Positions 1 through 64,000 of a stretch of DNA of 64,000 nucleotides are shown in pieces; positions within the stretch are counted from its first letter, which is position 1; each line of letters opens with the position of its first letter. The stretch is from a virus, in the IMG/VR virus record IMGVR_UViG_3300008110_000025, positions 1-64,000 of that record, one strand, 5' to 3'. Below the pieces are notes generated by a model, which saw only the letters and a program-made list of their open reading frames with translations, was not told where the DNA came from and ran no database searches. The translations under genes and the position numbers were made by a program.

Positions 1-4
1 AAGA

Positions 5-184
5 TTAAAAGTGAATATAAATTGGATTACGTGTTAATTCGAAGAGCCTTCCACTGACAGTGAGACGTTTCTTTAGGTTTGATTTCATCCCTGTGTCATC
101 TGATGGCTCTTCTGATAGAAGTCTTCTACGTTCTACACGTAGATTGATAACTTCTATTTGTTGATCTAAGGTTAGTTCTTCCAT
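5..184 (-). CDS. hypothetical protein (59 aa, MEELTLDQQIEVINLRVERR...)
   Basis: Translated by hand: ATG at 184, TAA at 7-5, A-rich upstream region; below the ORF-track cutoff. Confidence 0.6.
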   Translation of the reverse strand: MEELTLDQQIEVINLRVERRRLLSEEPSDDTGMKSNLKKRLTVSGRLFELTRNPIYIHF

Positions 185-186
185 AG

Positions 187-279
187 TTAATAATTAGAAT
201 TGTTTTTAGTTTGTTTGTAAAGATCATAGATAGCATGTGCTAACAAGCACCCTACTATTGTTAGAAATAAGGTAAACAT
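187..279 (-). CDS. putative small membrane peptide (30 aa, MFTLFLTIVGCLLAHAIYDLYKQTKNNSNY)
   Basis: Translated by hand; hydrophobic N-terminus; fills the gap between tRNA-Arg and the next ORF. Confidence 0.4.
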   Translation of the reverse strand: MFTLFLTIVGCLLAHAIYDLYKQTKNNSNY

Positions 280-299
280 GGTTAATAAAATTTGATTAG

Positions 300-373
300 T
301 ACCCCCATCAGGATTCGAACCTGAGGCCCACAGATTAGAAATCTGTTGCTCTATCCAACTGAGCTATGGAGGC
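300..373 (-). tRNA. tRNA-Arg, anticodon UCU
   Basis: Reverse complement folds to a canonical cloverleaf: GCCTCCA/TGGGGGT acceptor, GCTC/GAGC D stem, ACAGA-TT-TCT-AA-TCTGT anticodon arm, TCAGG-TTCGAAT-CCTGA T arm; no encoded CCA. Confidence 0.95.
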
Positions 374-378
374 ATTTG

Positions 379-471
379 TAGTCAGGACAGGACTCGAACC
401 TGTAAAAAGGTAGGCTATGTACACTTGCCGTTTGAAGAACACTTGCAATTACTCATTTCTGCCACCTGACT
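379..471 (-). ncRNA. tRNA-like RNA (93 nt) with degenerate anticodon arm
   Basis: Perfect AGTCAGG/CCTGACT acceptor, GCAG/TTGC D stem and ACAGG-TTCGAGT-CCTGT T arm; the central ~40 nt give at most 3 bp of anticodon stem. Confidence 0.75.
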
Positions 472-473
472 AA

Positions 474-506
474 AAATAGAAGAGGGGGAGTCAGCTACAC
501 CCCCCT
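474..506 (-). terminator. putative intrinsic terminator / processing hairpin
   Basis: Minus strand AGGGGG-(GTGTAGCTGACT)-CCCCCT followed by CTTCTATTTTT, immediately 5' of the tRNA-like RNA. Confidence 0.5.
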
Positions 507-565
507 GTTGAATTACTGGTCAGACTTAAAAGTTACTCGAGTCGTTTTAAATCCAAGGTTTCTGT

Positions 566-862
566 TCACTCTTCTAAATTTTCAAAGTTATTATTCTCAT
601 CTATATCTGATATCTTAAGTCCCCACATGAGATCAAACCATTGATACTCTGTGTCAGCCTTGTAGTAGCTAGACTTAAGCTCTCTCTTTAGATAACGAAT
701 AGCATAATCCTTGAATGCATTTGATTGTTCTTGAGTCATTGTAAACTCGTGATACCACTCATCTTTACGATCTACTATATCATCGTAAGTCTGTGGTATA
801 TGAGCATACTCAAACATCTTGTTAATCAAATGCTTTACTATTTTCTGTGCATCTACTCTCAT
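566..862 (-). CDS. hypothetical protein
   Basis: 98-aa ORF, translationally coupled to its neighbours. Confidence 0.8.
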   Translation of the reverse strand: MRVDAQKIVKHLINKMFEYAHIPQTYDDIVDRKDEWYHEFTMTQEQSNAFKDYAIRYLKRELKSSYYKADTEYQWFDLMWGLKISDIDENNNFENLEE

Positions 863-1140
863 TGATCATCCCTCCAATCATCTGCATGATCATCTAAATA
901 ACACTGTCTACATAGACTACTTTCATCATGTACTTTTTGATAGCACTCATCATAGAAATCATCTTCTGTCATGTGCTCATCTGGATTAGCAATAGATTTA
1001 TTAGCCTCTTCAGCTTTTGATGCTGCCATGCTTCTTGCAATATCCCCCATTTCTGCAGTATCACAGTATGGACAGTACTCATGTAGCTGATTCCAGGGTG
1101 CTTTTGGGTCATGTTCTGCCCCTAATGGATAATTACTCAT
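859..1140 (-). CDS. hypothetical protein, putative Zn-binding (CxxC ... CxxC)
   Basis: MSNYPLGAEHDPKAPWNQ N-terminus typical of Bacteroidota phage small proteins; CPYC and CRQC motifs. Confidence 0.8.
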   Translation of the reverse strand: MSNYPLGAEHDPKAPWNQLHEYCPYCDTAEMGDIARSMAASKAEEANKSIANPDEHMTEDDFYDECYQKVHDESSLCRQCYLDDHADDWRDDQ

Positions 1141-1483
1141 GTTCTTGTAGTTTTTGATTTAGTAATGTGTCTAATTTACCTTCGTTGTATAGTTGTAATA
1201 ACAGGACAATATCAGGGAGTTTATAGTAATCTAACTCAGCTATTAGTTTAGCAAACTTGTCCATTGTCTCTGTTACCAAAGGCATTTGAACTCCGTCTGC
1301 ATCCCACATAGCCATGATAGTTTTACCATGCTCCTTAACAATAGTATCAACAGTTTGCTTTAATGATTGCTTAGTTCTGTGATTATAAAACCACTTGATA
1401 CTTTCGCAATTATCTGATGCATACACTGATACCTGTAACCACATTAATAGATTAAGTACTTTGATTTGCTCTTCTTGTGTCAT
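1133..1483 (-). CDS. hypothetical protein
   Basis: 116-aa ORF directly downstream of the polymerase. Confidence 0.8.
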   Translation of the reverse strand: MTQEEQIKVLNLLMWLQVSVYASDNCESIKWFYNHRTKQSLKQTVDTIVKEHGKTIMAMWDADGVQMPLVTETMDKFAKLIAELDYYKLPDIVLLLQLYNEGKLDTLLNQKLQEHE

Positions 1484-1484
1484 G

Positions 1485-3392
1485 TTACTTACTCCACACT
1501 TTAGTTATTGATGTCTCTGCTTTTAGTAGTCCGTTACGTATGATTTTATTAGCAGCTCTCTCCATCTCCTCAGTCATATAGATCTTCCATTCCTCTGCAA
1601 AATACTCAGGGCAAATGGTGTCTATCTGATCGTGAACAGTCATTACTATCTTAACAGGATAATTATGTTTCTTGATTCTTTTATAAAGATATACAAGTGC
1701 TAATTTAGTCATATCTGCTGAACTACCCTGAATTGGGGTATTCTTAGATGCTCTCTCAATAGATCCAAGCTCCATAAAGCTGTCTCTATCTCCGTACATT
1801 TTTGGGGTCCAGCTGTCAAACCATCTCTTCCTATAGAATGGGAAGAACGTAGTAACAAACCCGTACCTCTTTCCAAACTCTCCCTGATCCTCAAGGAATC
1901 TTTTAATAGCAGGGAAAGCTTTGAAATACTTATCAATCAAATCCTTTGCTTCAGTCATTGAACAGTTAATAGTCTCACTAAGTTTCTTAGGCCCCATTCC
2001 ATAAGCCAATCCAAAGTTGATTGTCTTAACCTGTGTCCTAAGCTTCTTGTGTTCCTTGCATTCACACTTCTGTGTATACTGATAGTAAGTACAACCATCT
2101 TCTGCTGCATTCTTCCACACTGGTCCGAATACTAACTCAGCACATACAGAGTGTAAGTCTTCATTATTACGTAGTGACTTGAGGAATACAGGATCTCCAG
2201 AACCGTAAGCAATTACATTCAACTCTTGGCTTGAGTAATCAGAGGATACAAACACCCATCCATGTGGAGCAACAAAACAATTACGATACTCATTAGTTGC
2301 TGGTATCTGTTGCATATTAGGTTCACTAGATGACACACGACCTGTGTCTAGTATCTGTTGAAAGTTAGTATGCACCTTACCATCACAACTAATGTAGCTG
2401 TTAAAGTTTGTTCCAAATGCTGATGCTAGTTTACTCTTCTCCTTGTACTTGATGTACTCATCAATCAATGGATGCTTATAACGATAAGGAGCTAGCTTCT
2501 TACCATTTACATCCTCAATCTTAGGGAATAAAGTCTGGAATATCTTAAGCACTTGGCTTGGGCTGTCCCAGTTAACTGTTGAATCCTTTAACTCTGACTC
2601 ATCTAAGAATAAGTCTAGTTGTTTCTTCGCTCTGTACATTTCGAACTCTGAATAGGATAAAAGGCTCGTGTCTAATTGTTTCCCTAAAAGGAAACTTTCT
2701 TGCTTATTCCTATCAGCTAGCTTCTTCCATTGAATGGTGTCAATCTCTAGCCCATTGTACTCAATCTCAGAGAATACAACAACAGCTTGATTCTCGAGTT
2801 TAGCTACATTGCTTAGAGTCTGAAGTTGTAATAGATCTACTTGTTGAAAGTAAATGTCTATTAGATACTCAACGTCCTTAGCACCATAGATAATTTGAGA
2901 GTCATCAAATGGAGTTGATGATGTTTGAGTAAACCTATTACGCACAGACTTATCTAACTCTTTATCAAGATATCTCTTGACAAGCTTAGCCAGTCCAAAT
3001 CCGTAATCAGTTTTCCCACAGTGTAAAATCTTTTCGCATAGGTATGTATCATGAATGTTTACAGTATCTATCTTAAGATAATGCTTAATGAACTTGTAAT
3101 CAAACTTTGCATTGTGGAATACTTTTACGATATCCTCATTGTTTAATACTCTGTTCAATTGCACCTGATCTGCATAAGTTAGATCTCTACAATCAATTAC
3201 ATACTGACGCTCTGCATCACCGATTTGCAGCATAAGTAGTTTCTTACATGTAAAATCAAATCCTTCTGTCTCTGTATCTACGCCTAATACCTTACTGGTT
3301 AGTAGATCTTCAACAGCTTCTTCAATTGTACATGATTTAAAACTACTCGCTATCAGTGCTTGGTTCTTGCTGATAAAGAAAATGTTGTTCAT
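1485..3392 (-). CDS. polA: DNA polymerase family A (3'-5' exonuclease + polymerase domains)
   Basis: ExoI DTET, ExoII HNAKFD, ExoIII YGAKD; TGRVSSSEPNMQQIP; motif A DYSSQEL; motif B RTQVKTINFGLAYG; NTPIQGSSAD; motif C VHDQ. Start placed at MNNIFF (the track starts at 3407). Confidence 0.96.
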   Translation of the reverse strand: MNNIFFISKNQALIASSFKSCTIEEAVEDLLTSKVLGVDTETEGFDFTCKKLLMLQIGDAERQYVIDCRDLTYADQVQLNRVLNNEDIVKVFHNAKFDYKFIKHYLKIDTVNIHDTYLCEKILHCGKTDYGFGLAKLVKRYLDKELDKSVRNRFTQTSSTPFDDSQIIYGAKDVEYLIDIYFQQVDLLQLQTLSNVAKLENQAVVVFSEIEYNGLEIDTIQWKKLADRNKQESFLLGKQLDTSLLSYSEFEMYRAKKQLDLFLDESELKDSTVNWDSPSQVLKIFQTLFPKIEDVNGKKLAPYRYKHPLIDEYIKYKEKSKLASAFGTNFNSYISCDGKVHTNFQQILDTGRVSSSEPNMQQIPATNEYRNCFVAPHGWVFVSSDYSSQELNVIAYGSGDPVFLKSLRNNEDLHSVCAELVFGPVWKNAAEDGCTYYQYTQKCECKEHKKLRTQVKTINFGLAYGMGPKKLSETINCSMTEAKDLIDKYFKAFPAIKRFLEDQGEFGKRYGFVTTFFPFYRKRWFDSWTPKMYGDRDSFMELGSIERASKNTPIQGSSADMTKLALVYLYKRIKKHNYPVKIVMTVHDQIDTICPEYFAEEWKIYMTEEMERAANKIIRNGLLKAETSITKVWSK

Positions 3393-3576
3393 GTTGTTGT
3401 TGTGCAATTTTGTGGTAAATATAAGCCATCACATTGGCAGCAAATTCTACGTCATATGATGCATTACCAAACTGGAAGTGTTTCTCTCCACGTTCAGCAG
3501 CCATCATAGCTTGTAGTTCAAAGGCTTGATAAGTCCCAGACTCCATCAAGTCAAATACTAATTTCATTCTCGACAT
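3343..3576 (-). CDS. hypothetical protein (probable start MSRMKLVF)
   Basis: ATG at 3576 preceded by an A-rich leader; the track's upstream extension to 3678 runs through a structured noncoding element. Confidence 0.7.
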   Translation of the reverse strand: MSRMKLVFDLMESGTYQAFELQAMMAAERGEKHFQFGNASYDVEFAANVMAYIYHKIAQQQHEQHFLYQQEPSTDSE

Positions 3577-3600
3577 ACAGTTATTGATTTTTAATTGTTT

Positions 3601-3730
3601 CGTAACTAGTAACAAACGGACAGTGTCCCTTGTTTTCTCTTGATTATATACCAGAGAACAGACAGCAGGTAACCCCAAACCTGCTATAGTCTATTCAATG
3701 GTTATTCGTAAGTACACAATGATAGGGTTT
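3601..3730 (-). promoter_or_regulatory. structured intergenic RNA element (hairpin with possible pseudoknot)
   Basis: GAATAGAC/GTCTGTTC plus AGCAGGT/ACCTGCT helix; loop GGGGTT is complementary to upstream AACCCT. Confidence 0.45.
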
Positions 3731-3733
3731 TTG

Positions 3734-3814
3734 AAATCAGGATGGGATTCGAACCCATACCTCTGCAAGAGTTCAACGGAACTTGCAGTGCTCTACCAGT
3801 TGAGCTACCTGATT
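3734..3814 (-). ncRNA. tRNA-like RNA (81 nt) with elongated anticodon arm and no 7-nt anticodon loop
   Basis: AATCAGG/CCTGATT acceptor, TA-GCTC-AACTGGTA-GAGC D arm, ATGGG-TTCGAAT-CCCAT T arm; anticodon arm reads CTGCA-AGTTC-CGTT-GAACT-CT-TGCAG. Confidence 0.85.
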
Positions 3815-3827
3815 TACTCAGCTATGA

Positions 3828-4433
3828 TTAGCTGAAGAACGGACTAGAGTCAAAGCTCTTACCAGCAGGAATGCCAGTAGATACGTTTGACTTAACAGCA
3901 TCAGGCTCAAGGAAGTCATGATTAGCTTTGTTAAACACTACACGAGTGTTAGCAAAGATGTACATGCCCTTGTGAGTGATGAAGTCTCCATCTTTACCAC
4001 GACGTTTAGCCGCAGTTTCGATGTTGCTTGCCTGCCAATCTGTAGGAGTTACAGTCTCGAAAACTTCTACTTTCATTGGGAAGGCTTCACCATTGATGTG
4101 AGCTACTGGATTGATGACATTCAATGGGAGAATCTCACGTCCCATTTGGTCAACCTCCCAATCAGCATCATCCATCAGGTTGATGTTGAGATAAACTGAA
4201 GCATCCTTAGCTTCAGCAGTAAGCCAAGCACGACGAGCACCATTACCTTGTGAGAAACGGTCGTCTGACTTGTTAAAGATAGCAAGTGGGTTTGCTGCAG
4301 TAGACTGTGTTTTGACAATCTCAGCAAATTCCAATTGAATCTTACCTCCATTAACCTTACGAGCTTGGAGTAAAAGGGTTTGACCCACTTGCAATCCCTG
4401 CAATGAGCCACTGTTGATTGTGTTGTTCATCAT
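3828..4433 (-). CDS. hypothetical protein, possibly ssDNA-binding
   Basis: 201 aa, codon usage like the highly expressed capsid gene (CGT, GCT, AAC), beta-rich, flexible tail ending DSSPFFS; the SSB role is inference only. Confidence 0.8.
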   Translation of the reverse strand: MMNNTINSGSLQGLQVGQTLLLQARKVNGGKIQLEFAEIVKTQSTAANPLAIFNKSDDRFSQGNGARRAWLTAEAKDASVYLNINLMDDADWEVDQMGREILPLNVINPVAHINGEAFPMKVEVFETVTPTDWQASNIETAAKRRGKDGDFITHKGMYIFANTRVVFNKANHDFLEPDAVKSNVSTGIPAGKSFDSSPFFS

Positions 4434-4473
4434 GATTTTGATGATTAAATAATAAATTAAATGAATGAATTGA

Positions 4474-4536
4474 TTTTACCACTCTGCATTAAAGGGCTTG
4501 TGACCTTCAGTTGTTACACTGGCTGCATTAGTAAAA
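4474..4536 (-). ncRNA. twister ribozyme, type P1
   Basis: UUUUAC-U^AA-UGCA-GC-CAGU(GUAACA)ACUG-AAGG-UCACAAGC-CCUU-UAA-UGCA-GA-GUG-GUAAAA: P1, P2, P3 and P4 helices, both pseudoknots (CAC/GUG, GC/GC) and the conserved UAA, GC, AAGC and GA nucleotides are all present. Confidence 0.9.
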
Positions 4537-4551
4537 GGGGACTAAGCCCCT
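4533..4551 (-). terminator. weak intrinsic terminator-like hairpin overlapping the twister P1
   Basis: AGGGG-CTTAGT-CCCCT-TTT; the stop codon of the upstream gene lies in the loop. Confidence 0.5.
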
Positions 4552-4961
4552 GTAAACATTCTAACTAGATCAGCATGATCGTCATTAGTTTGTGGATCAA
4601 TCTTAGGAAGCTCAGGCATCCCAAGTTGTTTAGCTGAATAGACATAGTGATCTATATAACCCCATCCATTACTTAGATTATATGTAGTCTTTACATATTC
4701 TTCTAAGGCTTTCTCGATATCTCTATCCCAAGCATTATGGAGTTTACGATACTCATGTAATGTCAGACCATCGAGTCTAGGAGTATAGCCCATGTCAAAC
4801 CATGAGCTATATCCTGTACTAACTCGCACTTTCTCAGCAACAAATGTGATGATAGGAAACGGTATTGTTTCTTCTATCTCAACTCTCTTGATGTAGGTAA
4901 GTGTCTTCATATTAGTAGCTGATTCTATCTGATTCATCACCATCGAAATAAGTGCACTCAT
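4542..4961 (-). CDS. hypothetical protein
   Basis: 139-aa ORF; the true start may be the downstream MKTLTY. Confidence 0.7.
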   Translation of the reverse strand: MSALISMVMNQIESATNMKTLTYIKRVEIEETIPFPIITFVAEKVRVSTGYSSWFDMGYTPRLDGLTLHEYRKLHNAWDRDIEKALEEYVKTTYNLSNGWGYIDHYVYSAKQLGMPELPKIDPQTNDDHADLVRMFTGA

Positions 4962-5460
4962 CAGGTGTAACTAACTTGAATAGATAGTGATTACCTTTAG
5001 AAGATATCAAATGGTATGTATTCGGCATGCATGAATTAACAGCAGCTACAACATCCCACCATCTGAGATCACCCCATCTTTCTGCTAACCCACCATACTC
5101 TTCATATGATACTATCTTACCATCAGCAGTAGCTTCGAATACATATGTCTCGCAAGCATCATCACTGATAGATGCAATGATGTATTCTGGTACATTAGGA
5201 CGTTCACGATACTGACGATACTCTGAGTCATCATCTGGATTAGCATCCTCATTGACCATATCAATGAACCACTCAGGTGTAGATTCTTCAGGAATGATGC
5301 ATTCTTCCTCTATTACTTTATACTTAGAGGGATCCATACCTAATCCAATGGAGTGATCTATCTCTGCCCACTCTCCGTGATGATCTTTGTACATCACTGT
5401 CTTGCCTTCAATCCATGCAATATATACAGGGAGAAGTTCTTTAGCTCTTTCTCTTGTCAT
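4912..5460 (-). CDS. hypothetical protein (probable start MTRERAKELLP)
   Basis: ATG at 5460 with an A-rich leader; MTRExAKELLPxxxAWxEGK is a common phage N-terminal segment. Confidence 0.75.
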   Translation of the reverse strand: MTRERAKELLPVYIAWIEGKTVMYKDHHGEWAEIDHSIGLGMDPSKYKVIEEECIIPEESTPEWFIDMVNEDANPDDDSEYRQYRERPNVPEYIIASISDDACETYVFEATADGKIVSYEEYGGLAERWGDLRWWDVVAAVNSCMPNTYHLISSKGNHYLFKLVTPDECTYFDGDESDRISY

Positions 5461-5553
5461 GATTTTATATGTGTTTGTTATTGATTTAAAAGTAAATAAC
5501 GGTTTAAGCCTCACCGTCAAGCCACTATTGTATGAAGTCCAATAGTTAAAGTC

Positions 5554-5748
5554 CTATCTATTCCACCCACAACCACCATTGTCTTGTTTGACAAAGTTGT
5601 GATTGTGTGTAGATCTTAAATGATCTTGATAATAGCTACTTTTATTAGTAGCACAAGATGACATTAGTATTATCACTAGGATAATACCTAAGATAACAAG
5701 TGCAAAGCTTGTTAAATCTTCAGCAAATTTAGTCTTAGTATTTCTCAT
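5554..5748 (-). CDS. putative small lipoprotein
   Basis: Basic N-terminus, hydrophobic stretch, LMSSC lipobox-like motif. Confidence 0.7.
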   Translation of the reverse strand: MRNTKTKFAEDLTSFALVILGIILVIILMSSCATNKSSYYQDHLRSTHNHNFVKQDNGGCGWNR

Positions 5749-5760
5749 AGTGTTATATTA

Positions 5761-6027
5761 TTAGAACTTGAGAGTTTGATTAAGACTAATACGTTTACGT
5801 TCAGCACGTTCTTCCATCTCCATGCTATATACTACAACGTATATGATGGTGATGATTACAGTTGCAAAGCCCATCCCGAATTGATAGTCACCACTCATGA
5901 TATCCATGAAGTAATGATGGAGGTTAAGCATGATTGCTGCATGTAATACAGCAGGAGTAATGAATGTAACGGTAGCAACTACTGCAATCTGAGTAATTAC
6001 TTTGATGAAATTAAGTGTGTAATTCAT
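5761..6027 (-). CDS. membrane protein (2 predicted TM helices)
   Basis: Two long hydrophobic segments in 88 aa. Confidence 0.75.
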   Translation of the reverse strand: MNYTLNFIKVITQIAVVATVTFITPAVLHAAIMLNLHHYFMDIMSGDYQFGMGFATVIITIIYVVVYSMEMEERAERKRISLNQTLKF

Positions 6028-6029
6028 GA

Positions 6030-6064
6030 TGATTTAAGTTATTGATATTGATTTAAGTTATTGA
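6030..6064. repeat. 16-bp direct repeat TGATTTAAGTTATTGA x2 (period 19)
   Basis: Exact copies at 6030-6045 and 6049-6064, just upstream of the start codon at 6027. Confidence 0.8.
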
Positions 6065-6338
6065 ATACAAGAGTAACACTTTAAGCATCAGTGAGAAGCA
6101 GCTATACATATGATACATTTATAGTATGTATTCAATGTGTATTACTATAGGTTATAGCTATACCTTATCTATGCCTATGTTAAGCAAGCATAAGATGATG
6201 AAGTGTGATACCATGTTATATAACTAATTAGATAGTCATCATGATACCACACTTAATGGATGTGAGAGTATTGGCAATCAATCTCTCCAACACACATAAT
6301 AATTTATTAGTAACGAGTAACAACACGAGAATTAAACC

Positions 6339-6368
6339 AAAAAAAGGGGACGAATGTCCCCTCTTTTT
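6339..6368. terminator. bidirectional intrinsic terminator
   Basis: A7-GGGGAC-GAAT-GTCCCC-TC-T5. Confidence 0.85.
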
Positions 6369-6378
6369 AAACGAATGA

Positions 6379-6678
6379 TTACTTCTCTTCGTTTGTGATG
6401 ATGCCCTGTTTACGGGCAGCTTCAACAATCATCTTAAACTTAGGATGTTTGTTGTGAACAAAACGAATCATTTGAGTTTCGTTTGTAAATTGTTCATCGA
6501 GGGATGCAAATCCCACGAATACAACTTTACCGTCAATGACTTCGATTTCATCGTTGTCTTTGAGTACATCACGAGTAGAGAGGATAATACCTGAAAGTTT
6601 ATTCTCCTTGAAACAAAGTGATGCGGAAGCAGCAGCAACCATGTTGCTTGCTTGTTGAACTGGTGTTTTCTTGCTCAT
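6379..6678 (-). CDS. hypothetical protein, first gene of the leftward arm (probable start MSKKTPVQ)
   Basis: ATG at 6678 after an AAACACA leader; followed by its own terminator. Confidence 0.75.
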   Translation of the reverse strand: MSKKTPVQQASNMVAAASASLCFKENKLSGIILSTRDVLKDNDEIEVIDGKVVFVGFASLDEQFTNETQMIRFVHNKHPKFKMIVEAARKQGIITNEEK

Positions 6679-6849
6679 TGTGTTTGAGTTTATGAAGTTT
6701 ACGAATAAATTATTATGGGGGATATACTTATCCTCCAAAACTTAGCGGGGGTCTTTGAATACGTAGGATCTCACTATCAAAAAATTTCCCCAGTTAAAAA
6801 AATTTTATGTCAAGTTTTCTGTGCAGTTAACTCGTAACATTTTTCACAT

Positions 6850-6857
6850 TAGATTTG
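6850..6857 (+). promoter_or_regulatory. Bacteroidota -7 promoter box TAGATTTG
   Basis: Matches TAnnTTTG, 18 nt before the ATG at 6876. Confidence 0.55.
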
Positions 6858-6875
6858 TTACAAAATTCTAACTAA

Positions 6876-7010
6876 ATGGCTAAAGCAAATACAGTTAACT
6901 CGTGGTCCCCAAACCCTAGAAAGAAACGTCCAGGGGTACATTCTAAGAAAAAGTTCTCTAAACTGAAGAGCTCAAAACTTTACAAGAAAGTTAGTAGAGG
7001 TCAAGGATAA
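6876..7010 (+). CDS. small highly basic protein (44 aa, MAKANTVNSWSPNPRKKRPGVHSKKKFSKLKSSKLYKKVSRGQG)
   Basis: Translated by hand; preceded by a promoter box; KKRPGVH...RGQG pattern; missed by the ORF track. Confidence 0.75.
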   Translation: MAKANTVNSWSPNPRKKRPGVHSKKKFSKLKSSKLYKKVSRGQG

Positions 7011-7016
7011 TTTGCT

Positions 7017-7024
7017 ACATTTGC
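7017..7024 (+). promoter_or_regulatory. Bacteroidota -7 promoter box TACATTTG
   Basis: Matches TAnnTTTG directly ahead of a structured noncoding region. Confidence 0.65.
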
Positions 7025-7028
7025 AGAC

Positions 7029-7250
7029 AGCAACCATTCAACTTGAATGATCACCCCTGAGGGCCAAAGAGTAAGTAAGGGGTCAGACGTTGGGTTCTAT
7101 CATACTCACTTTCAATTACATAGAGTATGAAAGTTGTCCCCGATAGTTGCTAAAAAGGAATTGACATAAGGTTCTGGGGTGGATTACGACTATAGGGAAG
7201 AATGGAATGTCCCACCGAAGGCTAAAGACGGCAGAACTGAAACTCAATTT
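7029..7250 (+). ncRNA. candidate structured ncRNA (~220-250 nt)
   Basis: Eight nested helices found by eye in two multibranch domains; own promoter box; no credible ORF. Confidence 0.6.
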
Positions 7251-7324
7251 TAAACAAAAAATCCTAAGGGGATAGGTGTGCCCAATTGGGAAATTTAGTT
7301 TATCTTTATCTCAAAATTTCTCGT

Positions 7325-7555
7325 ATGGCAACTAACATTAAAGCAGGGCTGTATCAACCCCCATTTACTACTGAGGAAGATCAGCTTACTTACATGTTAG
7401 TGTACGTAGATGATAAGGTAGTGCAGTTCTTAGATGAGGGGGAAAAGTTTGTCTGTCAGTTTAGCTATGAAGAGCTGAGAGGGATTATGGGGATAATGGC
7501 TGCAGAGCAAGAGAAGACTCATCTTAGAATACAGGCTCATATTAAAAAGAACTAA
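7325..7555 (+). CDS. hypothetical protein (probable start MATNIKAG)
   Basis: ATG at 7325 follows a TATCTTTA -7-like box at 7301. Confidence 0.7.
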   Translation: MATNIKAGLYQPPFTTEEDQLTYMLVYVDDKVVQFLDEGEKFVCQFSYEELRGIMGIMAAEQEKTHLRIQAHIKKN

Positions 7556-7561
7556 GTTAAG

Positions 7562-7909
7562 ATGAAGCTTACAAAGATTGATAAAGTACAGACTAGTCTT
7601 AAGCAACTCATTGATGTAGACCCATCTGGGGAGATCAATGAGATTTATAGAGTCGATGATATTAGGCATAACCAAGTACTTATAGCTAAGGTTTATCAAG
7701 AAAGGCAAGATGTATTTAAGTTTGAATACTTGTCTAACTTCTTTGCTGCAGGGACTGGGATAACACTTACTACTAATGATGCTGGGGTTACTACTATTAC
7801 ATCTACTGCTACTAGCAGTGGGGTTAGTACTAACTCTAATGTGCTTATTGACTGTGGGGCATTCCTCACCCCTAACGAGAATGTACTTGTAGACTGTGGA
7901 ACTTTTTAA
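7562..7909 (+). CDS. putative tail fibre-associated protein
   Basis: AGTGITL fibre motif; tandem C-terminal NVLIDCGAF / NVLVDCGTF. Confidence 0.75.
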   Translation: MKLTKIDKVQTSLKQLIDVDPSGEINEIYRVDDIRHNQVLIAKVYQERQDVFKFEYLSNFFAAGTGITLTTNDAGVTTITSTATSSGVSTNSNVLIDCGAFLTPNENVLVDCGTF

Positions 7910-7920
7910 ATTAAAACTGA

Positions 7921-10900
7921 ATGGCTCTTAGAATACGTCGTGGATTATCAGCAGATAGAACATCAATAACCCCCGAACAAGGGGAGTTTTTGTATACAAC
8001 AGACACCTACCAAGTCTACATTGGGGATGGGGTAACTGCTGGGGGTAAGCCACTATATACACTGACTTCTTTAGGGGCTATCGGGCTAACAGACTTAAGT
8101 GCTACAAGTCCTTTATTCTATAACAACACTACAGGGGTATTCTCAATTCAAGTTGCCACTGGATCACAGAATGGATATCTAGCTTCAGGAGACTTTACTG
8201 CATTTAATAATAAGCAAACTGCTCTTGAGATATTCGATGAGACTACTTCATTAATTACCAACCCATCACAGATTAAGTTTGTAGGAACCCCAGTAACCGC
8301 AACAGTAGCAGGCTCAGTTGTAACAGTTACTATTAGTGGTACAGGTGGGGGAGGGGGAGGAGTAACAGGGGTATCTGTTGCAACTGCTAATGGTTTCTCA
8401 GGGGTATCAGACTTAAATGCTACCAACCCAACTCTTACTTTAGGGACTACAGTATCAGGGTTACTAAAGGGGAATGGAACTGCAGTATCAGCTGCTGTAG
8501 CAGGGACAGATTACCAAGCTGCATTGACTGGTACTGGTCTGGTAAATTCTTCAGGGGGTACAATCAGTTATGTAACTAATAACTCTAGCAATTGGGATAC
8601 AGCTTACTCTCAAAGAATCTCATCATTTACTACAATAGGTAATAGTGGGGCTGCTACTTTTACAGGTAATGTCCTTAACATCCCTAACTATACTGCAGCA
8701 GGTATTGGGGCAATAGCATCCTCAAGAATTATCGGGACTACTAGCCCGTTACAAGGTGGGGGAGACTTGACTGCAGATAGGACTCTGTCTATCCTTCAAG
8801 CTACAACCTCACAAAGTGGGTTTTTAAGCTCTACTGATTGGAATACGTTTAATGGTAAGCAGGCTGCTCTCTCAGGAACAGGGATAGTTAAGTCTACTGC
8901 AGGGACGATTACTTATCTGACTGATAACTCAGCTAACTGGGATACAGCATTTGGATGGGGTAACCACGCATCTGCAGGCTACTTAACCTCAGCTACTGCC
9001 GCATCTACGTATGTCCCTAGAACTAGGACTTTGACTATTGATGGGGTTTCACAAGATCTAACAGTAGATAGAAGCTTCACAATCAATAAGGCTATTAACG
9101 ATCTTACTGATGTAACTATTACGTCTGTAGCTGGAGGAGATCTTTTGCAGTATAACCTTGCCACAACTCAGTGGATAAACACTCCATTAAGTGCTATTAC
9201 TTCAGTTGGGGCTGACAACGGATTGAGTTTCTCAGGAGGTAATGTTATCCTTGGGGGAAGTCTAGACTTTGATACAACTATCAATACGTTTAACTCTAGT
9301 CAGTACTCATTAACATTTACAGCAGGTTCGACAGCTTACTCATCCCCAGGTACTGCCCCACTAAGAATAACAGAGACTACAGCGTACTCAGCAGGTAGAT
9401 CAGCATTTTATGTAGGAGCTAATGATAATCATGCCCTCTCTGCAGAAGGTAAAGGCGCCCCAGTAACTACAGCCCCAACTAACTTATATAGAAGATCATC
9501 TGCTAACTTGTCAAAGAATGCTACTATACATTCTAAAGCAAAGCAAGGGTTACCTTTATATGCATACTCAGATTCAGACGAAGCTTATTCATCTATAACT
9601 AGATATTCAACTCCTAGTACTCCAGGTATATTAATTGAAAAGACTACAGGATTAACAAACTCTACAACTGCTAACGCGTTAAGTTTAACTGCAGGAGATA
9701 CATTTGGGGCAAATCAACTGTACAATCTACTAACTTTAAGATTAACAAGATCTGCTACAACTTCTGGACTTGTACCTAACACTGGATTGGAGTTTTCTTT
9801 TGAAGCTCAGACTAGCGGAACCACTGACATTGAACGTCTTGCAAACTTTAAAGTATATAGAGACTCATCAAATAATGGTACGCTAGCTATAAGCACAAGA
9901 ACATCTACAATAAATGATGAATATGATGGAATAGTGTTAAGTAGCAATGGAGAAATTACTCTTCCAGGATATAGACCCACTTATACTGATCTTTTTAAAT
10001 CTCTTCTAACCCCAAATATTACTTCTGGACAGATAACTAGTGTAGGTCTTGTATACTCAGATGCATTTAGACCTAGAATAAAATATGGAGATACTGTTAG
10101 TGTACAGGCTGTTTCCCCATCAGGAACTGGAGCAACCTTTGGTCCAACATTAGGATACTCGTTAAAAAGAATACGAATAACTAATCCAGGATCTGGATAT
10201 GTATCGCCCCCTACAGTAACTATAGCTGCACCCCCAGCTGGAGGATCAGGATGGACTACTGGAGTAACCGCAGTAGCAACTGCTACGTTAACAGCTAGTG
10301 GACAAGTAGAGTATATAAAACTTACTAATCAAGGAACTAGATACGTTACAGTACCATCTGTCACTATATCTGCCCCACCATCAGGAACAACTGCAACAGC
10401 CGTTGCTGAGTTTGGAGAAGGAGAAGTATTATTTATTGCAGTAACAAACTCAGGATCAGGGTATAATAGTGCAACTACAAAGATTATTACTAGAACACAA
10501 TCGTATGCTGGTGCAGTTCCATCAGCATACCTAGGAGTAGATAATAATGGTAAAGTACAATTAGCAACAATATCTGTAGATTACTTATTAAATGGGGGTC
10601 AGTCAACAGGTCCATTTGCAGAGGGAGGTCAATTCTACAATAACACCACTTTATACTTTACTCAAAAAAATTTTATTATTAATGGTAGTAATTATTTTAG
10701 TGTTTCAACTGGAGGATCAGGATCAACATCTACAGATGATGGAAGAATAGTACTTTCAAGTACATCTGCAGGAGGAAACAAATTAGAGAGATCTATATTC
10801 CCTGACCTTACAAGTTCTCCATATACTGATTTTATAGGATTTGCGGATGATTATCTATCTTCTTCCTATACATCTACTTTTTTACATGGAGGTATAAATA

Positions 10901-11850
10901 CAGATGGAACAGGATCACTAGATGCTGGAAATATATATAACTATTATGCAATTAACCCTGGTTTAGACAAAGTTCTAAGTTTTTATTTAAGTACTTCCAC
11001 AGATGGTACAGAACCAATAAATATAAATTCAGGAGTAAAAGCATCATTATATCTACAACACTTAGGGGATATACAAAGTATAAACTTATTAAAGAAACAC
11101 TTTGACGTTAGTTTATCTAGTACCACTTATGTTACAAATGGTGATGGATACGTCTTATCAAACATAGTATCAAATCTATCAGCAGCAAATTACACCGCTA
11201 ACTATGAAATAGAGATAGGGGGAGAGACTAAGATAACATCCTCAGGATACTATGAAGATAACAGTGGAGCGGATACTGGTAGTTACACTGCTGAAATAGC
11301 ATCTAGTGCTACTAGCGAAGGAGGATTGTATAGAGGAATAGACTTAGTAGCAACTTCTGATTTCCCTGGATTACTTGGAACATCTAGAATTAAAATAAAC
11401 TCACAAAGAGTATACATTCGTCCACAGAATATTGGGACAGCTGGGCAAGTACTAAACATTGCCAATGCAACAACTGGAGAGGTTGGTTATACTACGTTAT
11501 CAACTGTTGCAACAAGCGGAGATTATGCGGATTTAACTGGCACACCAACTATCCCAACAACCTTAGATAGTTTAACTGATGTAAGTGCAGCTAGTCCAAC
11601 AAATGGGCAAGTACTATCTTATAATACAGCAGCTAGCGCATGGCAAGCAGCAACATTCTCTGCAAGTGGATTAACTTTGCGTACAAATACTGTTGCTAAT
11701 GGTTCTCAAAGTATTTTAGACTTAAAGCAAGGTACTAACATTACTATAGTTGACGATGGAGTAGGCGGAGTTACAATTAATTCAACAGGTGGTGGAGGTG
11801 GAACAGGAACTATAGGGCTAGATTCAGTATTCATGTTAATGGGAGCGTAA
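7921..11850 (+). CDS. large mosaic tail fibre/adhesin with Mtd_N-like N-terminal domain
   Basis: IRRG...PEQGEFLYTTDTYQVYIGDG N-terminus; internal repeats (DWNTFNGKQ/DFTAFNNKQ, NSSNWDTAY/NSANWDTAF, three GSGY/GTRY units, LTDV); Thr/Ser/Gly-rich. Confidence 0.85.
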   Translation: MALRIRRGLSADRTSITPEQGEFLYTTDTYQVYIGDGVTAGGKPLYTLTSLGAIGLTDLSATSPLFYNNTTGVFSIQVATGSQNGYLASGDFTAFNNKQTALEIFDETTSLITNPSQIKFVGTPVTATVAGSVVTVTISGTGGGGGGVTGVSVATANGFSGVSDLNATNPTLTLGTTVSGLLKGNGTAVSAAVAGTDYQAALTGTGLVNSSGGTISYVTNNSSNWDTAYSQRISSFTTIGNSGAATFTGNVLNIPNYTAAGIGAIASSRIIGTTSPLQGGGDLTADRTLSILQATTSQSGFLSSTDWNTFNGKQAALSGTGIVKSTAGTITYLTDNSANWDTAFGWGNHASAGYLTSATAASTYVPRTRTLTIDGVSQDLTVDRSFTINKAINDLTDVTITSVAGGDLLQYNLATTQWINTPLSAITSVGADNGLSFSGGNVILGGSLDFDTTINTFNSSQYSLTFTAGSTAYSSPGTAPLRITETTAYSAGRSAFYVGANDNHALSAEGKGAPVTTAPTNLYRRSSANLSKNATIHSKAKQGLPLYAYSDSDEAYSSITRYSTPSTPGILIEKTTGLTNSTTANALSLTAGDTFGANQLYNLLTLRLTRSATTSGLVPNTGLEFSFEAQTSGTTDIERLANFKVYRDSSNNGTLAISTRTSTINDEYDGIVLSSNGEITLPGYRPTYTDLFKSLLTPNITSGQITSVGLVYSDAFRPRIKYGDTVSVQAVSPSGTGATFGPTLGYSLKRIRITNPGSGYVSPPTVTIAAPPAGGSGWTTGVTAVATATLTASGQVEYIKLTNQGTRYVTVPSVTISAPPSGTTATAVAEFGEGEVLFIAVTNSGSGYNSATTKIITRTQSYAGAVPSAYLGVDNNGKVQLATISVDYLLNGGQSTGPFAEGGQFYNNTTLYFTQKNFIINGSNYFSVSTGGSGSTSTDDGRIVLSSTSAGGNKLERSIFPDLTSSPYTDFIGFADDYLSSSYTSTFLHGGINTDGTGSLDAGNIYNYYAINPGLDKVLSFYLSTSTDGTEPININSGVKASLYLQHLGDIQSINLLKKHFDVSLSSTTYVTNGDGYVLSNIVSNLSAANYTANYEIEIGGETKITSSGYYEDNSGADTGSYTAEIASSATSEGGLYRGIDLVATSDFPGLLGTSRIKINSQRVYIRPQNIGTAGQVLNIANATTGEVGYTTLSTVATSGDYADLTGTPTIPTTLDSLTDVSAASPTNGQVLSYNTAASAWQAATFSASGLTLRTNTVANGSQSILDLKQGTNITIVDDGVGGVTINSTGGGGGTGTIGLDSVFMLMGA

Positions 11851-11863
11851 AAAATAAAATTAA

Positions 11864-12196
11864 ATGCCAACAACTTATAAAATATTAGGGCAACAAGCCC
11901 CAGCAGCAACTACAGCAGTGGATCTATACACTGTTCCTGCTGCTACACAAGCCGTAGTTAGTTCAATAATTGTCTGCAATCGTTCATCGTCAGCTACGGC
12001 TACGTTTAGAATCTCAGCTTCAGTGGCTGGGGCAGCTACAGCTAACAAAGATTACATCTACTACGATTTAATCATTGGGCAAAGCGATACGTTTATTGCA
12101 ACAATTGGGTTAACTTTGGGGGCTACGGATAAAATACGTATCTATGCATCTACTGCTAACTTATCATTCACTGCAGTTGGATCAGAAATAAGCTAA
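11864..12196 (+). CDS. small virion beta-sandwich protein (fibre-associated)
   Basis: MPTTYKILGQ...LYTVP...SSIIVCN...GSEIS pattern, typical downstream of phage fibre genes. Confidence 0.75.
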   Translation: MPTTYKILGQQAPAATTAVDLYTVPAATQAVVSSIIVCNRSSSATATFRISASVAGAATANKDYIYYDLIIGQSDTFIATIGLTLGATDKIRIYASTANLSFTAVGSEIS

Positions 12197-12202
12197 TAAC
12201 CT

Positions 12203-13462
12203 ATGGCACAAGGATATTCATCATACACAATAGTAGATAGCGGAGTTTCAATTAAGGATGGTCCTAACTTAGATGCATTCAGCAGACTAAGAGTATCACA
12301 GCCTGTCACTGCGTTCTCGTCACAGTTTACGTACAACTTAAATCCATTGCTATTTGAACAAGTAGCAAGCGGTACAGGGGCTACAGTAACTCATGATACT
12401 ACTAATAGAAATACTCTATTGACGTTTGCCTCAACTCCAACTGGGGGGCAAGCGTTTATGCAGAGTTATGAATTCATTCCTTATCAGCCTAGTAAGTCTC
12501 AGCTTGTATTTATCACATTCAACATGATAGCTGCGGTAGCTAACACGTTAAAGTTTGCTGGATTATCAGATGGAAATAACGGAATTGAGTTTCAACTAAA
12601 TGGGACTACTAGACAATTTGTTATTTATTCTGATACCACACTTGGTGATCAAACTGTAGTACAATCCTCATGGAATCTAGATAAACTAGACGGCACTGGA
12701 AGTAGTGGAATAACACTAGACGTTACTAAGACTCAAATTTTAGTAATAGACTTTCAAGCGTTGTACGTAGGAAGAGTTAGAGTTGGATTTGATATTGATG
12801 GGCAGATAATCTATTGCCATGAGTTTCTACATGCCAACTTAGTAGAATACCCATACATTCAAACTGCTAACCTTCCAGTTAGAGTTGGGATGACCTGTAC
12901 AGGAACAGTATCTACTACAATGAACTTTATTTGCTCAGCAGTAGTAAGCGAAGGAGGAATTGATTCCGCAGCTTTGTTTGGGTATGACTTTGTAGCTGCA
13001 AATTCTACAGATATATCAGTAACTACATCACCCACTCATATGCTATCTATTCGCCCAAGAACTACCTTTAACTCTATTACTAATAGGATTAAACTAATTC
13101 CCACAGGTATAGATATTATTATTACTGGATCAGGAACTAACATAGTGTTTTGGGAGTTAGTAGTAGGTCAAACATTGACTTCTGGTGTAGGTGCTGCAAA
13201 TGTAAATACAACATATTCAGGAACAGAAGTTTTAACTGGAGGAGTTATGTCAGGCTCCCCAATAGTTATTGACTCTGGGTATGCAACTAGTTCTAATCAA
13301 AGTAAAGCGTCATTTGACGCAACTATATCGACTAGGTATCCTTTAACTTTAGATAGATCAGGAGCAAATAGAGATTTAGGGCAATTAACTTTAAGAGCAA
13401 CCTCTATAGTTGGAGGAACATTTACCTGCAGAGGATTGATAAGATTTAAAGAGATTAGATAA
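12203..13462 (+). CDS. putative tail/receptor-binding structural protein (DAFSRLRVS family)
   Basis: LDAFSRLRVS, YQPSKS, WNLDKLDGTGSSGITLD and GRVRVGF motifs. Confidence 0.8.
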   Translation: MAQGYSSYTIVDSGVSIKDGPNLDAFSRLRVSQPVTAFSSQFTYNLNPLLFEQVASGTGATVTHDTTNRNTLLTFASTPTGGQAFMQSYEFIPYQPSKSQLVFITFNMIAAVANTLKFAGLSDGNNGIEFQLNGTTRQFVIYSDTTLGDQTVVQSSWNLDKLDGTGSSGITLDVTKTQILVIDFQALYVGRVRVGFDIDGQIIYCHEFLHANLVEYPYIQTANLPVRVGMTCTGTVSTTMNFICSAVVSEGGIDSAALFGYDFVAANSTDISVTTSPTHMLSIRPRTTFNSITNRIKLIPTGIDIIITGSGTNIVFWELVVGQTLTSGVGAANVNTTYSGTEVLTGGVMSGSPIVIDSGYATSSNQSKASFDATISTRYPLTLDRSGANRDLGQLTLRATSIVGGTFTCRGLIRFKEIR

Positions 13463-14910
13463 TGCCTTTAGAAAGAATATATAGAGACATATCAATAAAT
13501 GACTCAGTAAACTTAGACTCATTCTCTAAAGTTAGAATATCTGAGGTATCTGACTATGATTTTTTTAATTTTACTTATGCCTCTACCAATACTTGGAATG
13601 TTAATGTATTTGGTGCTCCAGAAGCAGGATTAAATTTTTTTACACACTACATTGGAATAGATATAGTTGGATCATTTGCTAATCTATCTGCAGTAAAATT
13701 TATAGATAATAAGGTACAATTTAAAGCTATTAGCGTACTTACTGGACTGACCCCAGCAGTTGCTTCTATACAAACTAGAAGACTTATAAACATCACAAGA
13801 AACTCTACTATAAAAGCATATATATCTTTTAAATTATCAAGTACACCTATTCCTGCCTCTAGAATTATGTGGATTGGAATAGGAAATGATAACGCTGTTA
13901 ATAATGAAGATGGTAAAAGTGGGTTTATAGGACTTAAACTAGACCCTCTTGCTATAACTGCAACCAATCCGTTAGGAATAACTCTAAGCTTAACTTTAAC
14001 TACAATAAGTTCAGTAAGCAAAATTGTCTTAAGTAAAGATGAGTGGGAAGATAGATTTGATGGAACTGGACCTAGTGGAGTAACCTTAGATTTTACAAAA
14101 ATTCAAGTCCTATCAATAGAATATAGATCGGGAGGACACGGAGAGACAGAATGGGGATTCATGGTAGGAAGTAAATTCTGTAGAGCAGCAGCTATGTACA
14201 ATGTAAATAAATCTATCAGTGATGGTTTTGGAAATGGTCTACTCGGAGGCACACCTGTTACGCTTCGACCATTTTTAAATAGTTGCAGACTTACAGCAGG
14301 ATATGGAAGAACATCTGGAAGTAGCCCCTCTTTAACATCAAATGAAGTATTCTTTGACTTATATGGAGGAGTTGTATTTAGAGAAGAGAATCCAAATGAA
14401 ATAAAACTTAAAAATAAATACAAATTTTCTACGTCAACTACCTATAATGCTACTATAAGTTCGGGAATAAGTACAAGTATAATAAGAATAAGAAAGAAAG
14501 CTAGTTATAATAGTGCAACATCTACATATTTTACTTTTGCAACTATTGATACAATAACATTTTTATCTACAGCTACTGTACCACTATACTGGGAATTAGT
14601 TTACAGTAATGCAGTATCTACAACTTTTACTTCTTTAGATTCAAACTCTTTAATAGAAATAAATACTGGTACTGGTGCACTAAGGCCTACTGGGCCAATA
14701 ATCTATGGGGGATTTGTAGCAGCAGGAGAAACTATAACTTTTAAAGTTCCTGAATCTGTAAAAAATATGTGGCAACTAGTAGATGGTGTTAGAGGAACAG
14801 GAACTGCAGATAACTACACTTACTTTGCAATATGCGCAACCCCAATTGGAGGAGGAACAACAGCTAACCAAATAAGAGTATCAATAACAACTGAAGAAAC
14901 TTATAACTAA
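13462..14910 (+). CDS. diverged paralogue of 12203..13462
   Basis: Shares NLDSFSKVRIS, WEDRFDGTGPSGVTLDFTKIQ and YWELV with the previous gene. Confidence 0.8.
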   Translation: MPLERIYRDISINDSVNLDSFSKVRISEVSDYDFFNFTYASTNTWNVNVFGAPEAGLNFFTHYIGIDIVGSFANLSAVKFIDNKVQFKAISVLTGLTPAVASIQTRRLINITRNSTIKAYISFKLSSTPIPASRIMWIGIGNDNAVNNEDGKSGFIGLKLDPLAITATNPLGITLSLTLTTISSVSKIVLSKDEWEDRFDGTGPSGVTLDFTKIQVLSIEYRSGGHGETEWGFMVGSKFCRAAAMYNVNKSISDGFGNGLLGGTPVTLRPFLNSCRLTAGYGRTSGSSPSLTSNEVFFDLYGGVVFREENPNEIKLKNKYKFSTSTTYNATISSGISTSIIRIRKKASYNSATSTYFTFATIDTITFLSTATVPLYWELVYSNAVSTTFTSLDSNSLIEINTGTGALRPTGPIIYGGFVAAGETITFKVPESVKNMWQLVDGVRGTGTADNYTYFAICATPIGGGTTANQIRVSITTEETYN

Positions 14911-15431
14911 TGGCACAAGGGTATACAAAAGGAATTCCACTTAGCACTGATGGTACGCTATCAGCTAATAGTGACTTAATTGTTCCATCTCAGAAAGCAG
15001 TTAAGGCTTACGTTGACGCTAACTCTGGAGGTGGTGGAGGTAGTGGCGGTACTACTACTAATGCCTTGACAATAAATAACTCTGGTAGTGGAGATGTTTC
15101 TGGAACTACATTTAATGGGTCAGCAGCGGTTACTATCTCATATAACACTGTTGGGGCACAGGCATCTAACTCTAACCTTACTAACTTAGCAGGTTTAACT
15201 TATGCTTCTACTTCATTTGTAAAAATGACTGCAGCTAATACATTTAGTCTAGATACTACAGTATATGCACCATTAGCATCTCCTGCATTTACAGGAACTC
15301 CAACGGCAACAACACCATCTGCTAACGATAATAGTACTAAATTAGCAACCACAGCTTATGTAGACAATGCAGTAAGTGGAGGAGGAGTAACTTTTAACCA
15401 AGTACAAAGAATAGCATTCCTTAAGATATGA
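14910..15431 (+). CDS. short tail fibre protein
   Basis: LSANSD...PSQKAVKAYVD and APLASPAFTGTPTA...NSTKLATTAYV fibre repeats. Confidence 0.8.
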   Translation: MAQGYTKGIPLSTDGTLSANSDLIVPSQKAVKAYVDANSGGGGGSGGTTTNALTINNSGSGDVSGTTFNGSAAVTISYNTVGAQASNSNLTNLAGLTYASTSFVKMTAANTFSLDTTVYAPLASPAFTGTPTATTPSANDNSTKLATTAYVDNAVSGGGVTFNQVQRIAFLKI

Positions 15432-16270
15432 TCATACTAAGCAATACAACAGATTCATTGCAAGTAGTGCTAGCATCTGCTGTTACTACTAACCAACTTA
15501 GGTGTTATGTAGCTTATAGGGATACTACTGCTAGTACTATCACCCCAAATAGAGCTGTAGCTAACACAAATAACACGACCCCAGTCACGTTATTATCTGC
15601 TCCTTCAGCTTCAGCTCAAAAAATTGTAGATTATTTAAGTATTTATAACTCAGATACTGGTACTGAAATCGTAACCGTGTATATAAATAGCAGTTCTACT
15701 ACTTACAAGTTAATAGAGATTGCATTAGCTCCTGGAGAAAAACTAGAATTTCAAGAAGGGCAAGGATTTAGAAGTCTAGCTGCAGATGGATCATTAAAGA
15801 TTGGGGAAAATCAAAGTATTACATCTAATGGAAATGTCAATGTAGCATCAATATCTACGGGTATTACTACTACTAGTACTACGTATGTAAATATGACTGG
15901 ATTATCATTCTCTATGGATGCTAATTCAACTTATTGGTTTAGATTTGTAATATCTACCTTTCATGCTAATGCCTCTGTTTCATATAGATTTGCAGTTAAT
16001 AGTGCAGCTACCCTTACATACTTATCTTACATGAGATTATTTAATGTAGGTACGGGTCCTAATAACTTAACAACTTACATATCAAAAGATTACGATTCTT
16101 CTGAAGCAGCAACTGGAAATACGGTAACAGCAGGAACAATAGCAACAATGGAAGGAATAATATCAGTATCAACTTCTGGAACACTCATAGGTAGAATGGC
16201 GCAAGAGTTGGCCTCTGGTACAATGAACGTAAGAGCTGGATCTTTAGTATACTACCAAAAACTAAGCTAA
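15428..16270 (+). CDS. fibre-tip/receptor-binding protein, paralogue 1 of 3
   Basis: MIILSNTTDSLQVVL N-terminal domain shared with two downstream genes. Confidence 0.8.
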   Translation: MIILSNTTDSLQVVLASAVTTNQLRCYVAYRDTTASTITPNRAVANTNNTTPVTLLSAPSASAQKIVDYLSIYNSDTGTEIVTVYINSSSTTYKLIEIALAPGEKLEFQEGQGFRSLAADGSLKIGENQSITSNGNVNVASISTGITTTSTTYVNMTGLSFSMDANSTYWFRFVISTFHANASVSYRFAVNSAATLTYLSYMRLFNVGTGPNNLTTYISKDYDSSEAATGNTVTAGTIATMEGIISVSTSGTLIGRMAQELASGTMNVRAGSLVYYQKLS

Positions 16271-16410
16271 TGAATATAGGAGATACCATAATAATACATG
16301 ATAAAGCTTATACTGTATGGCTTATTGAGGGAGCAGTATACCATCTAATTGCTGCTGATGGAGAAGGTAGATGCTATGTTGAGCAAACTTTGTTAAATTT
16401 AGAAGAATGA
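16270..16410 (+). CDS. small hypothetical protein (46 aa, MNIGDTIIIHDKAYTVW...)
   Basis: Translated by hand; TAATG and ATGA overlaps with both neighbours. Confidence 0.7.
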   Translation: MNIGDTIIIHDKAYTVWLIEGAVYHLIAADGEGRCYVEQTLLNLEE

Positions 16411-17264
16411 TAATCCTAGCAAATACTACAGATTCAATTCAAGTGTTGCTATCTGCAACTGTTGCTGCAAATCAACTGCAATGCTATGCTGCATTTAGAG
16501 ATACTACATCTTCTGCAATAACTCCATCTAGTAGAGTAGTAACCACAAACAATACTACAGCTGTAGACTTAGTACAGTCTCCTGGATCATCTACTCAAAG
16601 AATTGTTGACTTCTTAAGTATACAGAACACAGATACAGCAACACAAGAGGTAACAATAAGATTTAATGACAATGGAGTTACTTATATCCTGTTTAAAATA
16701 TCATTAAATACAGGAGAAAAAATAGAATACCATGACGGTAAAGGCTTTAAGGTGATAAACAGTGCAGGAGGAATAACTGGAATTGCAGAGATTGGCTCAA
16801 ACATAAGCAATGTAGGCTTTAAAACTATCTATTTACCAACAGATTCAATCCTTACTTCAAGTAGAGCATTAGGATCATCTGATCCAGTTCCAGGATTAGA
16901 GTTTCCAGTAGTACAGGATAAAATATATCTTTTCAAATTTTTTATTTTATATGATGTAGATGCTACAACTACTGGAGTTAGGTTTAATGTTCACAATTCT
17001 TCTTTAACTAATAACTATGCTGCAATAAATTTTGAAAGTTTAACAGCCTCTACTGCTTTCATACATTATACCTCTACAGACTTTTTACAAGGAGCTACTA
17101 GTAATACTAGTGCATATACAGGACAAAACTGCTCAAGAATAGAAGGAGGATTTATAGCTGGAGGTCATGGAAGAGTAAGACTATATGCTGGTCACGATGT
17201 TGCAGCTGGTGCTACACTCACCATCAAAAAAGGATCAATGGTTCAATTTTATCAACTAACTTAG
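16407..17264 (+). CDS. fibre-tip/receptor-binding protein, paralogue 2 of 3
   Basis: MIILANTTDSIQVLL...QRIVDFLSI...GEKIEYHDGKGF. Confidence 0.8.
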   Translation: MIILANTTDSIQVLLSATVAANQLQCYAAFRDTTSSAITPSSRVVTTNNTTAVDLVQSPGSSTQRIVDFLSIQNTDTATQEVTIRFNDNGVTYILFKISLNTGEKIEYHDGKGFKVINSAGGITGIAEIGSNISNVGFKTIYLPTDSILTSSRALGSSDPVPGLEFPVVQDKIYLFKFFILYDVDATTTGVRFNVHNSSLTNNYAAINFESLTASTAFIHYTSTDFLQGATSNTSAYTGQNCSRIEGGFIAGGHGRVRLYAGHDVAAGATLTIKKGSMVQFYQLT

Positions 17265-17265
17265 T

Positions 17266-18114
17266 ATGTTAATACTTACCCAAACTACAGATTCTTTACA
17301 AGTAGTACTGAGTGCTTCAACTACAATTGAAGCACAGTGTTTTGTTTCATATAGAAATACTACATCATCAGCTATAACTCCACTTAGAACTGTAACTAAT
17401 ACTAATGATACTACCGCAGTAACTTTAGTACCAGCTCCTTCAGCATCTAACCAAAGAATAGTTGATTACATTAGCATCTATAATGCTGACTCTAGTAGTA
17501 TAACCCCAACAATACTCTTCAATGATAATGGGACTACATACACACTATTCTCAGCTACCATACTTCCAGGAGAGAAAATAGAGTACCATGAAGGAGCTGG
17601 ATTCTCAGTCATAGGCTTTAACGGAGGAGCTAAAACTGCAACAGGATATAGTATATCTAACGTAACAACTCCCTGGACTACTGTAGTTCTTACTTCTGAT
17701 GTAATAAATAACAATGCTACAGCAAATACTTACGAGGATATAACTGGTTTATCATTTACAGCATCTACTACAGGAACCTATTGGGTAAGATTAATAGCTC
17801 TAACATCTGTAGTTACAAACAACAGACTTGGGGCATATGCATTTAATGGCCCTACAGCAAGTCTTATAACTCTTGCAGGATACGTTATGAACTCTAATAC
17901 ATCAATAGTGCAAAATGTAATAAGTGCTTATAATTCACCAGCAACTGCATTAACAACCACAAGTCCAACTAGTAATAAGAATGTATACACATTAGAAGGA
18001 TTTTTAACATTAACTGCTACAGGGACAGTGCAAGCAAGGCACATGTGTTCAACTTCATCAGGGGCTTTAACGACAATGGCAGGTACTACTCTACAGTATT
18101 ATAAAGTTTTTTAA
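17266..18114 (+). CDS. fibre-tip/receptor-binding protein, paralogue 3 of 3
   Basis: MLILTQTTDSLQVVL...QRIVDYISI...GEKIEYHEGAGF. Confidence 0.8.
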   Translation: MLILTQTTDSLQVVLSASTTIEAQCFVSYRNTTSSAITPLRTVTNTNDTTAVTLVPAPSASNQRIVDYISIYNADSSSITPTILFNDNGTTYTLFSATILPGEKIEYHEGAGFSVIGFNGGAKTATGYSISNVTTPWTTVVLTSDVINNNATANTYEDITGLSFTASTTGTYWVRLIALTSVVTNNRLGAYAFNGPTASLITLAGYVMNSNTSIVQNVISAYNSPATALTTTSPTSNKNVYTLEGFLTLTATGTVQARHMCSTSSGALTTMAGTTLQYYKVF

Positions 18115-18123
18115 TCAAATATC

Positions 18124-20175
18124 ATGAAAATAAACTCAGTAAAATTTAAGGACAAAGCATCCTTTAACAAAAACAAAAGCAAACCTAATGTGGTTGCTAT
18201 TCACGAACCTTTTGGAATTCTCGTTTTTAAAGACGATACTCCAGTAACTCCTGATCCTAATAAGGTATCACAAGTTAACCAAGTAGATGGATCTTTAGAT
18301 CAAGTATCTACAGGACTTGCTATCTTAATTGGTAAAGATTATGCTTCAGCAAAGAAGTACCTTGATGCTAATAACATCGTAGTTAAAGATTCATTTGATC
18401 TTACAAGTACCTTCTTTGTGGAAGTTCCAGATTTCGTTCCATTTGATTCATTCTATGGAAGTATCATGGCAACAGGTCTATTCATTAGTGTAGAACCTGA
18501 CTACATCGTACCAATGGAGACAACTGCAGAACAATTGTACAATGCACATTGGCACCTACCAAACATGAGAGCTGCAGAAGCTTGGTCAATTATGCCAAGA
18601 GATGGTGGTGGAGAAGTAGCTGTACTTGATATTGCTTGTGAAACAGGACATGAAGATTTGCAAGGAGCAATTAGCCCACTGTCATGGAACTGTGTGACTA
18701 ATGCACCCGATGTAAACCCAATTAGTGAGAATGAGAAGCACGGTACAGCATGTACAGGAGTTATTGCTGCAGTATGTAACAATGATATTGGGGTATTATC
18801 ATTAGGAGGTAACAGACTAAAAGTTCAGTTCCTACATATCGGGTATGGAAGTAATACTGGTGGTGGATTCTTTACATCAGATACGATTGTTACACTTGCT
18901 GTAAACAAAGCAATGGCTAACCCAAAGTGTTATGCAATCTCTATGTCATGGGGTGGTACTAACAATTACCCAGTATTTATCAATGCATTGAATACAGCTA
19001 AAACTGTAGCTAGAAGTGGTAAAGGTATTCCAATCTTTGCTTCTAGTGGTAACCAGTATTCATCAACTATTACAAGTAATCCAGCAGCTTATCCATCAGT
19101 AATGGCTATTGGTGCATCAGCATCAAATAACACTAAAGCAGGATTTAGTAACTATGGTAGTAAACTATTTGCTGCTGCCCCAGGTACTAGCCTGCTAACT
19201 GTAGATAGAACTGGAGCTTCTGGATATGGACCAGAATCTTACAAAGGATTCTCAGGTACATCAGCATCTTGCCCAGCAATGGCTGCCGTAGCTGCAGCTG
19301 TTCTTGTAGTTAACCCAGACCTTACTGAAGCACAAGTAAAAGATATCCTTAAGAATTCATGTAGAAAACTTGGTGGATATGTTTACAATGCAGATGGTTG
19401 GTCAAACGAACTTGGTTACGGGATAATTGACATGTTCTCTGCAGTGACTTTGGCAAGTAACACTAATCCTGGAGATCCAAATCCTACTCCAAACTACAAT
19501 TACTTTGGTACAATCTCTAGTCCCGCTACAGCTCAGCAAGGTGCAGTTGTAAATGTAGTTTACACTGTAAGTGCTGATAAAGCAGCTCCTACTGATACAG
19601 TAATTCCAGTATCGCTGTTCTTCAAACGTGCAGATGGAGGTAACTTTAACTTCTACAATGGTAATGTAACTATCCCTGCTAATCAGACTTCAGTAACAAC
19701 TAGTATCCCTCATACTATTTCAAATACTGCAACAGGTACAGCTCAGTTTGTACTCTCAGTAGATGCTAGTGGGTATCTCCCAGAGTCAAATGAGAATGAT
19801 AACGTAGCTATGACTGCTATTAACGTAACAGTTCCACCACCCCCTACAACTCAACTTGACATGCAAGTAGAGATTACTGGCTATGAGTGGTTAGATGCTA
19901 CTAGAGTTAGAATTGGATATAGATTCAAAAATGTAGGATCTGCTACAGTTACTAACTTGAAAGCTACTGCTGGATTCGACGGAAGAACTCCTAATACTTG
20001 GACTAGAACAGAGACTTATGCTCCTGGTTCATCTAGATCTATGGGCTCTGTATTTTACACTAACATGTCCCCAACATTCCCTAACACTTTTAGAATTAAG
20101 ATTGTACAGGTTAATGGGGTAATTGATGAGAACCCAGCTAATAACGAGGCAAGTATCCTAATTGCAATGAAATAA
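18124..20175 (+). CDS. subtilisin-like S8 serine protease with C-terminal CARDB-like domains
   Basis: Catalytic triad VAVLD, HGTAC, FSGTSASCP; oxyanion ASSGN; prodomain ending VEPDY; ESNENDN and DENPANN CARDB-type ends. Confidence 0.92.
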   Translation: MKINSVKFKDKASFNKNKSKPNVVAIHEPFGILVFKDDTPVTPDPNKVSQVNQVDGSLDQVSTGLAILIGKDYASAKKYLDANNIVVKDSFDLTSTFFVEVPDFVPFDSFYGSIMATGLFISVEPDYIVPMETTAEQLYNAHWHLPNMRAAEAWSIMPRDGGGEVAVLDIACETGHEDLQGAISPLSWNCVTNAPDVNPISENEKHGTACTGVIAAVCNNDIGVLSLGGNRLKVQFLHIGYGSNTGGGFFTSDTIVTLAVNKAMANPKCYAISMSWGGTNNYPVFINALNTAKTVARSGKGIPIFASSGNQYSSTITSNPAAYPSVMAIGASASNNTKAGFSNYGSKLFAAAPGTSLLTVDRTGASGYGPESYKGFSGTSASCPAMAAVAAAVLVVNPDLTEAQVKDILKNSCRKLGGYVYNADGWSNELGYGIIDMFSAVTLASNTNPGDPNPTPNYNYFGTISSPATAQQGAVVNVVYTVSADKAAPTDTVIPVSLFFKRADGGNFNFYNGNVTIPANQTSVTTSIPHTISNTATGTAQFVLSVDASGYLPESNENDNVAMTAINVTVPPPPTTQLDMQVEITGYEWLDATRVRIGYRFKNVGSATVTNLKATAGFDGRTPNTWTRTETYAPGSSRSMGSVFYTNMSPTFPNTFRIKIVQVNGVIDENPANNEASILIAMK

Positions 20176-20176
20176 T

Positions 20177-20551
20177 ATGTTAAAGAAATTTATCTATAAA
20201 CTACAGTTGTTTGATGGGGTATGGTCAGTTCCACTGTCAGTACTCTTCTTCTTACTTGTAGGTAAACTCAGTTATGAGTACTTTGGAGATACCCCACTTA
20301 TCTCTACAGAGTATCTACAACTAGTAATGCTTGCTGCAGTTATACTAATTTTTGCTAACTTTGTCGTATTCCTAGGAATTAGATTTAACTTTAGGAACCT
20401 GCAAAAGGACTTTTACTCAAAAGAGATGAAGTACCTTGCAGGAATGGAGCTAACATCATGGCAAAAAATAAAGCTATACTTATTTGTTTACTTTGGGTTT
20501 TTAGTATCCTTCCTACTAATTCTTTGGTTAGTAATGACGGCTACTGCGTGA
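20177..20551 (+). CDS. putative holin (3 TM)
   Basis: Three hydrophobic helices; overlaps the endolysin gene. Confidence 0.6.
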   Translation: MLKKFIYKLQLFDGVWSVPLSVLFFLLVGKLSYEYFGDTPLISTEYLQLVMLAAVILIFANFVVFLGIRFNFRNLQKDFYSKEMKYLAGMELTSWQKIKLYLFVYFGFLVSFLLILWLVMTATA

Positions 20552-21033
20552 AATTAACAGCAGAGTCGTTCATTGGAATAGTCGAAAAAGGTGGAAACAA
20601 TAAAGGATTTACAGACCCTTACTTTCGTAAACTGATGGAAAAACAAGGATGGAGACCAGGTTATGCCTGGTGCTCCTTCTTTGTTATGGGGGTACTTAGT
20701 GAGTGTGGTATTCCACATACAATAACTGGATGGTCTCCTACAGCCTACAATAGAAAAGATGTAATCTTTACAAATGGTAAGTTCCTGCAATCTTACTCTA
20801 CAAACGATGTGTTAGTAATGACACTAAGTTATGGAGATAAGAATAATAAGACTAGATACAAAGGTATCGGGCACACGGGAATTGTAGAGTTGGTAGGTAA
20901 GTATTCAGTTAGAACTGTAGAAGGGAATACTAACGATAGAGGTACTAGAGATTCAAGAACAGGGGACGGAGTATTTAGAAAGGTTCGTCCATTATCTAGA
21001 AATTTACATATAACCAGATGGAAAAAAGCTTAA
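20458..21033 (+). CDS. CHAP-family endolysin with N-terminal signal/anchor
   Basis: AWCSFFV (Cys), GHTGIVE (His), TVEGNT; hydrophobic N-terminus. Confidence 0.85.
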   Translation: MAKNKAILICLLWVFSILPTNSLVSNDGYCVKLTAESFIGIVEKGGNNKGFTDPYFRKLMEKQGWRPGYAWCSFFVMGVLSECGIPHTITGWSPTAYNRKDVIFTNGKFLQSYSTNDVLVMTLSYGDKNNKTRYKGIGHTGIVELVGKYSVRTVEGNTNDRGTRDSRTGDGVFRKVRPLSRNLHITRWKKA

Positions 21034-21419
21034 CCGTAAAAGTAATCCAGATACTATCAGCCATTCTACTGTTGATAGCAATGATAACTACAATAGCTAC
21101 TTGTAATAGGGAAAAAGAAGACCCTATCAAAGATAGACTAGAGGAGATAAACGATAGTTTGATGTATGAGATGATGGAGAACTCAATTAAGATTGATTCC
21201 CTATACGATAAGATCGACTCACTAGATTTTCTATCAGATACAATAATTAATAAACAACCCATTGTCAATGAATACTATCGTCAGGAGGTTTACAATATCC
21301 TTAATGCTGATGCTCGTAGTGCTAACCGCAAGCTCGCAGAAGTACTCAAAGTTTCCGATTCCCTCCTCAAAGCAGGATTCTTTTCCCGTACTATCAACAT
21401 ACCAAACGAACTTAATTAA
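21018..21419 (+). CDS. putative spanin component (N-terminal TM + coiled coil)
   Basis: TM ending ATC, IDSL repeats; follows the endolysin. Confidence 0.6.
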   Translation: MEKSLTVKVIQILSAILLLIAMITTIATCNREKEDPIKDRLEEINDSLMYEMMENSIKIDSLYDKIDSLDFLSDTIINKQPIVNEYYRQEVYNILNADARSANRKLAEVLKVSDSLLKAGFFSRTINIPNELN

Positions 21420-21726
21420 TCTGAACTTTAACTCTATGATGTACTGGTACGATACTGCTACCAGGCTAGAGAGACTATACAATCTTCAGAAAGAGAAGTT
21501 AGACTTCTACTCAAAGATAACTGGTGTACAAGCTACTAATGTAGAGATCCTTCAAACTGCTTATGAGAATAAGCTGGCAATTGATAAGAAACTTAAGACT
21601 GATAATGAGAACGAGATGATAAAGCTCAATAAACAGATTAGAGGATTGAAAATAAAGAATACTATCCTAACTATTGGAATAGGTAGTTTAGCAGCTACTA
21701 CAGTTTATTTTGCTGTTTTTAAATAA
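21262..21726 (+). CDS. putative second spanin-like component
   Basis: Overlaps the previous gene in another frame; signal-like N-terminus, coiled coil, C-terminal TM. Confidence 0.6.
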   Translation: MSMNTIVRRFTISLMLMLVVLTASSQKYSKFPIPSSKQDSFPVLSTYQTNLINLNFNSMMYWYDTATRLERLYNLQKEKLDFYSKITGVQATNVEILQTAYENKLAIDKKLKTDNENEMIKLNKQIRGLKIKNTILTIGIGSLAATTVYFAVFK

Positions 21727-21753
21727 AGCTATTGCTTATATAAAGGTTCTTAG

Positions 21754-21761
21754 TATATTTG
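21754..21761 (+). promoter_or_regulatory. Bacteroidota -7 promoter box TATATTTG
   Basis: TAnnTTTG with TTG ~20 nt upstream, ahead of groES. Confidence 0.65.
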
Positions 21762-21779
21762 CATAAAACCAAATGTAAC

Positions 21780-22049
21780 ATGAACTTTAATCCTACAAGA
21801 GATTGGGTAGTGCTCCCAATCCCAAACAAGAAAGTAACAGACAGTGGTATTCTTCTATCAGATGAAGCTGCTAATTCACTAAAGTCTAATATTCTCCAGG
21901 CTGTAAAAGTCGGTCCTGAATGCAAGCAGGTTAAAGAGGGAGATACCGTATACGTGCACCCGCACACGGAAGGGGTGATTATTGATGTTGAGGGAACTCA
22001 GTATGTAATGGTAAATGAATTCATGCTTCTTGGGGTAATTAACAAGTAA
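21780..22049 (+). CDS. groES: co-chaperonin GroES (Cpn10)
   Basis: PTRDWVV, TDSGILL mobile loop, VGPECKQVKEGDTV, C-terminal EFMLLGVI. Confidence 0.9.
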   Translation: MNFNPTRDWVVLPIPNKKVTDSGILLSDEAANSLKSNILQAVKVGPECKQVKEGDTVYVHPHTEGVIIDVEGTQYVMVNEFMLLGVINK

Positions 22050-22053
22050 AATA

Positions 22054-22359
22054 ATGGTAGGGACAGTAACAATTTCCCTAGCTGACTTTGAAAGCCTTCG
22101 TAGACAAGCAGATTCAGGGAGTAAAGCAACAGAAGATATTGTAAAAGCTGCCAAGGAATTGGAAGTTTTTCTCTCTTTTCTAATAACTAGAGAGAATATC
22201 GATGAGCATGTTGAAGAGTTTAACAGTTACTCTAAAAGATGCAAGATTAAAATAGTCGAAGGCAGAGCTAAAATCCAAATTACAAATGAAGAACCAACAG
22301 AAAGTAAGGAGACTGGTTATCAAGACGGATACGACCCAGAAGTTTCTCCAGATATTTAA
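22054..22359 (+). CDS. hypothetical protein
   Basis: 101-aa ORF, GTVTISLADFESLR N-terminus. Confidence 0.8.
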   Translation: MVGTVTISLADFESLRRQADSGSKATEDIVKAAKELEVFLSFLITRENIDEHVEEFNSYSKRCKIKIVEGRAKIQITNEEPTESKETGYQDGYDPEVSPDI

Positions 22360-22615
22360 CGGGATATTAGAGCTAACAGACACTGAACTTAAAGTCCTTG
22401 CTGAATTCATTAATTCTAGTGAGACAGTTAATCTTTGTTCTCCTGCTAATAAGAGAAAAGTATCTGAAGTTCTAGGAATTAAGGACCACAACACCCTTAA
22501 TAATTACGTGAAAAGACTCAAAGATAAAGGAGCTATCACGCAAACTAAGAACGGGTACGAGTTAGCTGCTATCTTAAAGAGAGAACCTGTTGAAATCCAC
22601 ATTCTCCCAGTATGA
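22286..22615 (+). CDS. putative winged-HTH DNA-binding protein
   Basis: LTDTELKVL...KVSEVLGI...TLNNYVKRLKDKGAI wHTH pattern. Confidence 0.7.
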   Translation: MKNQQKVRRLVIKTDTTQKFLQIFNGILELTDTELKVLAEFINSSETVNLCSPANKRKVSEVLGIKDHNTLNNYVKRLKDKGAITQTKNGYELAAILKREPVEIHILPV

Positions 22616-22758
22616 CACATGTATTCGTCCCCCCAACTAAGGTACTAACCTTCTTTTATATAGGGTATTACTCTCTAATGGTGATACAGAATGGGTATGG
22701 TGACGTAGAAGGACTACATTTAACAGAATTAATAGAACCAAACATAGAAGAAGTATGA
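22612..22758 (+). CDS. small hypothetical protein (48 aa, MTHVFVPPTKVLTFFYIG...)
   Basis: Translated by hand; ATGA overlaps at both ends. Confidence 0.65.
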   Translation: MTHVFVPPTKVLTFFYIGYYSLMVIQNGYGDVEGLHLTELIEPNIEEV

Positions 22759-23045
22759 GTCAGAAACCCCCATCATTCCTTAAGATGATTGCAAACTTTG
22801 CTAAAGCATCAGCAGAATATGTTGCAGCTGGAATGCCATCAGTAACCACAGAACAGTATGAGGAAAGAGTTGACATCTGTCACAATTGCCCTCATCTAAT
22901 TGAGAAGACCAAACAATGTGGATTGTGTGGCTGTTACATTGAGGATAAAGCTAGCTGGAGAACAGCAAAATGCCCAGACGATCCATCAAGATGGCCATCT
23001 ATCGTGATTGGTAAGTCGGGAAAACCGATTAACCTTAAGAAATGA
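22755..23045 (+). CDS. Cys-rich putative metal-binding protein
   Basis: RxxICxxC...QCxxCGC...KA...CP..W pattern. Confidence 0.75.
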   Translation: MSQKPPSFLKMIANFAKASAEYVAAGMPSVTTEQYEERVDICHNCPHLIEKTKQCGLCGCYIEDKASWRTAKCPDDPSRWPSIVIGKSGKPINLKK

Positions 23046-23281
23046 GTAAGGAAAAAGTAATTATACAAAAGTTAGCTACTAAGTATAACCTTCCTTTACA
23101 GAAAGTTGAGGAGATTGTCTACTACCAATTCAAGTATGTAGTCAATGTCATGAAGAAAGGGGACTTTGCTACAATTAGACTCCCATATTTTGGGGCATTC
23201 TCAGCTAAATCAGAGAGAATAGCCCACCTAAACGAGAAAACTAGACGGAAAAATGAAAGACTTGCTAACAATAAACAATAA
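23042..23281 (+). CDS. HU/IHF-like DNA-binding protein
   Basis: IIQKLATKYNL...IRLPYFGAFS; position upstream of the terminase as in crAss-like phages. Confidence 0.75.
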   Translation: MSKEKVIIQKLATKYNLPLQKVEEIVYYQFKYVVNVMKKGDFATIRLPYFGAFSAKSERIAHLNEKTRRKNERLANNKQ

Positions 23282-23750
23282 CGTAGTCATCCCATCCCCG
23301 TATGCACTGACTGTCACAGAATTCGAGAAGTTAACTACCAAAGAGTTAGCATTTATCTACTTTTTTGCAGATCATAGGTCTAGTTATGCAGCTTATGATG
23401 AAACTGAGAGAAGGGATAAGCTACTAGAGGAGTTAAAAGTCAAGTCTACCCCTAACTTACATGCAGGATTGCAGAAGTACAGGGAATTGTCAGAGACTCA
23501 TGCAATTAAGCTTCTAAAATCAGCTAGATCTGCAGTTAACAAGCTAGAGAAGTACTTCAAAGACATCGATCTTACAGCTATGGACGAGAATGGTAAGCTT
23601 CTCTACCAAGCCAAAGACTTAGTTGCTAACTTATCTAAGATTGGGGAGGTAATAGAAGGCCTAGATAGACTAGAGGAGCTAGTACAGAAGCAGCAAGCTA
23701 AGGATAACCCTAACAGAGCAGGTGTCAAGACTAATAAGTACAGTGAATGA
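23253..23750 (+). CDS. conserved crAss-like protein upstream of TerL (possible small terminase)
   Basis: Helical 165 aa, coupled to TerL; function inferred from position. Confidence 0.6.
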   Translation: MKDLLTINNNVVIPSPYALTVTEFEKLTTKELAFIYFFADHRSSYAAYDETERRDKLLEELKVKSTPNLHAGLQKYRELSETHAIKLLKSARSAVNKLEKYFKDIDLTAMDENGKLLYQAKDLVANLSKIGEVIEGLDRLEELVQKQQAKDNPNRAGVKTNKYSE

Positions 23751-25714
23751 TGTTTAAAGACAGCCATTTATTCTCAGAAGCAGCTAATCACTACATCGAG
23801 TATGGGTATTACACAGATGCCCTACCTGGTACTAAGCAATACTATGACTATTGGGATAGAGAACAGCATAGATGCATGCACGGGCATGAGATAAATGGGG
23901 TTAGGATATCAGGATTTCACTATTTTTACCTTAACTACTGTCCTATCGATAGAATTATAGATGAAGTACAGCCAGATGGGGAGACAATTTCACGAAGAGA
24001 TAGGAGTTTTCCAGCCTTCTACGATGGGGATCATGAGTACTTTTCCTCGGTAGATAGGTGTAGAAGAGAGAATAAACACATGGTTGTGCTTAAGGCTAGA
24101 CGTAAAGGTTTCTCTTACAAAGCCGCAGCTATGCTATGTAGGAACTACTTTCATATACGAAATAGCAAGAACTTCGTATTTGCATCAGATAAACAGTATT
24201 TGACTGGGGATGGTATGCTATCTAAGGCTTGGGATATCGTCTCTTTCGTAGATGATAATACAGCTTGGAGTCAACCCAGACTTATAGACAGGGAGATGCA
24301 TAAGCAATCTGGATATAAGAAGAATGTAAACGGAGCTGACGTAACTCTAGGATTTAAGTCACAAATAATAGGGGTATCTCTTAAAGATGACCCAGATAAG
24401 ATACGTGGTAAAGCAGGGGAATTGATATTCTTTGAAGAAGCAGGTTCATTCTCAGGTTTGTTAAAGGCTTGGGAGGTAGCTATGCCTACAATGAGGCAAG
24501 GTTCTAAGACATTAGGTACTATGATTGCCTTTGGAACTGGTGGAGAAGAAGGTCCTGGATTCGAAGGATTAGAAGAACTGTTCTATCACCCCGAAGCTTA
24601 TGACTGTTTAGCATTTGATAACGAGTGGGATGCTGGGGCTATGGGAACTAGCTGTGGATTCTTCGTTCCTATCTATAAAAACTTAGACGGTTTTATGGAT
24701 AGTGAGGGAAATAGCTTATCTAACGAAGCTATGGACTATGAAGAGACACAAAGGGAGAAGAAGAGGAAAGGTAATGACCCAAAGTCATATGATCAGTATA
24801 TAGCTGAACATCCATTTACCCCACAAGAGGCAACACTTCAAGTAACAGCTAATACATTCGATGTTAACTCCCTAAAAGAACAGTACAATAGAGTGATAGC
24901 TAGTGACTTACATAAGATAGGGGTAGCTGGGGAGATGTACTACAATACTAAAGGAAAAGCAGACTTTGCCCCTAATTCTAGTGTTAGACCCATCTATAAG
25001 TTCCCACATAGACCAGATGACGATTTAACTGGGGCAGTAGTAATTTATGAAGCCCCGTTTAAGACTCAAGAAGATATAATCCCAAAGAATCTGTACATTA
25101 TCTGTCATGACCCGTATGCACAGGGAAAGGCAACTAGTTCTATGTCGTTAGGGGCAGCCTATGTTATAAAGGTGCCTAACAATCTATCTAAGCCAGATGA
25201 TATTATAGTAGCTTCTTATATAGGTAGACCTGCAACTCAGGATGAGTATAACAGAAACCTATTCATGCTAGCAGAATACTACAATGCTAAGATAGGATTC
25301 GAGAATGACCGAGGAGAAGTAATAGCTTATGCTAAAAGATTTAGAAAACTACACTTACTGCAAGAAGAATTCGAGATGTTGGATAAGAGAGAGTTACGAT
25401 CTAAGAACGTAAAAAGGCAGTATGGTATGCACATGACTGAGCAGAGAAAAGCTCAGGGTGAACTTTATATACGAGATTGGCTAATTAGTGGCAGGGGACA
25501 GAACGAAGATGGGGAAATAACCCTTAACTTGCAAAAAATTTATGACCCTGCTCTTTTACAGGAGTTGATTAAGTTTAATAGGAAAGGTAACTTTGACCGT
25601 GTTATGGCACTCATGGTTGGGATGTACCATACTAGAGAACTTTATAACAAGGAGTTAAGTTATAATGACTCCGATAACTCAAGTAATGAGTGGTTTGACA
25701 AGGTTTATAGGTAG
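23747..25714 (+). CDS. terL: terminase large subunit
   Basis: LKARRKGFSY Walker A, FFEEAG Walker B, FGTGG, nuclease HDPY and FDRVMA. Confidence 0.95.
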   Translation: MMFKDSHLFSEAANHYIEYGYYTDALPGTKQYYDYWDREQHRCMHGHEINGVRISGFHYFYLNYCPIDRIIDEVQPDGETISRRDRSFPAFYDGDHEYFSSVDRCRRENKHMVVLKARRKGFSYKAAAMLCRNYFHIRNSKNFVFASDKQYLTGDGMLSKAWDIVSFVDDNTAWSQPRLIDREMHKQSGYKKNVNGADVTLGFKSQIIGVSLKDDPDKIRGKAGELIFFEEAGSFSGLLKAWEVAMPTMRQGSKTLGTMIAFGTGGEEGPGFEGLEELFYHPEAYDCLAFDNEWDAGAMGTSCGFFVPIYKNLDGFMDSEGNSLSNEAMDYEETQREKKRKGNDPKSYDQYIAEHPFTPQEATLQVTANTFDVNSLKEQYNRVIASDLHKIGVAGEMYYNTKGKADFAPNSSVRPIYKFPHRPDDDLTGAVVIYEAPFKTQEDIIPKNLYIICHDPYAQGKATSSMSLGAAYVIKVPNNLSKPDDIIVASYIGRPATQDEYNRNLFMLAEYYNAKIGFENDRGEVIAYAKRFRKLHLLQEEFEMLDKRELRSKNVKRQYGMHMTEQRKAQGELYIRDWLISGRGQNEDGEITLNLQKIYDPALLQELIKFNRKGNFDRVMALMVGMYHTRELYNKELSYNDSDNSSNEWFDKVYR

Positions 25715-25776
25715 TGTCATATTAATAATAGTATTGATAAAACACTAGAATTTTCTAGGCTACTGTAAAACAAAAC

Positions 25777-25784
25777 TAATTTTG
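25777..25784 (+). promoter_or_regulatory. Bacteroidota -7 promoter box TAATTTTG
   Basis: TAnnTTTG 5 nt before the portal ATG. Confidence 0.6.
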
Positions 25785-25789
25785 TATTA

Positions 25790-27991
25790 ATGTTCGGACA
25801 AGCATCAATTCCAAAGCAAAGAATCCCTCTTAATCAGAAGAATAAAGAGTGGAGAGAGAACTGTGTAGACGCATTCATTAACCTATCAAAGTTTGGTATA
25901 AGTGAACGACGCAGTTACCTTAAATCTCTATACGACTATTATAACGGAGTTATAGATGAAGAGGACTACAACTATGTTCTTAAGCCTTATGGTAAGACTA
26001 GAAGTCACTTCCCATCTAAGCTTAGAAATTACCCGATCATTAAGCCTATCATAGACCTTCTACTTGGGGAAAAGTCTAAACGTCCATTAGACTACACAGT
26101 AACTGTACAGAATGCAGACTCTGTAAGTATCAAAGAAGAGGCTCTTAAAAATCTACTTCTTGCTAATCTAAAAGCTCAGTTCCTTGCAGAATTGGCTAAG
26201 CAAGGAGAGATTGATTACGAAGCAGAACCCCCACAACTGCCTAAGCAAATAGCAGATGAATTCAATAGAACTTATGTAGACTCTAGAGCAATTGCTGGAC
26301 AAGCTAGCTTAAACTACATCATGTACTATAATGAAATCTATGATAAGATACAGAAACAATTCTTCCATTTCCTTGTAGCAGGAGAATGCTATTCACATAA
26401 GGGAGTTAGAAGAAACGAACCTTTTTATGAAGTTATCAATCCACTAGATGTAGACTATGACAAAGATCCAGACATTGATTTTGTTGAAGATGCAGACTGG
26501 GCAATACTTAGAAAATATTCTCATGCATCCACTATCATTGATGCTTATGGTGAATACTTAACTCCTGAACAAGTATTAGAGCTCGAGTCCCCAACACATA
26601 CATCTGCAGAAGCCTACCTTTTATATAGAGCAGAAGCTAGTGGTGCAGATGATAATATCTATCGTAATAGATTAATTGAGATTATATCAGTCTACTGGAA
26701 GAGTAGAAAGAGAATAGGTTTTGTAAGTTACATTGATCCTCTTACAGGTGTCGAAGAAATGTTTGATGTAGAGGAAGAGTATAAGTTACCACAGGAGTTA
26801 AAAGACCTAGGGGCTAAGATAACTTATGAGTGGGTCAATGAGGTTTGGGAGGGTACTAGAATTGATCGTAGATTCTACATTAACATTCGTCCTTACCCAA
26901 ACCAAAGGGCTAGCCTGGATAATCCATCTAAGTGCAAGCTCCCAATTAATGGAAGAAAATACTCAGATATTAACTCTCAGAGTGTTTCTCTAGTAAGCTT
27001 AGGTATTCCATACCAGCTTAACTATAACATTTACAAATACCGTCTTGAACTGGCTATAGCTCGTAGTAAAGATATCATTGCTCAATTTGACATTAACATG
27101 ATCCCTAAGAACTGGGACATGGATAAGTTCATGTACTTTGTAGAGGGTACAGGTATTGCTTGGGTAGATTACAACAAGGAAGGAATTCAACTATCTCCTC
27201 AGCATCAGTCTGTATTGGATATGTCTATCAAGACAATATCTCAATACCTTACTCTTCTAGAATCTATTATGATTGAGTGGGAGAAAGTTAGTGGAGTGAC
27301 TAGGCAGAGACAGGGCCAAATGGGTACCTATGAAGGAAAAGCTACATCTCAGCAGAGCATTGTTCAATCTTCGCACATTACTGAAGATATCTTTAGAAAG
27401 TTCTCTCACTTCGAGCAAAGAGAACTCCAAGGCCTTTTGGACTACTCAAAGGAAGCTTGGCTTAACGGAAAGAAGGCAATGTATGTAATGCCTGATGGTT
27501 CTATTAATCAAATAGATCTAGAACCAATAAAGCATATGGAGTCAGAATACGGAATCTTTGTTTCTGATGCTGGCAAAGACATTGAGAAGAAACGTCAAAT
27601 TGAAGGATTGGCTCAGTCTATGATTCAGAATGGCTTGCCAACTTCTGCTGTAATAAGTATATTTGAAAGTGAGAACTTCTCTCAGATTAAAGACAAAGTA
27701 GTTCAAGCTGAAAAAGCAGCTCAGGAATTGCAGCAAGCTCAGCAACAAGCAGAGCAAGAAATGAAGCAGCAAGAGTTAGAGATGAAACAGCAGGAAGTTG
27801 AAAGAGGATTTATTGAAAGAGAAAAGGATCGTCAACTTGAAATAGAAAAGGCTCTTATATCTGCTGAAGCTAGTGAGAAAGGAAGTAATGCTAATCTTGA
27901 AAAGATGATGCAAGATTTTCAAATTAAGCAGCAACAGTTGGCTCTTAAAGAAAGAGAACTAGATATAAAGGCAAATCAAACTAATGAATAA
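25790..27991 (+). CDS. portal protein
   Basis: 733 aa after TerL; NYPIIKPIIDLLLGE, WVNEVWEGTRI, SGVTRQRQGQ; Q/E-rich C-terminal barrel. Confidence 0.92.
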   Translation: MFGQASIPKQRIPLNQKNKEWRENCVDAFINLSKFGISERRSYLKSLYDYYNGVIDEEDYNYVLKPYGKTRSHFPSKLRNYPIIKPIIDLLLGEKSKRPLDYTVTVQNADSVSIKEEALKNLLLANLKAQFLAELAKQGEIDYEAEPPQLPKQIADEFNRTYVDSRAIAGQASLNYIMYYNEIYDKIQKQFFHFLVAGECYSHKGVRRNEPFYEVINPLDVDYDKDPDIDFVEDADWAILRKYSHASTIIDAYGEYLTPEQVLELESPTHTSAEAYLLYRAEASGADDNIYRNRLIEIISVYWKSRKRIGFVSYIDPLTGVEEMFDVEEEYKLPQELKDLGAKITYEWVNEVWEGTRIDRRFYINIRPYPNQRASLDNPSKCKLPINGRKYSDINSQSVSLVSLGIPYQLNYNIYKYRLELAIARSKDIIAQFDINMIPKNWDMDKFMYFVEGTGIAWVDYNKEGIQLSPQHQSVLDMSIKTISQYLTLLESIMIEWEKVSGVTRQRQGQMGTYEGKATSQQSIVQSSHITEDIFRKFSHFEQRELQGLLDYSKEAWLNGKKAMYVMPDGSINQIDLEPIKHMESEYGIFVSDAGKDIEKKRQIEGLAQSMIQNGLPTSAVISIFESENFSQIKDKVVQAEKAAQELQQAQQQAEQEMKQQELEMKQQEVERGFIEREKDRQLEIEKALISAEASEKGSNANLEKMMQDFQIKQQQLALKERELDIKANQTNE

Positions 27992-28691
27992 CTCAACTAG
28001 AAGGGAATTACTTAATAAGTCTAGATCTATAGGATATCCTGGAAATATCCTAGAGGTTTTTAGTGCTTATGACCAAGGTAGAGATCTTCTATCAGAGTAT
28101 ACTGCAGAGCAACAGGCTAATATGCAAGTTGCTGAAACTCCACAAGAACAAGAACAAGGATTACGACCTGCACATGCAGCTGGAAACGTAGATCAATCTA
28201 TGGCCTTCCCTAATATTCAACCTGGGCAGAGTTTTAGTACTGAGGGGATGAAAATCCCTATCAATATAGATAAGATTGATAATCAAGGTAACTTAGTAGA
28301 GTCTTATAAGTCTGTACCTCCTGGGATACAAAACTTTCCAACTGGTCCATATGCAGGAACAGTAATAGAATCACCTGCTAAATCATATGCTAGTGGAGGT
28401 CCTAACATAGGAGGAATGCCTATGCCAACTCTTCCTCAAGAAGAACCTCAGCAAGAAGAAGCTCCTCAAATGCTTGAGCAGCAACCTCCTATGCATACTA
28501 ACATGCATACCCCTGGAAGTTTAGGAAATCACATGTATCCTTTCATGAAAAAGGGTCAAAGTGGAGAAATGTACTACGATGCAACAGCTCAAATGCAAGA
28601 AGATCAACCGATAGAACCCATGCAAAATACCTATTTCAAGGGGGGTTTAAGGAACAGAGTGCGATATAATAAAGCTAAGTATAAAAGATAA
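27984..28691 (+). CDS. hypothetical virion-associated protein
   Basis: 235 aa between portal and scaffold; YASGG and YFKGG motifs. Confidence 0.75.
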   Translation: MNNSTRRELLNKSRSIGYPGNILEVFSAYDQGRDLLSEYTAEQQANMQVAETPQEQEQGLRPAHAAGNVDQSMAFPNIQPGQSFSTEGMKIPINIDKIDNQGNLVESYKSVPPGIQNFPTGPYAGTVIESPAKSYASGGPNIGGMPMPTLPQEEPQQEEAPQMLEQQPPMHTNMHTPGSLGNHMYPFMKKGQSGEMYYDATAQMQEDQPIEPMQNTYFKGGLRNRVRYNKAKYKR

Positions 28692-28721
28692 ATTTATACT
28701 TTCGACCAAAGTACTTACTAA

Positions 28722-28729
28722 TATATTTG
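28722..28729 (+). promoter_or_regulatory. Bacteroidota -7 promoter box TATATTTG
   Basis: TAnnTTTG 4 nt before the ATG at 28734. Confidence 0.6.
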
Positions 28730-28733
28730 TAAT

Positions 28734-29840
28734 ATGGCAACCAAAGAACAGAAATTAAACATTGCAGACATCACCTTCGACGATTTTATTGGTGATGGCT
28801 TAACTACTACAGAGGATTCTAAAGAGACCTCTGAAAACCTTGACACTTTAGAAGATGAACCAGAGGATACGGCTGATTCTGATGATGATGCAGATACTCC
28901 CGATTCTGACGATAATGATAGTGAAGATACTACTGATGAAGATGATAACGAAGATTCAGAGGGTAACGAATATGAAGAGTCAGATGAGGATACATCGATT
29001 GCAGAATCTATTGCAAAAGCTTTGGGGTACGATATCGAAAACAACTACGAGGATACTGAAGAAGGTCTGGTAGAGTTTACTAAAGATATTGCTCAGAACA
29101 TTGCAGAAGATCAAATCAATGAATTGTTTCAACAATTCCCTCTAGTTCAGAAACATCTTGACTTTGTAATGGCTGGTGGAGACTCTGAGAAGTTCTTCCA
29201 AGCTTACAATCCTAATCTGGATTACAGCCAGTATGAGATTGACAAAGGAGATATTAGAACCCAAAAGGCTTTCGTATCTGAATACTTTAAGACTAAAGGG
29301 CATGACGAAGAGTTTATCAAAGACATGCTCGAGGATTATGAAGATTCAGGTAAACTCTATGACAAAGCTACAATTGCTCAAAAGCAACTAGCTAATGTTC
29401 AAAGAGAAGAAAGAGAAAGACTTGTAGAAGAACAGAAACAAATTCAAGCTCAAACTGCTAAGCAGCAACAAGAGTTTTGGGAGAATGTAGCTAATGTTAT
29501 TGATGAGGGTAAAGAATTTGCTGGGATCCGTATCCCTGAGAAAGAGAAAGCAAAGTTCTTCGATTATATATCGGCCCCTATTAATAAGAATGGAGCTACT
29601 AAAAGAGATGAAGATTATGCTAATGCCGAACTTGAGGTCAAACTAGCAGTTGACTATTTGATGTTCAAGGGCTTTAAGCTTAACGATATTATTAGCACTA
29701 AGGCTAAAACTGAAAGTGCTAGAAACCTTAAAGAGAAGTTGATTAACCAGCAAGAGAGGGTTAAGAACTACGGAAAGGTTGATAAGAAAATGACAAAATT
29801 TGATCCAGACAAACTGGATATGAAGAGGCTGTTTGAATAA
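28734..29840 (+). CDS. scaffold-like protein upstream of MCP
   Basis: Very acidic N-terminus, helical/coiled-coil remainder, position before MCP. Confidence 0.75.
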   Translation: MATKEQKLNIADITFDDFIGDGLTTTEDSKETSENLDTLEDEPEDTADSDDDADTPDSDDNDSEDTTDEDDNEDSEGNEYEESDEDTSIAESIAKALGYDIENNYEDTEEGLVEFTKDIAQNIAEDQINELFQQFPLVQKHLDFVMAGGDSEKFFQAYNPNLDYSQYEIDKGDIRTQKAFVSEYFKTKGHDEEFIKDMLEDYEDSGKLYDKATIAQKQLANVQREERERLVEEQKQIQAQTAKQQQEFWENVANVIDEGKEFAGIRIPEKEKAKFFDYISAPINKNGATKRDEDYANAELEVKLAVDYLMFKGFKLNDIISTKAKTESARNLKEKLINQQERVKNYGKVDKKMTKFDPDKLDMKRLFE

Positions 29841-29877
29841 ACTCAGACAACAATTAACTTTTAAAATTATATAGATC

Positions 29878-31290
29878 ATGGCACTAATGCAAGTACTTAA
29901 GACTTACTATAATGATGCACAGATGACTGACACTAACTCGTTGGTTAATGCACTTATGGAACGTCCAGCGGAGCTCTCTCCGATTATTACTCATTTGGCT
30001 GGTCGTGAGGAGAAAAAATTCCCGTTGTCTTTCTTGACAGAAGGTGTTGGTAATACTCGCTCAATTGACCGTTATGAGTACGAATACCGTGTTAAAACAC
30101 ACGAAATTAATGTTCGTCCAGTTATCGCAAGTGTTGGAAACGGCACAGGTGGTGCTGCTTTTACCCTTACTTTCCCTGATAAGTGGTTCATTTTCCCTTA
30201 TACTTTGGTATCTCAGTCTGGTACACTAGCTCGTATTATGACTGAGCCAGTAGCTGATGGTGCTGGTTGGAAATACACTTTGAAGATTGTATCTCCAGAT
30301 GTTCCAAACGTAGCAGCAGCTGATCTAGTTGATGGTGCTCTTTGGGGTATGTTGTATGCTAACGTGGGTATTGACTTCTCACGTGGTAATGCATCTAACT
30401 GGACTGCTCCAGGTCTTGTTCGTTCTAAGATTGGTACTGTACGTAAGTCTTACCATTTCTCTGGTAACGCTAAAGATTATGTAGCTCAGTTCGAGTTGCC
30501 TTTGAAAGAAGGTTCTAAGACTAAGTTGTGGATGGATTACGAAGAGTACCGTCACATGCTTAAGTTCAAAGAAGAATGTGAAATGTACTACTGGTATGGT
30601 CAGAAGACTCACGATGCTAATGGTGTTAGCACTATGCTCGATGAGAACGGCCAACCTGTAATCTCAGGTCCTGGTTTGCTTGAGCAAATCATTAATAAGG
30701 ACACTTACTCTACTCTTACTCAAGCTAAACTTGAGGAGACTATCGGTGATTTGTTCTATGGTATGACTGATGCTACTGACAAGCAAGTTACTTTGTACAC
30801 TGGTATCGGTGGTGCTCGTGAATTTGACCGTGCACTTAAGTCTTACTACTCTGCTAATCCTTATCTTCAAACTACCCAGCCAACCTTCATCACTGGTTCT
30901 GGTCGTAGCTTGGGTATTACTGGTTACTTCACTACTTATGAGCACGTAGATGGTCATAAAGTAAACGTAGTTAAGTCTCCTTTGTTTGATCACGGTCCTG
31001 TGGCTCAAGCTTCTAAGAAGCACCCAGTATCTGGTCTTCCACTCGAGTCTTATCGTATGGTGTTTGTTGACCAGTCTACTTATGATGGTGAGAATAACCT
31101 TCAGATGGTAAACAAAAAAGGTCGTGAAATGCTCCGTTGGTGTGTAGCAGGTTCAGTAGTTCCAAAAGGATTCACTGAAACTGACACCAGAGCTAGTGAT
31201 ATAGACGGTGCTTCTGTGCACATGTTGAAGACTGCTGGTATCCTACTTCGTCGTTTCGATACTAGCTTGGATCTTCAGTGTAACGCATAG
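29878..31290 (+). CDS. major capsid protein (crAss-like)
   Basis: 470 aa, strongly optimised codons, ENGQPVISGPGLLEQI, LYTGIGGAREF and HPVSGLPLESYRM motifs; followed by a terminator. Confidence 0.92.
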   Translation: MALMQVLKTYYNDAQMTDTNSLVNALMERPAELSPIITHLAGREEKKFPLSFLTEGVGNTRSIDRYEYEYRVKTHEINVRPVIASVGNGTGGAAFTLTFPDKWFIFPYTLVSQSGTLARIMTEPVADGAGWKYTLKIVSPDVPNVAAADLVDGALWGMLYANVGIDFSRGNASNWTAPGLVRSKIGTVRKSYHFSGNAKDYVAQFELPLKEGSKTKLWMDYEEYRHMLKFKEECEMYYWYGQKTHDANGVSTMLDENGQPVISGPGLLEQIINKDTYSTLTQAKLEETIGDLFYGMTDATDKQVTLYTGIGGAREFDRALKSYYSANPYLQTTQPTFITGSGRSLGITGYFTTYEHVDGHKVNVVKSPLFDHGPVAQASKKHPVSGLPLESYRMVFVDQSTYDGENNLQMVNKKGREMLRWCVAGSVVPKGFTETDTRASDIDGASVHMLKTAGILLRRFDTSLDLQCNA

Positions 31291-31310
31291 TAGTTTATTT
31301 GGTTTGCACT

Positions 31311-31339
31311 AAAAAGGGGGGTAACCATTCCCCCCTTTT
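31311..31339 (+). terminator. intrinsic terminator after MCP
   Basis: A5-GGGGGG-TAACCAT-TCCCCC-T5. Confidence 0.85.
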
Positions 31340-31400
31340 AAACATAAAACCCTAGGTTATTCTTTCTCCTAGGCTTAACTAAAGCAAAAAGAACATTATT

Positions 31401-32207
31401 ATGGATAAGAAAATTTTTATTAGAAGAAAAGAGGTTCTAAACCACCTTCCAAAGGAGATTAGAGCTGGAGCTAAAGTTAAAATCGGATCTATTTTTATAG
31501 ACCGTCTCCCACTCAAAGGAGTAGATGGAGAAGAGGAAGCTAAATTATTGAAAGGAATTATAGATGTTCCAGCAACTCACCAAGATTGGCCAGCAAAGAC
31601 TAAAGATTTTTGGGCTAGCCTTAGCTTAAAAATACCTTTCGAGGGAGTTGAATTGAACATTGGTACCCATGATGATGGTACCCCAGTAAGTGCAATGGAT
31701 TATATTTACTGGAAATGGTGCATGAAACATAGACAAGTAGCTATTTCTGAAGAAGAAATGAACACAGATTCAAGCAAAAAGTTCTATATTTATGACCCAC
31801 AAAAGGACTTGTTGAAGAAGAACGAAAAGGTACAAGTTAAGAAAGATGCTGACAAGGAGTTTATTAAACTCAGTGGCAACATGGATAAAGTTAAAATGTT
31901 GACTAGAGTTCTTATGGGGACAGACCCAGAAAGACTTTCGTCAATGGAACTTGAGAATAACCTGTACGACTATAAAGAAAAGAATCCAGAGAGGTTTTTA
32001 AAATATAGTCTAGATGATAACCTTGAATTGAGAGCTGAAATTGAAACTATGGTTGAAAAGTCAGTTCTTCGTAAGATTGGAAACCAACTAATCTACGAGG
32101 ATGAGACAATCGGAGAGGATATCAAAGATGCAATCGTATATTTCAAAAATAAGAAAAACTCAGGTCAAGTAAATATCATGAGAGCTAGACTCCAAGAAGT
32201 GATATAA
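31401..32207 (+). CDS. conserved crAss-like structural-module protein downstream of MCP
   Basis: 268 aa; position and the C-terminal IG...DAIVYFKNKKN pattern. Confidence 0.7.
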   Translation: MDKKIFIRRKEVLNHLPKEIRAGAKVKIGSIFIDRLPLKGVDGEEEAKLLKGIIDVPATHQDWPAKTKDFWASLSLKIPFEGVELNIGTHDDGTPVSAMDYIYWKWCMKHRQVAISEEEMNTDSSKKFYIYDPQKDLLKKNEKVQVKKDADKEFIKLSGNMDKVKMLTRVLMGTDPERLSSMELENNLYDYKEKNPERFLKYSLDDNLELRAEIETMVEKSVLRKIGNQLIYEDETIGEDIKDAIVYFKNKKNSGQVNIMRARLQEVI

Positions 32208-33377
32208 ATGACTGTAAACGAGATGCATATAGCTGTCAACCTGGGGGTGCAAAAACTTGCATCCTTCCAGGCTGACAACCTCTTACCTGAGGAAATTGAT
32301 CATGAGTTAAATCTCTCTGTTATGAGATTCATAAAGCAGAGATATAACCCTAGTTCTAATAGACAGGGTAAAGGCTTTGAGCAATCTCAGAAAAGGATAG
32401 ATGATTTAAAGCATCTTGTTAGCACTCAAACAGGAACTACTGCATCTTTTGGATATGCAGGAGATACATTAGGAGGATACATATACACTGCTAATAATAG
32501 TAATATCTATGTAGATAGATATACTCTCCCGCTAGATTACTTGTTTCTAGTAAACATTACTGCTCAAGTGTACTATGAGTGTAATGCTTCTATTTTTCCT
32601 AAGTATACTCCAAATTTTGTAAATTTATATACAGCTGAACTAGATCTTACTCCTCCACTTCCTGGATACTTTTTAAGTATGATTGAAAGATGGGATACAG
32701 CTAGCAACAACTGGACACAGATTACAAACGTACCATTAGGAGAAGAATTAACTAGAGACTTACTTATTAATCAAACTACATATTTCAATATACCTAGTTT
32801 AAAAGCTACTATCAATGATCTTCGTGTTGGAGCATTAAATGATACTGCTCAAGGAAATAGTGTAATAGATAGTAATACTTTATATTTAGAAAGATATAAT
32901 GCTCCATTTGAAACAGATCCTAATACAGGATATTACTTAAGACTTACATGGTTAGATGATACGGGTCCATCTAATGCTATCTATGTTTCTATTAATAAAT
33001 ATATATACTTTCAAACTTCTACAGAAAGAAGAGCACCTACTGCTAGCAATAGATTAAGCTACTGTAAGTTTGCTCAGCATGATGATATTATTGCAATGAT
33101 GGATGACCCATTTAATATCACAGATTATAGGTCTCCAATTTATACAATTAGAGAAAATTATATAGATATCCATACGGATAACACATTTGTTGTCCCTAAT
33201 GTATTTATTAACTATATTAGAAAACCTAAGAACATTTCACTAAGTACTGGAGTAGGTTGTGAATTACCAATTCATACCCATGACGAGATTATTGAAATGA
33301 CTGTAAAGAGCATACTTGAGGGCTTTGAGTCCCAAAGGTATCAATCACAATCAATGGAAACATTTGAAAGTGAATAA
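32208..33377 (+). CDS. putative tail ring protein
   Basis: GFEQSQKRIDDL, NYIRKP, CELP..THDEII pattern of crAss-like ring proteins, with a central insertion. Confidence 0.7.
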   Translation: MTVNEMHIAVNLGVQKLASFQADNLLPEEIDHELNLSVMRFIKQRYNPSSNRQGKGFEQSQKRIDDLKHLVSTQTGTTASFGYAGDTLGGYIYTANNSNIYVDRYTLPLDYLFLVNITAQVYYECNASIFPKYTPNFVNLYTAELDLTPPLPGYFLSMIERWDTASNNWTQITNVPLGEELTRDLLINQTTYFNIPSLKATINDLRVGALNDTAQGNSVIDSNTLYLERYNAPFETDPNTGYYLRLTWLDDTGPSNAIYVSINKYIYFQTSTERRAPTASNRLSYCKFAQHDDIIAMMDDPFNITDYRSPIYTIRENYIDIHTDNTFVVPNVFINYIRKPKNISLSTGVGCELPIHTHDEIIEMTVKSILEGFESQRYQSQSMETFESE

Positions 33378-33414
33378 TTCAAATAATGTGTTTAACGCCT
33401 AAAATTTAAAAAAA

Positions 33415-34443
33415 ATGGCACCTCAAAATTTAAATCAGGTATTTGTAGCTAACAGTGGAGTTTTGTTGGATGACGCTGAAGCTTTTAATACTGCAGCAGC
33501 TGTAACAGCATCTAAAGTTGGTGTGTGGAATCTTGGAATTGCTACTCCAGCATACATTGATATCACTACTCCTGCAGATATGATGTCTTTGCAAGGCCCT
33601 ATTCAAATTGTACAAACAATGCCTTCTGGTAGTTTGCCTATTGCTTCTCCTATTATCGATATTAAAGATATTAAGAGAATTAAGCATACTCCTGCAGCAG
33701 CATCTGTAAGACATTCTGCAGCTATTAATGTTGGTAATCCTACTACTGGAGATAATGTTATGGTTCGTATTGCACTTCGCACTGCACCTACAGCTTATGC
33801 TAATTACTACCAAGATGGAACTGCTGTTGATCTTTCTGCATCAAATACTCAGTTTCCTCTAATTGGTAATTTCTCTGCAGGTCGTATGATCTTCAACATT
33901 GAAGTTACTGGTGCTGAGCATGCAGCTGCTGAAGCAACATTGTATGATAAAATCATTGAAAAGCTTCAGGCTAATCAAACCCTTAATGACTTGTTCAGTA
34001 CTACTGATAATGGTACTGATATGGTAATTGCTGCACGTCACGCAGGAGTTGTATTTGATGTTACTATTGCTTATAGCAGTGGAACTAACACTGGAACAGC
34101 TTTGACTGCTCCAACTATGACTGGCTTTGATGCTGGTGCTGGTAACTACTGGCAAGTACTTTCTGACGAAAAATCTTGTCGTTCTAAATATGGCAATTTT
34201 AACAGAATGTATTTCCCATACAATTTCCCAACTTTTGCTCAAAGTGGTACTAGTTACGATGTTGTAGAAATTCAATATGCTCACGCTCATCCATCAGATA
34301 CTGGTATCGCTAGAGCAGGTGAATTGAATACTATCAAGATCTATATTGTAGATACTGCTGCTGGTTCGACTACAGCTGATACAGTATTCCTTGGAGCATC
34401 AGCTGCTAACTGGGGTGCTACTGCAACAGAAAGATTGTTCTAA
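33415..34443 (+). CDS. putative auxiliary capsid/decoration protein
   Basis: Ala/Thr-rich, optimised codons, followed by a strong terminator; position as in crAss-like phages. Confidence 0.6.
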   Translation: MAPQNLNQVFVANSGVLLDDAEAFNTAAAVTASKVGVWNLGIATPAYIDITTPADMMSLQGPIQIVQTMPSGSLPIASPIIDIKDIKRIKHTPAAASVRHSAAINVGNPTTGDNVMVRIALRTAPTAYANYYQDGTAVDLSASNTQFPLIGNFSAGRMIFNIEVTGAEHAAAEATLYDKIIEKLQANQTLNDLFSTTDNGTDMVIAARHAGVVFDVTIAYSSGTNTGTALTAPTMTGFDAGAGNYWQVLSDEKSCRSKYGNFNRMYFPYNFPTFAQSGTSYDVVEIQYAHAHPSDTGIARAGELNTIKIYIVDTAAGSTTADTVFLGASAANWGATATERLF

Positions 34444-34456
34444 TCTAATTAAATTG

Positions 34457-34485
34457 AAAAGTAGGGGAGCAATCCCCTACTTTTT
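34457..34485 (+). terminator. intrinsic terminator
   Basis: AAAA-GTAGGGGA-GCAA-TCCCCTAC-TTTTT. Confidence 0.9.
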
Positions 34486-34511
34486 CTTATCTTTACACAA
34501 ACTATAAGCTA

Positions 34512-34994
34512 ATGCCAGCTAGAATCGAGTCTATAACTATTTCTCCAAACGGAAAGAATATAACAACAGTAGTAAGTGGTATTCCTACTAGTGATAAGCT
34601 TACGTATTACAACTACACTACTACTACTAACTATGCAAGTGCTACAATAGCCTCAGACGCTAATGATATTCTAACTTGGAGCTTAGATTCATCAGCTGCT
34701 GGAGAAATATTTAATGGCATAATTAGTATGACATTAGAAAGTACTGGAGCTAGTAGTTATGTAGTTGGAACTACAGAGATAGATTGTTGTATAGCAGGTT
34801 TAGTAGAAAGAGGCATTACCTGCACCTGTCAATGTGATAGGTGTGATGAAGACTTAAGAACTGCACAAAAGATAAGTCTACTTGTACAAGGAGCTAAACA
34901 TGCTGCTTTTACTCCTGCTAATATTACAGATTCAATCCTTAAATACGATAAAGCTAAAAGCTTTTGCACTGCAACATGTGCATGTGGCTGTTAA
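34512..34994 (+). CDS. Cys-rich structural protein (tail hub-like)
   Basis: DCC, CTCQCDRC and terminal CTATCACGC; position. Confidence 0.6.
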   Translation: MPARIESITISPNGKNITTVVSGIPTSDKLTYYNYTTTTNYASATIASDANDILTWSLDSSAAGEIFNGIISMTLESTGASSYVVGTTEIDCCIAGLVERGITCTCQCDRCDEDLRTAQKISLLVQGAKHAAFTPANITDSILKYDKAKSFCTATCACGC

Positions 34995-35005
34995 TATACT
35001 AACTG

Positions 35006-36127
35006 ATGGCAATTTGTAGAACCTGTTCAACTGATGGTATAAGCACTCCGTGTGACGGAGCAGTCATAACTATTTATGATGCAACTACTAGGGAGTTTTT
35101 TGAAGTAATTCCTATAATACAAGCATCAAGTGATGGTACTACTTATTATTATAGATTTACTTATCGTACTACAGAAGGAGAATTTAATTATACAATTTAT
35201 TCAAGAGATTCTGGAGTAAATTGGATATTTATACAGGATAGTAATCAGATAGCAGGTGCAACTGCTATTATTCCAGCAGGAGGATCATGTCCCCCAGAAG
35301 GTGTATGGACGCCAACAGGAGATTTAAAACTTTGGGTAACAGAAATAGAAAATCAACTTATCCCTACAGAAAGTTTAGATCCCGCACTTACTTGTATATC
35401 ATCGGCAAATGTTCCCAGCACAGCTAATACTTTAGATTACGATACTGTTCTTGCTAACTTTACAAGTTGTTTTAACACTAAAGTTACCACTTATTATAAC
35501 AAAATATCTGGAGGAGTTCCTTGTGATAATCTGGAACTCACTAAAATGCAACTTATTCTCAATCTTTTAGATAAGAAAGATTGTGATTCCAATGCATTAG
35601 AATGTCTTTACAATAGAACTCCTCTACCTGGAGTACAGTTCCAGGCAATAGAGACACTACCGTATATAACAACTGTATTTGCAACACCATATGACTACTC
35701 TAAAGTAGAGACTACAGGAGACTTTAGAGAATATAAAGGATATACTGTAACAGTAACTAGAGCAACAGGACAAGATGTAAGTCATACAATAGTAGATGTA
35801 GAGTATGTAGCAGGTACTAATATCAGTACATTTACTATATCTCCAGCAGGAGAAGCACCAGCTTACTCAGCTTTAGTTGCAGAACTATCAGCTCCAACCT
35901 ATACCTCTACTACATACTTAGAGACTTTTTTAAACTTTGCAAATAAATACTGTGCAGATTGCATAGTAACCCCAGATACTATATCATTAACTGGTGGTGG
36001 AACTAAAGGAAAAGCACCAGTATCAGCCGATCTAGATCCAACAGCAGACTACCTTACTAAAGAAGGAACTGCTACAGCAAATGTATTAATTTACTTAGAA
36101 AGTGAGTTCCCAATCAATTTAATATAA
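35006..36127 (+). CDS. structural protein (tail hub/fibre attachment-like)
   Basis: 373 aa with scattered Cys pairs, between hub-like and fibre genes. Confidence 0.6.
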   Translation: MAICRTCSTDGISTPCDGAVITIYDATTREFFEVIPIIQASSDGTTYYYRFTYRTTEGEFNYTIYSRDSGVNWIFIQDSNQIAGATAIIPAGGSCPPEGVWTPTGDLKLWVTEIENQLIPTESLDPALTCISSANVPSTANTLDYDTVLANFTSCFNTKVTTYYNKISGGVPCDNLELTKMQLILNLLDKKDCDSNALECLYNRTPLPGVQFQAIETLPYITTVFATPYDYSKVETTGDFREYKGYTVTVTRATGQDVSHTIVDVEYVAGTNISTFTISPAGEAPAYSALVAELSAPTYTSTTYLETFLNFANKYCADCIVTPDTISLTGGGTKGKAPVSADLDPTADYLTKEGTATANVLIYLESEFPINLI

Positions 36128-36131
36128 AAAC

Positions 36132-37412
36132 ATGTCTACAATCTCAGCCTTAAATACATTAGTTAAATCAGGAGTAGTTGCTACAGACTATCTGTTAGTA
36201 GCTAGAACTAGTCCTGTAGGAAATAACAGATTTGTACTTCAAGATCTGTTTCCTAGTGTTAACACTGTTGGTACTTCTAGTGAAACTCTAGTAATCAATG
36301 TAACAGATAAGAACACTATTAACTTTAAGGGAATTAAATCACTAAGCAATTTGCTTACCGTATCTACAGCTAGTAGCAATATTACTTTACAAGTTAATCC
36401 AGCAAACATTGATTTATCTACTTGTAATAACACTACATCTGGATTCCTAAGTACAGTAAGCTTAACTACTAATGTAACTGGAACATTGCCAGTAGCTAAT
36501 GGTGGTACTGGAGCTACTACTCTAACTGCTAATGGTTTAATTCTTGGTAATGGTACAGGTGCCTTTACTAGTTTGGGAGCTGCAACAAATGGTCAAATTC
36601 CAATTGGAAGAACTTCATTGGGTCCTGTGCTAGGAACACTAACAGCTGGTTCTAACATTACCATTACTAATGGACTTGGAACAATAACTATTGATGCTAC
36701 AGTATCTTCAGCTAGTTCTAGCTTCAACATGAACGGATATAACTTATTCGGTTCAAACTGGATTAGTGGAGATGGTGCTAACGAAGGAATTAACATCAAT
36801 TCTAGTGGTAGAGTATTCATAGGAGCTACTACCCCAGCTAGTACTTTCCACGTTGGGGATTTGAACATTAACCAAGATATTTACCTCAATGGTTCTATTC
36901 CACAGGTAATCCAGGGAACTACTGCTTCTTCTCCATCAAGTCTTACAATTGCAGCATCTACTGCTACAGCCGCTAATGCTGGTGGAACTCTTTATTTAAG
37001 AGGAGGAAACTCAGTAGGTATTAACCAAGGTGGATCAGTTATATTTAATACTGGTAATCACGACGGTACTGGTACTTCTGGGGACTTTGAATTCTTTGGA
37101 TATAACTCTTCAGCAGTAGCTCAGAGAATACTTACTCTTAAAGGAACTAGCAGATATGTAGGTATTACTAATGCATCTCCATCTGCCCCACTCGATATTA
37201 AGCAAGATGATTCTGCAGCAAATGTCCCAGTTTTAGAACTTGAACAGCTTGACACAGACGAATCTTTTATTAACTTTGTCGGTACTAGTGGTGTAGCTAG
37301 TGCTAACTCGGTATCTAGTTCAACAGGAACAGCTGGTAATAAAGTTGGAGCAATACGAATTAAAGTTAATGGAGTTGTTAGATGGATTAGACTCCATGAT
37401 AGTGCAGAATAA
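36132..37412 (+). CDS. tail fibre protein
   Basis: MSTISAL N-terminus; VTGTLPVANGGTGATTL, LTAGSNITIT and VGITNASPSAPLDI fibre motifs; IKVNGVVRWI end. Confidence 0.8.
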   Translation: MSTISALNTLVKSGVVATDYLLVARTSPVGNNRFVLQDLFPSVNTVGTSSETLVINVTDKNTINFKGIKSLSNLLTVSTASSNITLQVNPANIDLSTCNNTTSGFLSTVSLTTNVTGTLPVANGGTGATTLTANGLILGNGTGAFTSLGAATNGQIPIGRTSLGPVLGTLTAGSNITITNGLGTITIDATVSSASSSFNMNGYNLFGSNWISGDGANEGININSSGRVFIGATTPASTFHVGDLNINQDIYLNGSIPQVIQGTTASSPSSLTIAASTATAANAGGTLYLRGGNSVGINQGGSVIFNTGNHDGTGTSGDFEFFGYNSSAVAQRILTLKGTSRYVGITNASPSAPLDIKQDDSAANVPVLELEQLDTDESFINFVGTSGVASANSVSSSTGTAGNKVGAIRIKVNGVVRWIRLHDSAE

Positions 37413-37437
37413 TTTTTTATAAATAAACCAAATAATC

Positions 37438-37866
37438 ATGATTAATTCAAAAGAAAAGTATGGTACACATGTTACCGCTACTAACAGAGAATTTTTGAAC
37501 ATTTTTAAAACCCTTAGTGACACTAGGTCAGTAAAGGGAGTTAATTACGCTAAGGCAGTTATCAAGAATCTGCAAGTTATTAAAGAGCACTTGCAGCCTA
37601 TTGAAGAAATGGCTTTGCCATCTGAGGAGTTCATTGAACTTTCTGTAAAAGCCCAAGAGTTTATTAATAAAGAAGACTCTGAGGGACTCGAAAAGTTTGA
37701 AAGTGAAAACAAAGAACTGATTGAGAAAAGAAAGAAGCAAATGGATGAAGTCAATGCAAAGCTTGATGAGATAACTACGGTAGAGCTTGTAATGATTGAA
37801 GAAAAAGTTTTACCAGAGGACATCTCAGCTGAGCAAATTGAAGCTCTGATGAAGATCATCCAATGA
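37438..37866 (+). CDS. putative fibre assembly chaperone / hypothetical
   Basis: Charged helical 142 aa directly after a fibre gene. Confidence 0.55.
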   Translation: MINSKEKYGTHVTATNREFLNIFKTLSDTRSVKGVNYAKAVIKNLQVIKEHLQPIEEMALPSEEFIELSVKAQEFINKEDSEGLEKFESENKELIEKRKKQMDEVNAKLDEITTVELVMIEEKVLPEDISAEQIEALMKIIQ

Positions 37867-39011
37867 CAATAAAGAAGCTTGTTGAAGAACTAAAAGTTAA
37901 ACCAGGTTACTTAAAAAGTAGCCCAACCAGAGTAGCATCTAGATTTAAAGTATCTGTTGATGTTGCTATAAGAGCTATCAGGGAGGCTAAGCAACTAGGA
38001 AAAACAGTTGACAGTCTCCCTGATTTAGCTAATTCAAATAGTAATTATAATGTAATTACAGAATTTGAACAGTATTTAATTAAGAACCAGATCTCAAAAG
38101 AGGATGTATCCTCAGTTAAGTTCTGGCAGACAATGGGAGGAGAGCAACGGTTCTCCGTCGTAACTAAATCTGGATTATCTGTTGAAGAGGTTAAAAAGGA
38201 GATAGAAGAGTTTGCAGCAAACTATAGCCCAAAAGTATTTAAGCAGACTCCTCCACCAGACTCAAAAGATGCAGTAGCTTACGAAATATCCCTACCTGAC
38301 ATACATTACGGAAAACTTACAGATCTTTCTATTGAAGGAATGGAGGCCCAGTTTTTAGACACTATACAGAGTCTAATGTATAAGGCCAAAGGTTTAAACA
38401 TTCAGAAGATCATCCTTCCTATCGGGAATGATGGATTAAATTCAGAAGGTTTAAGAATGACCACAACCAAAGGAACTCCACAGCATGATGCTATAGGATG
38501 GAGAGAAACCTTTAGAGGATACTGTGAATTAGTTGTTAGAGGTATTGACTATCTCAAAAAGTTTGCACCCGTAGATGTTATTGTAGTATCAGGGAATCAC
38601 GACTTTGAAAGAATGTTTTATGCAGGGGACTTTATAAAAGGCTGGTATAGAAATGACAAGAATGTCACAGTTAATAACAGCAGTGCAAGTAGGAAGTATA
38701 TAGAATTCGGGGTAAATATGATAATGTATACTCACGGAGATAAAGAGAAAGCTTCTGAAATGCCTCTAATTATGGCAACTGAGAAACCAGAGATGTTTGC
38801 CAGATGCCCAGTTAGAGAAGTACATTGTGGCCATTTGCATAAAGAAATGGTAAACGAGTACAGGGGAGTTAAAGTAAGATTTATCCCCTCCATTTGTGCT
38901 AATGATGACTGGCACAAAACTATGGGATACGAGTCATTGAGAGTAGCCCAAGGATATATTTGGAGTTATGAGAATGGCTTAGAAGGATACCTACAAAGTA
39001 ACGTGAAATGA
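37863..39011 (+). CDS. calcineurin-like metallophosphoesterase
   Basis: DIHYG, GND, GNHD, THGD and GHLH motifs. Confidence 0.9.
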   Translation: MTIKKLVEELKVKPGYLKSSPTRVASRFKVSVDVAIRAIREAKQLGKTVDSLPDLANSNSNYNVITEFEQYLIKNQISKEDVSSVKFWQTMGGEQRFSVVTKSGLSVEEVKKEIEEFAANYSPKVFKQTPPPDSKDAVAYEISLPDIHYGKLTDLSIEGMEAQFLDTIQSLMYKAKGLNIQKIILPIGNDGLNSEGLRMTTTKGTPQHDAIGWRETFRGYCELVVRGIDYLKKFAPVDVIVVSGNHDFERMFYAGDFIKGWYRNDKNVTVNNSSASRKYIEFGVNMIMYTHGDKEKASEMPLIMATEKPEMFARCPVREVHCGHLHKEMVNEYRGVKVRFIPSICANDDWHKTMGYESLRVAQGYIWSYENGLEGYLQSNVK

Positions 39012-39316
39012 TTAACTACAATAACGATACTGATGATGATGATTTTGAAAGATCTATGGATGAATTCTTAGAGAAGGTTGCATCTATAGATTCTTGCTAT
39101 AATAATGGATATAAGCTTATTACTAACAAAAGAACTCTAGCAGAGTTAACTGAAGAGAAACTTGTAGTAATATTCCCTTTTAATCCAAAACAAAGAGAAT
39201 CATTCTTGAAAGTAGCTGATCTAATGATTAACTACTTTGCAAGTACGGAAGAATATGAAAAGTGTGCAGACTTAGTAAAAGTAAAAAAAGAGATAGAAAA
39301 TAGTAATAGTAACTAA
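39008..39316 (+). CDS. hypothetical protein with C-terminal UVR-like motif
   Basis: YFASTEEYEKCADL. Confidence 0.7.
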   Translation: MINYNNDTDDDDFERSMDEFLEKVASIDSCYNNGYKLITNKRTLAELTEEKLVVIFPFNPKQRESFLKVADLMINYFASTEEYEKCADLVKVKKEIENSNSN

Positions 39317-39327
39317 TACTGTAAGTA

Positions 39328-40041
39328 ATGACATTAGATGAGATTGCATATAACCTGCTGAATGCCTTTAGAGGAGGTAGATCATCGCAGGATGAGAATA
39401 TCTCTTTAGACCAAATTAAGTTCAACATTAGGCACTATCGTGCTGTATTCATTCGTAGAGACTATGCTCGTAATGGACTAATTACTAGACACCTAGAGCA
39501 AGACTTAAGATGTGTACAACTAGAGAAAGTTGACATGTCTAAGTGCTGTAACATCACTATTGACTGTCCTGCCTATAGAACAGTTAAGAAAATTCCAAGA
39601 ACTGTACGATTTAACTTCGAAGAAGCTATCACCTATGTAGGAGATATCACTGGTACTAACAGATACCAAATGATTAGACCTTACGAGGTACCTTTCATTG
39701 CATCAGATAAGTTTACTAAAAATAATCCTAAAGCTTACATGATTGAGGATTATCTTTATATCCTCAATAATAAAGGGGCTGACTATGTCAACATTAGAGG
39801 TGTGTTCGAATCTCCTGAAGAGGCTTCTACTTTTAGTGATTGTTCTGGTGCTCCTTGTTATACAGATGCTTCCGAGTTTCCTATGCCTATGGATATGGTA
39901 CAGGCTATTACTCAGGGAATGATGTCTGGAGAACTTAGACTTTTAGCTGGTACTTTACCAGATATAACTACAGATAGAATGAAAGATGCAAGCCCAAACA
40001 TACCTAATGCCCAACCACCGCAACATCCTCAACAGATATAA
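39328..40041 (+). CDS. putative tail ring protein
   Basis: MTLDEIAY...QIKFNIRHYRA...YLYI...IRGVFESP pattern. Confidence 0.7.
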   Translation: MTLDEIAYNLLNAFRGGRSSQDENISLDQIKFNIRHYRAVFIRRDYARNGLITRHLEQDLRCVQLEKVDMSKCCNITIDCPAYRTVKKIPRTVRFNFEEAITYVGDITGTNRYQMIRPYEVPFIASDKFTKNNPKAYMIEDYLYILNNKGADYVNIRGVFESPEEASTFSDCSGAPCYTDASEFPMPMDMVQAITQGMMSGELRLLAGTLPDITTDRMKDASPNIPNAQPPQHPQQI

Positions 40042-40043
40042 CA

Positions 40044-40313
40044 ATGGCTAAATCACCTGCTTGGCAACGTAAGTCTGGCAAAAATCCTAAAGGAGGATTG
40101 AATGCCAAAGGAAGAGCTTCTTATAGAGCAGCTAATCCTGGGTCTAAATTAAGTGCCCCACAACCTGGAGGAGGAAAAAGACGAGATTCATTCTGCAATA
40201 GAATGTGTGGAATGAAACGTAGACTGACTAGTGCAGCTACTGCTAATGATCCTAATTCACGAATCAACAAATCCCTCAGAGTTTGGAGATGTGGGAGTTG
40301 TTCAAACTGGTAA
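40044..40313 (+). CDS. small basic phage protein (DUF6321-like)
   Basis: AWQRKSGKNPKGGLNAKGRASY...RRDSFCNRM...SRINKSLRVWRC. Confidence 0.75.
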   Translation: MAKSPAWQRKSGKNPKGGLNAKGRASYRAANPGSKLSAPQPGGGKRRDSFCNRMCGMKRRLTSAATANDPNSRINKSLRVWRCGSCSNW

Positions 40314-40316
40314 ACT

Positions 40317-40544
40317 ATGAAACACTTTGATATAGACGAGATGACAGATCATTTGGAATGGGTGGGGCTGAATGCTATATGGGCAGGATGGACTTGGGCA
40401 ATGCTAACTAACTCTATAACCTGGATACTAGGATTTATAGGGGCAATTACACTTATTTGGTTTAACATAGAACGTGCTTTGACTGCTAGAAAACAAAGAG
40501 CCATGTTCGATAAAAAATTACAAGACAATGAAGAAAATGCTTAA
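40317..40544 (+). CDS. small membrane protein (holin-like)
   Basis: Two hydrophobic segments and a charged C-terminus. Confidence 0.65.
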   Translation: MKHFDIDEMTDHLEWVGLNAIWAGWTWAMLTNSITWILGFIGAITLIWFNIERALTARKQRAMFDKKLQDNEENA

Positions 40545-41256
40545 AAGAGCTGATGGCTCTAAAAGTCGAAGAGGTCTCTGGGATAACATCAGAGCTAAAG
40601 CCGCAGCTAATAAAAAGTCAGGCAAGAAAGGTAAAGCTCCTAGTAAAGACATGCTTGAGCAAGAAGCTAAGATTAAAGCTGAGATGAAAATGGGAGGTGA
40701 CTGGATGCAAGGTTCTAAAGAACTTAAGTTTGGTGGACCTACTAAATACCAAACTGCAGGTGTCGATGGGACTGTAACTCCTACTTATACTAAGTTTACT
40801 GTTACTCCAACAGAACCTGAGAAGAAAGAAAAAGCAAAACTATCAGGAGAATCTAGGGGTGGTAGAACAGCTGGATCAGGTTCAAACTTTGGGCAAAAAG
40901 ATATATGTGTAGGAAAAGGTTGTGATAAAGTAATAGCTGCAGGTTCTAATGATGCAGGTTACCAGGGTAAAGGAGCTACAGGTCTTTCTACAAAACCACA
41001 ATATGCAGATAGATTAGCTAATCTAACTGAGGAAGAAAGAATTGCAGGAATTGAAAATAAAGCTAAATACGATGCAATAGCTGAGGCTAGTATAGCTGAT
41101 AGAAAACGAGAAGCTTTTATAAGAAGTGGTAAAGGAATGAGAAGTACTGGAACAGAGGATACTTCAGAAGCTCTATTTACTAAATACGATTATAAACCAA
41201 ATTTTAGAGAAAGTCTAAAAAAATTCGGGGGTAAAAGAAAATCTAATAAGAAATAA
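40528..41256 (+). CDS. basic, low-complexity putative internal head protein
   Basis: KRADGS.SRRGLWDNIR N-terminus; repeated MGG/FGG motifs. Confidence 0.75.
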   Translation: MKKMLKRADGSKSRRGLWDNIRAKAAANKKSGKKGKAPSKDMLEQEAKIKAEMKMGGDWMQGSKELKFGGPTKYQTAGVDGTVTPTYTKFTVTPTEPEKKEKAKLSGESRGGRTAGSGSNFGQKDICVGKGCDKVIAAGSNDAGYQGKGATGLSTKPQYADRLANLTEEERIAGIENKAKYDAIAEASIADRKREAFIRSGKGMRSTGTEDTSEALFTKYDYKPNFRESLKKFGGKRKSNKK

Positions 41257-41257
41257 A

Positions 41258-41929
41258 ATGAAATCAAAGAAGTCACTATACAAGAAAGGATCTTTTATGG
41301 AAGATCCTAAAGAACTGGAATTTGGTAAATTGTCAGTTAAAGCAGGTATTGACAAGAATCCTGGTGTTAGTGCTGCAGATAAAATTGCAGGAGCTAAAAT
41401 GAACTCTGGTAACAAAAAGATGATGGGTGGCAAAATGGACTACAAGAAAGGTGGTAAGTCTATGAAACCAGGTGGTGGTGGAAGATTTGCTGCTATGGTT
41501 GGCAAACTTAAAGGCCAAGGTAAATCAGAAGATTCTGCTAAAGCTATTGCTGCTTCTATCGGAAGAAAGAAGTATGGCAAGTCTAAGTTCCAAGCTATGG
41601 CTGCTGCTGGAAAGTCTAAGAAACAAACTGGAGGTCCCGACGAAGAAACAGGTAGAGCTGGCAAAGTTCAAGCCCGTGCTGAAAAAGTAATGGGTAAAGC
41701 AAAAGCTTCATGGACTAAAGCTGAAGCTACTAAGTCATTCGATAAAACTAAGGAAGCAAGAAACTTTGCTCAAGATGAATTCGGAATGAATGCAGCTAGA
41801 AAAGCTAACCAACTGTATAACAGAGCTGAACGTCAGGAGAAGAGAGCTGAACGACTAATGGAAAAATCTCAGTATCTAAAAGCTTCTAAGCCATCTAAAC
41901 AGAAGATGGGTGGTAAAAAGAAATGTTAA
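41258..41929 (+). CDS. very basic putative internal head/DNA-condensing protein
   Basis: Lys/Gly/Ala-rich; GGGGRF...AASIGRKKYG; repeated xxGG motifs. Confidence 0.75.
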   Translation: MKSKKSLYKKGSFMEDPKELEFGKLSVKAGIDKNPGVSAADKIAGAKMNSGNKKMMGGKMDYKKGGKSMKPGGGGRFAAMVGKLKGQGKSEDSAKAIAASIGRKKYGKSKFQAMAAAGKSKKQTGGPDEETGRAGKVQARAEKVMGKAKASWTKAEATKSFDKTKEARNFAQDEFGMNAARKANQLYNRAERQEKRAERLMEKSQYLKASKPSKQKMGGKKKC

Positions 41930-41934
41930 TTTGA

Positions 41935-42450
41935 ATGCAAACCAAATCACATACAATTAGAGCTATATACAAGACCTACTCAAATGATGTTGACAGTGAA
42001 ATAGAATACAGAGCTTTTGCTGATATATGCTCAGAGTTTAACATCTTGTTATTTGATGAGTTACTACTAGGATATGAGTTTAACATGCAAAGTAACCTAG
42101 GAACTATATCAGTTAGAAGAGTAGACAGAGATCCAAGAAAACTACAAATTGACTGGGGAGAGACTACTAAGTATAAACAAGAACTGATTGACAAAGGAGT
42201 AGAACTTTACGATAGCACTACAGGAGAGGGAGAGAAATGGCACATTTACTATACTGATAAGTACTACTGTAAATACCATTGGACGAAGCACAGAGCTAAG
42301 ATTAAAAATAAAACGGCCTATAGATTTGATGCCACTCGTGGAGTAAAGGGAAATAAGGAAAAGCTTATAGCCCTTTTACAAAGTGATGACATGGCTTATC
42401 TAAGGTTTAAAAAGTACATTCCTTTTAAATATAAAAACAATGGTGTATAA
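41935..42450 (+). CDS. IHF-like protein of the crAss-like tail module
   Basis: NLGTISVRR...IDWGET...IYY...KYHW; position before the tail tube gene. Confidence 0.65.
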   Translation: MQTKSHTIRAIYKTYSNDVDSEIEYRAFADICSEFNILLFDELLLGYEFNMQSNLGTISVRRVDRDPRKLQIDWGETTKYKQELIDKGVELYDSTTGEGEKWHIYYTDKYYCKYHWTKHRAKIKNKTAYRFDATRGVKGNKEKLIALLQSDDMAYLRFKKYIPFKYKNNGV

Positions 42451-43336
42451 ACTGGCATCTAGTAAGACTATCATTAGAAAAGTTATGAGGGACTTAAAAC
42501 CTCCTGGAGATAACTGGATTGATGATGCAGTAGAATGGATGGGGGAAGCACTAGAGCATATTGGCTCTGCTCCTCAACTTAGTCAAAAAGGATGTGTACT
42601 TACTGTCAGTAACTTTAAAGCATTGATGCCTACGGATTTGTATTACATCAATCAAGTGGCAGTTAACAATGCAGTTAATCCATCAGTAGCTGTAGAGCTT
42701 ACCGAATTACTAGAAAAAGTAGACACTCTTAATGCTCAGATCCTAGCTGACCCAAATGATAGCATCTCATTTAACTACCAACTTAGGGACTTGAATGCTA
42801 GAATAGTGGTTCTTGAGAACTTGTATATGAATACAGGTCAGCCACTAACTCCACTTCAATATGGTACAGGGACATTCCCTGCTAGTCTTGACTGTGAGGA
42901 TTGTCAGAATATGTATGGGATAACTAAGCCTAGTTATACAGTTGATGGGGACTACATTAAAACTTCATTCCAAGATGGGGCTGTATGCTTGAGTTACACA
43001 GCATTCCCAGTGGATGAAGATTGCTTCCCAATGGTTCCAGATGATATCAGCTTTAAAGAAGCTATGTTCTGGTATATATATAAGCAAATGCTTATGGGTG
43101 GATATACTCCATCTATGAATGGTATTGACTATGACTTTGCCGATGCTAAGTGGAAGTTCTATTGTTCACAAGCTAGAAACCAATCTAACTTCCCAAGTAT
43201 TGATAAGTACGAATCATTCATGAACCAGTGGGTTCGTCTTGTACCTAACTTGAACAGACATGCTAACTTCTTCGAGAACCTTGGCACTCGTGAAACTTTA
43301 GATAGAGGAAGATATACTAATTACGGAATTCTTTAA
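42440..43336 (+). CDS. tail tubular/ring protein
   Basis: VEWMGEALEHIG, YIKTSFQDG, YTAFPVDEDCFPMVPD; position before the tail stabilisation gene. Confidence 0.8.
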   Translation: MVYKLASSKTIIRKVMRDLKPPGDNWIDDAVEWMGEALEHIGSAPQLSQKGCVLTVSNFKALMPTDLYYINQVAVNNAVNPSVAVELTELLEKVDTLNAQILADPNDSISFNYQLRDLNARIVVLENLYMNTGQPLTPLQYGTGTFPASLDCEDCQNMYGITKPSYTVDGDYIKTSFQDGAVCLSYTAFPVDEDCFPMVPDDISFKEAMFWYIYKQMLMGGYTPSMNGIDYDFADAKWKFYCSQARNQSNFPSIDKYESFMNQWVRLVPNLNRHANFFENLGTRETLDRGRYTNYGIL

Positions 43337-43345
43337 GATTAAACT

Positions 43346-46300
43346 ATGGCAGAGAGTTTAAAGTTTTTAAAAGGTATGTTTAAAGATTCTGGTAGGCTAG
43401 ACCAACCAGAAAATACTTATAGAGATGCTCTTAATCTTATCATTGATGAGAAAAAGAACTTAGTAGCTAATGAGTATGGTACTGAGTACATAGGTAATTT
43501 AGTGTATACCTATTATGAGTTTGGAGATCCAGTAGACGTACAGTTATCCCCTATAGGAACTATTAAGCTTGACGATAATAGTTTAATAGTATTTGCAACA
43601 AATACACTCCCACGAAATATAGCAACTGCAGTTGGTGTTCCAAGTGAAATTGTTGATATGGTGTATTCAGCCATATTTAAAGTAGTACCTAATTCTAAAA
43701 CGGTAACTCTACTATACATTACAATATCTCCGCTTATTCCTCAGCCACTTGCAGCTAGAGGGTTTCCTAATGAACACCTAAACTTCGATACTAATCATCC
43801 TATAACTGGAGAATTCAGACTATCTCCATCTGGTGATATTCTTGTTTACTTCACAGATAATAAATACAAGATTACTGTAGATCCTAGCACACAGATAGAG
43901 TATGTAGAAAACTACAATCCACCTAGAGTATTCAATGTTAGCAGACAGGAACGAGCTTTAGCTGCTGGATCTGATTCAGATGTATTATATGGAGATACTA
44001 TTAAAACACCTGTTTTATTGAATGTCTTCATGGAAACCCCAGTTATACCTACTCTAGAATCTATACAGGTACTAGAAGGAGGAGCTTTAGAGATTGGGGC
44101 ATACTATCTAGGACTTGCATTAGCAGATGAGGATTTAACTGAAACTAATGTAGTTACTGTCTTTAATCCAGTATACATTGTTCCAGATTCAGATGCATCA
44201 GTTCCTTATGAAATGATTAGTGGAGCTCCTATAGGAACTCAAACTAATAAACTTATTAGTTGGAGACTAAGTTCTACAACAAAGATAATTCAGTATAAAT
44301 ACATAGTCCCATATATAATTAAGTATAGTGGTAACTCTTTGCTGGCCTATAAGTTAAATCCAATAGAGACAGGAAATGATGTAACCATAATTTATACAGG
44401 ACTAGAAAGAGCTCAAGGTGCATCTCCAAGTGAAGTAGTACTTGATAAAGTAAAATACTTAGCAGCTAAGTCTATTACCCAACTAGATAACAAGCTATAT
44501 ATGGCTAATCTAGTAGGTAGAAAAGATATTGGATATCAGAGATTTGCTAATAATATTAAACTTAATACTATAATACTTGAGCAACCAAACTTTGATGTTA
44601 GACACTATGATATAGTAAATCTTAATTATGGTTATTCTAAAATGATCTTCCCAGATCAACCTGCTTTTAGTAATAACGATAGACTAACTGGTACATGGCC
44701 AAAGTTTGAATGGTTAACTACTAGAGAAGGTTTAGTAGATGCTTACATAAACCAAGTTATTAGACCATTGCAAAATGGTGTTGGAGCTGTTAATGGTTAT
44801 AGAAATCCTTACTTTAATACATTCTATAAAGGATATAGAAGAGGAGAGATTTATGCTTTCTATATCTCATTTGTTCTTAAAGATGGAAGTGAAACTTATG
44901 CATATCATATACCTGGAAGACCTGCTTTTCCTGGAGAAGATGCATTATTTAATGGCAACTTAGCTGTTGATGATGGATACACTATATTTAAACCACAAGA
45001 GATATCTTCTATAGATTCTCAAGCTTATGTGTATCAGTATATAGATACGAGTTTACCTATACCCCCACCTCCTCAAACTTATCCCAGTCTAAGTGATGTA
45101 AGTACTTTTGGAGGTTCTGGAAGTTTAAGGATGTTTATTCCCCCATTTCCACAGCAAATGGAACTTATGGGGCAAAATATAGTTATAACTAATGCTTTAG
45201 GACAAACAAATACTAGACTGTGTACTGGGGTTATACCTTTATCTGATAATAGTCCAAATACTAGATTAAACTTTAGTACTGCATTTACATTTGATTTTAG
45301 GGCAGCAGCAGGAGGATATATAACGTATTACCCATCATCGGATGGATCATCTGATAAGAGTACTGCATATTGGAAAAATCTAAACGAATATTACCCAAAT
45401 ACAGACGACTTTGATGTTTGGGATGTAGACTCTACTGGTGCTGGAGTAGTAAATCCTGCAGGTATTACTCTTAGAGGAAGTAATGTAAGACATCATAAAA
45501 TGCCATCTAACCATAGGGCAGATAGATCTTATATTCTTAGAGATGTGGATTTTAGTAGTCCCGATACCACACCAGGAGGTGGATTAGATGTTACTAGAGA
45601 TAGTATAGATTTTAGAGAAACGGTTAGAATACTAGGAATACAACTAGAAAATATAAAGATTCCTAAATTCATCTTAGGCCAAGTTCAAGGGTATAAAGTA
45701 TACTACGCTAAAAGAACTCAGCAAAATAAAACTATCCTTGGTCAAAGTGGTGTACATCCAGCTACTCCCTATCTAGCAGCTAACCTAAATAACACTAGAT
45801 CAAAAGCATCTAGTGGTCCATTCTACAACATATGGTTGCTAGAAGGACACCATAAAACTGGGGGAGTTCATACACGTAATGCTTTATGGGTTCCATTACA
45901 GGCTCAGCCAAACCAACCTTTAAGACCTGGTCAGTACTTAGCTCAGCCTGTACTTAAGTTCCATGATTTTAACTTATTAAGAACTAAGACAACTATAACT
46001 CCAGCTACTCACATAGATATACAGTATGTAGTGACTATGCAAAACTGGACTGGTGGATATAAAGGAGCTAGAAGAGTAGAGCCTCCTGGAGAAACATCTA
46101 CTGTACCTACAAACCCTGGTGGTAGCCGTGTTACTTATTACACATCTTTAAGATCTGGAAGTGGGGATGATGAGTATGCATGGGTGCATCCAGACCTAGG
46201 AAATACAGTTAACTTTAATGCTAGTACTACGTCTCAATATAGAGATATACTAGGTCCACAAGTTCTTTGGGGAAATGTATACATAGGTGCTATGTACAAT

Positions 46301-49051
46301 AAACCAGGAAGAGTTAATATAGATATTGGTATACCATCTTTTAGTTCTGAAGATCCAAATCCTGCTTTAGAAGATGGTAACTCTACAGGTATCATTTATA
46401 ATGATCCTAATTACATTATAACACGTAAACAAGAGTTTCTGCTAAATGATTTCCAAACTATATTCATGCTAGATCCTGGATCAGCAACATATATCAATGG
46501 ACTTAGTATTCTAAAAACTACTCCTGGTGCTAGTTACAAAGGAGCTAGTTATATCTATAATGCATTTGGGGAGAGTGGAATAGTTCTGGGATTAACATCA
46601 GGTGTACCTTCTCTTGGTGGATACAAGGGAAACAGATGGAGTTATTGGGGATTGTTAGGTTATGCTTGGCAAATAAGAAACAGTGGATCTAATGGAGCAA
46701 CTGGGGACTTAAGAAACTTTGCATTAGAACTGCAACACTATCCATATTTTAGTGCTGATGCTTCTATCACAAGAATTGAAGGATTTAAGAACATACTAAG
46801 TGCTCTTATCCCAAACTCACTTGCTCAACAACCAAGGCAGTTAACAGTATCTTCTAGCTTAACAGCATTCCCAGCTACTCAAATGGTAGCACCTGCTACT
46901 ACTGGTAGACCTAATATATATTTAGTCAATCTGTGTGCTAAAAAGACAGATGTATTTGCCCCATTCGATGAACAACAACTTGTTTGGACTGGGTACTATC
47001 AAGAAATAAAAGAGGTAAACTTAGATACTGGGACAGCAACTCCTGATATTAACTTTAGTTATTACAGTGGGCAATCATCCTTAAACATATTTGGTGGAGA
47101 TACTTACATCTGTAAGTATAGTTATAGAACTACATCTGCTACATTTGGACTAGCCCACTTTGCAAAAGGTCTTAATAGTACTACTATAACAGGAAACAAC
47201 AATGACTTTATATATGGAGATATTCCTTTTAGTGATATAGGGACTACTACTATAGGTGCTAATACATTCAATGTATTAAATTTTGGTAATGCTGCTGATA
47301 CTGCTAATACTATTGAGATAAGTGCTAGTGAAACAACTCTTGGGGATGTAGCAACTAATAACTGGTCAGTAGGAAGTGTAGATCCGTTTACTACAGTCTA
47401 TCAGTTTATGATAGAGTCTGATGATAATATTAACTACAGGCATGCTGGAGACCCTATAAGAGGAGCATCAGAAGCATCAAGTGTCTACTTTGATAAGTAT
47501 GTTGCATCAGAAGTACTATGGAGATCCCCACTATTTGACCTTACTAAGACAGATAACATTCTCTATCAGGATCACTACTCTGCAGTACAAGACCTAAGAG
47601 TTACAATTCCATTCCCTAAAAGAGATGTATCTACCTCTCTATTCCCTAATAGAGTAATTAGATCACTAATACAGGATGGAAGCTTTGCTGATCCATATAG
47701 ATACTTCTTAGCATTTGATTATAAAGACTTTGCAGTAAACAAAGGAGAGATTGTAAACATCTTTAACCTTAATGCTCTTCTTTATATTCATACTGAGAAT
47801 AGTCTATTTAGAACTAAGGGTAAGCAAAACCTTGAACTATCTGATGCTACTCAAGCTTACATTGGATCTGGAGACTTGTTTGCTCAAGAACCCGATGAAT
47901 TCGTACAGAGTGTAGAAGGGTATCTAGGATTGCAAAACAAGTTTGGGTCGCTAGTAACTAAGGATGGATACATCTTTGTAGCTAGAAAAGCTCGTAAGAT
48001 ATTCATGGTAGGGGATAAAATATCAGATCTTACTGAGTTAGGTATGAATAGCTGGGCTAGAGAGAATATCCCATTTACATTAGAAACATATGGATGGAAT
48101 GCAGATAAGGGTGATTCTGATGCTACTACTAACCTATTTGGATTCATAGTTACATACGATCCACTATTCAAAAGAACTCTAATAACTAAACGAGAGTTAA
48201 TCCCAACTTCTGACTTTGAATATTATTATAGAAGAGGGGATTTAACTTACAATCCTGCAACTAATTGGTTTGAGATATTTAGAGAATCTCTCCCAAAAAG
48301 AGCCGATGGAACCCTTTTAGTAGAAAACGGATGGACAATATCGTTCTCTCATACACTATCTGCATGGGCTAGTAGACATAGTTATACTCCTAAGATGTAT
48401 GGGTATACTTCTGAGTACATGTACAGCTTTGATAGTAACTCCATTTACGAGCATAGTGATATATCTAACCCAGGTAACTTCTATGGACTTACTTATAACT
48501 TTGAAATAGACTGCATATTCACTGGGGAAGTTAGAAGAACTCAACAGGGAGTTATGTCTACTAAAGAGGCATCTAAGCTTTACTCTTCATTTGGGTATAC
48601 AGCAGATGTGTTTCAAAAACTAAACATAGTCTCACAACCAATTCAACAGTTTGACCCTGGGTTTACCAGTTACTATGTCTACAATACTACTCAAATCTCT
48701 GGAGAAGAGACTATTAAGTATCTATCTAACATAAGAAAAGTAGATACTGAATGGACTCTAAATAACTTCAGAGACTTAGCTTCAATAGCACCAAACACTA
48801 ATTTAAATGTAGGACAGGTAACAGTGAGTGGTAAACTTTATAGAGAGACTTTCACCACTAGGGATACTCAGCAGATGTTCATATCTGAAGGTGTTATAAA
48901 TCCTGACTACATGGACTATAATAAACTTTGGTATGATAGAAAAAAATTCGTAGATAGATTCGTAGGAATTCGTTTAATTTACAACAATTCAACAAGAAAT
49001 TTAATAAATTTGTACGGGGTGACAGCAGCCTCTAGAGTCTCAGCTCGATAA
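43346..49051 (+). CDS. tail stabilisation/muzzle protein
   Basis: 1901 aa; GMFKD...YRDALN, YFTDN..NPPR, LDNKLYMANL, GYRRGEIYAF, VRHHKMP, WTISFS...WASRHSYTP. Confidence 0.88.
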   Translation: MAESLKFLKGMFKDSGRLDQPENTYRDALNLIIDEKKNLVANEYGTEYIGNLVYTYYEFGDPVDVQLSPIGTIKLDDNSLIVFATNTLPRNIATAVGVPSEIVDMVYSAIFKVVPNSKTVTLLYITISPLIPQPLAARGFPNEHLNFDTNHPITGEFRLSPSGDILVYFTDNKYKITVDPSTQIEYVENYNPPRVFNVSRQERALAAGSDSDVLYGDTIKTPVLLNVFMETPVIPTLESIQVLEGGALEIGAYYLGLALADEDLTETNVVTVFNPVYIVPDSDASVPYEMISGAPIGTQTNKLISWRLSSTTKIIQYKYIVPYIIKYSGNSLLAYKLNPIETGNDVTIIYTGLERAQGASPSEVVLDKVKYLAAKSITQLDNKLYMANLVGRKDIGYQRFANNIKLNTIILEQPNFDVRHYDIVNLNYGYSKMIFPDQPAFSNNDRLTGTWPKFEWLTTREGLVDAYINQVIRPLQNGVGAVNGYRNPYFNTFYKGYRRGEIYAFYISFVLKDGSETYAYHIPGRPAFPGEDALFNGNLAVDDGYTIFKPQEISSIDSQAYVYQYIDTSLPIPPPPQTYPSLSDVSTFGGSGSLRMFIPPFPQQMELMGQNIVITNALGQTNTRLCTGVIPLSDNSPNTRLNFSTAFTFDFRAAAGGYITYYPSSDGSSDKSTAYWKNLNEYYPNTDDFDVWDVDSTGAGVVNPAGITLRGSNVRHHKMPSNHRADRSYILRDVDFSSPDTTPGGGLDVTRDSIDFRETVRILGIQLENIKIPKFILGQVQGYKVYYAKRTQQNKTILGQSGVHPATPYLAANLNNTRSKASSGPFYNIWLLEGHHKTGGVHTRNALWVPLQAQPNQPLRPGQYLAQPVLKFHDFNLLRTKTTITPATHIDIQYVVTMQNWTGGYKGARRVEPPGETSTVPTNPGGSRVTYYTSLRSGSGDDEYAWVHPDLGNTVNFNASTTSQYRDILGPQVLWGNVYIGAMYNKPGRVNIDIGIPSFSSEDPNPALEDGNSTGIIYNDPNYIITRKQEFLLNDFQTIFMLDPGSATYINGLSILKTTPGASYKGASYIYNAFGESGIVLGLTSGVPSLGGYKGNRWSYWGLLGYAWQIRNSGSNGATGDLRNFALELQHYPYFSADASITRIEGFKNILSALIPNSLAQQPRQLTVSSSLTAFPATQMVAPATTGRPNIYLVNLCAKKTDVFAPFDEQQLVWTGYYQEIKEVNLDTGTATPDINFSYYSGQSSLNIFGGDTYICKYSYRTTSATFGLAHFAKGLNSTTITGNNNDFIYGDIPFSDIGTTTIGANTFNVLNFGNAADTANTIEISASETTLGDVATNNWSVGSVDPFTTVYQFMIESDDNINYRHAGDPIRGASEASSVYFDKYVASEVLWRSPLFDLTKTDNILYQDHYSAVQDLRVTIPFPKRDVSTSLFPNRVIRSLIQDGSFADPYRYFLAFDYKDFAVNKGEIVNIFNLNALLYIHTENSLFRTKGKQNLELSDATQAYIGSGDLFAQEPDEFVQSVEGYLGLQNKFGSLVTKDGYIFVARKARKIFMVGDKISDLTELGMNSWARENIPFTLETYGWNADKGDSDATTNLFGFIVTYDPLFKRTLITKRELIPTSDFEYYYRRGDLTYNPATNWFEIFRESLPKRADGTLLVENGWTISFSHTLSAWASRHSYTPKMYGYTSEYMYSFDSNSIYEHSDISNPGNFYGLTYNFEIDCIFTGEVRRTQQGVMSTKEASKLYSSFGYTADVFQKLNIVSQPIQQFDPGFTSYYVYNTTQISGEETIKYLSNIRKVDTEWTLNNFRDLASIAPNTNLNVGQVTVSGKLYRETFTTRDTQQMFISEGVINPDYMDYNKLWYDRKKFVDRFVGIRLIYNNSTRNLINLYGVTAASRVSAR
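49005..49012 (+). promoter_or_regulatory. Bacteroidota -7 promoter box TAAATTTG
   Basis: TAnnTTTG inside the end of the muzzle gene, ~50 nt before the cargo gene. Confidence 0.45.
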
Positions 49052-49063
49052 AACTAAAAGCCC

Positions 49064-52000
49064 ATGTCTAAAAAAGCTAAATCTAAACAACCTGCAAGAA
49101 AGAAATACATAACTGCAGGAGCATTGGGGTATAACCAAGCAAACTATGCAGGGTCTGACTTTGCTAGTCCCTATGCTACTAACCCCTTCTACTACGATGC
49201 AGGAGCTGCTATGGCTGCTCAACAGCAGATGAAGTCTGCCATGAGTGCTAGTGACGTGCTCAAACAGAGAGCTTTAGAACAAAATAAAGCTAGAGCTGAA
49301 GAGGACAAAGCTAGAGAAGCAGAATTTAAAGCTAGCAAGGAGCAGTCTAAAGCTATTAATCAGCAGGAATTGAAGTCTTCTGGAATGGAGGCAGGTTCTT
49401 TTGCTGTAGATCTAGCAAAACAAGCTATAGCTAAACAAGCAGCAAAAAAAGCAGCAACTAATCTTGTTGCTAATACTGCTATGCAAGCTGGGCAAGCAGG
49501 GGTGTATGGCTCTACATTAGGAACTGCAGCTTCTACTGCTGCAAACACAGCATCAACTGCAACTACAGCTGGAACTAGTTTGCTTCCTGGAGCTGTAGAA
49601 GTTGGGAGTCAAGTAGGACAAGCAGCAGCTAATACTGGTAGTGCTGCTGCTAGTACAGGAGCTAGTGCTGCTGGAACTGGAGCAAGTATAGGAACTGGAC
49701 TGGCAACTGCTGGTATTGGACTAGGATTAAATGTTGCAGGAACCCTTATTGAAAACAGTGGGGACGATAATGATTATAGAACCTTTACTGAAAAAGAAAG
49801 AAAGAGAAACTTAGTCGGGTCTGCAATGAAAAGTGCAGGTAGTGGAGTTGGTACGGGTGCAGCAATAGGAAGTTTTCTAGGACCAGGAGGAACAGTAATA
49901 GGTGGAGCAATTGGAGGATTAGTTGGAGGAGGAATAGGATTAGTTAAAGCAAGAAAAGAAAATAAAGAATCTAAAAAGGTTGCCGAAGACTATGAAAAAG
50001 AACAAGCAGCCTTAGCTGCTGAGAGAGCAAAAGAAAAAGCTCTTATTGAATCTGAGAATGCTAAAATTGCAGGAGCTTATAATGCTGCATTTGTTAAGTC
50101 GAGACTTACTGGAGCTCAATATGGATATGGATACGGTACGTCAAATAACCCTAGCATGATGACTACCCCTAACTTCTATGGTAAAACAGGAGGAGTTAAA
50201 GTTCCAGGGGGACAAATTGTCCCTATAGAGGGTTCTGATGCTGTAGAGTTTGTAGGAAGAAAGCATTCTCAAGGTGGAATCTTACTAGATCCTTATACAG
50301 AAGTAGAGGGTGGAGAGACTATGGATCAGGTGATGATGGCTAAGTCAGGAGGTAAGGGTAATAAAAATGACTACTTCTTCTCAGCTTATCTTAAGCTTGG
50401 TGGTAAGTCATTTGCTCAAAGACATAAAGAAATTCTAAAGTCTGGAGGCAAACAAGCAGATATTCAGAAACTTGCTGAGATGCAAGAGGCTGTTGCTAAT
50501 AAAGAAGGAGAAAAGGATAGAAGTCCTGATACTATAGCTAAGTATGCAAAAGGTGGTAAAAAACAATTACCTCCAAAATCTTTAAACTATATTGACAGTA
50601 CTCCTTGGAGCTCAGCATTTATTTCTTATGTGTATAGCAATGCTGACCCTAACTTCCCTAAGAGCCCCACACATACTGGATATGCAACTGGTTTAAAAAA
50701 TAGAGATGATTGGCAAGAATTAGATCCTGCTACAACAAAACTCCAACCTGGGGATATCATTGTAAATAATAGATCTGGGAATAAGCAGAAGTTTGGACAG
50801 TCTTCTTACTCTGGTTTCTCACATGGTGATATAGTAACTAAACTAGAAGGAGATAAAGTATATGCTATCGGAGGTAATGTAGATCCTGATGATGTTAATC
50901 CAGATACCCCTGATACAGTAGCTGAAAGAGCTAAGTCTCTAAAAGACGGAGTACTGGCAGATAGTGGATACTTTGTAGTATTAAGACCAAAAGATCCCCA
51001 AGTAGCTCAGAGAGCAGTAGAACTTGCTACAAATGAAAAGCAACTTTGGGAAAGTAATAAATGGAATGAGCATGCTGATACATCTCAATCTAGATTGCAG
51101 ACTTATTACCAAGCTGGTAAATTAGGAATACCTGGAGTAAGACCAGATGATGGTAAGCCTGCAGCAGTGTCAGCAAAACCTCAGGCTAGTAACCAAACTA
51201 TGAGTGCTGATCAATATGCTGCATTAAATCAGGGAAGACAACCTCTTCCTTCTGGGGCAGCACAATCTGTATTAGGTCCAATTGACTATGCATTATTGGG
51301 TGTAGGTAGAGCTCTTGCTAGTGGAGCTAGTGGATTAGCAGGAGGAGCAGCAGGTGCTTGGGAAGGATTTGCAGGAACAGCATCTGCACCAAATGCATCA
51401 GCAGCAAGACCAACAGCCTCTGCACCTAACATGGCAGGAAGAGGTCCATTAATGTTAGAAGCACCTACACCAAGTACGGCAGTAGGAAGATTCACTGGAA
51501 ACATAGGTCCTGCAAAACCAACAACTCCATTTAGAGTTGTTCCAACAGAAACTGGATTAGTAAGACAACCTCCATTTTATACTGATCCTAATTACATCAA
51601 TATAGAAGGAAGAACTATTGGATTGAATAAACCTTCTTCTATAGATAATCAAATGTTCAAGCAGTTTAATATAGGAATGCCAGATGCTACTGCTCAAAAA
51701 GCTGCTGGATTTACACCAACTGGATTTGATGTTACTGCAGCTGAAGGTACTGCTGCAGTAGATCCAGGAACAGAAGGACCTTTCCCATATAGAGAAACTC
51801 TTCAACCAATTAAAAGTAAAGAACCTGGTTTATTGCCTACAAAAATAGCAAAGCCTGATCTTAAAAAAGACACTGGATTAAAGAAGACTGAGAAGAAAGT
51901 AACACCTCCTAGAGACTCAAATATAAATGGAGCTTTACTTGCTGGATTAGGACAACTATTACCTGTAGGAGCTTTGTTGGCAAGTCCTTATAAAACGACT

Positions 52001-52753
52001 GCTGGAATAGATACAAGTGGTGCTGAATTTAAAGGAGAGTCAGTAGCTCCTGGTTCTGTAGTTAGAGGGGCTACACTTGGAAGAGTTTCATTGGGTGCTG
52101 AAAGAGCTGCTGCAATAGCAAACTCTAATGCTATTAATAAGTATATTGAAGGAACTAATGCAGGCCCTGCAGCTATAGTTGGCAAACTAGCTAATTCTTC
52201 AAGACTTCAACAAAATATGTTGCAGATTCAAGAAGAGGAAAGTAAGATTAATACTGCTATTCAAAACAAAGAAGCTGAACTTGGTCAAAGAGCATCAGAG
52301 TTTAATGCTCAACAAGCTATGGAAGCTTCTGCTGCTACTGCTGAGAATAGACAAAGAGCTTCTGAAAGTTTGCAAAAAGCTAAGATGTTTAATAAGCAAC
52401 TAGAGCTAAATGAAAAACAGTATAAAAGAGAGGAGTTTTTTGGAGCTCTAGACGAAGCTGCTACTCGTATAGCTGGAATCTATAAAGATGATAGATCATA
52501 CAAAGCTCAGGAAAGATTAGCTAATGCTATGGATGATGCTGGTTCATACCAAAGATTCCAATACTATGAGGATTTAAAAAAGCAAGCTAAAGATCCTCAA
52601 TCTGAATTTTACGGAAAGACTGATAAAGAGTTAAGAGATTATGCAGCTGATCAGTATAATCAGTATATAGGTAAAGCTAAAACTGGGGGAACTAGAAGAT
52701 ATACCTCTCGTTTAGGTGAATTGTCAAAAGGTAAAAAAACATTTAATATCTAA
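49064..52753 (+). CDS. ejected cargo protein with glycine zipper and DUF2272-like (NlpC/P60-like) domain
   Basis: GAAIGSFLGPGGTVIGGAIGGLVGG zipper; GRKHSQGG..EVEGGE; PWSSAFISYV, PGDIIV, SHGDIV, IGGNV. Confidence 0.8.
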   Translation: MSKKAKSKQPARKKYITAGALGYNQANYAGSDFASPYATNPFYYDAGAAMAAQQQMKSAMSASDVLKQRALEQNKARAEEDKAREAEFKASKEQSKAINQQELKSSGMEAGSFAVDLAKQAIAKQAAKKAATNLVANTAMQAGQAGVYGSTLGTAASTAANTASTATTAGTSLLPGAVEVGSQVGQAAANTGSAAASTGASAAGTGASIGTGLATAGIGLGLNVAGTLIENSGDDNDYRTFTEKERKRNLVGSAMKSAGSGVGTGAAIGSFLGPGGTVIGGAIGGLVGGGIGLVKARKENKESKKVAEDYEKEQAALAAERAKEKALIESENAKIAGAYNAAFVKSRLTGAQYGYGYGTSNNPSMMTTPNFYGKTGGVKVPGGQIVPIEGSDAVEFVGRKHSQGGILLDPYTEVEGGETMDQVMMAKSGGKGNKNDYFFSAYLKLGGKSFAQRHKEILKSGGKQADIQKLAEMQEAVANKEGEKDRSPDTIAKYAKGGKKQLPPKSLNYIDSTPWSSAFISYVYSNADPNFPKSPTHTGYATGLKNRDDWQELDPATTKLQPGDIIVNNRSGNKQKFGQSSYSGFSHGDIVTKLEGDKVYAIGGNVDPDDVNPDTPDTVAERAKSLKDGVLADSGYFVVLRPKDPQVAQRAVELATNEKQLWESNKWNEHADTSQSRLQTYYQAGKLGIPGVRPDDGKPAAVSAKPQASNQTMSADQYAALNQGRQPLPSGAAQSVLGPIDYALLGVGRALASGASGLAGGAAGAWEGFAGTASAPNASAARPTASAPNMAGRGPLMLEAPTPSTAVGRFTGNIGPAKPTTPFRVVPTETGLVRQPPFYTDPNYINIEGRTIGLNKPSSIDNQMFKQFNIGMPDATAQKAAGFTPTGFDVTAAEGTAAVDPGTEGPFPYRETLQPIKSKEPGLLPTKIAKPDLKKDTGLKKTEKKVTPPRDSNINGALLAGLGQLLPVGALLASPYKTTAGIDTSGAEFKGESVAPGSVVRGATLGRVSLGAERAAAIANSNAINKYIEGTNAGPAAIVGKLANSSRLQQNMLQIQEEESKINTAIQNKEAELGQRASEFNAQQAMEASAATAENRQRASESLQKAKMFNKQLELNEKQYKREEFFGALDEAATRIAGIYKDDRSYKAQERLANAMDDAGSYQRFQYYEDLKKQAKDPQSEFYGKTDKELRDYAADQYNQYIGKAKTGGTRRYTSRLGELSKGKKTFNI

Positions 52754-52758
52754 TAGGT

Positions 52759-55080
52759 ATGCCGTATAAATGGAATCAATATGTAAGTACTTACGTAGAT
52801 CCTCAATCAGTAAAAATATCTGAGACCTTACGTAATAGGTTTATAGAAAATTTTAAAGCTAACGATGAGTTGGCTTTAGCTGTTGATCAGATGAAGGCTG
52901 CACTTCCTTTTGAGAATGACGTTAAAAGAAAGAATGAACTTCAACAACAAATTACTGAGAGTCTAGAGGGCTTGGCAGGTAAAGGAAATTATGAAAATCT
53001 AGGATTTGCTATTCATAGATTATCTAAAGAATTTTCTACTAGTAATTCCCCTATTAAAGAAAACTACGAAAGATATCAAGGAGCTCTTGCAAATATTGAT
53101 AAACAATATGAGAAGGGGGATATTAACTCTGAGCAATATGCCAAAGCAGCATCTTACATTACTAAAGGGTATAAAGGCTTTGAAACTGACCCTACTACTG
53201 GGAGAGTAAAAGCAGGTACAATGTTTACAGCTCCTACTATTGTTAAAGATCCTAAGTTAATGGATCTAATGGCTAAGAGACTTGAAATTCTAGAACTGAA
53301 AAAAAGAGGATATCAAGAAGGGAGTATAGTTACAGATGAGAATGGAACCTACAAACGTAAAGTAGGAGCTTATACAGAAGAAATACCAGAAGCAGATGTA
53401 ATGCAAGTATACAGTTCTGTAATTCAAGAGCCAGATGTAGCTGCTTATCTTACTCAGATGGCAGATATGAAAACTCATGAAGCTGATAAAAGTGGTCAGA
53501 CTCCTGTAATTCTTGAAAATCAAAAGCAGCAGTATGAAAATAAACTAGCTGAGTTAAAAACTCAAGTTGGACTAGAGACAGATGAAACAAAGAAAGCTCA
53601 GTACCAAACTGCTATAACTGCTCTTACAGATGCTAGTGCTAAAATAGATGCTGCTATGAAAGACCCAGCACTTGCTAGTGAGTTAATGAGAGAAGCTTAT
53701 AGAGCAGAGATACTACGTCCAGTAGAAGAATATGCAATGAAGAAAGCAGGTCTCTTTACTTATAAAGAAGAGTCAGGAATTACTGGAGGAGATGGAAGTG
53801 GTAGTGGGGGAGGTGGAGCTGCATCAATGGTTCCACTATACAACTACGATATGGTTAGAGCTGATATGGATATATCTGGTGTTGACCATAAGAGTAAGAT
53901 GCAGTACCTTGCTACAACTGATCAACAGATTGCAGCTATTACTGAAGACTTGGCTGCTAATCAAAATACCTACTCTGATGAAGTTAAAGCTAGTCTAAAT
54001 AGTACTCTTAATACTCTGATTAATAATAAGTCTAGAGTACAGGCTCAGATGAAAGAAGCTGCTGACTCTTCAGTAAGCATGGCCGATTTGCAATCTGTAG
54101 ATAATAAAATAACAGATGTAGTTAAAACTATGTTCCCAGCTTACTCTTCTGGAGATATTTATAGTGAGGTACAAAAGATATTTGACAACACTGGTGATCA
54201 AGATTATATGGATTTCCAGGCAGCTTTTGATAAGCAATTTGGTCAAGGTGCTTTTGAGGCACATATGGCCGAAAACTATAAGCCTTCAAATTCTGCACCT
54301 GGATCCTCTAGAGTACCAGGAGGTTCATTGTATGCAACAAGTGATATGACTCCTGAGCAAAGAGAGCTATATTATAATGGATATGCAAGTACTCCAGAAC
54401 AAGTATTGAATAAATTTAACGGTAAGTTACAGTCTAAAGTTAATGCTAAATATGCAGAGATTAAACAATCTACTGCATACAACATGGGATTAATTGAGAC
54501 TGGTATGGGTAAGAGTATAGATGTTTCAACTACTAAAGCAGCTCATAGTTTCTTCGAAGGAGAGAAAGGAAGACCATTAAACCCAGAAGAAATTATAACA
54601 GTTATGCTACCAGACGGTAGTGTTAAACAGCTTAATGGAAATTCACCAGAGCTAGCAGGATATAAGATTGTAAAATCAGGATGGAATCCAGGTAATAACT
54701 CGTGGAAACTGAACCTTATGAAAGGTGAAGGGGATGATGCAACAGTACTGACTGCTGTATACGATGGAAATCAAATTAAGAATGAAGGATTGAATGCAGC
54801 TATTAATAATCCTGAAGTAAGATTTGGTACTCTAGTCATGCAACAAAGATCAATGGAACCTGGAAAAGTTAGAACTCTAGAGACTATTAAAATTAATAAT
54901 GAGAGGGTTCTAATTAATATCTATAGTAGAGGTGATGCTTCTCCGTATATTTCGATCACGTATCCAGATGGCACTCCTTATCTAAAAACTGATAAGGACA
55001 AAGGTGCAGCTACTAGACATAACTTAGATGAGCCTGCTATTAAAGGACTTATTGGTAGTGGACTTGTAACAGGCTTTTAA
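52759..55080 (+). CDS. putative ejected cargo protein
   Basis: 773 aa, helical, YVSTYVDP N-terminus; within the cargo cluster. Confidence 0.7.
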   Translation: MPYKWNQYVSTYVDPQSVKISETLRNRFIENFKANDELALAVDQMKAALPFENDVKRKNELQQQITESLEGLAGKGNYENLGFAIHRLSKEFSTSNSPIKENYERYQGALANIDKQYEKGDINSEQYAKAASYITKGYKGFETDPTTGRVKAGTMFTAPTIVKDPKLMDLMAKRLEILELKKRGYQEGSIVTDENGTYKRKVGAYTEEIPEADVMQVYSSVIQEPDVAAYLTQMADMKTHEADKSGQTPVILENQKQQYENKLAELKTQVGLETDETKKAQYQTAITALTDASAKIDAAMKDPALASELMREAYRAEILRPVEEYAMKKAGLFTYKEESGITGGDGSGSGGGGAASMVPLYNYDMVRADMDISGVDHKSKMQYLATTDQQIAAITEDLAANQNTYSDEVKASLNSTLNTLINNKSRVQAQMKEAADSSVSMADLQSVDNKITDVVKTMFPAYSSGDIYSEVQKIFDNTGDQDYMDFQAAFDKQFGQGAFEAHMAENYKPSNSAPGSSRVPGGSLYATSDMTPEQRELYYNGYASTPEQVLNKFNGKLQSKVNAKYAEIKQSTAYNMGLIETGMGKSIDVSTTKAAHSFFEGEKGRPLNPEEIITVMLPDGSVKQLNGNSPELAGYKIVKSGWNPGNNSWKLNLMKGEGDDATVLTAVYDGNQIKNEGLNAAINNPEVRFGTLVMQQRSMEPGKVRTLETIKINNERVLINIYSRGDASPYISITYPDGTPYLKTDKDKGAATRHNLDEPAIKGLIGSGLVTGF

Positions 55081-55100
55081 ATTTAGAATAGAACCAACAC

Positions 55101-58100
55101 ATGGAGGAAAACCCATACTTAGCACAGATTGCTGAAAACTCAGGACTTCCTAAAGAAGCAGTAGATTCTGAAAATCCTTATATCAAGCAGGCACAGATTA
55201 ATGCTGGTAAGCCTTTAGAATATAAAACTGCCCCAGACAAGTTTATGTCTGGATTGGAGCAAGCCTCTAGTACAATAAATGTTACTAATAGATATAGTGA
55301 TGCTCTTGCAAATTATGCTAAATATGATGTAGGTTATAATCCATTTGGTGAAGACTGGAATGAGATCCGTGCAAACAACCAAGGTGTTGGAGAAAAGCTA
55401 GGAAGAGGAGTTCTTAAAATGGGAACCACTATGAGTGGGGCTATTGCAGAAAACACTATTGGAATATTCTCAGGTCTGGCCTCTATGGCTACAGGAGGTA
55501 CATATGCAGATAATGCTGTAGGTAGATCGGTAGATGAGATGAATGAGTGGATGGCTGAAAACTTTCCACACTACTACTCTCAAAAAGAACAAGACCCAGA
55601 TAGAAGTGCATTTGAAGCTTTGGGTACTGCTAACTTCTGGACTGATAAGTTTGCTAATGGACTTGGGTACTCATTAGGTTCCCTAGCAACTGTATGGTTA
55701 ACTGGAGGTACAGGTGTAATTGGCAGAGGGGTAGGACTAGTAGGTAAAGGGATGGCTACTCTTGGTGAAGCAGCTGCTGTTGGTAAGGTGGCAAGCACTG
55801 GAGAAAAGCTTAAGAAGATTTACGAAGCCTCCAAAATGATTAAAACTGGGGCTAAACTATCAGACGATGTAGCTGGAGCTGCTAAAACTGCTAGAGCTTT
55901 GAATGCTGCTAAGCACCTAGAGGTAGGAGCTATGATGTCTCTTGCTGAGTCTTCTGTAGAAGCTAGAGAAAAATCTAAAGAGTTTATTAGAGAAAGTTTT
56001 GCTGCTTGGGAAGAAGCCAATCCAGGTAAGTCTGCTCAACAGGATATGACTGCTGAAGAAAAGCAGGCAATCTTAGAGAGTGCAAGAGCTGTGGAGAATA
56101 CCACATTTGGATTAAATATGGCTGTTCTTATGCCTACCAATCTATTCACTTTTGGAAGTATGATAGGGGGGTCTAAGAAATTAGCAGGTCTACCTATTGG
56201 AGAAAAGATGACTGAGGACATTATAGAGAAGGGAGGCAAGTATGTACTTAAAACTCCTAACTCTGCTTTTGGTAAAACCCTTGCTAAAGTAGACAAGTTT
56301 GCAAGTCCTATTTATAAGAACTCTCTTAATGAAGCTTTCCAAGAAGGAACACAGTATGCAATTGGTGTAGGAGCTAGTGAGTACTTTAAAAATAAATTTG
56401 ATACAGGAAGTGGAGACTTTGCTGAAGCACTTACTAAAGGATTAAGTGAGACCTTTGGAAGTGCAGATGGTTTGGAGAGCATGCTTCTTGGAGCTCTTAC
56501 TGGTGGAGTAATGGGCACAGCTAGCACTACATTCGGTGCTGAAGCTGCTAAAAGGAAAAACCTTGTTGCTAATACAGAGAGACTTTTAAATATTAAAAAC
56601 AGTGCAGCATTTACAGATATCCTAGCAAATGCTGAACAGAATGATGAAAGCTTAAGAACTATTAGTGCTATAACAGCAGCTAATGCAGTAGGTAACTACA
56701 AACTTGCTAACGAACTTAGAAAACAATTAATTGCTACCAGAGCTGCAAAACTTCAAGCCCTGGATGCAGAGGAACTTGGACTTGAGGAATTCGATGATCT
56801 CGAAAAAATGTCCGAGGAAGAGTTCATGAAACGTACTGGTTACGACACTACTAAGACAGAGGATGGTAAACTTAAGGCCACATTTGCAGAACAGAGTGGT
56901 GGTAAAAGTCATGTACAAGCTATACAGGATCTAAAAGAGGAGTATAAAAAAGCATCTAAACTTAATAGAGACTTAGATGATATTATTCAAAGGGTTAATC
57001 CTATTAAGACTGGCCTACCTGGTATGCTCCAAGGCAAAGAGCAAAAGCAAGCAGATGCTACTCAGAGACTTTACAACCAAAGGTTGAAAGCTATTTTAAT
57101 GCAGCATATGGTTAGCATTGATACTAGAGACGAAGAGATTAATGCTAGCATTGATGAGCTCAGAAGACTTTCCCCAGAAGGTCCAGACTCTTTTGCAACT
57201 ATAAATAAAGATGATATTCTTGCTCTTGTAAAGAAGAACAAGATTACTGTTTCAGAGACAGGAGAAATACAATTCCCTAAATCTGTAGTTAGTACAACAC
57301 TTAGTGACACTGCTTCAGAAGAGGCAAAGGCTAAAGCCAAAGCTGAAGAGCAATCTCCAGAAGGACAGAGAAAGAAGAAGGATGAGGATGAGGAGAATAA
57401 GATTCTTAGCAAACTTGAGAGATCAATGAAGTATGCTGACAATCTTAATCCTATCGATAAAATGAAATTCATAAATGAGTTGCAGAACTTATTTACTGGA
57501 TTGCAAATGAGAGAGGAGTCTATAGCTGCATTCGATGAGCTTATGCTATCCCCAGAGAAAAGAGATTTGGCTATACTAGCTAAACAGGGAGCTAAAGCAC
57601 AAGCTAAAATTATTAATGATAATAAAGAAGCTAATGTAGTTATAGATGAAGCTAGATCTACTGCAGATTTAGATAGCCTTATCAATAACGATACTCTTAG
57701 TCCTGAACTTAGGGAGAGACTTCTTAAGAGATATAAAGAACTACAAGAGATAGAGGATAGGTATGTAGAAGATTACAATGACCTTCCCGATGCAGTACTT
57801 AAGGATATGTTAGATGGCATTGAGGAACTTAAAGATCAAGATCCTCAAAAAGCTATAGCCATCCTTAGAGTTGTAGCAGATAGAACTGGGGAAACTAAAG
57901 CTCAGAAAGAAGCTAGAGCTAATAACCCAAAGACTGATAGAGAAAAGAAAGCTGAGCAAGATGCAGCTGCTGCCGTTGCTGGATTTAAAACTTCTGACGG
58001 TAACACTCCAAATGCTAAACAGTATGTAAATGCTATTAGAGTTACTACCAGTGACAACAGGAATATCATAATTAATGGAGTTCCCTACAGGAATAATAGC

Positions 58101-61100
58101 ATAAGCATTATGGATGCTATTAAACTTAACATGGCAGCTCTTGATGACCAAGGTCAAGCTCCAGTTATGTCAGTAACCCTGATAAATAAAGACGGGCAGA
58201 CAGTTATATTTACACCAGAGAAAGACCCTATTCTAGTAAATGAACTTGCTGAGGTTATAATGATGGGTTATATCTCTGAGGGTACAGCTGATACTGTAAA
58301 TATGACCTTAGAGCAAACTGAGATTAAGGTAAAAGATATACTAAAAGTATTAAAGGTAGAAGAGCCAAGACTTAATCAAAAGATAGCTATAGATGAAATT
58401 ACAGGTACTCCTGCAGTATATGAGTATGCAATAAAAGAGGTACAGAAATTCCTTGATGGTTTATTTAAAGCTAAACAACTTTTAGAAGAAGCATACAAAA
58501 GAAATAATCAACCTTATACTGCAGTTCAAAATGATGAAATCTATAAGGATATAGTATCATTAATTGAAACCTATAACAAGAAAAGAGAAGAGCTCGATAG
58601 GACACGTAGAGAAATGATAGGTATGCCAAGTGAAGGAGATCCTTCTGCTATGGCTACTGATATAGATCCACAAGATGCTGTAGAGATTGCTAATGAAATT
58701 GGGAGACTTGAAAAAGAAGCTGATGATTTAAAGTATAGTATAATTAAATCAGAGAGACAGATTGAAGCTTATAAAAAACTTCAAGACCCTACTAGACTTG
58801 TGATGAATGCTCCTTCACCTGAAGAGGTAGAAAGGCTAATAGATAAAGAGGAGAACAAGCTTAAAGAATTATCAACTAGATTAGAGCTAGTTAATGCACA
58901 AATTGCTAAACTACAAGAACAAATAACAGCACAAAATGAAGCTAGAGAATCAAGTGAAGCTGGCCAAAACCTACAAAATGCCGAAGGAACTGAGGAATTT
59001 GCTACGGAACAAGGAAATAGACCAGAGACTGAGGGAGATGTTGAAGTACCTGCGTCAGAAGAACTAGACATCAATGAAGAAGATGAGGACTACGTAGATC
59101 CAACAGATCTAGAAAGCCTTTACTCAGATGAGGTAGATGATATTGACGAAGTAGATGATGTTACTATTCAAGTAGATTTCGAAACTGAAGAGGAGGCACC
59201 TACTGAAGATATCATCGATGAAGATAGTCTTACGATTGAACCTGTAAAAGAATCTATAGATGAAGAAGTAGAAGCAGGTAGTGAGCATGGTGGGGAAATA
59301 GATGCTCGTCTTATAAAGACACAGCATAAAACTACAGATGACTTCAACCATATAATTGTAGACTCTGATGGTACTCCACTCCCTAATACAGAATACTACA
59401 ACCCTGAGACTGATACTGGAACCAGACAGAAAGATCTTAGTGGGAACTTTATTAAAATAAGTCCTAAACTTCTAGCTTCTCATATTGAATCTAATATAGG
59501 AACAGAGGTAGTATTCCAAGTAATTCCAGATACTGTATACTGGCAAGGTATAAAAGATAGCATACCTGCTAATAAACATTGGGAGAAAGTTCCAATCTTT
59601 GTTGAGATAAGAACTCCTGATGGTAGAATAAGAAGAGTTGGTATGCTTGAGGGATATGCTCCAGGTAAACCAGAATCTAACATAAGTCGTGAGGAGATAT
59701 ACAATAATTACCTACAAGGTAAGAGGACAACTAGTACTATAGCAGGTAAGAGATTTAACTCTCAGAATATTGCAAATGCAGTAGATAAGAATGGAGATAG
59801 ATTCTTTTACAACCCATTTGCACAGGGTACTCCTACTATAGCTATTGCTAAGATTGAAAGTGATAGTGGTGCTGGTAAGTGGGAGATAGGTCTACAGGGA
59901 GACAATATCCAACCAGGAGATACCTTCCCAGACATAAAAGCATACCCTGAAGATCTAGGTAGAGTTGCAATGATTGTTAAGAGTCCTCTAGGAGGATTCA
60001 GACACTTGAGACTTACTACTAAGAATATGACTAAGGCTGGAGTTAATTCTGCCAAGCTTGCTCTTATGAATGGTCAGTCAGATATTTTACAAGATCTTGT
60101 AGGTTTCAATTTAATTGCAGAATTAGCAATTGGTCTAGAGAGAACTGACATGATGTTCTGGTTGCCAGTAGGGCAAGAGAACTCAGAAACTAGAGAGAAT
60201 ACATATGCCTTCTACCTACCTGAAGCTGAGAGCTATATTCGTATATCAGCATCAAATCTTTCTCTTGCATTAAAAGGTAAACAATTTGACTATGGCTTTG
60301 TAAAAGCTGAGAAAGGAGAGAAGGGTGGAATAACCTTTGTTAAAAATGAAACTAAGGATGGTCAATGGAATACGTATGCAGGCAAAGTAATTAAAGCATT
60401 TGAAGGTGCTTTAATGGATAAGAAGTATCAAGTAAGCATAAAGAGACTTATAGCTAATGAACCATTTGAATCTCCATTTATGAATGAGGAGAATGGAGAA
60501 AGAAAAAAATATGCTAACTATTTAGAGTACTTAAAAGATCCTAGAGCTATTCCTGATATGGATTCTGATAGTAACTCTTGGACTGGAATCATAGGTTCAG
60601 ATATGTATCTCAATGAAGAAGGAAGTCCTTACTTTGACATTGGTATTACCTATGGACCTATGCTTGTAAATGGTAAACCTGTTAACTCTGCTGAAGAAGA
60701 CATTTCAAATAAATCTGCTAAAGCTAGTACTACTTCTCAAGAGAAGGAAGAGAGTGATGAATATTCAGATGAGGATGATGACTACAATGATATTAGTGAC
60801 TTTGATCAAGAGATAGAAGATAACAATGAAGTAGCAGAAGCTATTGGTCAGACAGAGGAGGAAGAAGCTGAGACTGAAGGTTCCACTACAAATCTAGAAG
60901 ACTTGCTTAAGTCTCAAGGTAAGCTAGGACAAGAAGATGAGATAGTAGAGGATATAGAAGAGACAGATATTCCAGAAGAGGACAGAGATCTCTTAGATCC
61001 ATTAGTAGGTAAACTATTGGATATTAAAGAGAAAGAGTATAAGGGTATGTTTGAAGACCCTATTACTAAAGAAGAGACTCACTACAAGATACAGCCTGAG

Positions 61101-62063
61101 GGAACATCTAATCCTAAGAAGTTTAAACGTATTACTAGCTTCTCCTCTGAGCCATTTAATGGGACAGAAGAACAGAAGGTATCTTCTAGTAGAGCTGGTA
61201 ATACTGTACATGATATTGTAGAGAAAGTGCTTATGGGGGATAATACTTATACCCGTGGGGATAAGATGTCTCGTGTAGCATTCCTAGATCTTAAGAGTCA
61301 GATATCAAATATCAGACGATTGATAGATTCTAGAAAACAGAAAGTGATCTCTACTGAGATGATTGTCTACAGTGAGAGCTATACTGATTTTGCTGGCAAG
61401 TTTGACATTTTAGCTAGAGATAAAAAGACTGGTAAGTATTATCTTTACGATGTAAAAACTGGTTCGGAAGCTGGACTTGCAAATTATGAAAAAGGATACA
61501 CTGACCCACAAACCAAAAAGGTTTCTAAAAGCAAGAGAGATCAGCACGGAACTCAGTTGAGCATGTATGCTTATGCCTTAAGAGGAATAGGCATGGATAA
61601 GAACGTAAAAGTTGAAATAACAGGAGCTAGTGTTTTATATATACCAGTTAGATACGATAAGACTGGACACATAGATAGAGTATCTAGCATGGCTGAAAAG
61701 AAGTTTACATTGAACTACGACATTAAAAAGTTGGTAAAGGGAGATGTATCTTTCGAGCAGAAAAAAGCAACGACCAGCTCCGACCCAGGCATCAACAATG
61801 CAGGTAAGAAAAAGGCTAGTACTAAAGCCACTACTAAAAATGAAACTCCTAAAGGTAAGGAAACAAAAGCTGAACCTATTAAGAAGTCAACAGACAGTGG
61901 ATTTGTGCAAGGAGAAACCTTAGATGCAGGATTGAAAATGGCTATAGCAAATGATGCTATAGATGCTGAAGGAATTGTAAACCTATACAAAGGCCAAGGA
62001 AAGACTATAACTCTAGAGGAAGCTCAAGAATTAATGGATAAGGTAATAAAAGAAAACTGTTAA
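55101..62063 (+). CDS. giant virion cargo protein (vRNAP-cluster) with C-terminal PD-(D/E)xK nuclease domain
   Basis: 2320 aa; hydrophobic Gly/Ala N-terminal region, acidic linkers; GNTVHDIVE...E...AGKFDIL...YDVKTG...QLSMYAYAL. Confidence 0.82.
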   Translation: MEENPYLAQIAENSGLPKEAVDSENPYIKQAQINAGKPLEYKTAPDKFMSGLEQASSTINVTNRYSDALANYAKYDVGYNPFGEDWNEIRANNQGVGEKLGRGVLKMGTTMSGAIAENTIGIFSGLASMATGGTYADNAVGRSVDEMNEWMAENFPHYYSQKEQDPDRSAFEALGTANFWTDKFANGLGYSLGSLATVWLTGGTGVIGRGVGLVGKGMATLGEAAAVGKVASTGEKLKKIYEASKMIKTGAKLSDDVAGAAKTARALNAAKHLEVGAMMSLAESSVEAREKSKEFIRESFAAWEEANPGKSAQQDMTAEEKQAILESARAVENTTFGLNMAVLMPTNLFTFGSMIGGSKKLAGLPIGEKMTEDIIEKGGKYVLKTPNSAFGKTLAKVDKFASPIYKNSLNEAFQEGTQYAIGVGASEYFKNKFDTGSGDFAEALTKGLSETFGSADGLESMLLGALTGGVMGTASTTFGAEAAKRKNLVANTERLLNIKNSAAFTDILANAEQNDESLRTISAITAANAVGNYKLANELRKQLIATRAAKLQALDAEELGLEEFDDLEKMSEEEFMKRTGYDTTKTEDGKLKATFAEQSGGKSHVQAIQDLKEEYKKASKLNRDLDDIIQRVNPIKTGLPGMLQGKEQKQADATQRLYNQRLKAILMQHMVSIDTRDEEINASIDELRRLSPEGPDSFATINKDDILALVKKNKITVSETGEIQFPKSVVSTTLSDTASEEAKAKAKAEEQSPEGQRKKKDEDEENKILSKLERSMKYADNLNPIDKMKFINELQNLFTGLQMREESIAAFDELMLSPEKRDLAILAKQGAKAQAKIINDNKEANVVIDEARSTADLDSLINNDTLSPELRERLLKRYKELQEIEDRYVEDYNDLPDAVLKDMLDGIEELKDQDPQKAIAILRVVADRTGETKAQKEARANNPKTDREKKAEQDAAAAVAGFKTSDGNTPNAKQYVNAIRVTTSDNRNIIINGVPYRNNSISIMDAIKLNMAALDDQGQAPVMSVTLINKDGQTVIFTPEKDPILVNELAEVIMMGYISEGTADTVNMTLEQTEIKVKDILKVLKVEEPRLNQKIAIDEITGTPAVYEYAIKEVQKFLDGLFKAKQLLEEAYKRNNQPYTAVQNDEIYKDIVSLIETYNKKREELDRTRREMIGMPSEGDPSAMATDIDPQDAVEIANEIGRLEKEADDLKYSIIKSERQIEAYKKLQDPTRLVMNAPSPEEVERLIDKEENKLKELSTRLELVNAQIAKLQEQITAQNEARESSEAGQNLQNAEGTEEFATEQGNRPETEGDVEVPASEELDINEEDEDYVDPTDLESLYSDEVDDIDEVDDVTIQVDFETEEEAPTEDIIDEDSLTIEPVKESIDEEVEAGSEHGGEIDARLIKTQHKTTDDFNHIIVDSDGTPLPNTEYYNPETDTGTRQKDLSGNFIKISPKLLASHIESNIGTEVVFQVIPDTVYWQGIKDSIPANKHWEKVPIFVEIRTPDGRIRRVGMLEGYAPGKPESNISREEIYNNYLQGKRTTSTIAGKRFNSQNIANAVDKNGDRFFYNPFAQGTPTIAIAKIESDSGAGKWEIGLQGDNIQPGDTFPDIKAYPEDLGRVAMIVKSPLGGFRHLRLTTKNMTKAGVNSAKLALMNGQSDILQDLVGFNLIAELAIGLERTDMMFWLPVGQENSETRENTYAFYLPEAESYIRISASNLSLALKGKQFDYGFVKAEKGEKGGITFVKNETKDGQWNTYAGKVIKAFEGALMDKKYQVSIKRLIANEPFESPFMNEENGERKKYANYLEYLKDPRAIPDMDSDSNSWTGIIGSDMYLNEEGSPYFDIGITYGPMLVNGKPVNSAEEDISNKSAKASTTSQEKEESDEYSDEDDDYNDISDFDQEIEDNNEVAEAIGQTEEEEAETEGSTTNLEDLLKSQGKLGQEDEIVEDIEETDIPEEDRDLLDPLVGKLLDIKEKEYKGMFEDPITKEETHYKIQPEGTSNPKKFKRITSFSSEPFNGTEEQKVSSSRAGNTVHDIVEKVLMGDNTYTRGDKMSRVAFLDLKSQISNIRRLIDSRKQKVISTEMIVYSESYTDFAGKFDILARDKKTGKYYLYDVKTGSEAGLANYEKGYTDPQTKKVSKSKRDQHGTQLSMYAYALRGIGMDKNVKVEITGASVLYIPVRYDKTGHIDRVSSMAEKKFTLNYDIKKLVKGDVSFEQKKATTSSDPGINNAGKKKASTKATTKNETPKGKETKAEPIKKSTDSGFVQGETLDAGLKMAIANDAIDAEGIVNLYKGQGKTITLEEAQELMDKVIKENC

Positions 62064-62064
62064 G

Positions 62065-64000
62065 ATGACATTTTGCCCAAATAAATCTCTTCCTGAATGG
62101 AAGGCATTAGAAGAATCTCAACCAACCAAAGCTTATTACCTATGGAATAAGTACAAGGGTGAGGTACCATCTAAGTACTACTTCCCAAAAGAATCTGATA
62201 AGAGAGATAGAGCTGTAGCTTACTTGTCTAAAATGTTTCCTGGTAAAGAAGTAGTATTCTACGACTTTGCTAAAGAGATAGGCAATAAGACTCAGCATGG
62301 ATATATTGAGAATGGAGCAATTAATCTGTGGACATCTGCCCAATCTGGAACTGAGTATCACGAAGCTTACCACTTGCTATTCAGAACAATGTTGTCTGAA
62401 GAACAAAGAGACAATCTATATAAAGATGCAACCAAACAATTTGGAGCCCCTACTACTGCTGAGATTCAGAAGATTCAACAGGAAGTACAGGGACTATATG
62501 ATATTGTAATTGGTGAAGAAGAAGCTAGAAAACTTGTACTCGAGGAGAAGATGGCTGATGGATTCATGGAACACATGAAGACTGAGGAAGAGAGTAGCAA
62601 AGGCATGCTGGATAGATTAGCCAAGTGGTTCAGAGATTTGTTCAGCTGGATAAAAGGAATAGCATCCGATAAGCTAAGTCTCAGAGATGTGTACTCACTT
62701 ATGGAAACTACCAAGGCCAATGACACTTTCCTAGGTAGAGGAGTATTCAGAAACCCACAGGCTATGCAGAGCTCTTATAATCCTAGCATGCTTGTAGAAG
62801 GTATACCATCGGCTACTGTAGAGAAGATGGTACAAGGACTTACTAACATGGCTATTGATGAAATTGAAAGTTGGGATACACCTGATGTAAATAAAATCTT
62901 AGGGAGCAAAAAGAATAAAACTAATGGTTCAATTGTAAATGGACTCCTATATCAGATTTATGATATCAAAGGGAAAACTACTATAGATAAGACAGACATC
63001 CCTAAGATGTACAAGATGTTGGCATTAGAAACAAGACACACAAATGCCAAGACAAAGTACAATACTCTTAAAAGACAAGATTCAAAAGCAGCTGAAGCAT
63101 TTAAACCTGAGGTAGATGGATACCTTGCAGACCTAGTAGAGTATGCAAAGAAGAATGGAATAGTTATAAAGAAGAAAGTAATTAATCCTGACTCCTCTGA
63201 TAGAGATAAAGCAATAGCTCAGAGACAGATAATTAGACGTAAGCAAGTTATAAATGTAATTACAAACTGGTATGGTAAAACTGATCCAGAGACTGGTAAC
63301 ACACTTGTCCCATCATGGAGACAAATGGTACTTAATGGACTAGCTGCTAACCAATACTCTGTAACTAAAGATATAATTACAGTTGATAACAAAGAGGGAG
63401 ATACAGAGAATGACAAGATTGAGGCACAAGATGCAGGTGCAGACGAGAAAGATATTAAAGGAAGAAGCCACTTTGCTGACTCACCGATGAGTAAACTCTC
63501 ACAAAGGGCAAAAAATCTTCTTAGACGTATCCCTATTGTAAATCCAGTAAAAGAGGGAAACAAGATAGTATATAAGAACAAAAAGAATGAGGTATTCACT
63601 AATATGAATGAGTACCACACTCTGCCTTTTATATACAAACAACTATCAGAACTATGGGCCGACACTCTAACTTTTGAGGAGATGGAAGCTAAGCTTATAG
63701 AACAGTCTAAACACAGAACAGATATTAAGAGTATTAATGCACGTGTTGCAAGTATGTCTGAAGACGATAGGGCTACTCTATATAATGCATTTGCTAATAC
63801 TAACTCTCAATTTAAGTTGATTCTATTTGGAGAGGATAGTAAGATAATCAATGCCAATAGCTCTACTACTGAAAATAGAGTAGCAAAGCAGTGGAGAAAT
63901 CAGATTGTAGAAGTAGGTGGACAGGAAGAAGATACAGACATAACTAAACGTGCTGTATACATTAAAACATTTGGGGATGATGAGTCATCTGCTACGTTTA
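62065..64000 (+). CDS. giant virion protein, 5' part (zincin-like protease motif; probable vRNAP-cluster polyprotein), truncated by the window
   Basis: Start translated by hand MTFCPNKSLPEWKAL...; GTEYHEAYH (62359-62373) and EEKMADGF; absent from the ORF track, consistent with no stop before the window end; RNAP catalytic motif not seen here. Confidence 0.75.
   Translation, partial: MTFCPNKSLPEWKALEESQPTKAYYLWNKYKGEVPSKYYFPKESDKRDRAVAYLSKMFPGKEVVFYDFAKEIGNKTQHGYIENGAINLWTSAQSGTEYHEAYHLLFRTMLSEEQRDNLYKDATKQFGAPTTAEIQKIQQEVQGLYDIVIGEEEARKLVLEEKMADGFMEHMKTEEESSKGMLDRLAKWFRDLFSWIKGIASDKLSLRDVYSLMETTKANDTFLGRGVFRNPQAMQSSYNPSMLVEGIPSATVEKMVQGLTNMAIDEIESWDTPDVNKILGSKKNKTNGSIVNGLLYQIYDIKGKTTIDKTDIPKMYKMLALETRHTNAKTKYNTLKRQDSKAAEAFKPEVDGYLADLVEYAKKNGIVIKKKVINPDSSDRDKAIAQRQIIRRKQVINVITNWYGKTDPETGNTLVPSWRQMVLNGLAANQYSVTKDIITVDNKEGDTENDKIEAQDAGADEKDIKGRSHFADSPMSKLSQRAKNLLRRIPIVNPVKEGNKIVYKNKKNEVFTNMNEYHTLPFIYKQLSELWADTLTFEEMEAKLIEQSKHRTDIKSINARVASMSEDDRATLYNAFANTNSQFKLILFGEDSKIINANSSTTENRVAKQWRNQIVEVGGQEEDTDITKRAVYIKTFGDDESSATF

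Follow-up and report, generated by a model that had tools for sequence, protein, structure and literature searches.

A twister ribozyme and two tRNA look-alikes at gene borders of a crAss-like phage replication operon: candidate interchangeable RNA-processing modules

The DNA analyzed here (the window) is a stretch of 64,000 nucleotides, positions 1 to 64,000 of IMG/VR record IMGVR_UViG_3300008110_000025, and belongs to a freshwater crAss-like phage with a complete genome of 87,687 bp (87.7 kb). A nucleotide search against known phages returned similarity for its tRNA-Arg only. The features considered here all lie on the minus strand, where the gene blocks make up a leftward replication operon, and every element listed in an earlier note on this DNA was recovered at its given position and on that strand. 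In transcript order they are:

4537-4550, minus strand: hairpin GGGGC-UUAG-UCCCC followed by UUUU, flagged as terminator-like
4476-4534, minus strand: twister ribozyme, type P1, with a P3 hairpin
3828-4433, minus strand: 201-aa ORF, a conserved gene between the twister and look-alike 1
3818-3835, minus strand: stop-codon hairpin of 7 bp, with the UAA shared between its 5' arm and its loop
3734-3814, minus strand: tRNA look-alike 1
3577-3733, minus strand: leader with two hairpins (fold z -2.6)
566-3576, minus strand: gene block of a small ORF, polA and three further small ORFs
3343-3576, minus strand: small ORF, first of the block and upstream of polA
1485-3407, minus strand: polA, with DNA_pol_A and 3'-5' exonuclease domains
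1133-1483, 859-1140 and 566-862, minus strand: the three small ORFs after polA
485-505, minus strand: G+C-rich hairpin followed by a pyrimidine/U-rich run, flagged as terminator-like
379-471, minus strand: tRNA look-alike 2
300-373, minus strand: canonical tRNA-Arg(UCU) (gene TCT), 5 nt after look-alike 2

A scan of all 87,687 bp found a single twister, and the tRNA model matched only the two look-alikes and the tRNA-Arg; all four elements sit within this one operon. The first hairpin of the leader (3662-3687) is also flagged as terminator-like, and relatives carry a different long hairpin at the leader position. The large ORFs are all open in the standard code.

The 201-aa protein encoded between the twister and look-alike 1 has 1081 homologues, none with a name, and matched no Pfam family, no PHROG and, by tblastn, no phage record. 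Its AlphaFold2 model (pLDDT 79) gave weak fold matches, and a search against the PDB (Foldseek, VIA) returned no significant fold match (best Z 2.9). The ESM Atlas contributed unnamed clusters only, while BFVD listed weak SSB/DUF669 rows (E 0.05-0.2), a faint hint from modeled structures that the protein may be an OB-fold or single-stranded DNA-binding protein.

The twister matches Rfam RF03160 with 52.1 bits (E 9e-10), below the family's gathering score of 67.2, a shortfall that stems from its short P3 and two compensated T2 positions. It nonetheless aligns over the full length of the model, with P1, P2, P4 and the optional P3 in family order and with core nucleotides that agree with those of the family. 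Type-P1 twisters, said to have been described by Roth et al. in 2014, share with the window's element the P1-UAA-P2 arrangement, an optional P3, a P4 with its L4 loop, both pseudoknots and the GA before T2; apart from its score, the window's copy differs in having A:U rather than C:G as the middle T2 pair. Across relatives, 96% of cells in the alignment are paired and compensatory changes occur in P3 and P4. Pseudoknot T1 changes from G:C to A:U in three of eight sequences, and T2 reads CAC/GUG in the window, CCA/UGG in copies of another type (L051) and CCC/GGG in the consensus. The UAA at 4530-4528 and the GA that follows P2 (two L1 nucleotides before T2) are invariant in all copies. High-throughput assays indicate that natural twisters tolerate imperfections except in the pseudoknots and catalytic residues (PMC11662667). 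A model of our own built for these elements (R1) scores the window at 88.7 bits and 18 relatives at 84-96 bits. Judged by these features the element is a genuine family member with predicted self-cleavage, the expected cut falling between U4530 and A4529. It lies 42 nt before the ATG of the 201-aa gene and would remain on the 5' end of that message if cut. Some relatives carry two twisters (L044), and P5-bearing copies among the relatives were missed by Rfam at E<=0.1.

Look-alike 1, which begins 13 nt past the stop codon that closes the 201-aa ORF, scores 58 bits against the tRNA model RF00005 and is reported by ARAGORN as 'tRNA-???'. It retains an intact acceptor, D arm (GG) and T arm (UUCGAAU) and has U as its discriminator, but in place of the canonical 5-bp stem and 7-nt loop its anticodon arm is a stem of about 10 bp with a 4-nt loop. 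Among 15 sequence variants of this family, 96.7% of cells pair and nine pairs are altered on both sides. The D and T stems covary, as do pairs 3-70 and 6-67 of the acceptor, and neither G18 and G19 nor the T loop changes. In the same variants the anticodon arm takes the form of loops of 5 to 24 nt or of a long stem and is never canonical; it may be as small as a 5- or 6-nt loop, and in one relative (L003) it is absent, leaving a bare minihelix. ARAGORN assigns the family the identities ???, Lys, Ile, Leu and Tyr, so that no single anticodon identity is kept. Read from these substitutions, look-alike 1 is under selection for shape rather than decoding.

Look-alike 2 (93 nt; 35 bits against RF00005), which like look-alike 1 shows the acceptor, D and T arms and the elbow nucleotides of a tRNA, has a tRNA-Leu-type frame with acceptor AGUCAGG/CCUGACU, T arm ACAGG-UUCGAGU-CCUGU and discriminator A. 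Its middle, about 40 nt, is unlike that of other copies, shows no significant fold (z -0.14) and contains no canonical anticodon arm. In IMG/VR the frame recurs at 80 loci or more, which together contain 82 distinct elements, and it is widespread among phages, often in several copies per phage and in one case with up to six within 5 kb. Throughout the family the frame stays constant as the middle ranges from about 20 to more than 200 nt (total lengths 71-279 nt); 61 of the 82 frames receive no ARAGORN call and the remainder have scattered identities. Two relatives (L006 and L008) have a true tRNA-Leu(UAA) at this position. A constant frame, a variable middle and multiple copies suggest an RNA that is carried for a role of its own. 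The earlier note had treated this second tRNA mimic as a cut site; given its widespread family and variable middle, cutting may not be all that it does. A comparison with YrlA, in which a tRNA-like domain closed at the acceptor end is joined to a Ro-binding stem, gave a partial match (22 bits against a gathering score of 69) that spans two separate elements, and the acceptor ends here are open.

The position after the 201-aa gene is occupied by different modules in different phages. Across 68 non-redundant relatives it holds a tRNA look-alike in 29, an armless minihelix-like fold of 7+5 bp in 15, a twister in five, a pseudoknotted hairpin in five, a bare minihelix in one and something else in 13. 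Mapped onto the tree of the 201-aa protein, these occupants require at least 12 module changes, and the twister requires at least three. One pair of relatives (L056 and L057) is 92% identical in both flanks and differs solely in the module, a minihelix-like fold in one and a twister in the other. The order of twister, gene and tRNA mimic is kept in 18 related loci as the anticodon arm drifts, which is what the earlier note had proposed to check among relatives. Such swaps at one border suggest interchangeable RNA-cutting sites. Neither the minihelix-like 'CAAGG' fold nor the pseudoknotted hairpin matched an Rfam family. A reading of the 'CAAGG' fold as a permuted twister was rejected, half of the twister core being absent, and a reading of the pseudoknotted hairpin as HDV-like was dropped, as it is a long hairpin of the terminator type with a loop that, by eye, pairs with an upstream heptamer.

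Each predicted cut site, at the twister and at look-alikes 1 and 2, lies just downstream of a hairpin. The one at 4537-4550, which is kept in L001-L003 and at other loci, has a U-run that continues into twister P1; were the twister to self-cleave, the upstream RNA would have its 3' end 6 nt away from this hairpin. There is no space for a promoter between this hairpin and the twister, and the twister would therefore be made by read-through only. The stop-codon hairpin ends 3 nt ahead of look-alike 1 (2-5 nt across variants), occurs in each of the 14 distinct variants examined, where its non-coding arm changes to match, and is without a U-run. The hairpin at 485-505 precedes look-alike 2 by 13 nt. 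Terminator-like hairpins with U-runs occur before the twister and also after the modules, and termination could for that reason fix the borders, leaving the modules some other purpose. The one long leftward transcript of the earlier note is uncertain, since terminator-like hairpins follow the modules. Four riverine metatranscriptome runs compared with positions 1-8000 gave only short contigs of low depth, too sparse to show RNA ends.

The comparisons show that these elements are real, that their structures are under selection, that a hairpin precedes each of them and that they replace one another at one border in relatives. We hypothesize, with a probability of roughly one half, that the leftward replication operon uses the twister and the two look-alikes as interchangeable modules for RNA processing at the borders of its gene blocks. 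The twister would cut itself at its predicted site. The look-alikes retain exactly those parts of a tRNA (acceptor stem, T arm and D/T elbow) by which host RNase P and the enzymes of 3' tRNA processing recognize their substrates, and would on that account be excised like tRNAs. After each cut the upstream message would end a few nucleotides past a stable hairpin and the downstream message would begin at a folded RNA. We infer that cleavage takes place in the infected cell and that it is what selection maintains. One feature of look-alike 1 speaks against cutting by RNase P: its first base is A, and the enzyme prefers G.

A wider form of this proposal, which we advance tentatively and would not expect to hold in full, is that crAss-like phages possess a toolkit of exchangeable cutting cassettes, composed of ribozymes and of tRNA frames directed to RNase P that range from a full cloverleaf lacking an anticodon loop to an armless 7+5-bp minihelix. 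Each cassette would have an upstream protective hairpin that becomes the 3' end of a message, and the frames would in addition set free their hypervariable arms as stable small RNAs. If this is true, the natural job of the twister in phages is to cut messages at defined sites, making it the counterpart of an RNase P site.

Other explanations account for parts of the same evidence. The look-alikes could be natural 'tRNA scaffolds' in which the frame secures excision and stability for a functional variable arm (e.g., a decoy, a guide or a protein-binding RNA) and message cutting is a by-product. The constant frame and variable middles of the 82 distinct elements, with up to six copies in 5 kb, fit this explanation, as do arms that differ even among close relatives and an RNA-library contig containing the exact 93-nt look-alike 2 between unrelated flanks. 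We nevertheless consider it rather unlikely as the primary function, given that the arm of look-alike 1 may shrink to a few nucleotides or vanish, that the middle of look-alike 2 is without a significant fold, that neither arm has meaningful complementarity elsewhere in the window and that a twister, which has no cargo, occupies the same slot. More doubtful still is a scheme in which the hairpins, as ordinary terminators, delimit the transcripts and the modules act mainly on the downstream message, as a 5' insulator or stabilizer by way of a 5'-OH or a structured 5' end, instead of on the upstream 3' end. It agrees with the terminator-like hairpins at 4537-4550, at 485-505 and in the leader and with the retention of the twister ahead of the 201-aa ORF, but the missing U-run of the stop-codon hairpin and the read-through needed to make the twister both weigh against it.

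It seems very improbable that the look-alikes are tRNA pseudogenes in decay, with the twister a selfish passenger and all of them functionless. The true tRNA-Leu(UAA) of the two relatives and the unstructured middle of look-alike 2 point in this direction; decay, however, would affect all arms, and the acceptor, D and T stems are instead compensated and the elbow nucleotides invariant, just as the twister keeps both pseudoknots by compensation. We give least credence to the idea that these are unusual decoding tRNAs, for instance tRNAs for frameshifting or recoding whose anticodon loops have been expanded or contracted. Some variants do have U-rich loops of 6, 8 or 12 nt, yet neither the length nor the sequence of the loop is conserved, the window's copy has only 4 nt there on its long stem, and the standard code suffices for the large ORFs.

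The proposed processing modules have partial precedents. For clustered hammerheads that flank single prophage genes, a role in dividing long transcripts into messages the length of one gene has been proposed (Perreault et al., 2011, PMC3088659; reviewed in PMC6765202). Those ribozymes likewise are self-cleaving RNAs on the same strand at gene borders of a phage operon; here the ribozyme is a twister, the other borders have tRNA look-alikes, for which host enzymes would be needed, the two kinds interchange, and each follows a hairpin. Nor does the window's genome, with its one ribozyme, have several same-strand ribozymes around one gene or short block. Novelty, which the earlier note had suggested for the whole combination, therefore applies to the tRNA look-alikes and the interchange, ribozymes flanking phage genes having been proposed in 2011 (PMC3088659); our literature search turned up no phages in which tRNA look-alikes are reported to alternate with ribozymes. 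Theta (minimal HDV-like) ribozymes lie 3' of real suppressor tRNAs in phages (PMC10879173) and resemble the present case in tying a phage ribozyme to tRNA genes and RNA 3'-end formation, yet they are of another class. The distinction drawn in the earlier note stands: the window's ribozyme is a twister, and no HDV-like match was found in the window, nor at E<=10 over positions 1-6000.

In mitochondria, tRNAs or tRNA-shaped elements between coding regions are RNase P and RNase Z sites that define message ends. Such punctuation was reportedly described by Ojala in 1981, and the t-elements of plant mitochondria by Forner in 2007. A tRNA-shaped element on the coding strand at the border of a coding block is found here as well; the differences are that the setting is a bacterial phage, the elements do not decode, ribozymes occur alongside and processing is only predicted. 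The mascRNA of MALAT1 (reportedly Wilusz, 2008) is similarly a tRNA-shaped module downstream in its transcript that is cut by RNase P, and engineered tRNA scaffolds (said to go back to Ponchon and Dardel in 2007) likewise have a foreign arm replacing the anticodon arm of a tRNA frame, but these are eukaryotic or artificial, unlike a natural, swappable set in a phage.

What twister and most other small self-cleaving ribozymes naturally do in bacteria and phages has yet to be settled (PMC6765202). At the border after the 201-aa gene, close relatives provide a natural swap experiment, with a twister, a tRNA-shaped predicted RNase P substrate or a minihelix in the same place. The simplest property common to these modules could be site-specific cleavage, which would give the twister a concrete candidate function and extend tRNA-style punctuation from organelles to phages. 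A hairpin with its cutter would also offer compact natural parts for operon design.

Minus-strand genes, among them a DNA polymerase of family A that also carries a 3'-5' exonuclease domain, span from about position 7700 down to 1, and the plus strand is filled by very large late genes together with those for the portal and the major head protein. The complete virus record is 87,687 bp long with direct terminal repeats, the window being its first 64 kb, and its large terminase shares 40-43% identity with gut crAss-like phage terminases. The DNA runs carrying the window sequence are lake and freshwater metagenomes, and parts of the window also occur in RNA libraries as low-depth contigs. Every element listed in the earlier note was found on the minus strand where it had been placed:

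4537-4550, minus strand: hairpin followed by UUUU
4476-4534, minus strand: twister-P1 match (52.1 bits, gathering 67.2, E 9e-10)
3828-4433, minus strand: ORF of 201 aa
3734-3814, minus strand: tRNA-model match, look-alike 1 (58 bits; ARAGORN assigns no identity)
minus strand: leader with two hairpins (fold z -2.6)
minus strand: small ORF, polA and three small ORFs
485-505, minus strand: hairpin
379-471, minus strand: second tRNA-model match, look-alike 2 (35 bits)
300-373, minus strand: tRNA-Arg(UCU)

No further twister or tRNA-model matches were found elsewhere in the whole 87,687-bp genome. More than 1000 homologues of the 201-aa protein, all unannotated, are present in freshwater and marine metagenomes; the protein's model (pLDDT 79) adopts a beta-rich fold with weak OB/SSB-like matches.

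Searching with this neighboring protein gave relatives at 9 loci in IMG/VR and 80 in metagenomes, and a covariance model of the twister was built from 8 distinct copies. With this model the ribozyme scores 84-96 bits at 18 loci, 45-51 nt upstream of the 201-aa gene. Helices P3 and P4 carry both-side changes among the copies, and pseudoknot T1 changes from G:C to A:U in three of the eight sequences. The two departures of the window's copy from the Rfam consensus, an A in the L4 loop and a U in the L1 3' strand, pair with each other as the middle pair of pseudoknot T2, which reads CAC/GUG in the window, CCA/UGG in more distant copies and CCC/GGG in the consensus; the two nucleotides directly ahead of T2, GA, are invariant. 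Natural twisters tolerate many imperfections, excluding those in pseudoknots or catalytic residues (PMC11662667), and T1 and T2 are both intact in the window. As judged from covariation and these intact pseudoknots, the window's twister is genuine despite its sub-gathering score. Twisters with a P5 stem in place of P3 occur in relatives (L056:2290-2393, L044:6462-6580, L033:1743-1866, L050:848-973, L034:580-693, L038:7207-7332 and L061:6397-6475), and keep the core and both pseudoknots; some have large inserts, reaching about 70 nt, and Rfam at E<=0.1 does not report these forms.

The position 3' of the 201-aa gene was surveyed in 68 non-redundant relatives with enough flank. It holds a tRNA look-alike in 29 of the 68, including highly derived marine forms with acceptor and T arm only, and in 15/68 a fold whose 7-bp outer stem leads, past a 5' bulge of 12-17 nt, into a 5-bp stem closed by a 7-nt loop; a twister with a hairpin ahead of it (5/68), a hairpin with its loop paired to a heptamer upstream (5/68), a bare minihelix (1/68) and other structures, mostly plain hairpins (13/68), make up the remainder. 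When these labels are placed on the 201-aa protein tree, at least 12 changes are required, and the twister alone requires at least three, forced by well-supported branches. From the gene through the first hairpin, and again in the downstream terminator, loci L056 and L057 are 92% identical, and their sole difference is the module itself, 64 nt of the 7+5-bp fold versus 135 nt of twister. On this comparative evidence, the position is exchangeable among relatives.

In size the 7+5-bp fold corresponds to a stacked acceptor and T arm, and its placement behind a stop-codon hairpin and a spacer of 3 nt is exactly that of look-alike 1. We infer that it is an armless tRNA look-alike; it matched no Rfam family. 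It stands in for the tRNA look-alike or twister at L030:3754-3810, L036:8606-8660, L056:4777-4830 and 14 further loci, all outside the window, with a fully compensated outer stem (UCCCCUG/CAGGGGA or ACUUCUG/CAGAAGU) enclosing the 12-17-nt 5' bulge, CAAGG, the 7-nt loop and CCUUG. Elsewhere (L005:2207-2280, L058 and L068-L072) the position is occupied by a long hairpin of terminator type; its 7-nt loop, UGCACGG, complements a conserved CCGUGCA lying 30-60 nt upstream, possibly giving a pseudoknotted 3'-end structure.

Look-alike 1, which begins 13 nt past the 201-aa gene's stop codon, is represented by 15 distinct sequences from 27 loci. In its cloverleaf frame 96.7% of cells are paired and nine pairs show both-side changes, including acceptor pairs 3-70 (U:A to C:G) and 6-67 (G:C to A:U) and one pair each in the D and T stems; no variation occurs at G18, at G19 or in the T loop. 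A canonical anticodon arm is present in no variant: in the window the stem is 10 bp long and its loop 4 nt, others have loops of 5, 6, 12, 20, 22 or 24 nt, and L003 has just a bare acceptor-like minihelix. ARAGORN identities within the family are ???, Lys, Ile, Leu and Tyr. These patterns argue that look-alike 1 is under selection for shape rather than decoding, and the comparison proposed in the earlier note shows, in 18 related loci, the twister kept upstream of the gene and the anticodon arm varying. Decaying tRNA genes were rejected, as compensatory changes contradict them, and unusual decoding tRNAs were rejected for want of a conserved loop.

Each predicted processing site is preceded by a hairpin. 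One that takes in the gene's stop codon stops 2-5 nt short of look-alike 1 in 14 of 14 variants checked, with changes in its non-coding arm matching those in its coding arm; in relatives, the last codons of the gene (GEIFS type) themselves form a hairpin. The predicted twister cut site lies 6 nt past the 4537-4550 hairpin, and 13 nt separate the 485-505 hairpin from look-alike 2. Were the RNA cut at these sites, each upstream product would thus carry a hairpin at its 3' end.

We consider it most likely, with a probability of about 0.5, that the twister and look-alikes are RNA-processing modules. The twister would cut itself, the look-alikes would be excised by RNase P and 3' tRNA-processing enzymes, and the hairpins would protect the new 3' ends. 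The simplest property that could be common to twisters and RNase P substrates is a defined endonucleolytic cut, which would explain their exchange. The proposal in the earlier note, that a leftward transcript is cut into separate mRNAs at these elements, is partly supported. Alternatively, the borders may be set by termination, with the modules serving the downstream message; terminator-like hairpins occur both before and after modules, and the stop-codon hairpin, having no U-run after it, is not a terminator. The main rival, in which the tRNA frames serve as scaffolds for delivering a variable RNA arm, seems to us less likely overall and fits the look-alike 2 family better than look-alike 1. 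In that family the frame is constant and the middle variable: the 24-nt T-arm/acceptor 3' frame occurs at at least 80 IMG/VR loci, in at least 82 distinct full elements (71-279 nt among the matches listed), and ARAGORN calls no tRNA in 61 of the 82 elements listed and scattered identities in the others.

tRNA punctuation is classical in mitochondria. In 2011, hammerheads flanking single prophage genes were proposed to divide phage transcripts into messages one gene long (PMC3088659), and a 2019 review restates the idea for twister, stating the function to be unproven (PMC6765202). Theta ribozymes differ in belonging to another class and in being placed 3' of real suppressor tRNAs (PMC10879173). 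The literature we searched contained no description of phages in which non-decoding tRNA look-alikes alternate with ribozymes.

Look-alike 2 homologues retain a tRNA-Leu-type D arm, and two relatives (L006 and L008) have a true tRNA-Leu(UAA) at its site. Among the matches listed, copy number reaches six within 5 kb of one phage, as on a 62-kb viral contig (L106:1-4957), and several further contigs carry 3-4 copies each. The deepest matching RNA-library piece, a 406-nt contig from riverine run X16, reproduces look-alike 2 (window 378-470) exactly, but with unrelated sequence on either side, and these foreign flanks recur in run X15, so the element is also present in another genome of that river.

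Follow-up and report, generated by a model that had tools for sequence, protein, structure and literature searches.

A predicted type-P1 twister ribozyme at the head of a replication gene block in a lake-water phage

The twister class of self-cleaving ribozymes is said to go back to Roth et al. in 2014, and twister cleavage leaves 5'-OH and 2',3'-cyclic phosphate ends. In phage T7, early mRNA is cut by host RNase III at processing sites between genes. Twisters combine three essential stems with up to three optional ones, P0, P3 and P5, and their cleavage dinucleotide is U-A (PMC5408937); type P1 (RF03160) is represented among crystallised examples by Osa-1-4 and env22 (PMC5408937). Twisters near phage genes have been known since the discovery of the class, processing of polycistronic transcripts has already been suggested as a role for bacterial twisters, and the purpose of bacterial and phage twisters is an open question (PMC6765202). 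Theta ribozymes, a minimal HDV-like class in gut phages, lie directly beside tRNAs, whose 3' trailers they are proposed to trim (PMC10879173), while the glmS ribozyme in the 5' UTR of glmS mRNA needs a metabolite cofactor and its cleavage leads to decay (PMC6765202).

The locus described here lies in a stretch of 64,000 nucleotides (hereafter the window), positions 1 to 64,000 of IMG/VR record IMGVR_UViG_3300008110_000025, a complete fresh-water virus genome of 87,687 bp (87.7 kb) with terminal repeats. On the minus strand, 4536..4474 has the full make-up of a type-P1 twister, with P1, P2, P3, P4 and both pseudoknots. It shares with the described members of that type the order of the elements, both pseudoknots, the conserved nucleotides of L1 and L4 and the optional stems P0 and P3. 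It departs from RF03160 in its lower score, the A-U middle pair of T1, A/U-rich helices, a 4-bp P3 and a shorter post-P4 linker; the defining features of the type are untouched by these departures, which are all common in the phage copies that we collected.

Like the RNase III sites of T7, it is a structured RNA in a short spacer, presumably of a polycistronic transcript, where a cut would leave a hairpin end upstream and free the downstream message; T7, however, relies on a host protein enzyme and a double-stranded substrate, whereas this RNA is predicted to cut itself and to leave 5'-OH and cyclic-phosphate ends. With theta ribozymes it has in common that a small self-cleaving ribozyme occurs in a tailed phage and may stand in for host RNases in RNA maturation, as has been proposed for theta (PMC10879173), but it is of another class and lies 660 nt upstream of a tRNA-like element, directly before a protein gene. 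As with glmS, a self-cleaving RNA occupies the leader of a protein-coding message whose fate would be set by a 5'-OH product; unlike glmS, twisters have no known ligand.

Ribozyme structure and family match

An initial annotation, made from the sequence letters alone, had read this site as a complete type-P1 twister fused to a terminator-like hairpin, and the minus-strand sequence that it quoted is found exactly at 4551..4474. The elements, all on the minus strand, are as follows; CAC/GUG and GC/GC interactions are named T1 and T2 after the published nomenclature (PMC5408937).

4537..4550, minus strand: P0 hairpin, GGGG-CUUAGU-CCCC; 4550-4547 pairs with 4540-4537; flush against P1
4531..4536, minus strand: P1 5' strand UUUUAC; 4536-4531 pairs with 4479-4474, 6 bp
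4528..4530, minus strand: loop L1, U-A-A, aligned to the invariant UAA of RF03160; predicted scissile bond U4530/A4529
4524..4527, minus strand: P2 5' strand UGCA; pairs with 4488-4485, 4 bp
4522..4523, minus strand: L2 dinucleotide GC, the 5' half of T2; G4523-C4496 and C4522-G4497
4508..4521, minus strand: P3 hairpin CAGU-GUAACA-ACUG, an optional stem; 4521-4518 pairs with 4511-4508, 4 bp
4492..4507, minus strand: P4 AAGG/CCUU with loop L4, UCACAAGC; 4507-4504 pairs with 4495-4492
4474..4491, minus strand: ribozyme 3' half, with linker UAA, P2 UGCA (4488-4485), GA, T1 GUG (4482-4480) and P1 GUAAAA (4479-4474)

The claim that four helices and both pseudoknots pair held up in a scripted check, in which all 27 of 27 proposed pairs were canonical (22 nested, four of them in the P0 hairpin, and 5 in the pseudoknots). 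P4 consists of 3 bp plus an extending G-C pair. Loop L4 holds the T1 strand CAC (4502-4500) and the T2 strand GC (4497-4496), and T1 comprises three Watson-Crick pairs, C4502-G4480, A4501-U4481 and C4500-G4482. Crystal structures show an extra G-C and a U/A pair that prolong P4, a bulged GC that makes T2 and an A adjoining the T1 strand (PMC5408937); all have counterparts here. The predicted cleavage site also falls where it had been placed, between 4530 and 4529 at the U-A of the model's site, which puts A4529 96 nt ahead of the ATG (4433-4431).

Against the Rfam twister-P1 model RF03160, 4534..4476 aligns over the full length of the model (positions 1-68) and scores 52.1 bits, with E-values of 9.5e-9 for both strands of the 64-kb window against 4227 families, 3.2e-12 for the genome with this family alone and 3.6e-11 for the local stretch. 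The covariance-model search that had been proposed as a check thus returned a full-length hit, yet one that stays 15 bits under the family's gathering score of 67.2, a curators' threshold rather than a biological feature, and a default Rfam scan of the window lists only tRNAs. Barring paired compensating replacements, the element agrees with the model at the highly conserved positions of the consensus beyond the variable P3 hairpin: the blocks UAA, GCC, GUC-CAAGCC and GAG-G are all present, and the sole difference in the core is the compensated middle pair of T1, so that the reported agreement of the core with the type-P1 consensus is sustained. Differences from the model amount to A-U for C-G in that pair and in two pairs of P4, and to a post-P4 linker that is shorter than the model's but has the same length in other phage twisters. 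The A-U pair in T1 costs score because the model leaves pseudoknots unscored; the two A-U pairs in P4 and the short P3 lower the score further. With the full-length match and the covariation at the same site in relatives described below, the element is almost certainly a real type-P1 twister, as had been claimed, and very probably an active one. It is the sole ribozyme match to Rfam models in the whole 87.7-kb genome.

Energy-based folding of the 78 nt alone recovers the hairpin, P2, P3 and P4. P1 is weak, with five A-U pairs, and in the nearest-neighbour optimum it is shifted by one register with the cleavage-site nucleotides paired. The optimum fold of a 96-nt piece instead pairs the 5' arm of the hairpin with AAGCCCU of L4/P4; we rejected this alternative, which is not conserved in one of the closest relatives (L004) and reaches a z of only -1.25 against shuffles.

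Less straightforward is the nature of the hairpin ahead of P1, for which the initial annotation had proposed an intrinsic terminator whose U-tract doubles as the 5' strand of P1. That the hairpin lies flush against P1 stands; the fused terminator does not fit as well as the known optional stem P0. The stem at 4550-4537 has 4-5 bp and is followed by the tail UUUUACU, and a terminator consensus scan does list it, although the terminator-like site at 6370-6337, with 15 pairs and seven T, is much stronger. In a fold-based test, 38 of 60 unrelated phage twisters have a stable hairpin that stops within 0-1 nt of P1 on its 5' side, as against 10% of background positions. The P1 5' strands behind those 38 hairpins are mostly GC-rich, usually without a U-tract, which argues that the hairpins are not intrinsic terminators. 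Because the stem here spans only 4-5 bp, the supposed U-tract is simply an A/U-rich P1 and the same layout recurs in 38 of 60 cases, the hairpin is better read as P0. In the sister clade (L005 type), by contrast, a separate 7-bp hairpin with a true U-run stands 11-16 nt before P1. By analogy with that hairpin and with those of relatives that lack the twister, 4550-4537 may have some terminator function, alone or alongside its role as P0.

Gene neighbourhood and covariation in related phages

The ribozyme sits in a 108-nt spacer within a leftward early/replication arm, whose genes start at about 6738, extend down to position 1 and carry on at the other end of the record. Four further features, again on the minus strand, frame it.

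4542..4961, minus strand: upstream ORF of 139 aa, from the ORF list; its TAG stop (4544-4542) lies inside the P0 loop
4434..4473, minus strand: leader of 40 nt, A/U-rich, from the ribozyme to the ATG, read from the sequence; similar in relatives
3828..4433, minus strand: downstream gene of 201 aa, conserved; first in a block whose next members are a 111-aa ORF and DNA polymerase A
3733..3814, minus strand: tRNA-like element, 13 nt after the stop of the 201-aa gene; acceptor, D and T arms intact

The earlier placement of the ribozyme in the leader of a replication-arm gene is borne out; the 201-aa gene heads the DNA polymerase block. No Shine-Dalgarno-like motif is present in the leader, and the 139-aa upstream ORF matches no Pfam or PHROG family. 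We considered whether TAG might be recoded, extending this ORF to the TAA at 4478-4476, and rejected the idea: long genes are intact and abut under the standard code, and a suppressor tRNA was sought without success. When 3000-7000 was compared with GenBank phages at the nucleotide level, nothing matched. The nearest named phages by DNA polymerase A are Crassvirales, at about 30% identity, so the phage appears to be distantly related to crAss phages; the crAss-like polymerase and the Atlas taxa weakly indicate Bacteroidota as the likely host phylum. Elsewhere in the same arm, 6337-6370 forms a strong bidirectional terminator-like hairpin (15 pairs, then seven T, on both strands) inside a mechanically called 66-aa ORF, 6428-6228, which for that reason may not be a gene.

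The 201-aa protein has 452 homologues, all unnamed, in fresh-water and marine phage contigs, with a conserved C-terminal tail that reads TGEIFS in most of them. PHROGs and Pfam gave no match, a PDB sequence search and a profile search nothing credible, and the Atlas only unnamed clusters. Its predicted structure is beta-rich (pLDDT 79), and its resemblance to OB-fold or SSB-like proteins is weak: no PDB entry reached E <=0.001 in Foldseek, the only strong match in a viral library is unnamed (with DUF669 and SSB rows at E 0.02-0.06), and a wide structural search reached Z <=3.6 with some OB-fold proteins among the rows. With matches this weak, a single-strand-binding function is no more than a guess. 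A possible kinship to the protein at the equivalent position in phage cr111_1 was examined, and no relation was found.

To judge conservation, we collected loci by way of the downstream 201-aa protein, so that their selection is independent of the RNA. The twister occurs at the same place, with the same distance to the ATG, in every locus whose 201-aa protein is >=71% identical, and it is absent from loci at <=67% identity. In an alignment of eight distinct orthologous copies (A2), 96.6% of cells are paired, as against 29-49% when the partners are slid, and 6 of 22 pairs change on both sides: the outer pair of P1, two pairs in P3, two in P4 and one in T2. The L005 clade has G-C for U-A in the outer pair of P1 and U-G for C-G in the inner one, L004 has changed two P3 pairs and two P4 pairs on both sides, and the T2 pair G-C has become A-U on both sides in L005, L130 and L132. 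In L003, P3 is shortened by one nucleotide on each side, and the P2 strand UGCA is invariant within the clade. These replacements represent one clade and few independent events, but compensatory changes in P1, P3, P4 and T2 argue for selection on the RNA fold itself.

Synteny among the closest relatives ties the ribozyme to what follows it rather than to what precedes it. Three upstream ORFs (139, 202 and 64 aa) are present in L002 and L003 and absent from L004 and L005, whereas all of L002-L005 retain the twister together with the 201-aa gene, the 111-aa gene and DNA polymerase A. Clade members are homologous from the hairpin or from P1 onwards. Because the upstream sequence differs and homology starts there, we regard the ribozyme as part of the downstream block and as a marker of its border with the variable block, which agrees with the earlier proposal that it separates the downstream gene from the upstream early genes.

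The tRNA-like element shows a parallel distribution: it accompanies the twister in most twister-bearing relatives (L002-L005 and L125-L131), and none was found after the 201-aa gene in relatives that lack the twister. Its anticodon arm is over-long, lacks a usable anticodon and is hypervariable, differing in every relative. In L004 only the acceptor-stem sequence is left, closing a plain 15-bp hairpin with a z of -7.3. The over-long variable arm, the reduction in L004 and the absence where there is no twister suggest that the element is a processing signal for RNase P/RNase Z, not a decoding tRNA. A second such tRNA-like element lies elsewhere in the window, at 379-471 on the minus strand.

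Relatives that lack the twister carry other hairpins in the same slot. In L133, L135 and L006 these are long and terminator-like. Among the marine relatives L136-L153 and L007-L010, a hairpin stands some 35-70 nt ahead of the start codon of the gene for the 201-aa homologue (alignment A3), with no twister and no Rfam match. Its stem covaries, 5 of 6 pairs changing on both sides with 98.6% paired, and its conserved loop contains ACCAU, with which an upstream AUGGU can pair; an A/U-rich leader then follows. The AUGGU-loop pairing changes on both sides in L147 and again in L142/L008, so a pseudoknot is possible in the marine hairpin.

Proposed role and alternative explanations

The family match, the pairings, the covariation at orthologous sites and the linkage to the downstream block are observed; self-cleavage, a polycistronic early transcript and an effect of cleavage on RNA stability are what we infer. 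Our preferred reading, with a probability of roughly 0.6 for the statement as a whole, is a functional type-P1 twister with P0 and P3 that would cut a polycistronic early transcript at the border of the two blocks. When transcription reads through from the upstream genes, the ribozyme would fold and cut between U4530 and A4529. The products would be an upstream RNA whose 3' end consists of the P0 hairpin, seven more nucleotides and a 2',3'-cyclic phosphate, and a downstream RNA with its 5'-OH enclosed in the compact ribozyme fold, ahead of the 40-nt A/U-rich leader and the ATG; burial of the 5' end in the fold has been reported for the twister 3' fragment (PMC8782182). The two halves of the transcript would thereafter have separate fates, with no host endonuclease involved. 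The tRNA-like element is probably cut as well, by RNase P or RNase Z, which would excise the message for the 201-aa protein. RNA data from the region are neutral towards this reading: six metatranscriptome runs contain small parts of the stretch, and low-depth contigs from four of them cover parts of both flanking genes, one reaching from 4364 to 4511, but none spans 4530/4529 and the contigs carry no end or strand information. No Bacteroidota-type -7 box was found on the minus strand from 4440 to 5720, and the motif TAnnTTTG is not enriched (65 found against 67 expected).

A different start of the RNA would change this picture. If transcription began just upstream of the hairpin, the ribozyme would merely trim a triphosphate leader of about 21 nt from the primary transcript, and a sigma-70-like site (ATGACG, 16 nt, TAGAAT at 4585-4558 on the minus strand) does stand about 7 nt before the hairpin. 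Promoter-like sites of this kind are, however, no commoner than in shuffled sequence (23 found against 27.7 expected), and L004 and L005 lack this one, their sequence ahead of the hairpin or P1 being unrelated. To our knowledge, moreover, Bacteroidota promoters depart from the sigma-70 consensus, and we consider such a start improbable. Equally improbable, in our analysis, is that an active ribozyme serves to lower expression of the downstream block, its 5'-OH product being a target for a host 5' exonuclease and constitutive cleavage keeping the replication-gene message low. The initial annotation had proposed the opposite effect, that the 5'-OH could stabilise the downstream mRNA against decay that depends on a 5' phosphate; it may, but a 5'-OH end can also mark an RNA for decay, and among bacterial self-cleaving ribozymes the one role that is well understood is the breakdown of cleaved glmS mRNA by cellular RNases (PMC6765202). 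Yet the 3' product here would keep the whole compact fold with the 5' end buried as reported (PMC8782182), and a strongly conserved gene at the head of the DNA polymerase block would be an odd target for permanent down-tuning.

The break in clade homology at the hairpin or P1, together with the differing upstream genes, could also mean that the twister serves chiefly as a cassette joint, or persists as a selfish passenger, at a site where small genes are swapped by recombination, with little effect on the expression of its neighbours; near-identical cores in many unrelated viral contigs, often two per small-gene operon, would suit this. But a role at the level of DNA does not explain compensatory changes in P1, P3, P4 and T2, which point to selection on the RNA fold beyond the DNA sequence, and the single copy offers no repeat for recombination within the genome. 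We find this explanation unlikely as an alternative, and it would in any case be compatible with RNA processing. The score below the Rfam cut-off, the A/U-rich P1 and the short post-P4 linker might finally be taken as signs that the element has decayed, or resembles a twister by chance, and does not cleave. An E-value of 9.5e-9, the retention of the conserved core positions, the compensatory changes at the orthologous site and linkers of equal length in other phage twisters make that highly improbable, and we retain cleavage of a polycistronic early transcript at the block border as the reading to build on.

It can be extended, tentatively and with more doubt than confidence, to a message-excision cassette, in which the ribozyme with P0 would form the mRNA 5' end of the 201-aa gene, the degenerate tRNA-like element would form its 3' end, and a structured 5' slot would be required, possibly as an operator for the gene's own protein. 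Were this so, a single-gene mRNA with two protected ends would be released from a long early transcript. The presence of another structured RNA in the same slot of relatives, the covarying marine hairpin, points to a required structured 5' cap, and if the 201-aa protein binds single-stranded nucleic acid, the slot could act as an operator in the manner of the T4 gene 32 leader. The locus is a clean test case for such ideas: it has one copy in a complete genome, a sharp border between variable and conserved genes, and a tRNA-like element beyond the same gene, while close relatives differ only in compensatory positions and distant ones carry other structured RNAs in the slot.

Twisters across phages

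It is worth placing this copy among its many counterparts. Scanning viral contigs for the conserved twister core with the variable positions left free, we found at least 114 matching contigs (L011-L124), which reduce to 68 distinct ribozymes, 60 of them unrelated to this phage. Near-identical cores recur in many unrelated contigs. The high interest originally attached to the find was thus overrated, given the number of such contigs and the long-known association of twisters with phage genes: the twister of the window is a typical phage twister, previously uncatalogued, and this copy alone changes nothing known about the class. Its A-U middle pair of T1 is the commonest state among the 68 (A-U in 49, C-G in 14, U-A in 2, G-C in 1, unpaired in 2). 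Across the same set, the first four pairs of P1, the outer pair of P2 and the pairs of P4 covary freely; P3 pair counts from the pattern were left unused, its lazy match splitting P3 and P4 wrongly in many sequences.

Rfam scoring of 22 other phage twisters, which have this core in common and covary, placed 20 of them below 67.2, at 38.6-67.0 bits. The RF03160 cut-off therefore misses most of the phage copies scored, and default annotation under-reports phage twisters.

By crude ORF calling, phage twisters lie in short same-strand spacers, where the median distance is 27.5 nt from the preceding stop and 55 nt to the following start, and their neighbours are early or replication genes, including MuB-like, Gam-like, helicase-loader and methyltransferase genes. 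In ten contigs (L015, L016, L019, L027, L035, L050, L078, L083, L092 and L107), two same-strand twisters stand 0.9-3 kb apart around runs of small genes. Neighbours in these two-twister contigs comprise a MuB-like transposition protein, a Gam-like protein, a DnaC-like loader and a DNA methyltransferase, and because of neighbours such as the MuB-like and Gam-like proteins, several of the contigs look like Mu-like phages. In one further contig, L042, a twister is followed on the same strand, after about 50 nt, by a RAGATH-1 hammerhead whose 58.1 bits exceed its cut-off (1158-1234 and 1283-1346, both on the minus strand).

Follow-up and report, generated by a model that had tools for sequence, protein, structure and literature searches.

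The plus strand from position 7027 to about 7290 almost certainly encodes a genuine structured RNA, which belongs to no family in Rfam and folds into two domains followed by a G-rich tail. The window, the whole stretch of 64,000 nucleotides that was analysed, comes from a lake-water crAss-like phage with a genome of 87.7 kb; the covariance-model match ran from 7026 to 7287, and the 3' end may reach ~7340. Two covariance models scored the RNA at 278 bits and 240 bits in the source genome, where a DNA search and an RNA model search both found a single copy. A template repeat of a diversity-generating retroelement was considered and rejected, the RNA region being the sole match in the 87.7-kb genome, with no second, diverged copy. 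The RNA measures ~260 bases in the source phage and 220-310 nt across its family, with at least eight helices, and its strand was assigned as plus because invariant G-U pairs fix the orientation. An earlier note on this DNA, made by a model from the letters alone, had proposed a structured phage noncoding RNA without a known family, driven by its own promoter at the start of the late arm, and covariation, Rfam searches and position all bore this out. Its remark that the region is GC-richer than its flanks held for the upstream intergenic DNA (0.42 versus 0.31-0.35), but not for the neighbouring genes.

Predicted fold and conserved elements

The main helices listed in the earlier note were all present, and relatives kept them through compensatory base changes. 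Domain 1 forms a four-way junction (P1, P2, P3 and P3b/P4) around a near-invariant core. It is closed by P1 (AGCAAC 7029-34 with GTTGCT 7146-51; all elements are given on the plus strand), in which five of six pairs had changed on both sides among 38 homologous sequences, with variants such as GCAAC/GUUGC, UCACC/GGUGA and CGAAC/GUUCG. The P2 hairpin (CATTC 7035-39 with GAATG 7045-49) is hypervariable in sequence, and every one of its five pairs had changed on both sides. The P3 hairpin (ACCCCT 7053-58 with AGGGGT 7078-83) showed such changes in three of six pairs, for instance ACCCUU/AAGGGU and ACCUCU/AGAGGU, and the border of its loop is conserved as UGAGG ... AAGUA. The core, CAGA(C/A)-GUYGGGUU ... 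(A/G)AGUUGUCCCCRAU at 7084-7144, includes P3b (GTTGGG 7089-94 with CCCGAT 7139-44), where one pair went from U-A to C-G in 17 of the 38 sequences, with U-G intermediates, and the rest were invariant; in the metagenome set the invariance of the core arises partly by selection, because its two motifs served as the search pattern. The P4 hairpin (TCATACTC 7100-07 with GAGTATGA 7123-30) is kept across clades despite differences in length and sequence, with both-side changes in five of eight pairs in the MAFFT alignment, and ACAUAG is conserved on the 3' side of its loop (7118-23).

Domain 2 forms a nested stack (P5, P6, P7 and P7b) with a conserved junction. Its closing helix P5, (GG)AATTGA 7157-64 with TCAATT(TT) 7244-51, had changed on both sides in all seven pairs. 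P6 (GTTCTG 7171-76 with CAGAAC 7232-37) was poorly aligned in the model-fitted alignment and has the compensatory variants GUUUUG/CAAAAC, CCUGU/ACAGG and ACUCGG/CCGAGU. Every pair had changed on both sides among the 38 sequences in P7 (GGTGG 7178-82 with CCACC 7212-16), and likewise in P7b (GAC 7188-90 with GTC 7209-11), a helix added here to those listed before; GGAGG/CCUCC and AAC/GUU are among their compensatory variants, and the loop that they enclose is conserved as UAUAGG..GAAAU. The unpaired junction GAAGGCUAAAGACGG (7217-7231, consensus AGGCUnAAnACG) was near-invariant in the 38 sequences. A mini-hairpin GCU/GGC that RNAalifold placed inside this junction was rejected, as 13 of 38 cells were unpaired and covariation gave it no support.

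The 3' tail AAGGGGAUAGGUGUG at 7266-7280, with the consensus AAGGGG(G)A-n-UGU, was found in almost all homologues. Its G-run could pair with GUCCCC of P3b, both being invariant and beyond the reach of covariation, and a pseudoknot between ACAUAG of the P4 loop and UAUGU of the tail showed no consistent covariation among homologues. Two further 3' elements had been described in the earlier note. The palindrome CCCAATTGGG (7281-7290) would form a small hairpin, and its variants CTCAATTGAG and CCTAATTAGG look compensatory by eye, but it is limited to the freshwater clades; no U-tract follows it and no terminator was called there. The CCTA/TAGG hairpin was not supported by the comparison, with one-sided changes only among the 38 homologues and no covariation support.

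Covariation, folding energy and coding potential

A covariation test on homologues, which the earlier note had suggested as a check, gave clear results. In a MAFFT alignment that was not fitted to any structure, the previously listed helices paired in 95.8% of cells and 19 of 52 pairs had changed on both sides, giving a covariation score of 0.253, compared with 0.118 after shuffling (0 of 500 as high) and at most 0.079 with slid partners. Among 38 diverse homologues, 94.2% of cells paired, as opposed to 35-47% when partners were slid, compensatory changes on both sides were found in 31 of 51 pairs, and the score was 0.526 versus 0.18 shuffled and at most 0.083 slid.

The idea that this is no functional RNA, and that intergenic helices arose by chance or a protein gene was missed, is hardly credible. 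Folding energy at shuffle level would fit chance helices: the minimum free energy of the single sequence was unremarkable at -67.1 kcal/mol on the plus strand, against -65.4 +/- 5.0 kcal/mol for shuffles (z = -0.35), and the minus strand likewise folded no better than its shuffles (z = +0.21). Chance would leave unexplained, however, the compensatory changes counted above, the 500 shuffles of which none scored as high and the collapse of the slid controls, nor would it account for all 25 viral-contig loci matching the RNA model, together with all 120 among the metagenome matches listed. A missed gene is opposed by the lack of a conserved ORF. As the earlier note had stated, there is no credible ORF, mixed stop codons interrupting all three plus frames, and simple recoding of a stop codon opens none of these because all three kinds of stop occur. 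The longest ORF starting with ATG in each of the 38 homologues reached 28 aa at most (median 11 aa), and homologue RNA lengths fell in all three residue classes modulo 3. Taken together, the covariation counts refute the non-functional reading; on aligned sequences, the case for a structured RNA is comparative and lies far beyond chance, while thermodynamics alone offer no more than chance.

Comparison with known RNA families

Rfam 15 (4227 models, including those for riboswitches, ribozymes, RNase P, SRP, 6S, tmRNA and large noncoding RNAs) gave no match in the window at the gathering score that covered the RNA or any part of it, and none at E <= 10 within 6650-7400 on either strand. Ten diverse homologues searched against Rfam at E <= 1 yielded only two unrelated chance matches, both outside the RNA. 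The Rfam check that had been proposed for this region thus returned no known family, and the novelty of the RNA as a family stands. A tRNA or tmRNA was rejected: ARAGORN called only 299-373 and 3733-3814, the Rfam tRNA model matched in the window only at 300-373, 379-471 and 3734-3814, and domain 1 is cloverleaf-like in topology only. A blastn search against GenBank phages found no match to the RNA, and no description of it was found in the literature, as far as searched. Among 151 Bacteroidia genomes, the search for a host counterpart returned only a phage contig in a MAG and one weak match beside a mobile element.

Distribution and genomic position

The family comprised at least 120 metagenome loci besides 25 loci on viral contigs, that is, at least 145 sequences from uncultured freshwater and marine phages, and it spans phages with Bacteroidota-type promoters as well as phages with sigma-70-type promoters and Shine-Dalgarno sites. 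In 92 distinct homologues, the nearest upstream ORF of at least 90 aa lay on the opposite strand in 44 of 53 cases and the RNA lay inside a co-directional gene array in 9 of 53, so that it usually sits at a divergent gene junction, in a promoter-proximal position. The position is that of a leader, with a promoter box before P1 and, in 74 of 76 loci, a nearest downstream ORF (at least 90 aa) that runs in the same direction.

Late genes for virion, packaging or lysis functions follow the RNA throughout the family. Downstream of it in the source genome are tail-fibre and virion genes and then terminase, portal and capsid genes; a marine clade has a holin directly after the RNA, and in sigma-70-type clades the small terminase subunit is the second gene after it. 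The first gene after the RNA in the window encodes a 76-aa protein (7325-7555, plus strand), is followed by the tail-fibre genes and occupies the same place in freshwater clades. A specific link between the RNA and this gene was rejected, as its relatives of 50-59% identity (L011-L020) sit in other phages, in a context that lacks the RNA. Across clades, the gene that comes first after the RNA is drawn from unrelated families of small proteins (hhalign probability 0.5%), and because these are non-homologous it is the position that is conserved and not a partner gene. A function shared by the downstream genes that could be linked to a ligand was not found; they are mutually unrelated late phage genes, none of them metabolic. 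The RNA may gate late expression, because its relatives sit just ahead of late genes.

Upstream, the rightward arm opens with a gene for a basic mini-protein of 44 aa (6876-7010, plus strand), whose promoter is predicted at the -7 box TAGATTTG (6850-6857), a TAnnTTTG box 26 nt ahead of the ATG. The earlier note had suggested a partnership between this protein and the RNA, which the wider distribution weakened. In 45 of 72 loci the gene was the immediate upstream neighbour of the RNA, but its family counts 3205 clusters, mostly without the RNA, only 4 of 88 sampled loci of the protein had the RNA behind the gene, and several RNA clades have no such protein. An obligate RNA-protein particle was rejected, strict co-occurrence failing both ways, and by its distribution in these sequences the 44-aa protein often neighbours the RNA but is no obligate partner of it. 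It had no match in Pfam, PHROG or NCBIfam, and its sole match to a solved structure, the N-terminus of eL29 (E = 0.37), was taken as a matter of composition and not of homology.

On the plus arm, no sizeable gap other than the RNA region is noncoding; further RNAs were sought in the other long gaps, where small ORFs were found instead. The place of the RNA at the divergence of the two arms also brings in an origin of replication, where the transcript would help to open or prime the origin, as do ColE1 RNA II and the origin transcripts of T4 and T7. The RNA lies at the strand switch, near the cumulative GC-skew minimum at ~5-6 kb of the 87.7-kb genome (the maximum at ~73 kb marks the other switch point), the source phage encodes a family A DNA polymerase, and the G-run gives way to AT-rich DNA at the 3' side of the RNA. 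I nevertheless consider this explanation very improbable: GC skew tracks gene orientation and is hence confounded, the 9 of 53 relatives in co-directional arrays lack the divergence, and the ribosome-binding-site and terminator arrangements described below would be left unexplained.

Promoters, terminators and 3' signals

A -7 box directly before the RNA, reported in the earlier note, was confirmed as TACATTTG at 7016-7023 (plus strand), which would be a Bacteroidota-type promoter with a predicted start at ~7027-7030, at the foot of P1. Freshwater clades kept a TAnnTTTG box 5-8 nt ahead of P1. Intergenic boxes of this type numbered only five on the plus arm, and the promoter of the RNA was the sole consensus promoter ahead of the 14-kb fibre block of the source genome. 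The clade of L285, L338 and L323 has a TTGAAA-17-TATATT promoter right ahead of P1 instead. The RNA of marine relatives lacks a separate promoter, beginning 1-3 nt past the stop codon of an upstream mini-gene.

This marine arrangement would fit an RNA-processing or stabilising module, one that marks a cut site or shields the messages of neighbouring mini-genes from exonucleases, and the cloverleaf-like shape of domain 1 would suit such a role. Most clades start the RNA at a promoter and not behind a gene, however, no tRNA or ribozyme model matched it, and its complexity and the conservation of its unpaired bases exceed what protection or a cut site would need, which makes a processing module quite improbable.

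The 3' side differed between clades. No intrinsic terminator was found after the RNA in the source genome, and most clades lack a canonical one. The L285 clade has the order RNA, intrinsic terminator (CCCCUG-loop-CAGGGG-UUUU), 20 nt, GGAGG and ORF, with the conserved G-run of the tail forming the 3' strand of a true intrinsic terminator; its late genes can be reached only by read-through of this terminator, because there is no room for another promoter and the upstream gene runs in the opposite direction. The RNA of the L364 clade abuts the AGGAGG ribosome-binding site of the next ORF, and in marine relatives a covarying weak hairpin and a U-rich run, noted by eye, follow the tail. Bacteroidota-type relatives have a TAnnTTT[AG] box 20-45 nt past the conserved tail; in the window it is TATCTTTA at 7301-7308 (plus strand), a putative promoter element ahead of the 76-aa gene, and the -7-like box that the earlier note had assigned to the next gene is thus kept in all of these relatives. 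An expression platform after the fold is therefore seen in L285 (terminator) and L364 (ribosome-binding site), while the source genome lacks a terminator and has a promoter-like box before the next gene. The RNA may be stand-alone, as the earlier note proposed, but the source genome provides no terminator, the marine RNA is promoterless, and elsewhere in the family the RNA either serves as 5' leader to the gene behind it or precedes a terminator that has to be read through.

A cis-acting leader or a free RNA

The reading that I tentatively prefer is that the RNA is the cis-acting leader of a late transcription unit and gates transcription into the late genes. Host RNA polymerase would start at the promoter directly before P1 and transcribe the fold, and the fold, by itself or together with a bound factor, would then determine whether polymerase halts at the 3' tail or continues into the late genes. 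Such a gate would be an attenuator or antiterminator in the manner of lambda PR'-tR', N/nut or HK022 put, built from an unrelated and much larger RNA, and as a side product it would leave a stable, short leader RNA, which would build up and could act in trans in its own right. Several observations sit uneasily with a gate in cis. Because all Bacteroidota-type clades, the source genome included, keep a -7-like box between the RNA and the gene that follows, the late genes may have their own promoter, independent of the polymerase that transcribes the RNA; the weak hairpin and U-rich run of marine relatives resemble what would close a transcription unit of its own; known antitermination RNAs are far smaller and simpler; and a promoter of consensus host type would fire from the start of infection, which, unless the gate stays shut early on, fits a free RNA made early better than a leader of late genes.

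Almost as probable, although still somewhat doubtful, is a free structured RNA that acts in trans. It would be made early and abundantly from the host-type promoter, or excised from a longer transcript, and would act as a fold or RNP on a conserved host machine, e.g., RNA polymerase, the ribosome or a defence factor; its junction site would then be an inherited gene order in which a promoter is harmless. The consensus promoter, the terminator present in some clades and the promoter-like box for the next gene would all suit such an RNA, and its size and the number of its invariant unpaired bases are what large noncoding RNAs usually show. On the other hand, the position ahead of late genes is kept across clades with unrelated flanks, which action in trans would not need, the source genome has no terminator after the RNA, and in two clades the RNA is physically the 5' leader of the next gene.

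RNA libraries also bear on this choice. Six metatranscriptome runs contained 11-15% of the words of 6600-8000, and in four RNA-library studies whole contigs of 106-294 nt mapped only to 7044-7343, plus one piece at 7822-7989; two of the contigs were identical to the source strain. This concentration on the RNA would favour a free transcript. The contigs give neither transcript ends nor levels, however, since their edges coincide with the hypervariable P2 loop and the onset of coding variation and conserved words pool depth across strains. Because of these variable-sequence edges, the pooled depth and possible DNA carry-over, they were taken as a hint of transcription only, and what they lend to a free RNA is correspondingly weak.

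Precedents exist for both readings. In lambdoid phages the late-operon promoter PR' gives rise to a ~200-nt '6S' RNA that ends at tR' and is read through with Q, so that the late genes (lysis, small terminase and structural) are reached only past a stop just downstream of PR'; the late antiterminator recognises promoter DNA, and the leader RNA needs no elaborate fold. The L285 clade resembles this closely in its sequence of promoter, RNA, terminator and late genes, including the small terminase subunit. Unlike in lambda, the fold of the RNA described here is itself under strong selection, and most clades, the source genome included, have no canonical terminator. RNA-mediated processive antitermination in cis is known from HK022 put (~70 nt, two stem-loops) and Bacillus EAR (~120 nt), promoter-proximal structured RNAs that head long operons, with EAR sitting past the first genes of its operon. 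The present RNA is likewise promoter-proximal at the head of an operon, and in the marine clade it follows an upstream gene as EAR does, but it measures 220-310 nt and has at least eight helices, and an antitermination role would be suggested here by positional logic. In the N/nut system of lambda, a small basic peptide binds the leader RNA at a 15-nt hairpin with boxA; here too a small, very basic and probably unstructured protein is encoded beside a leader RNA at the start of an operon, but the protein occurs mostly without the RNA and the RNA also without the protein. The phi29 pRNA, a packaging RNA of ~170 nt, shares with this RNA that it is phage-encoded, promoter-driven and multi-helix; it differs in that there was no sequence or model match and in that the phages here carry a standard large terminase and portal. 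Apart from the nearness of the RNA to terminase genes in one clade, nothing points to a packaging role.

For a free RNA, the closest precedent is phi14:2, in which two intergenic RNAs outnumber most mRNAs and are early and persistent (bioRxiv 10.1101/2020.03.07.982082). That phage is also crAss-like with an aquatic Bacteroidota host, and its noncoding RNAs are also transcribed rightward, but they lie in the early region and not ahead of late genes (bioRxiv 10.1101/2020.03.07.982082). No homology between the two was found: model R1 (filters off, over the first 9 kb of phi14:2, which contain its intergenic noncoding RNA regions) and model R2 (over the whole genome) matched nothing; the family of the 44-aa basic protein is likewise absent from phi14:2. 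In Stx phages, a short RNA (StxS) that accumulates from the late promoter is reported to have a regulatory role of its own (PMC7547250), which would lend support to a free RNA.

Significance

The RNA is new as a family, being absent from Rfam 15 and, as far as searched, from the literature, and with at least 145 loci it is common in phages of lakes and seas; it is well suited to an Rfam entry and to structure determination. Large, intricate RNAs with strong covariation are rare, and most discoveries of this kind have proved to be ribozymes, riboswitches or RNP-machine cores. If the preferred reading of a cis-acting late leader holds, this RNA would work like the known late-operon leaders. A bolder and rather unlikely possibility is that it belongs to a novel class of large RNA gates, which phages of different bacterial phyla keep before their late genes and which sense a small molecule or host state or bind RNA polymerase. 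The RNA would in that case amount to a riboswitch of phages, or to a put-like element of giant size, with a universally conserved target in the host, and the gate would time virion production and lysis without a dedicated protein antiterminator. The fixed site of the RNA before the late genes makes a testable question of how late transcription by the host polymerase is timed in crAss-like and other uncultured phages.

Genomic setting of the RNA

The structured RNA (~7027–7290, + strand) is sited where the two gene arms diverge, near the minimum of cumulative GC skew (~5–6 kb); that it is an origin transcript is very unlikely. The rightward genes (6.9–74 kb) encode tail-fibre and virion proteins, the large terminase, the portal and the major head protein, and the leftward arm encodes a family A DNA polymerase. 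The viral record, of which the window is the first 64 kb, is 87,687 bp long. At 114 bp its terminal repeat is short and may reflect overlapping assembly of a circular or permuted genome rather than a true terminal repeat, so the molecule does not necessarily end at coordinate 1. CrAss-like phages show ~30% identity to one conserved protein of the genome, and most DNA runs containing this stretch were sampled from lakes and other fresh waters. A gathering-score Rfam scan of positions 1–64,000 returned three matches, all to the tRNA model (300–373, 379–471, and 3734–3814), and no twister ribozyme at 4474–4551, where a match below that score is possible; ARAGORN read 3733–3814 as a tRNA with a two-base 'anticodon'.

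Conservation of the fold

All helices listed in the earlier note were found where it had placed them. The minimum free energy of the single sequence was not better than that of shuffled sequences (z = -0.35), and one sequence alone proves nothing about a fold. Relatives were collected using the protein of the downstream 76-aa gene (7325–7555) as a query, which yielded 20 viral contigs; in ten of these (L001–L010) the noncoding stretch was 74–98% identical, and compensatory changes were visible already in the first alignment. The viral collection was then scanned for exact motifs and with a covariance model of the RNA (R1), which brought the number of full-length homologues to 25, and one two-motif scan of the metagenome collection gave at least 120 loci, marine samples included. 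All 120 metagenome loci listed match the models, scoring between 33 and 295 bits. The RNA occurs once per genome; a template repeat of a diversity-generating retroelement was rejected because the genome holds no second copy.

Fifteen sequences were aligned with MAFFT without fitting to any structure. The helices of the earlier note plus one added here (P7b) were paired in 95.8% of cells of this alignment, and both sides had changed in 19 of 52 pairs. The covariation score was 0.253; shuffles gave 0.118, and sliding the partners by 1–3 columns gave no more than 0.079. For 38 diverse, model-aligned sequences the corresponding values were 94.2%, 31 of 51 pairs, and a score of 0.526 versus 0.18 (shuffled) and at most 0.083 (slid); this alignment is biased towards the model, which is why the MAFFT result is given as well. 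P1, P2, P3, P4, P5, P7, and P7b each showed several double changes, while P3b was supported by one pair (U-A to C-G in 17 of the 38 sequences) and P6 by variants visible in the alignments. Invariant G-U pairs identify the + strand as the folding strand. The 38 sequences gave no covariation support for a CCTA/TAGG hairpin that had also been proposed, nor for a small hairpin drawn within the junction of domain 2.

Domain 1 (7029–7151, +) is a four-way junction closed by P1, with a hypervariable hairpin P2, a hairpin P3 whose loop border is conserved, and P3b, from which the variable hairpin P4 extends by way of an internal loop that is almost invariant (GGGUU ... ACAUAG ... AGUUGUCCCC). Domain 2 (7157–7251, +) is a nested stack of P5, P6, P7, and P7b, in which the P7 loop and the junction AGGCUnAAnACG, followed by GAAA, are conserved; 3' of it lies a conserved tail, AAGGGG(G)A ... 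UGU. The most distant members keep the core of domain 1, the invariance of which stems in part from the search pattern, and have domain 2 shortened or replaced.

As the earlier note had held, there is no credible ORF in any + frame of the region. Homologues are 245–283 nt long, fall into all three residue classes modulo 3, and have a longest ATG ORF with a median of 11 aa. The Rfam comparison that had been suggested found no known family (Rfam 15, no match even at E <= 10), and ARAGORN made no tRNA or tmRNA call at the region; these searches rule out membership of an Rfam family, tRNA or tmRNA. Covariation and the lack of an ORF together confirm, at the level of sequence comparison, a genuine RNA whose fold is maintained by selection. 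Chance helices or a missed coding gene can be regarded as excluded.

Transcription

Six metatranscriptome runs from separate studies contained 11–15% of the words of 6600–8000. In the four runs that were mapped, whole contigs of 106–294 nt, two of them identical to this strain, fell only on 7044–7343, with edges that coincide with the hypervariable P2 loop and the onset of coding variation. Because conserved words combine the depth of several strains and some DNA may have been carried over, the contigs are weak evidence, compatible with a transcribed and fairly stable RNA. A role as a processing or stabilising module is quite unlikely.

Neighbouring genes

The gene for a basic protein of 42–46 aa (44 aa and 6876–7010 here) ends 7–24 nt upstream of the RNA in 45 of 72 loci. 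The protein family is large (3205 clusters at 90% identity), and in the sampled protein loci other genes directly follow and the RNA is present in only 4 of 88; several RNA clades also have no basic protein. What stands of the original reading is a structured, non-Rfam noncoding RNA at the start of the late arm, with a promoter in freshwater clades; the partnership with this protein that the earlier note had considered is weakened. The basic protein (consensus MAK..KPK.KRPG[VI]H[SA]K.K.SKLK.SK.YKK..RGQG; loci L184–L271) matched nothing in Pfam, PHROG or NCBIfam, its sole resemblance being to the N-terminal part of the eukaryotic ribosomal protein eL29 (E = 0.37), and its family occurs in many phage contexts, such as directly before a large terminase or GroEL-like gene.

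Marine relatives have an acidic mini-protein of 41–45 aa with a CxxCGS end between the basic-protein gene and the RNA. Its conserved form (41–50 aa, ending ..TCNxxxPExCExCGS) lies directly upstream of the RNA in L278, L305, L355, L279, and other loci (8427–8579 in L030), and its neighbours, in marine relatives and in some from fresh water, are the basic mini-protein and the RNA; its three cysteines perhaps bind zinc. It was not found in this genome.

Downstream, the first genes are different and non-homologous between clades, yet in every case they belong to the late set: fibre genes in this genome, a holin gene in one marine clade and, as the second gene after the RNA in sigma-70-type clades, the gene for the small terminase subunit. 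In a set of 92 distinct homologues, the RNA shared its direction with the next sizeable ORF at 74 of 76 loci, whereas the preceding ORF lay on the opposite strand at 44 of 53. A weak homologue on a Bacteroidia chromosome (G106:C3:37317–37564, or L398 1501–1748; 45.9 bits, E 5.6e-10) has a gene for superoxide dismutase on one side and, on the other, the AlpA-like/excisionase-like array of a mobile element, and it, too, heads a co-directional operon of that element.

Promoters, terminators and possible function

In freshwater clades a -7 box of the Bacteroidota type (TAnnTTTG) lies 5–8 nt upstream of P1, in agreement with the proposal that the RNA has its own, predicted promoter. The + arm of the window has only five intergenic boxes of this type, and that of the RNA is the sole one ahead of the 14-kb fibre block. 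Another consensus TATATTTG box, at 21754, precedes a 96-aa ORF (21759–22049) that by eye resembles co-chaperonins of the GroES type; a GroEL-like gene is present in some relatives of the basic-protein loci. The separate -7-like box claimed for the next gene proved to be conserved, as TAnnTTT[AG] 20–45 nt past the tail, in all Bacteroidota-type relatives. No intrinsic terminator was found after the RNA in this genome. The RNA of marine relatives lacks a promoter of its own and begins 1–3 nt past the point where a mini-gene stops. In L285/L338/L323, a clade with a sigma-70-type promoter (TTGAAA-17-TATATT) immediately before P1, the G-run of the tail forms the 3' strand of a true terminator (CCCCUG-loop-CAGGGG-UUUU), and a GGAGG ribosome-binding site with its ORF follows 20 nt past the terminator, leaving no space for a promoter. 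In the L364/L303 clade the RNA leads directly into an AGGAGG ribosome-binding site.

I tentatively favour a cis-acting role, in which the RNA would be a leader whose fold governs the entry of transcription into the late genes, because its place by a promoter and before late genes is kept despite changed flanking genes and host type. This conserved position is the strongest argument; further support comes from the plain leader layouts of two clades, in one of which polymerase has to pass a terminator before it reaches the late genes. Some, but not all, features of an attenuating leader were found. The logic would be that of the lambdoid PR'-tR' leader, N/nut, put or EAR, although the RNA here is unrelated to these and much larger. 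A free trans-acting RNA is a somewhat less probable possibility, to which the RNA's own promoter, its large size, the terminator that some clades have, and the promoter-like box that precedes the next gene of Bacteroidota-type phages all point. There is also a precedent of abundant noncoding RNAs in the crAss-like phage phi14:2 (NC_021806), where 1.7 kb without annotated genes (2904–4602) give rise to highly transcribed noncoding RNA (bioRxiv 10.1101/2020.03.07.982082); no homology was found between these RNAs and the one described here, and 2904–4602 gave no match to its family. The cis-acting and trans-acting readings are not exclusive, since the late leader of Stx phages, according to PMC7547250, is a cis leader and a trans RNA at once. 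It is near certain that the RNA constitutes a new family of phage structured RNA, and as such it is of high interest.
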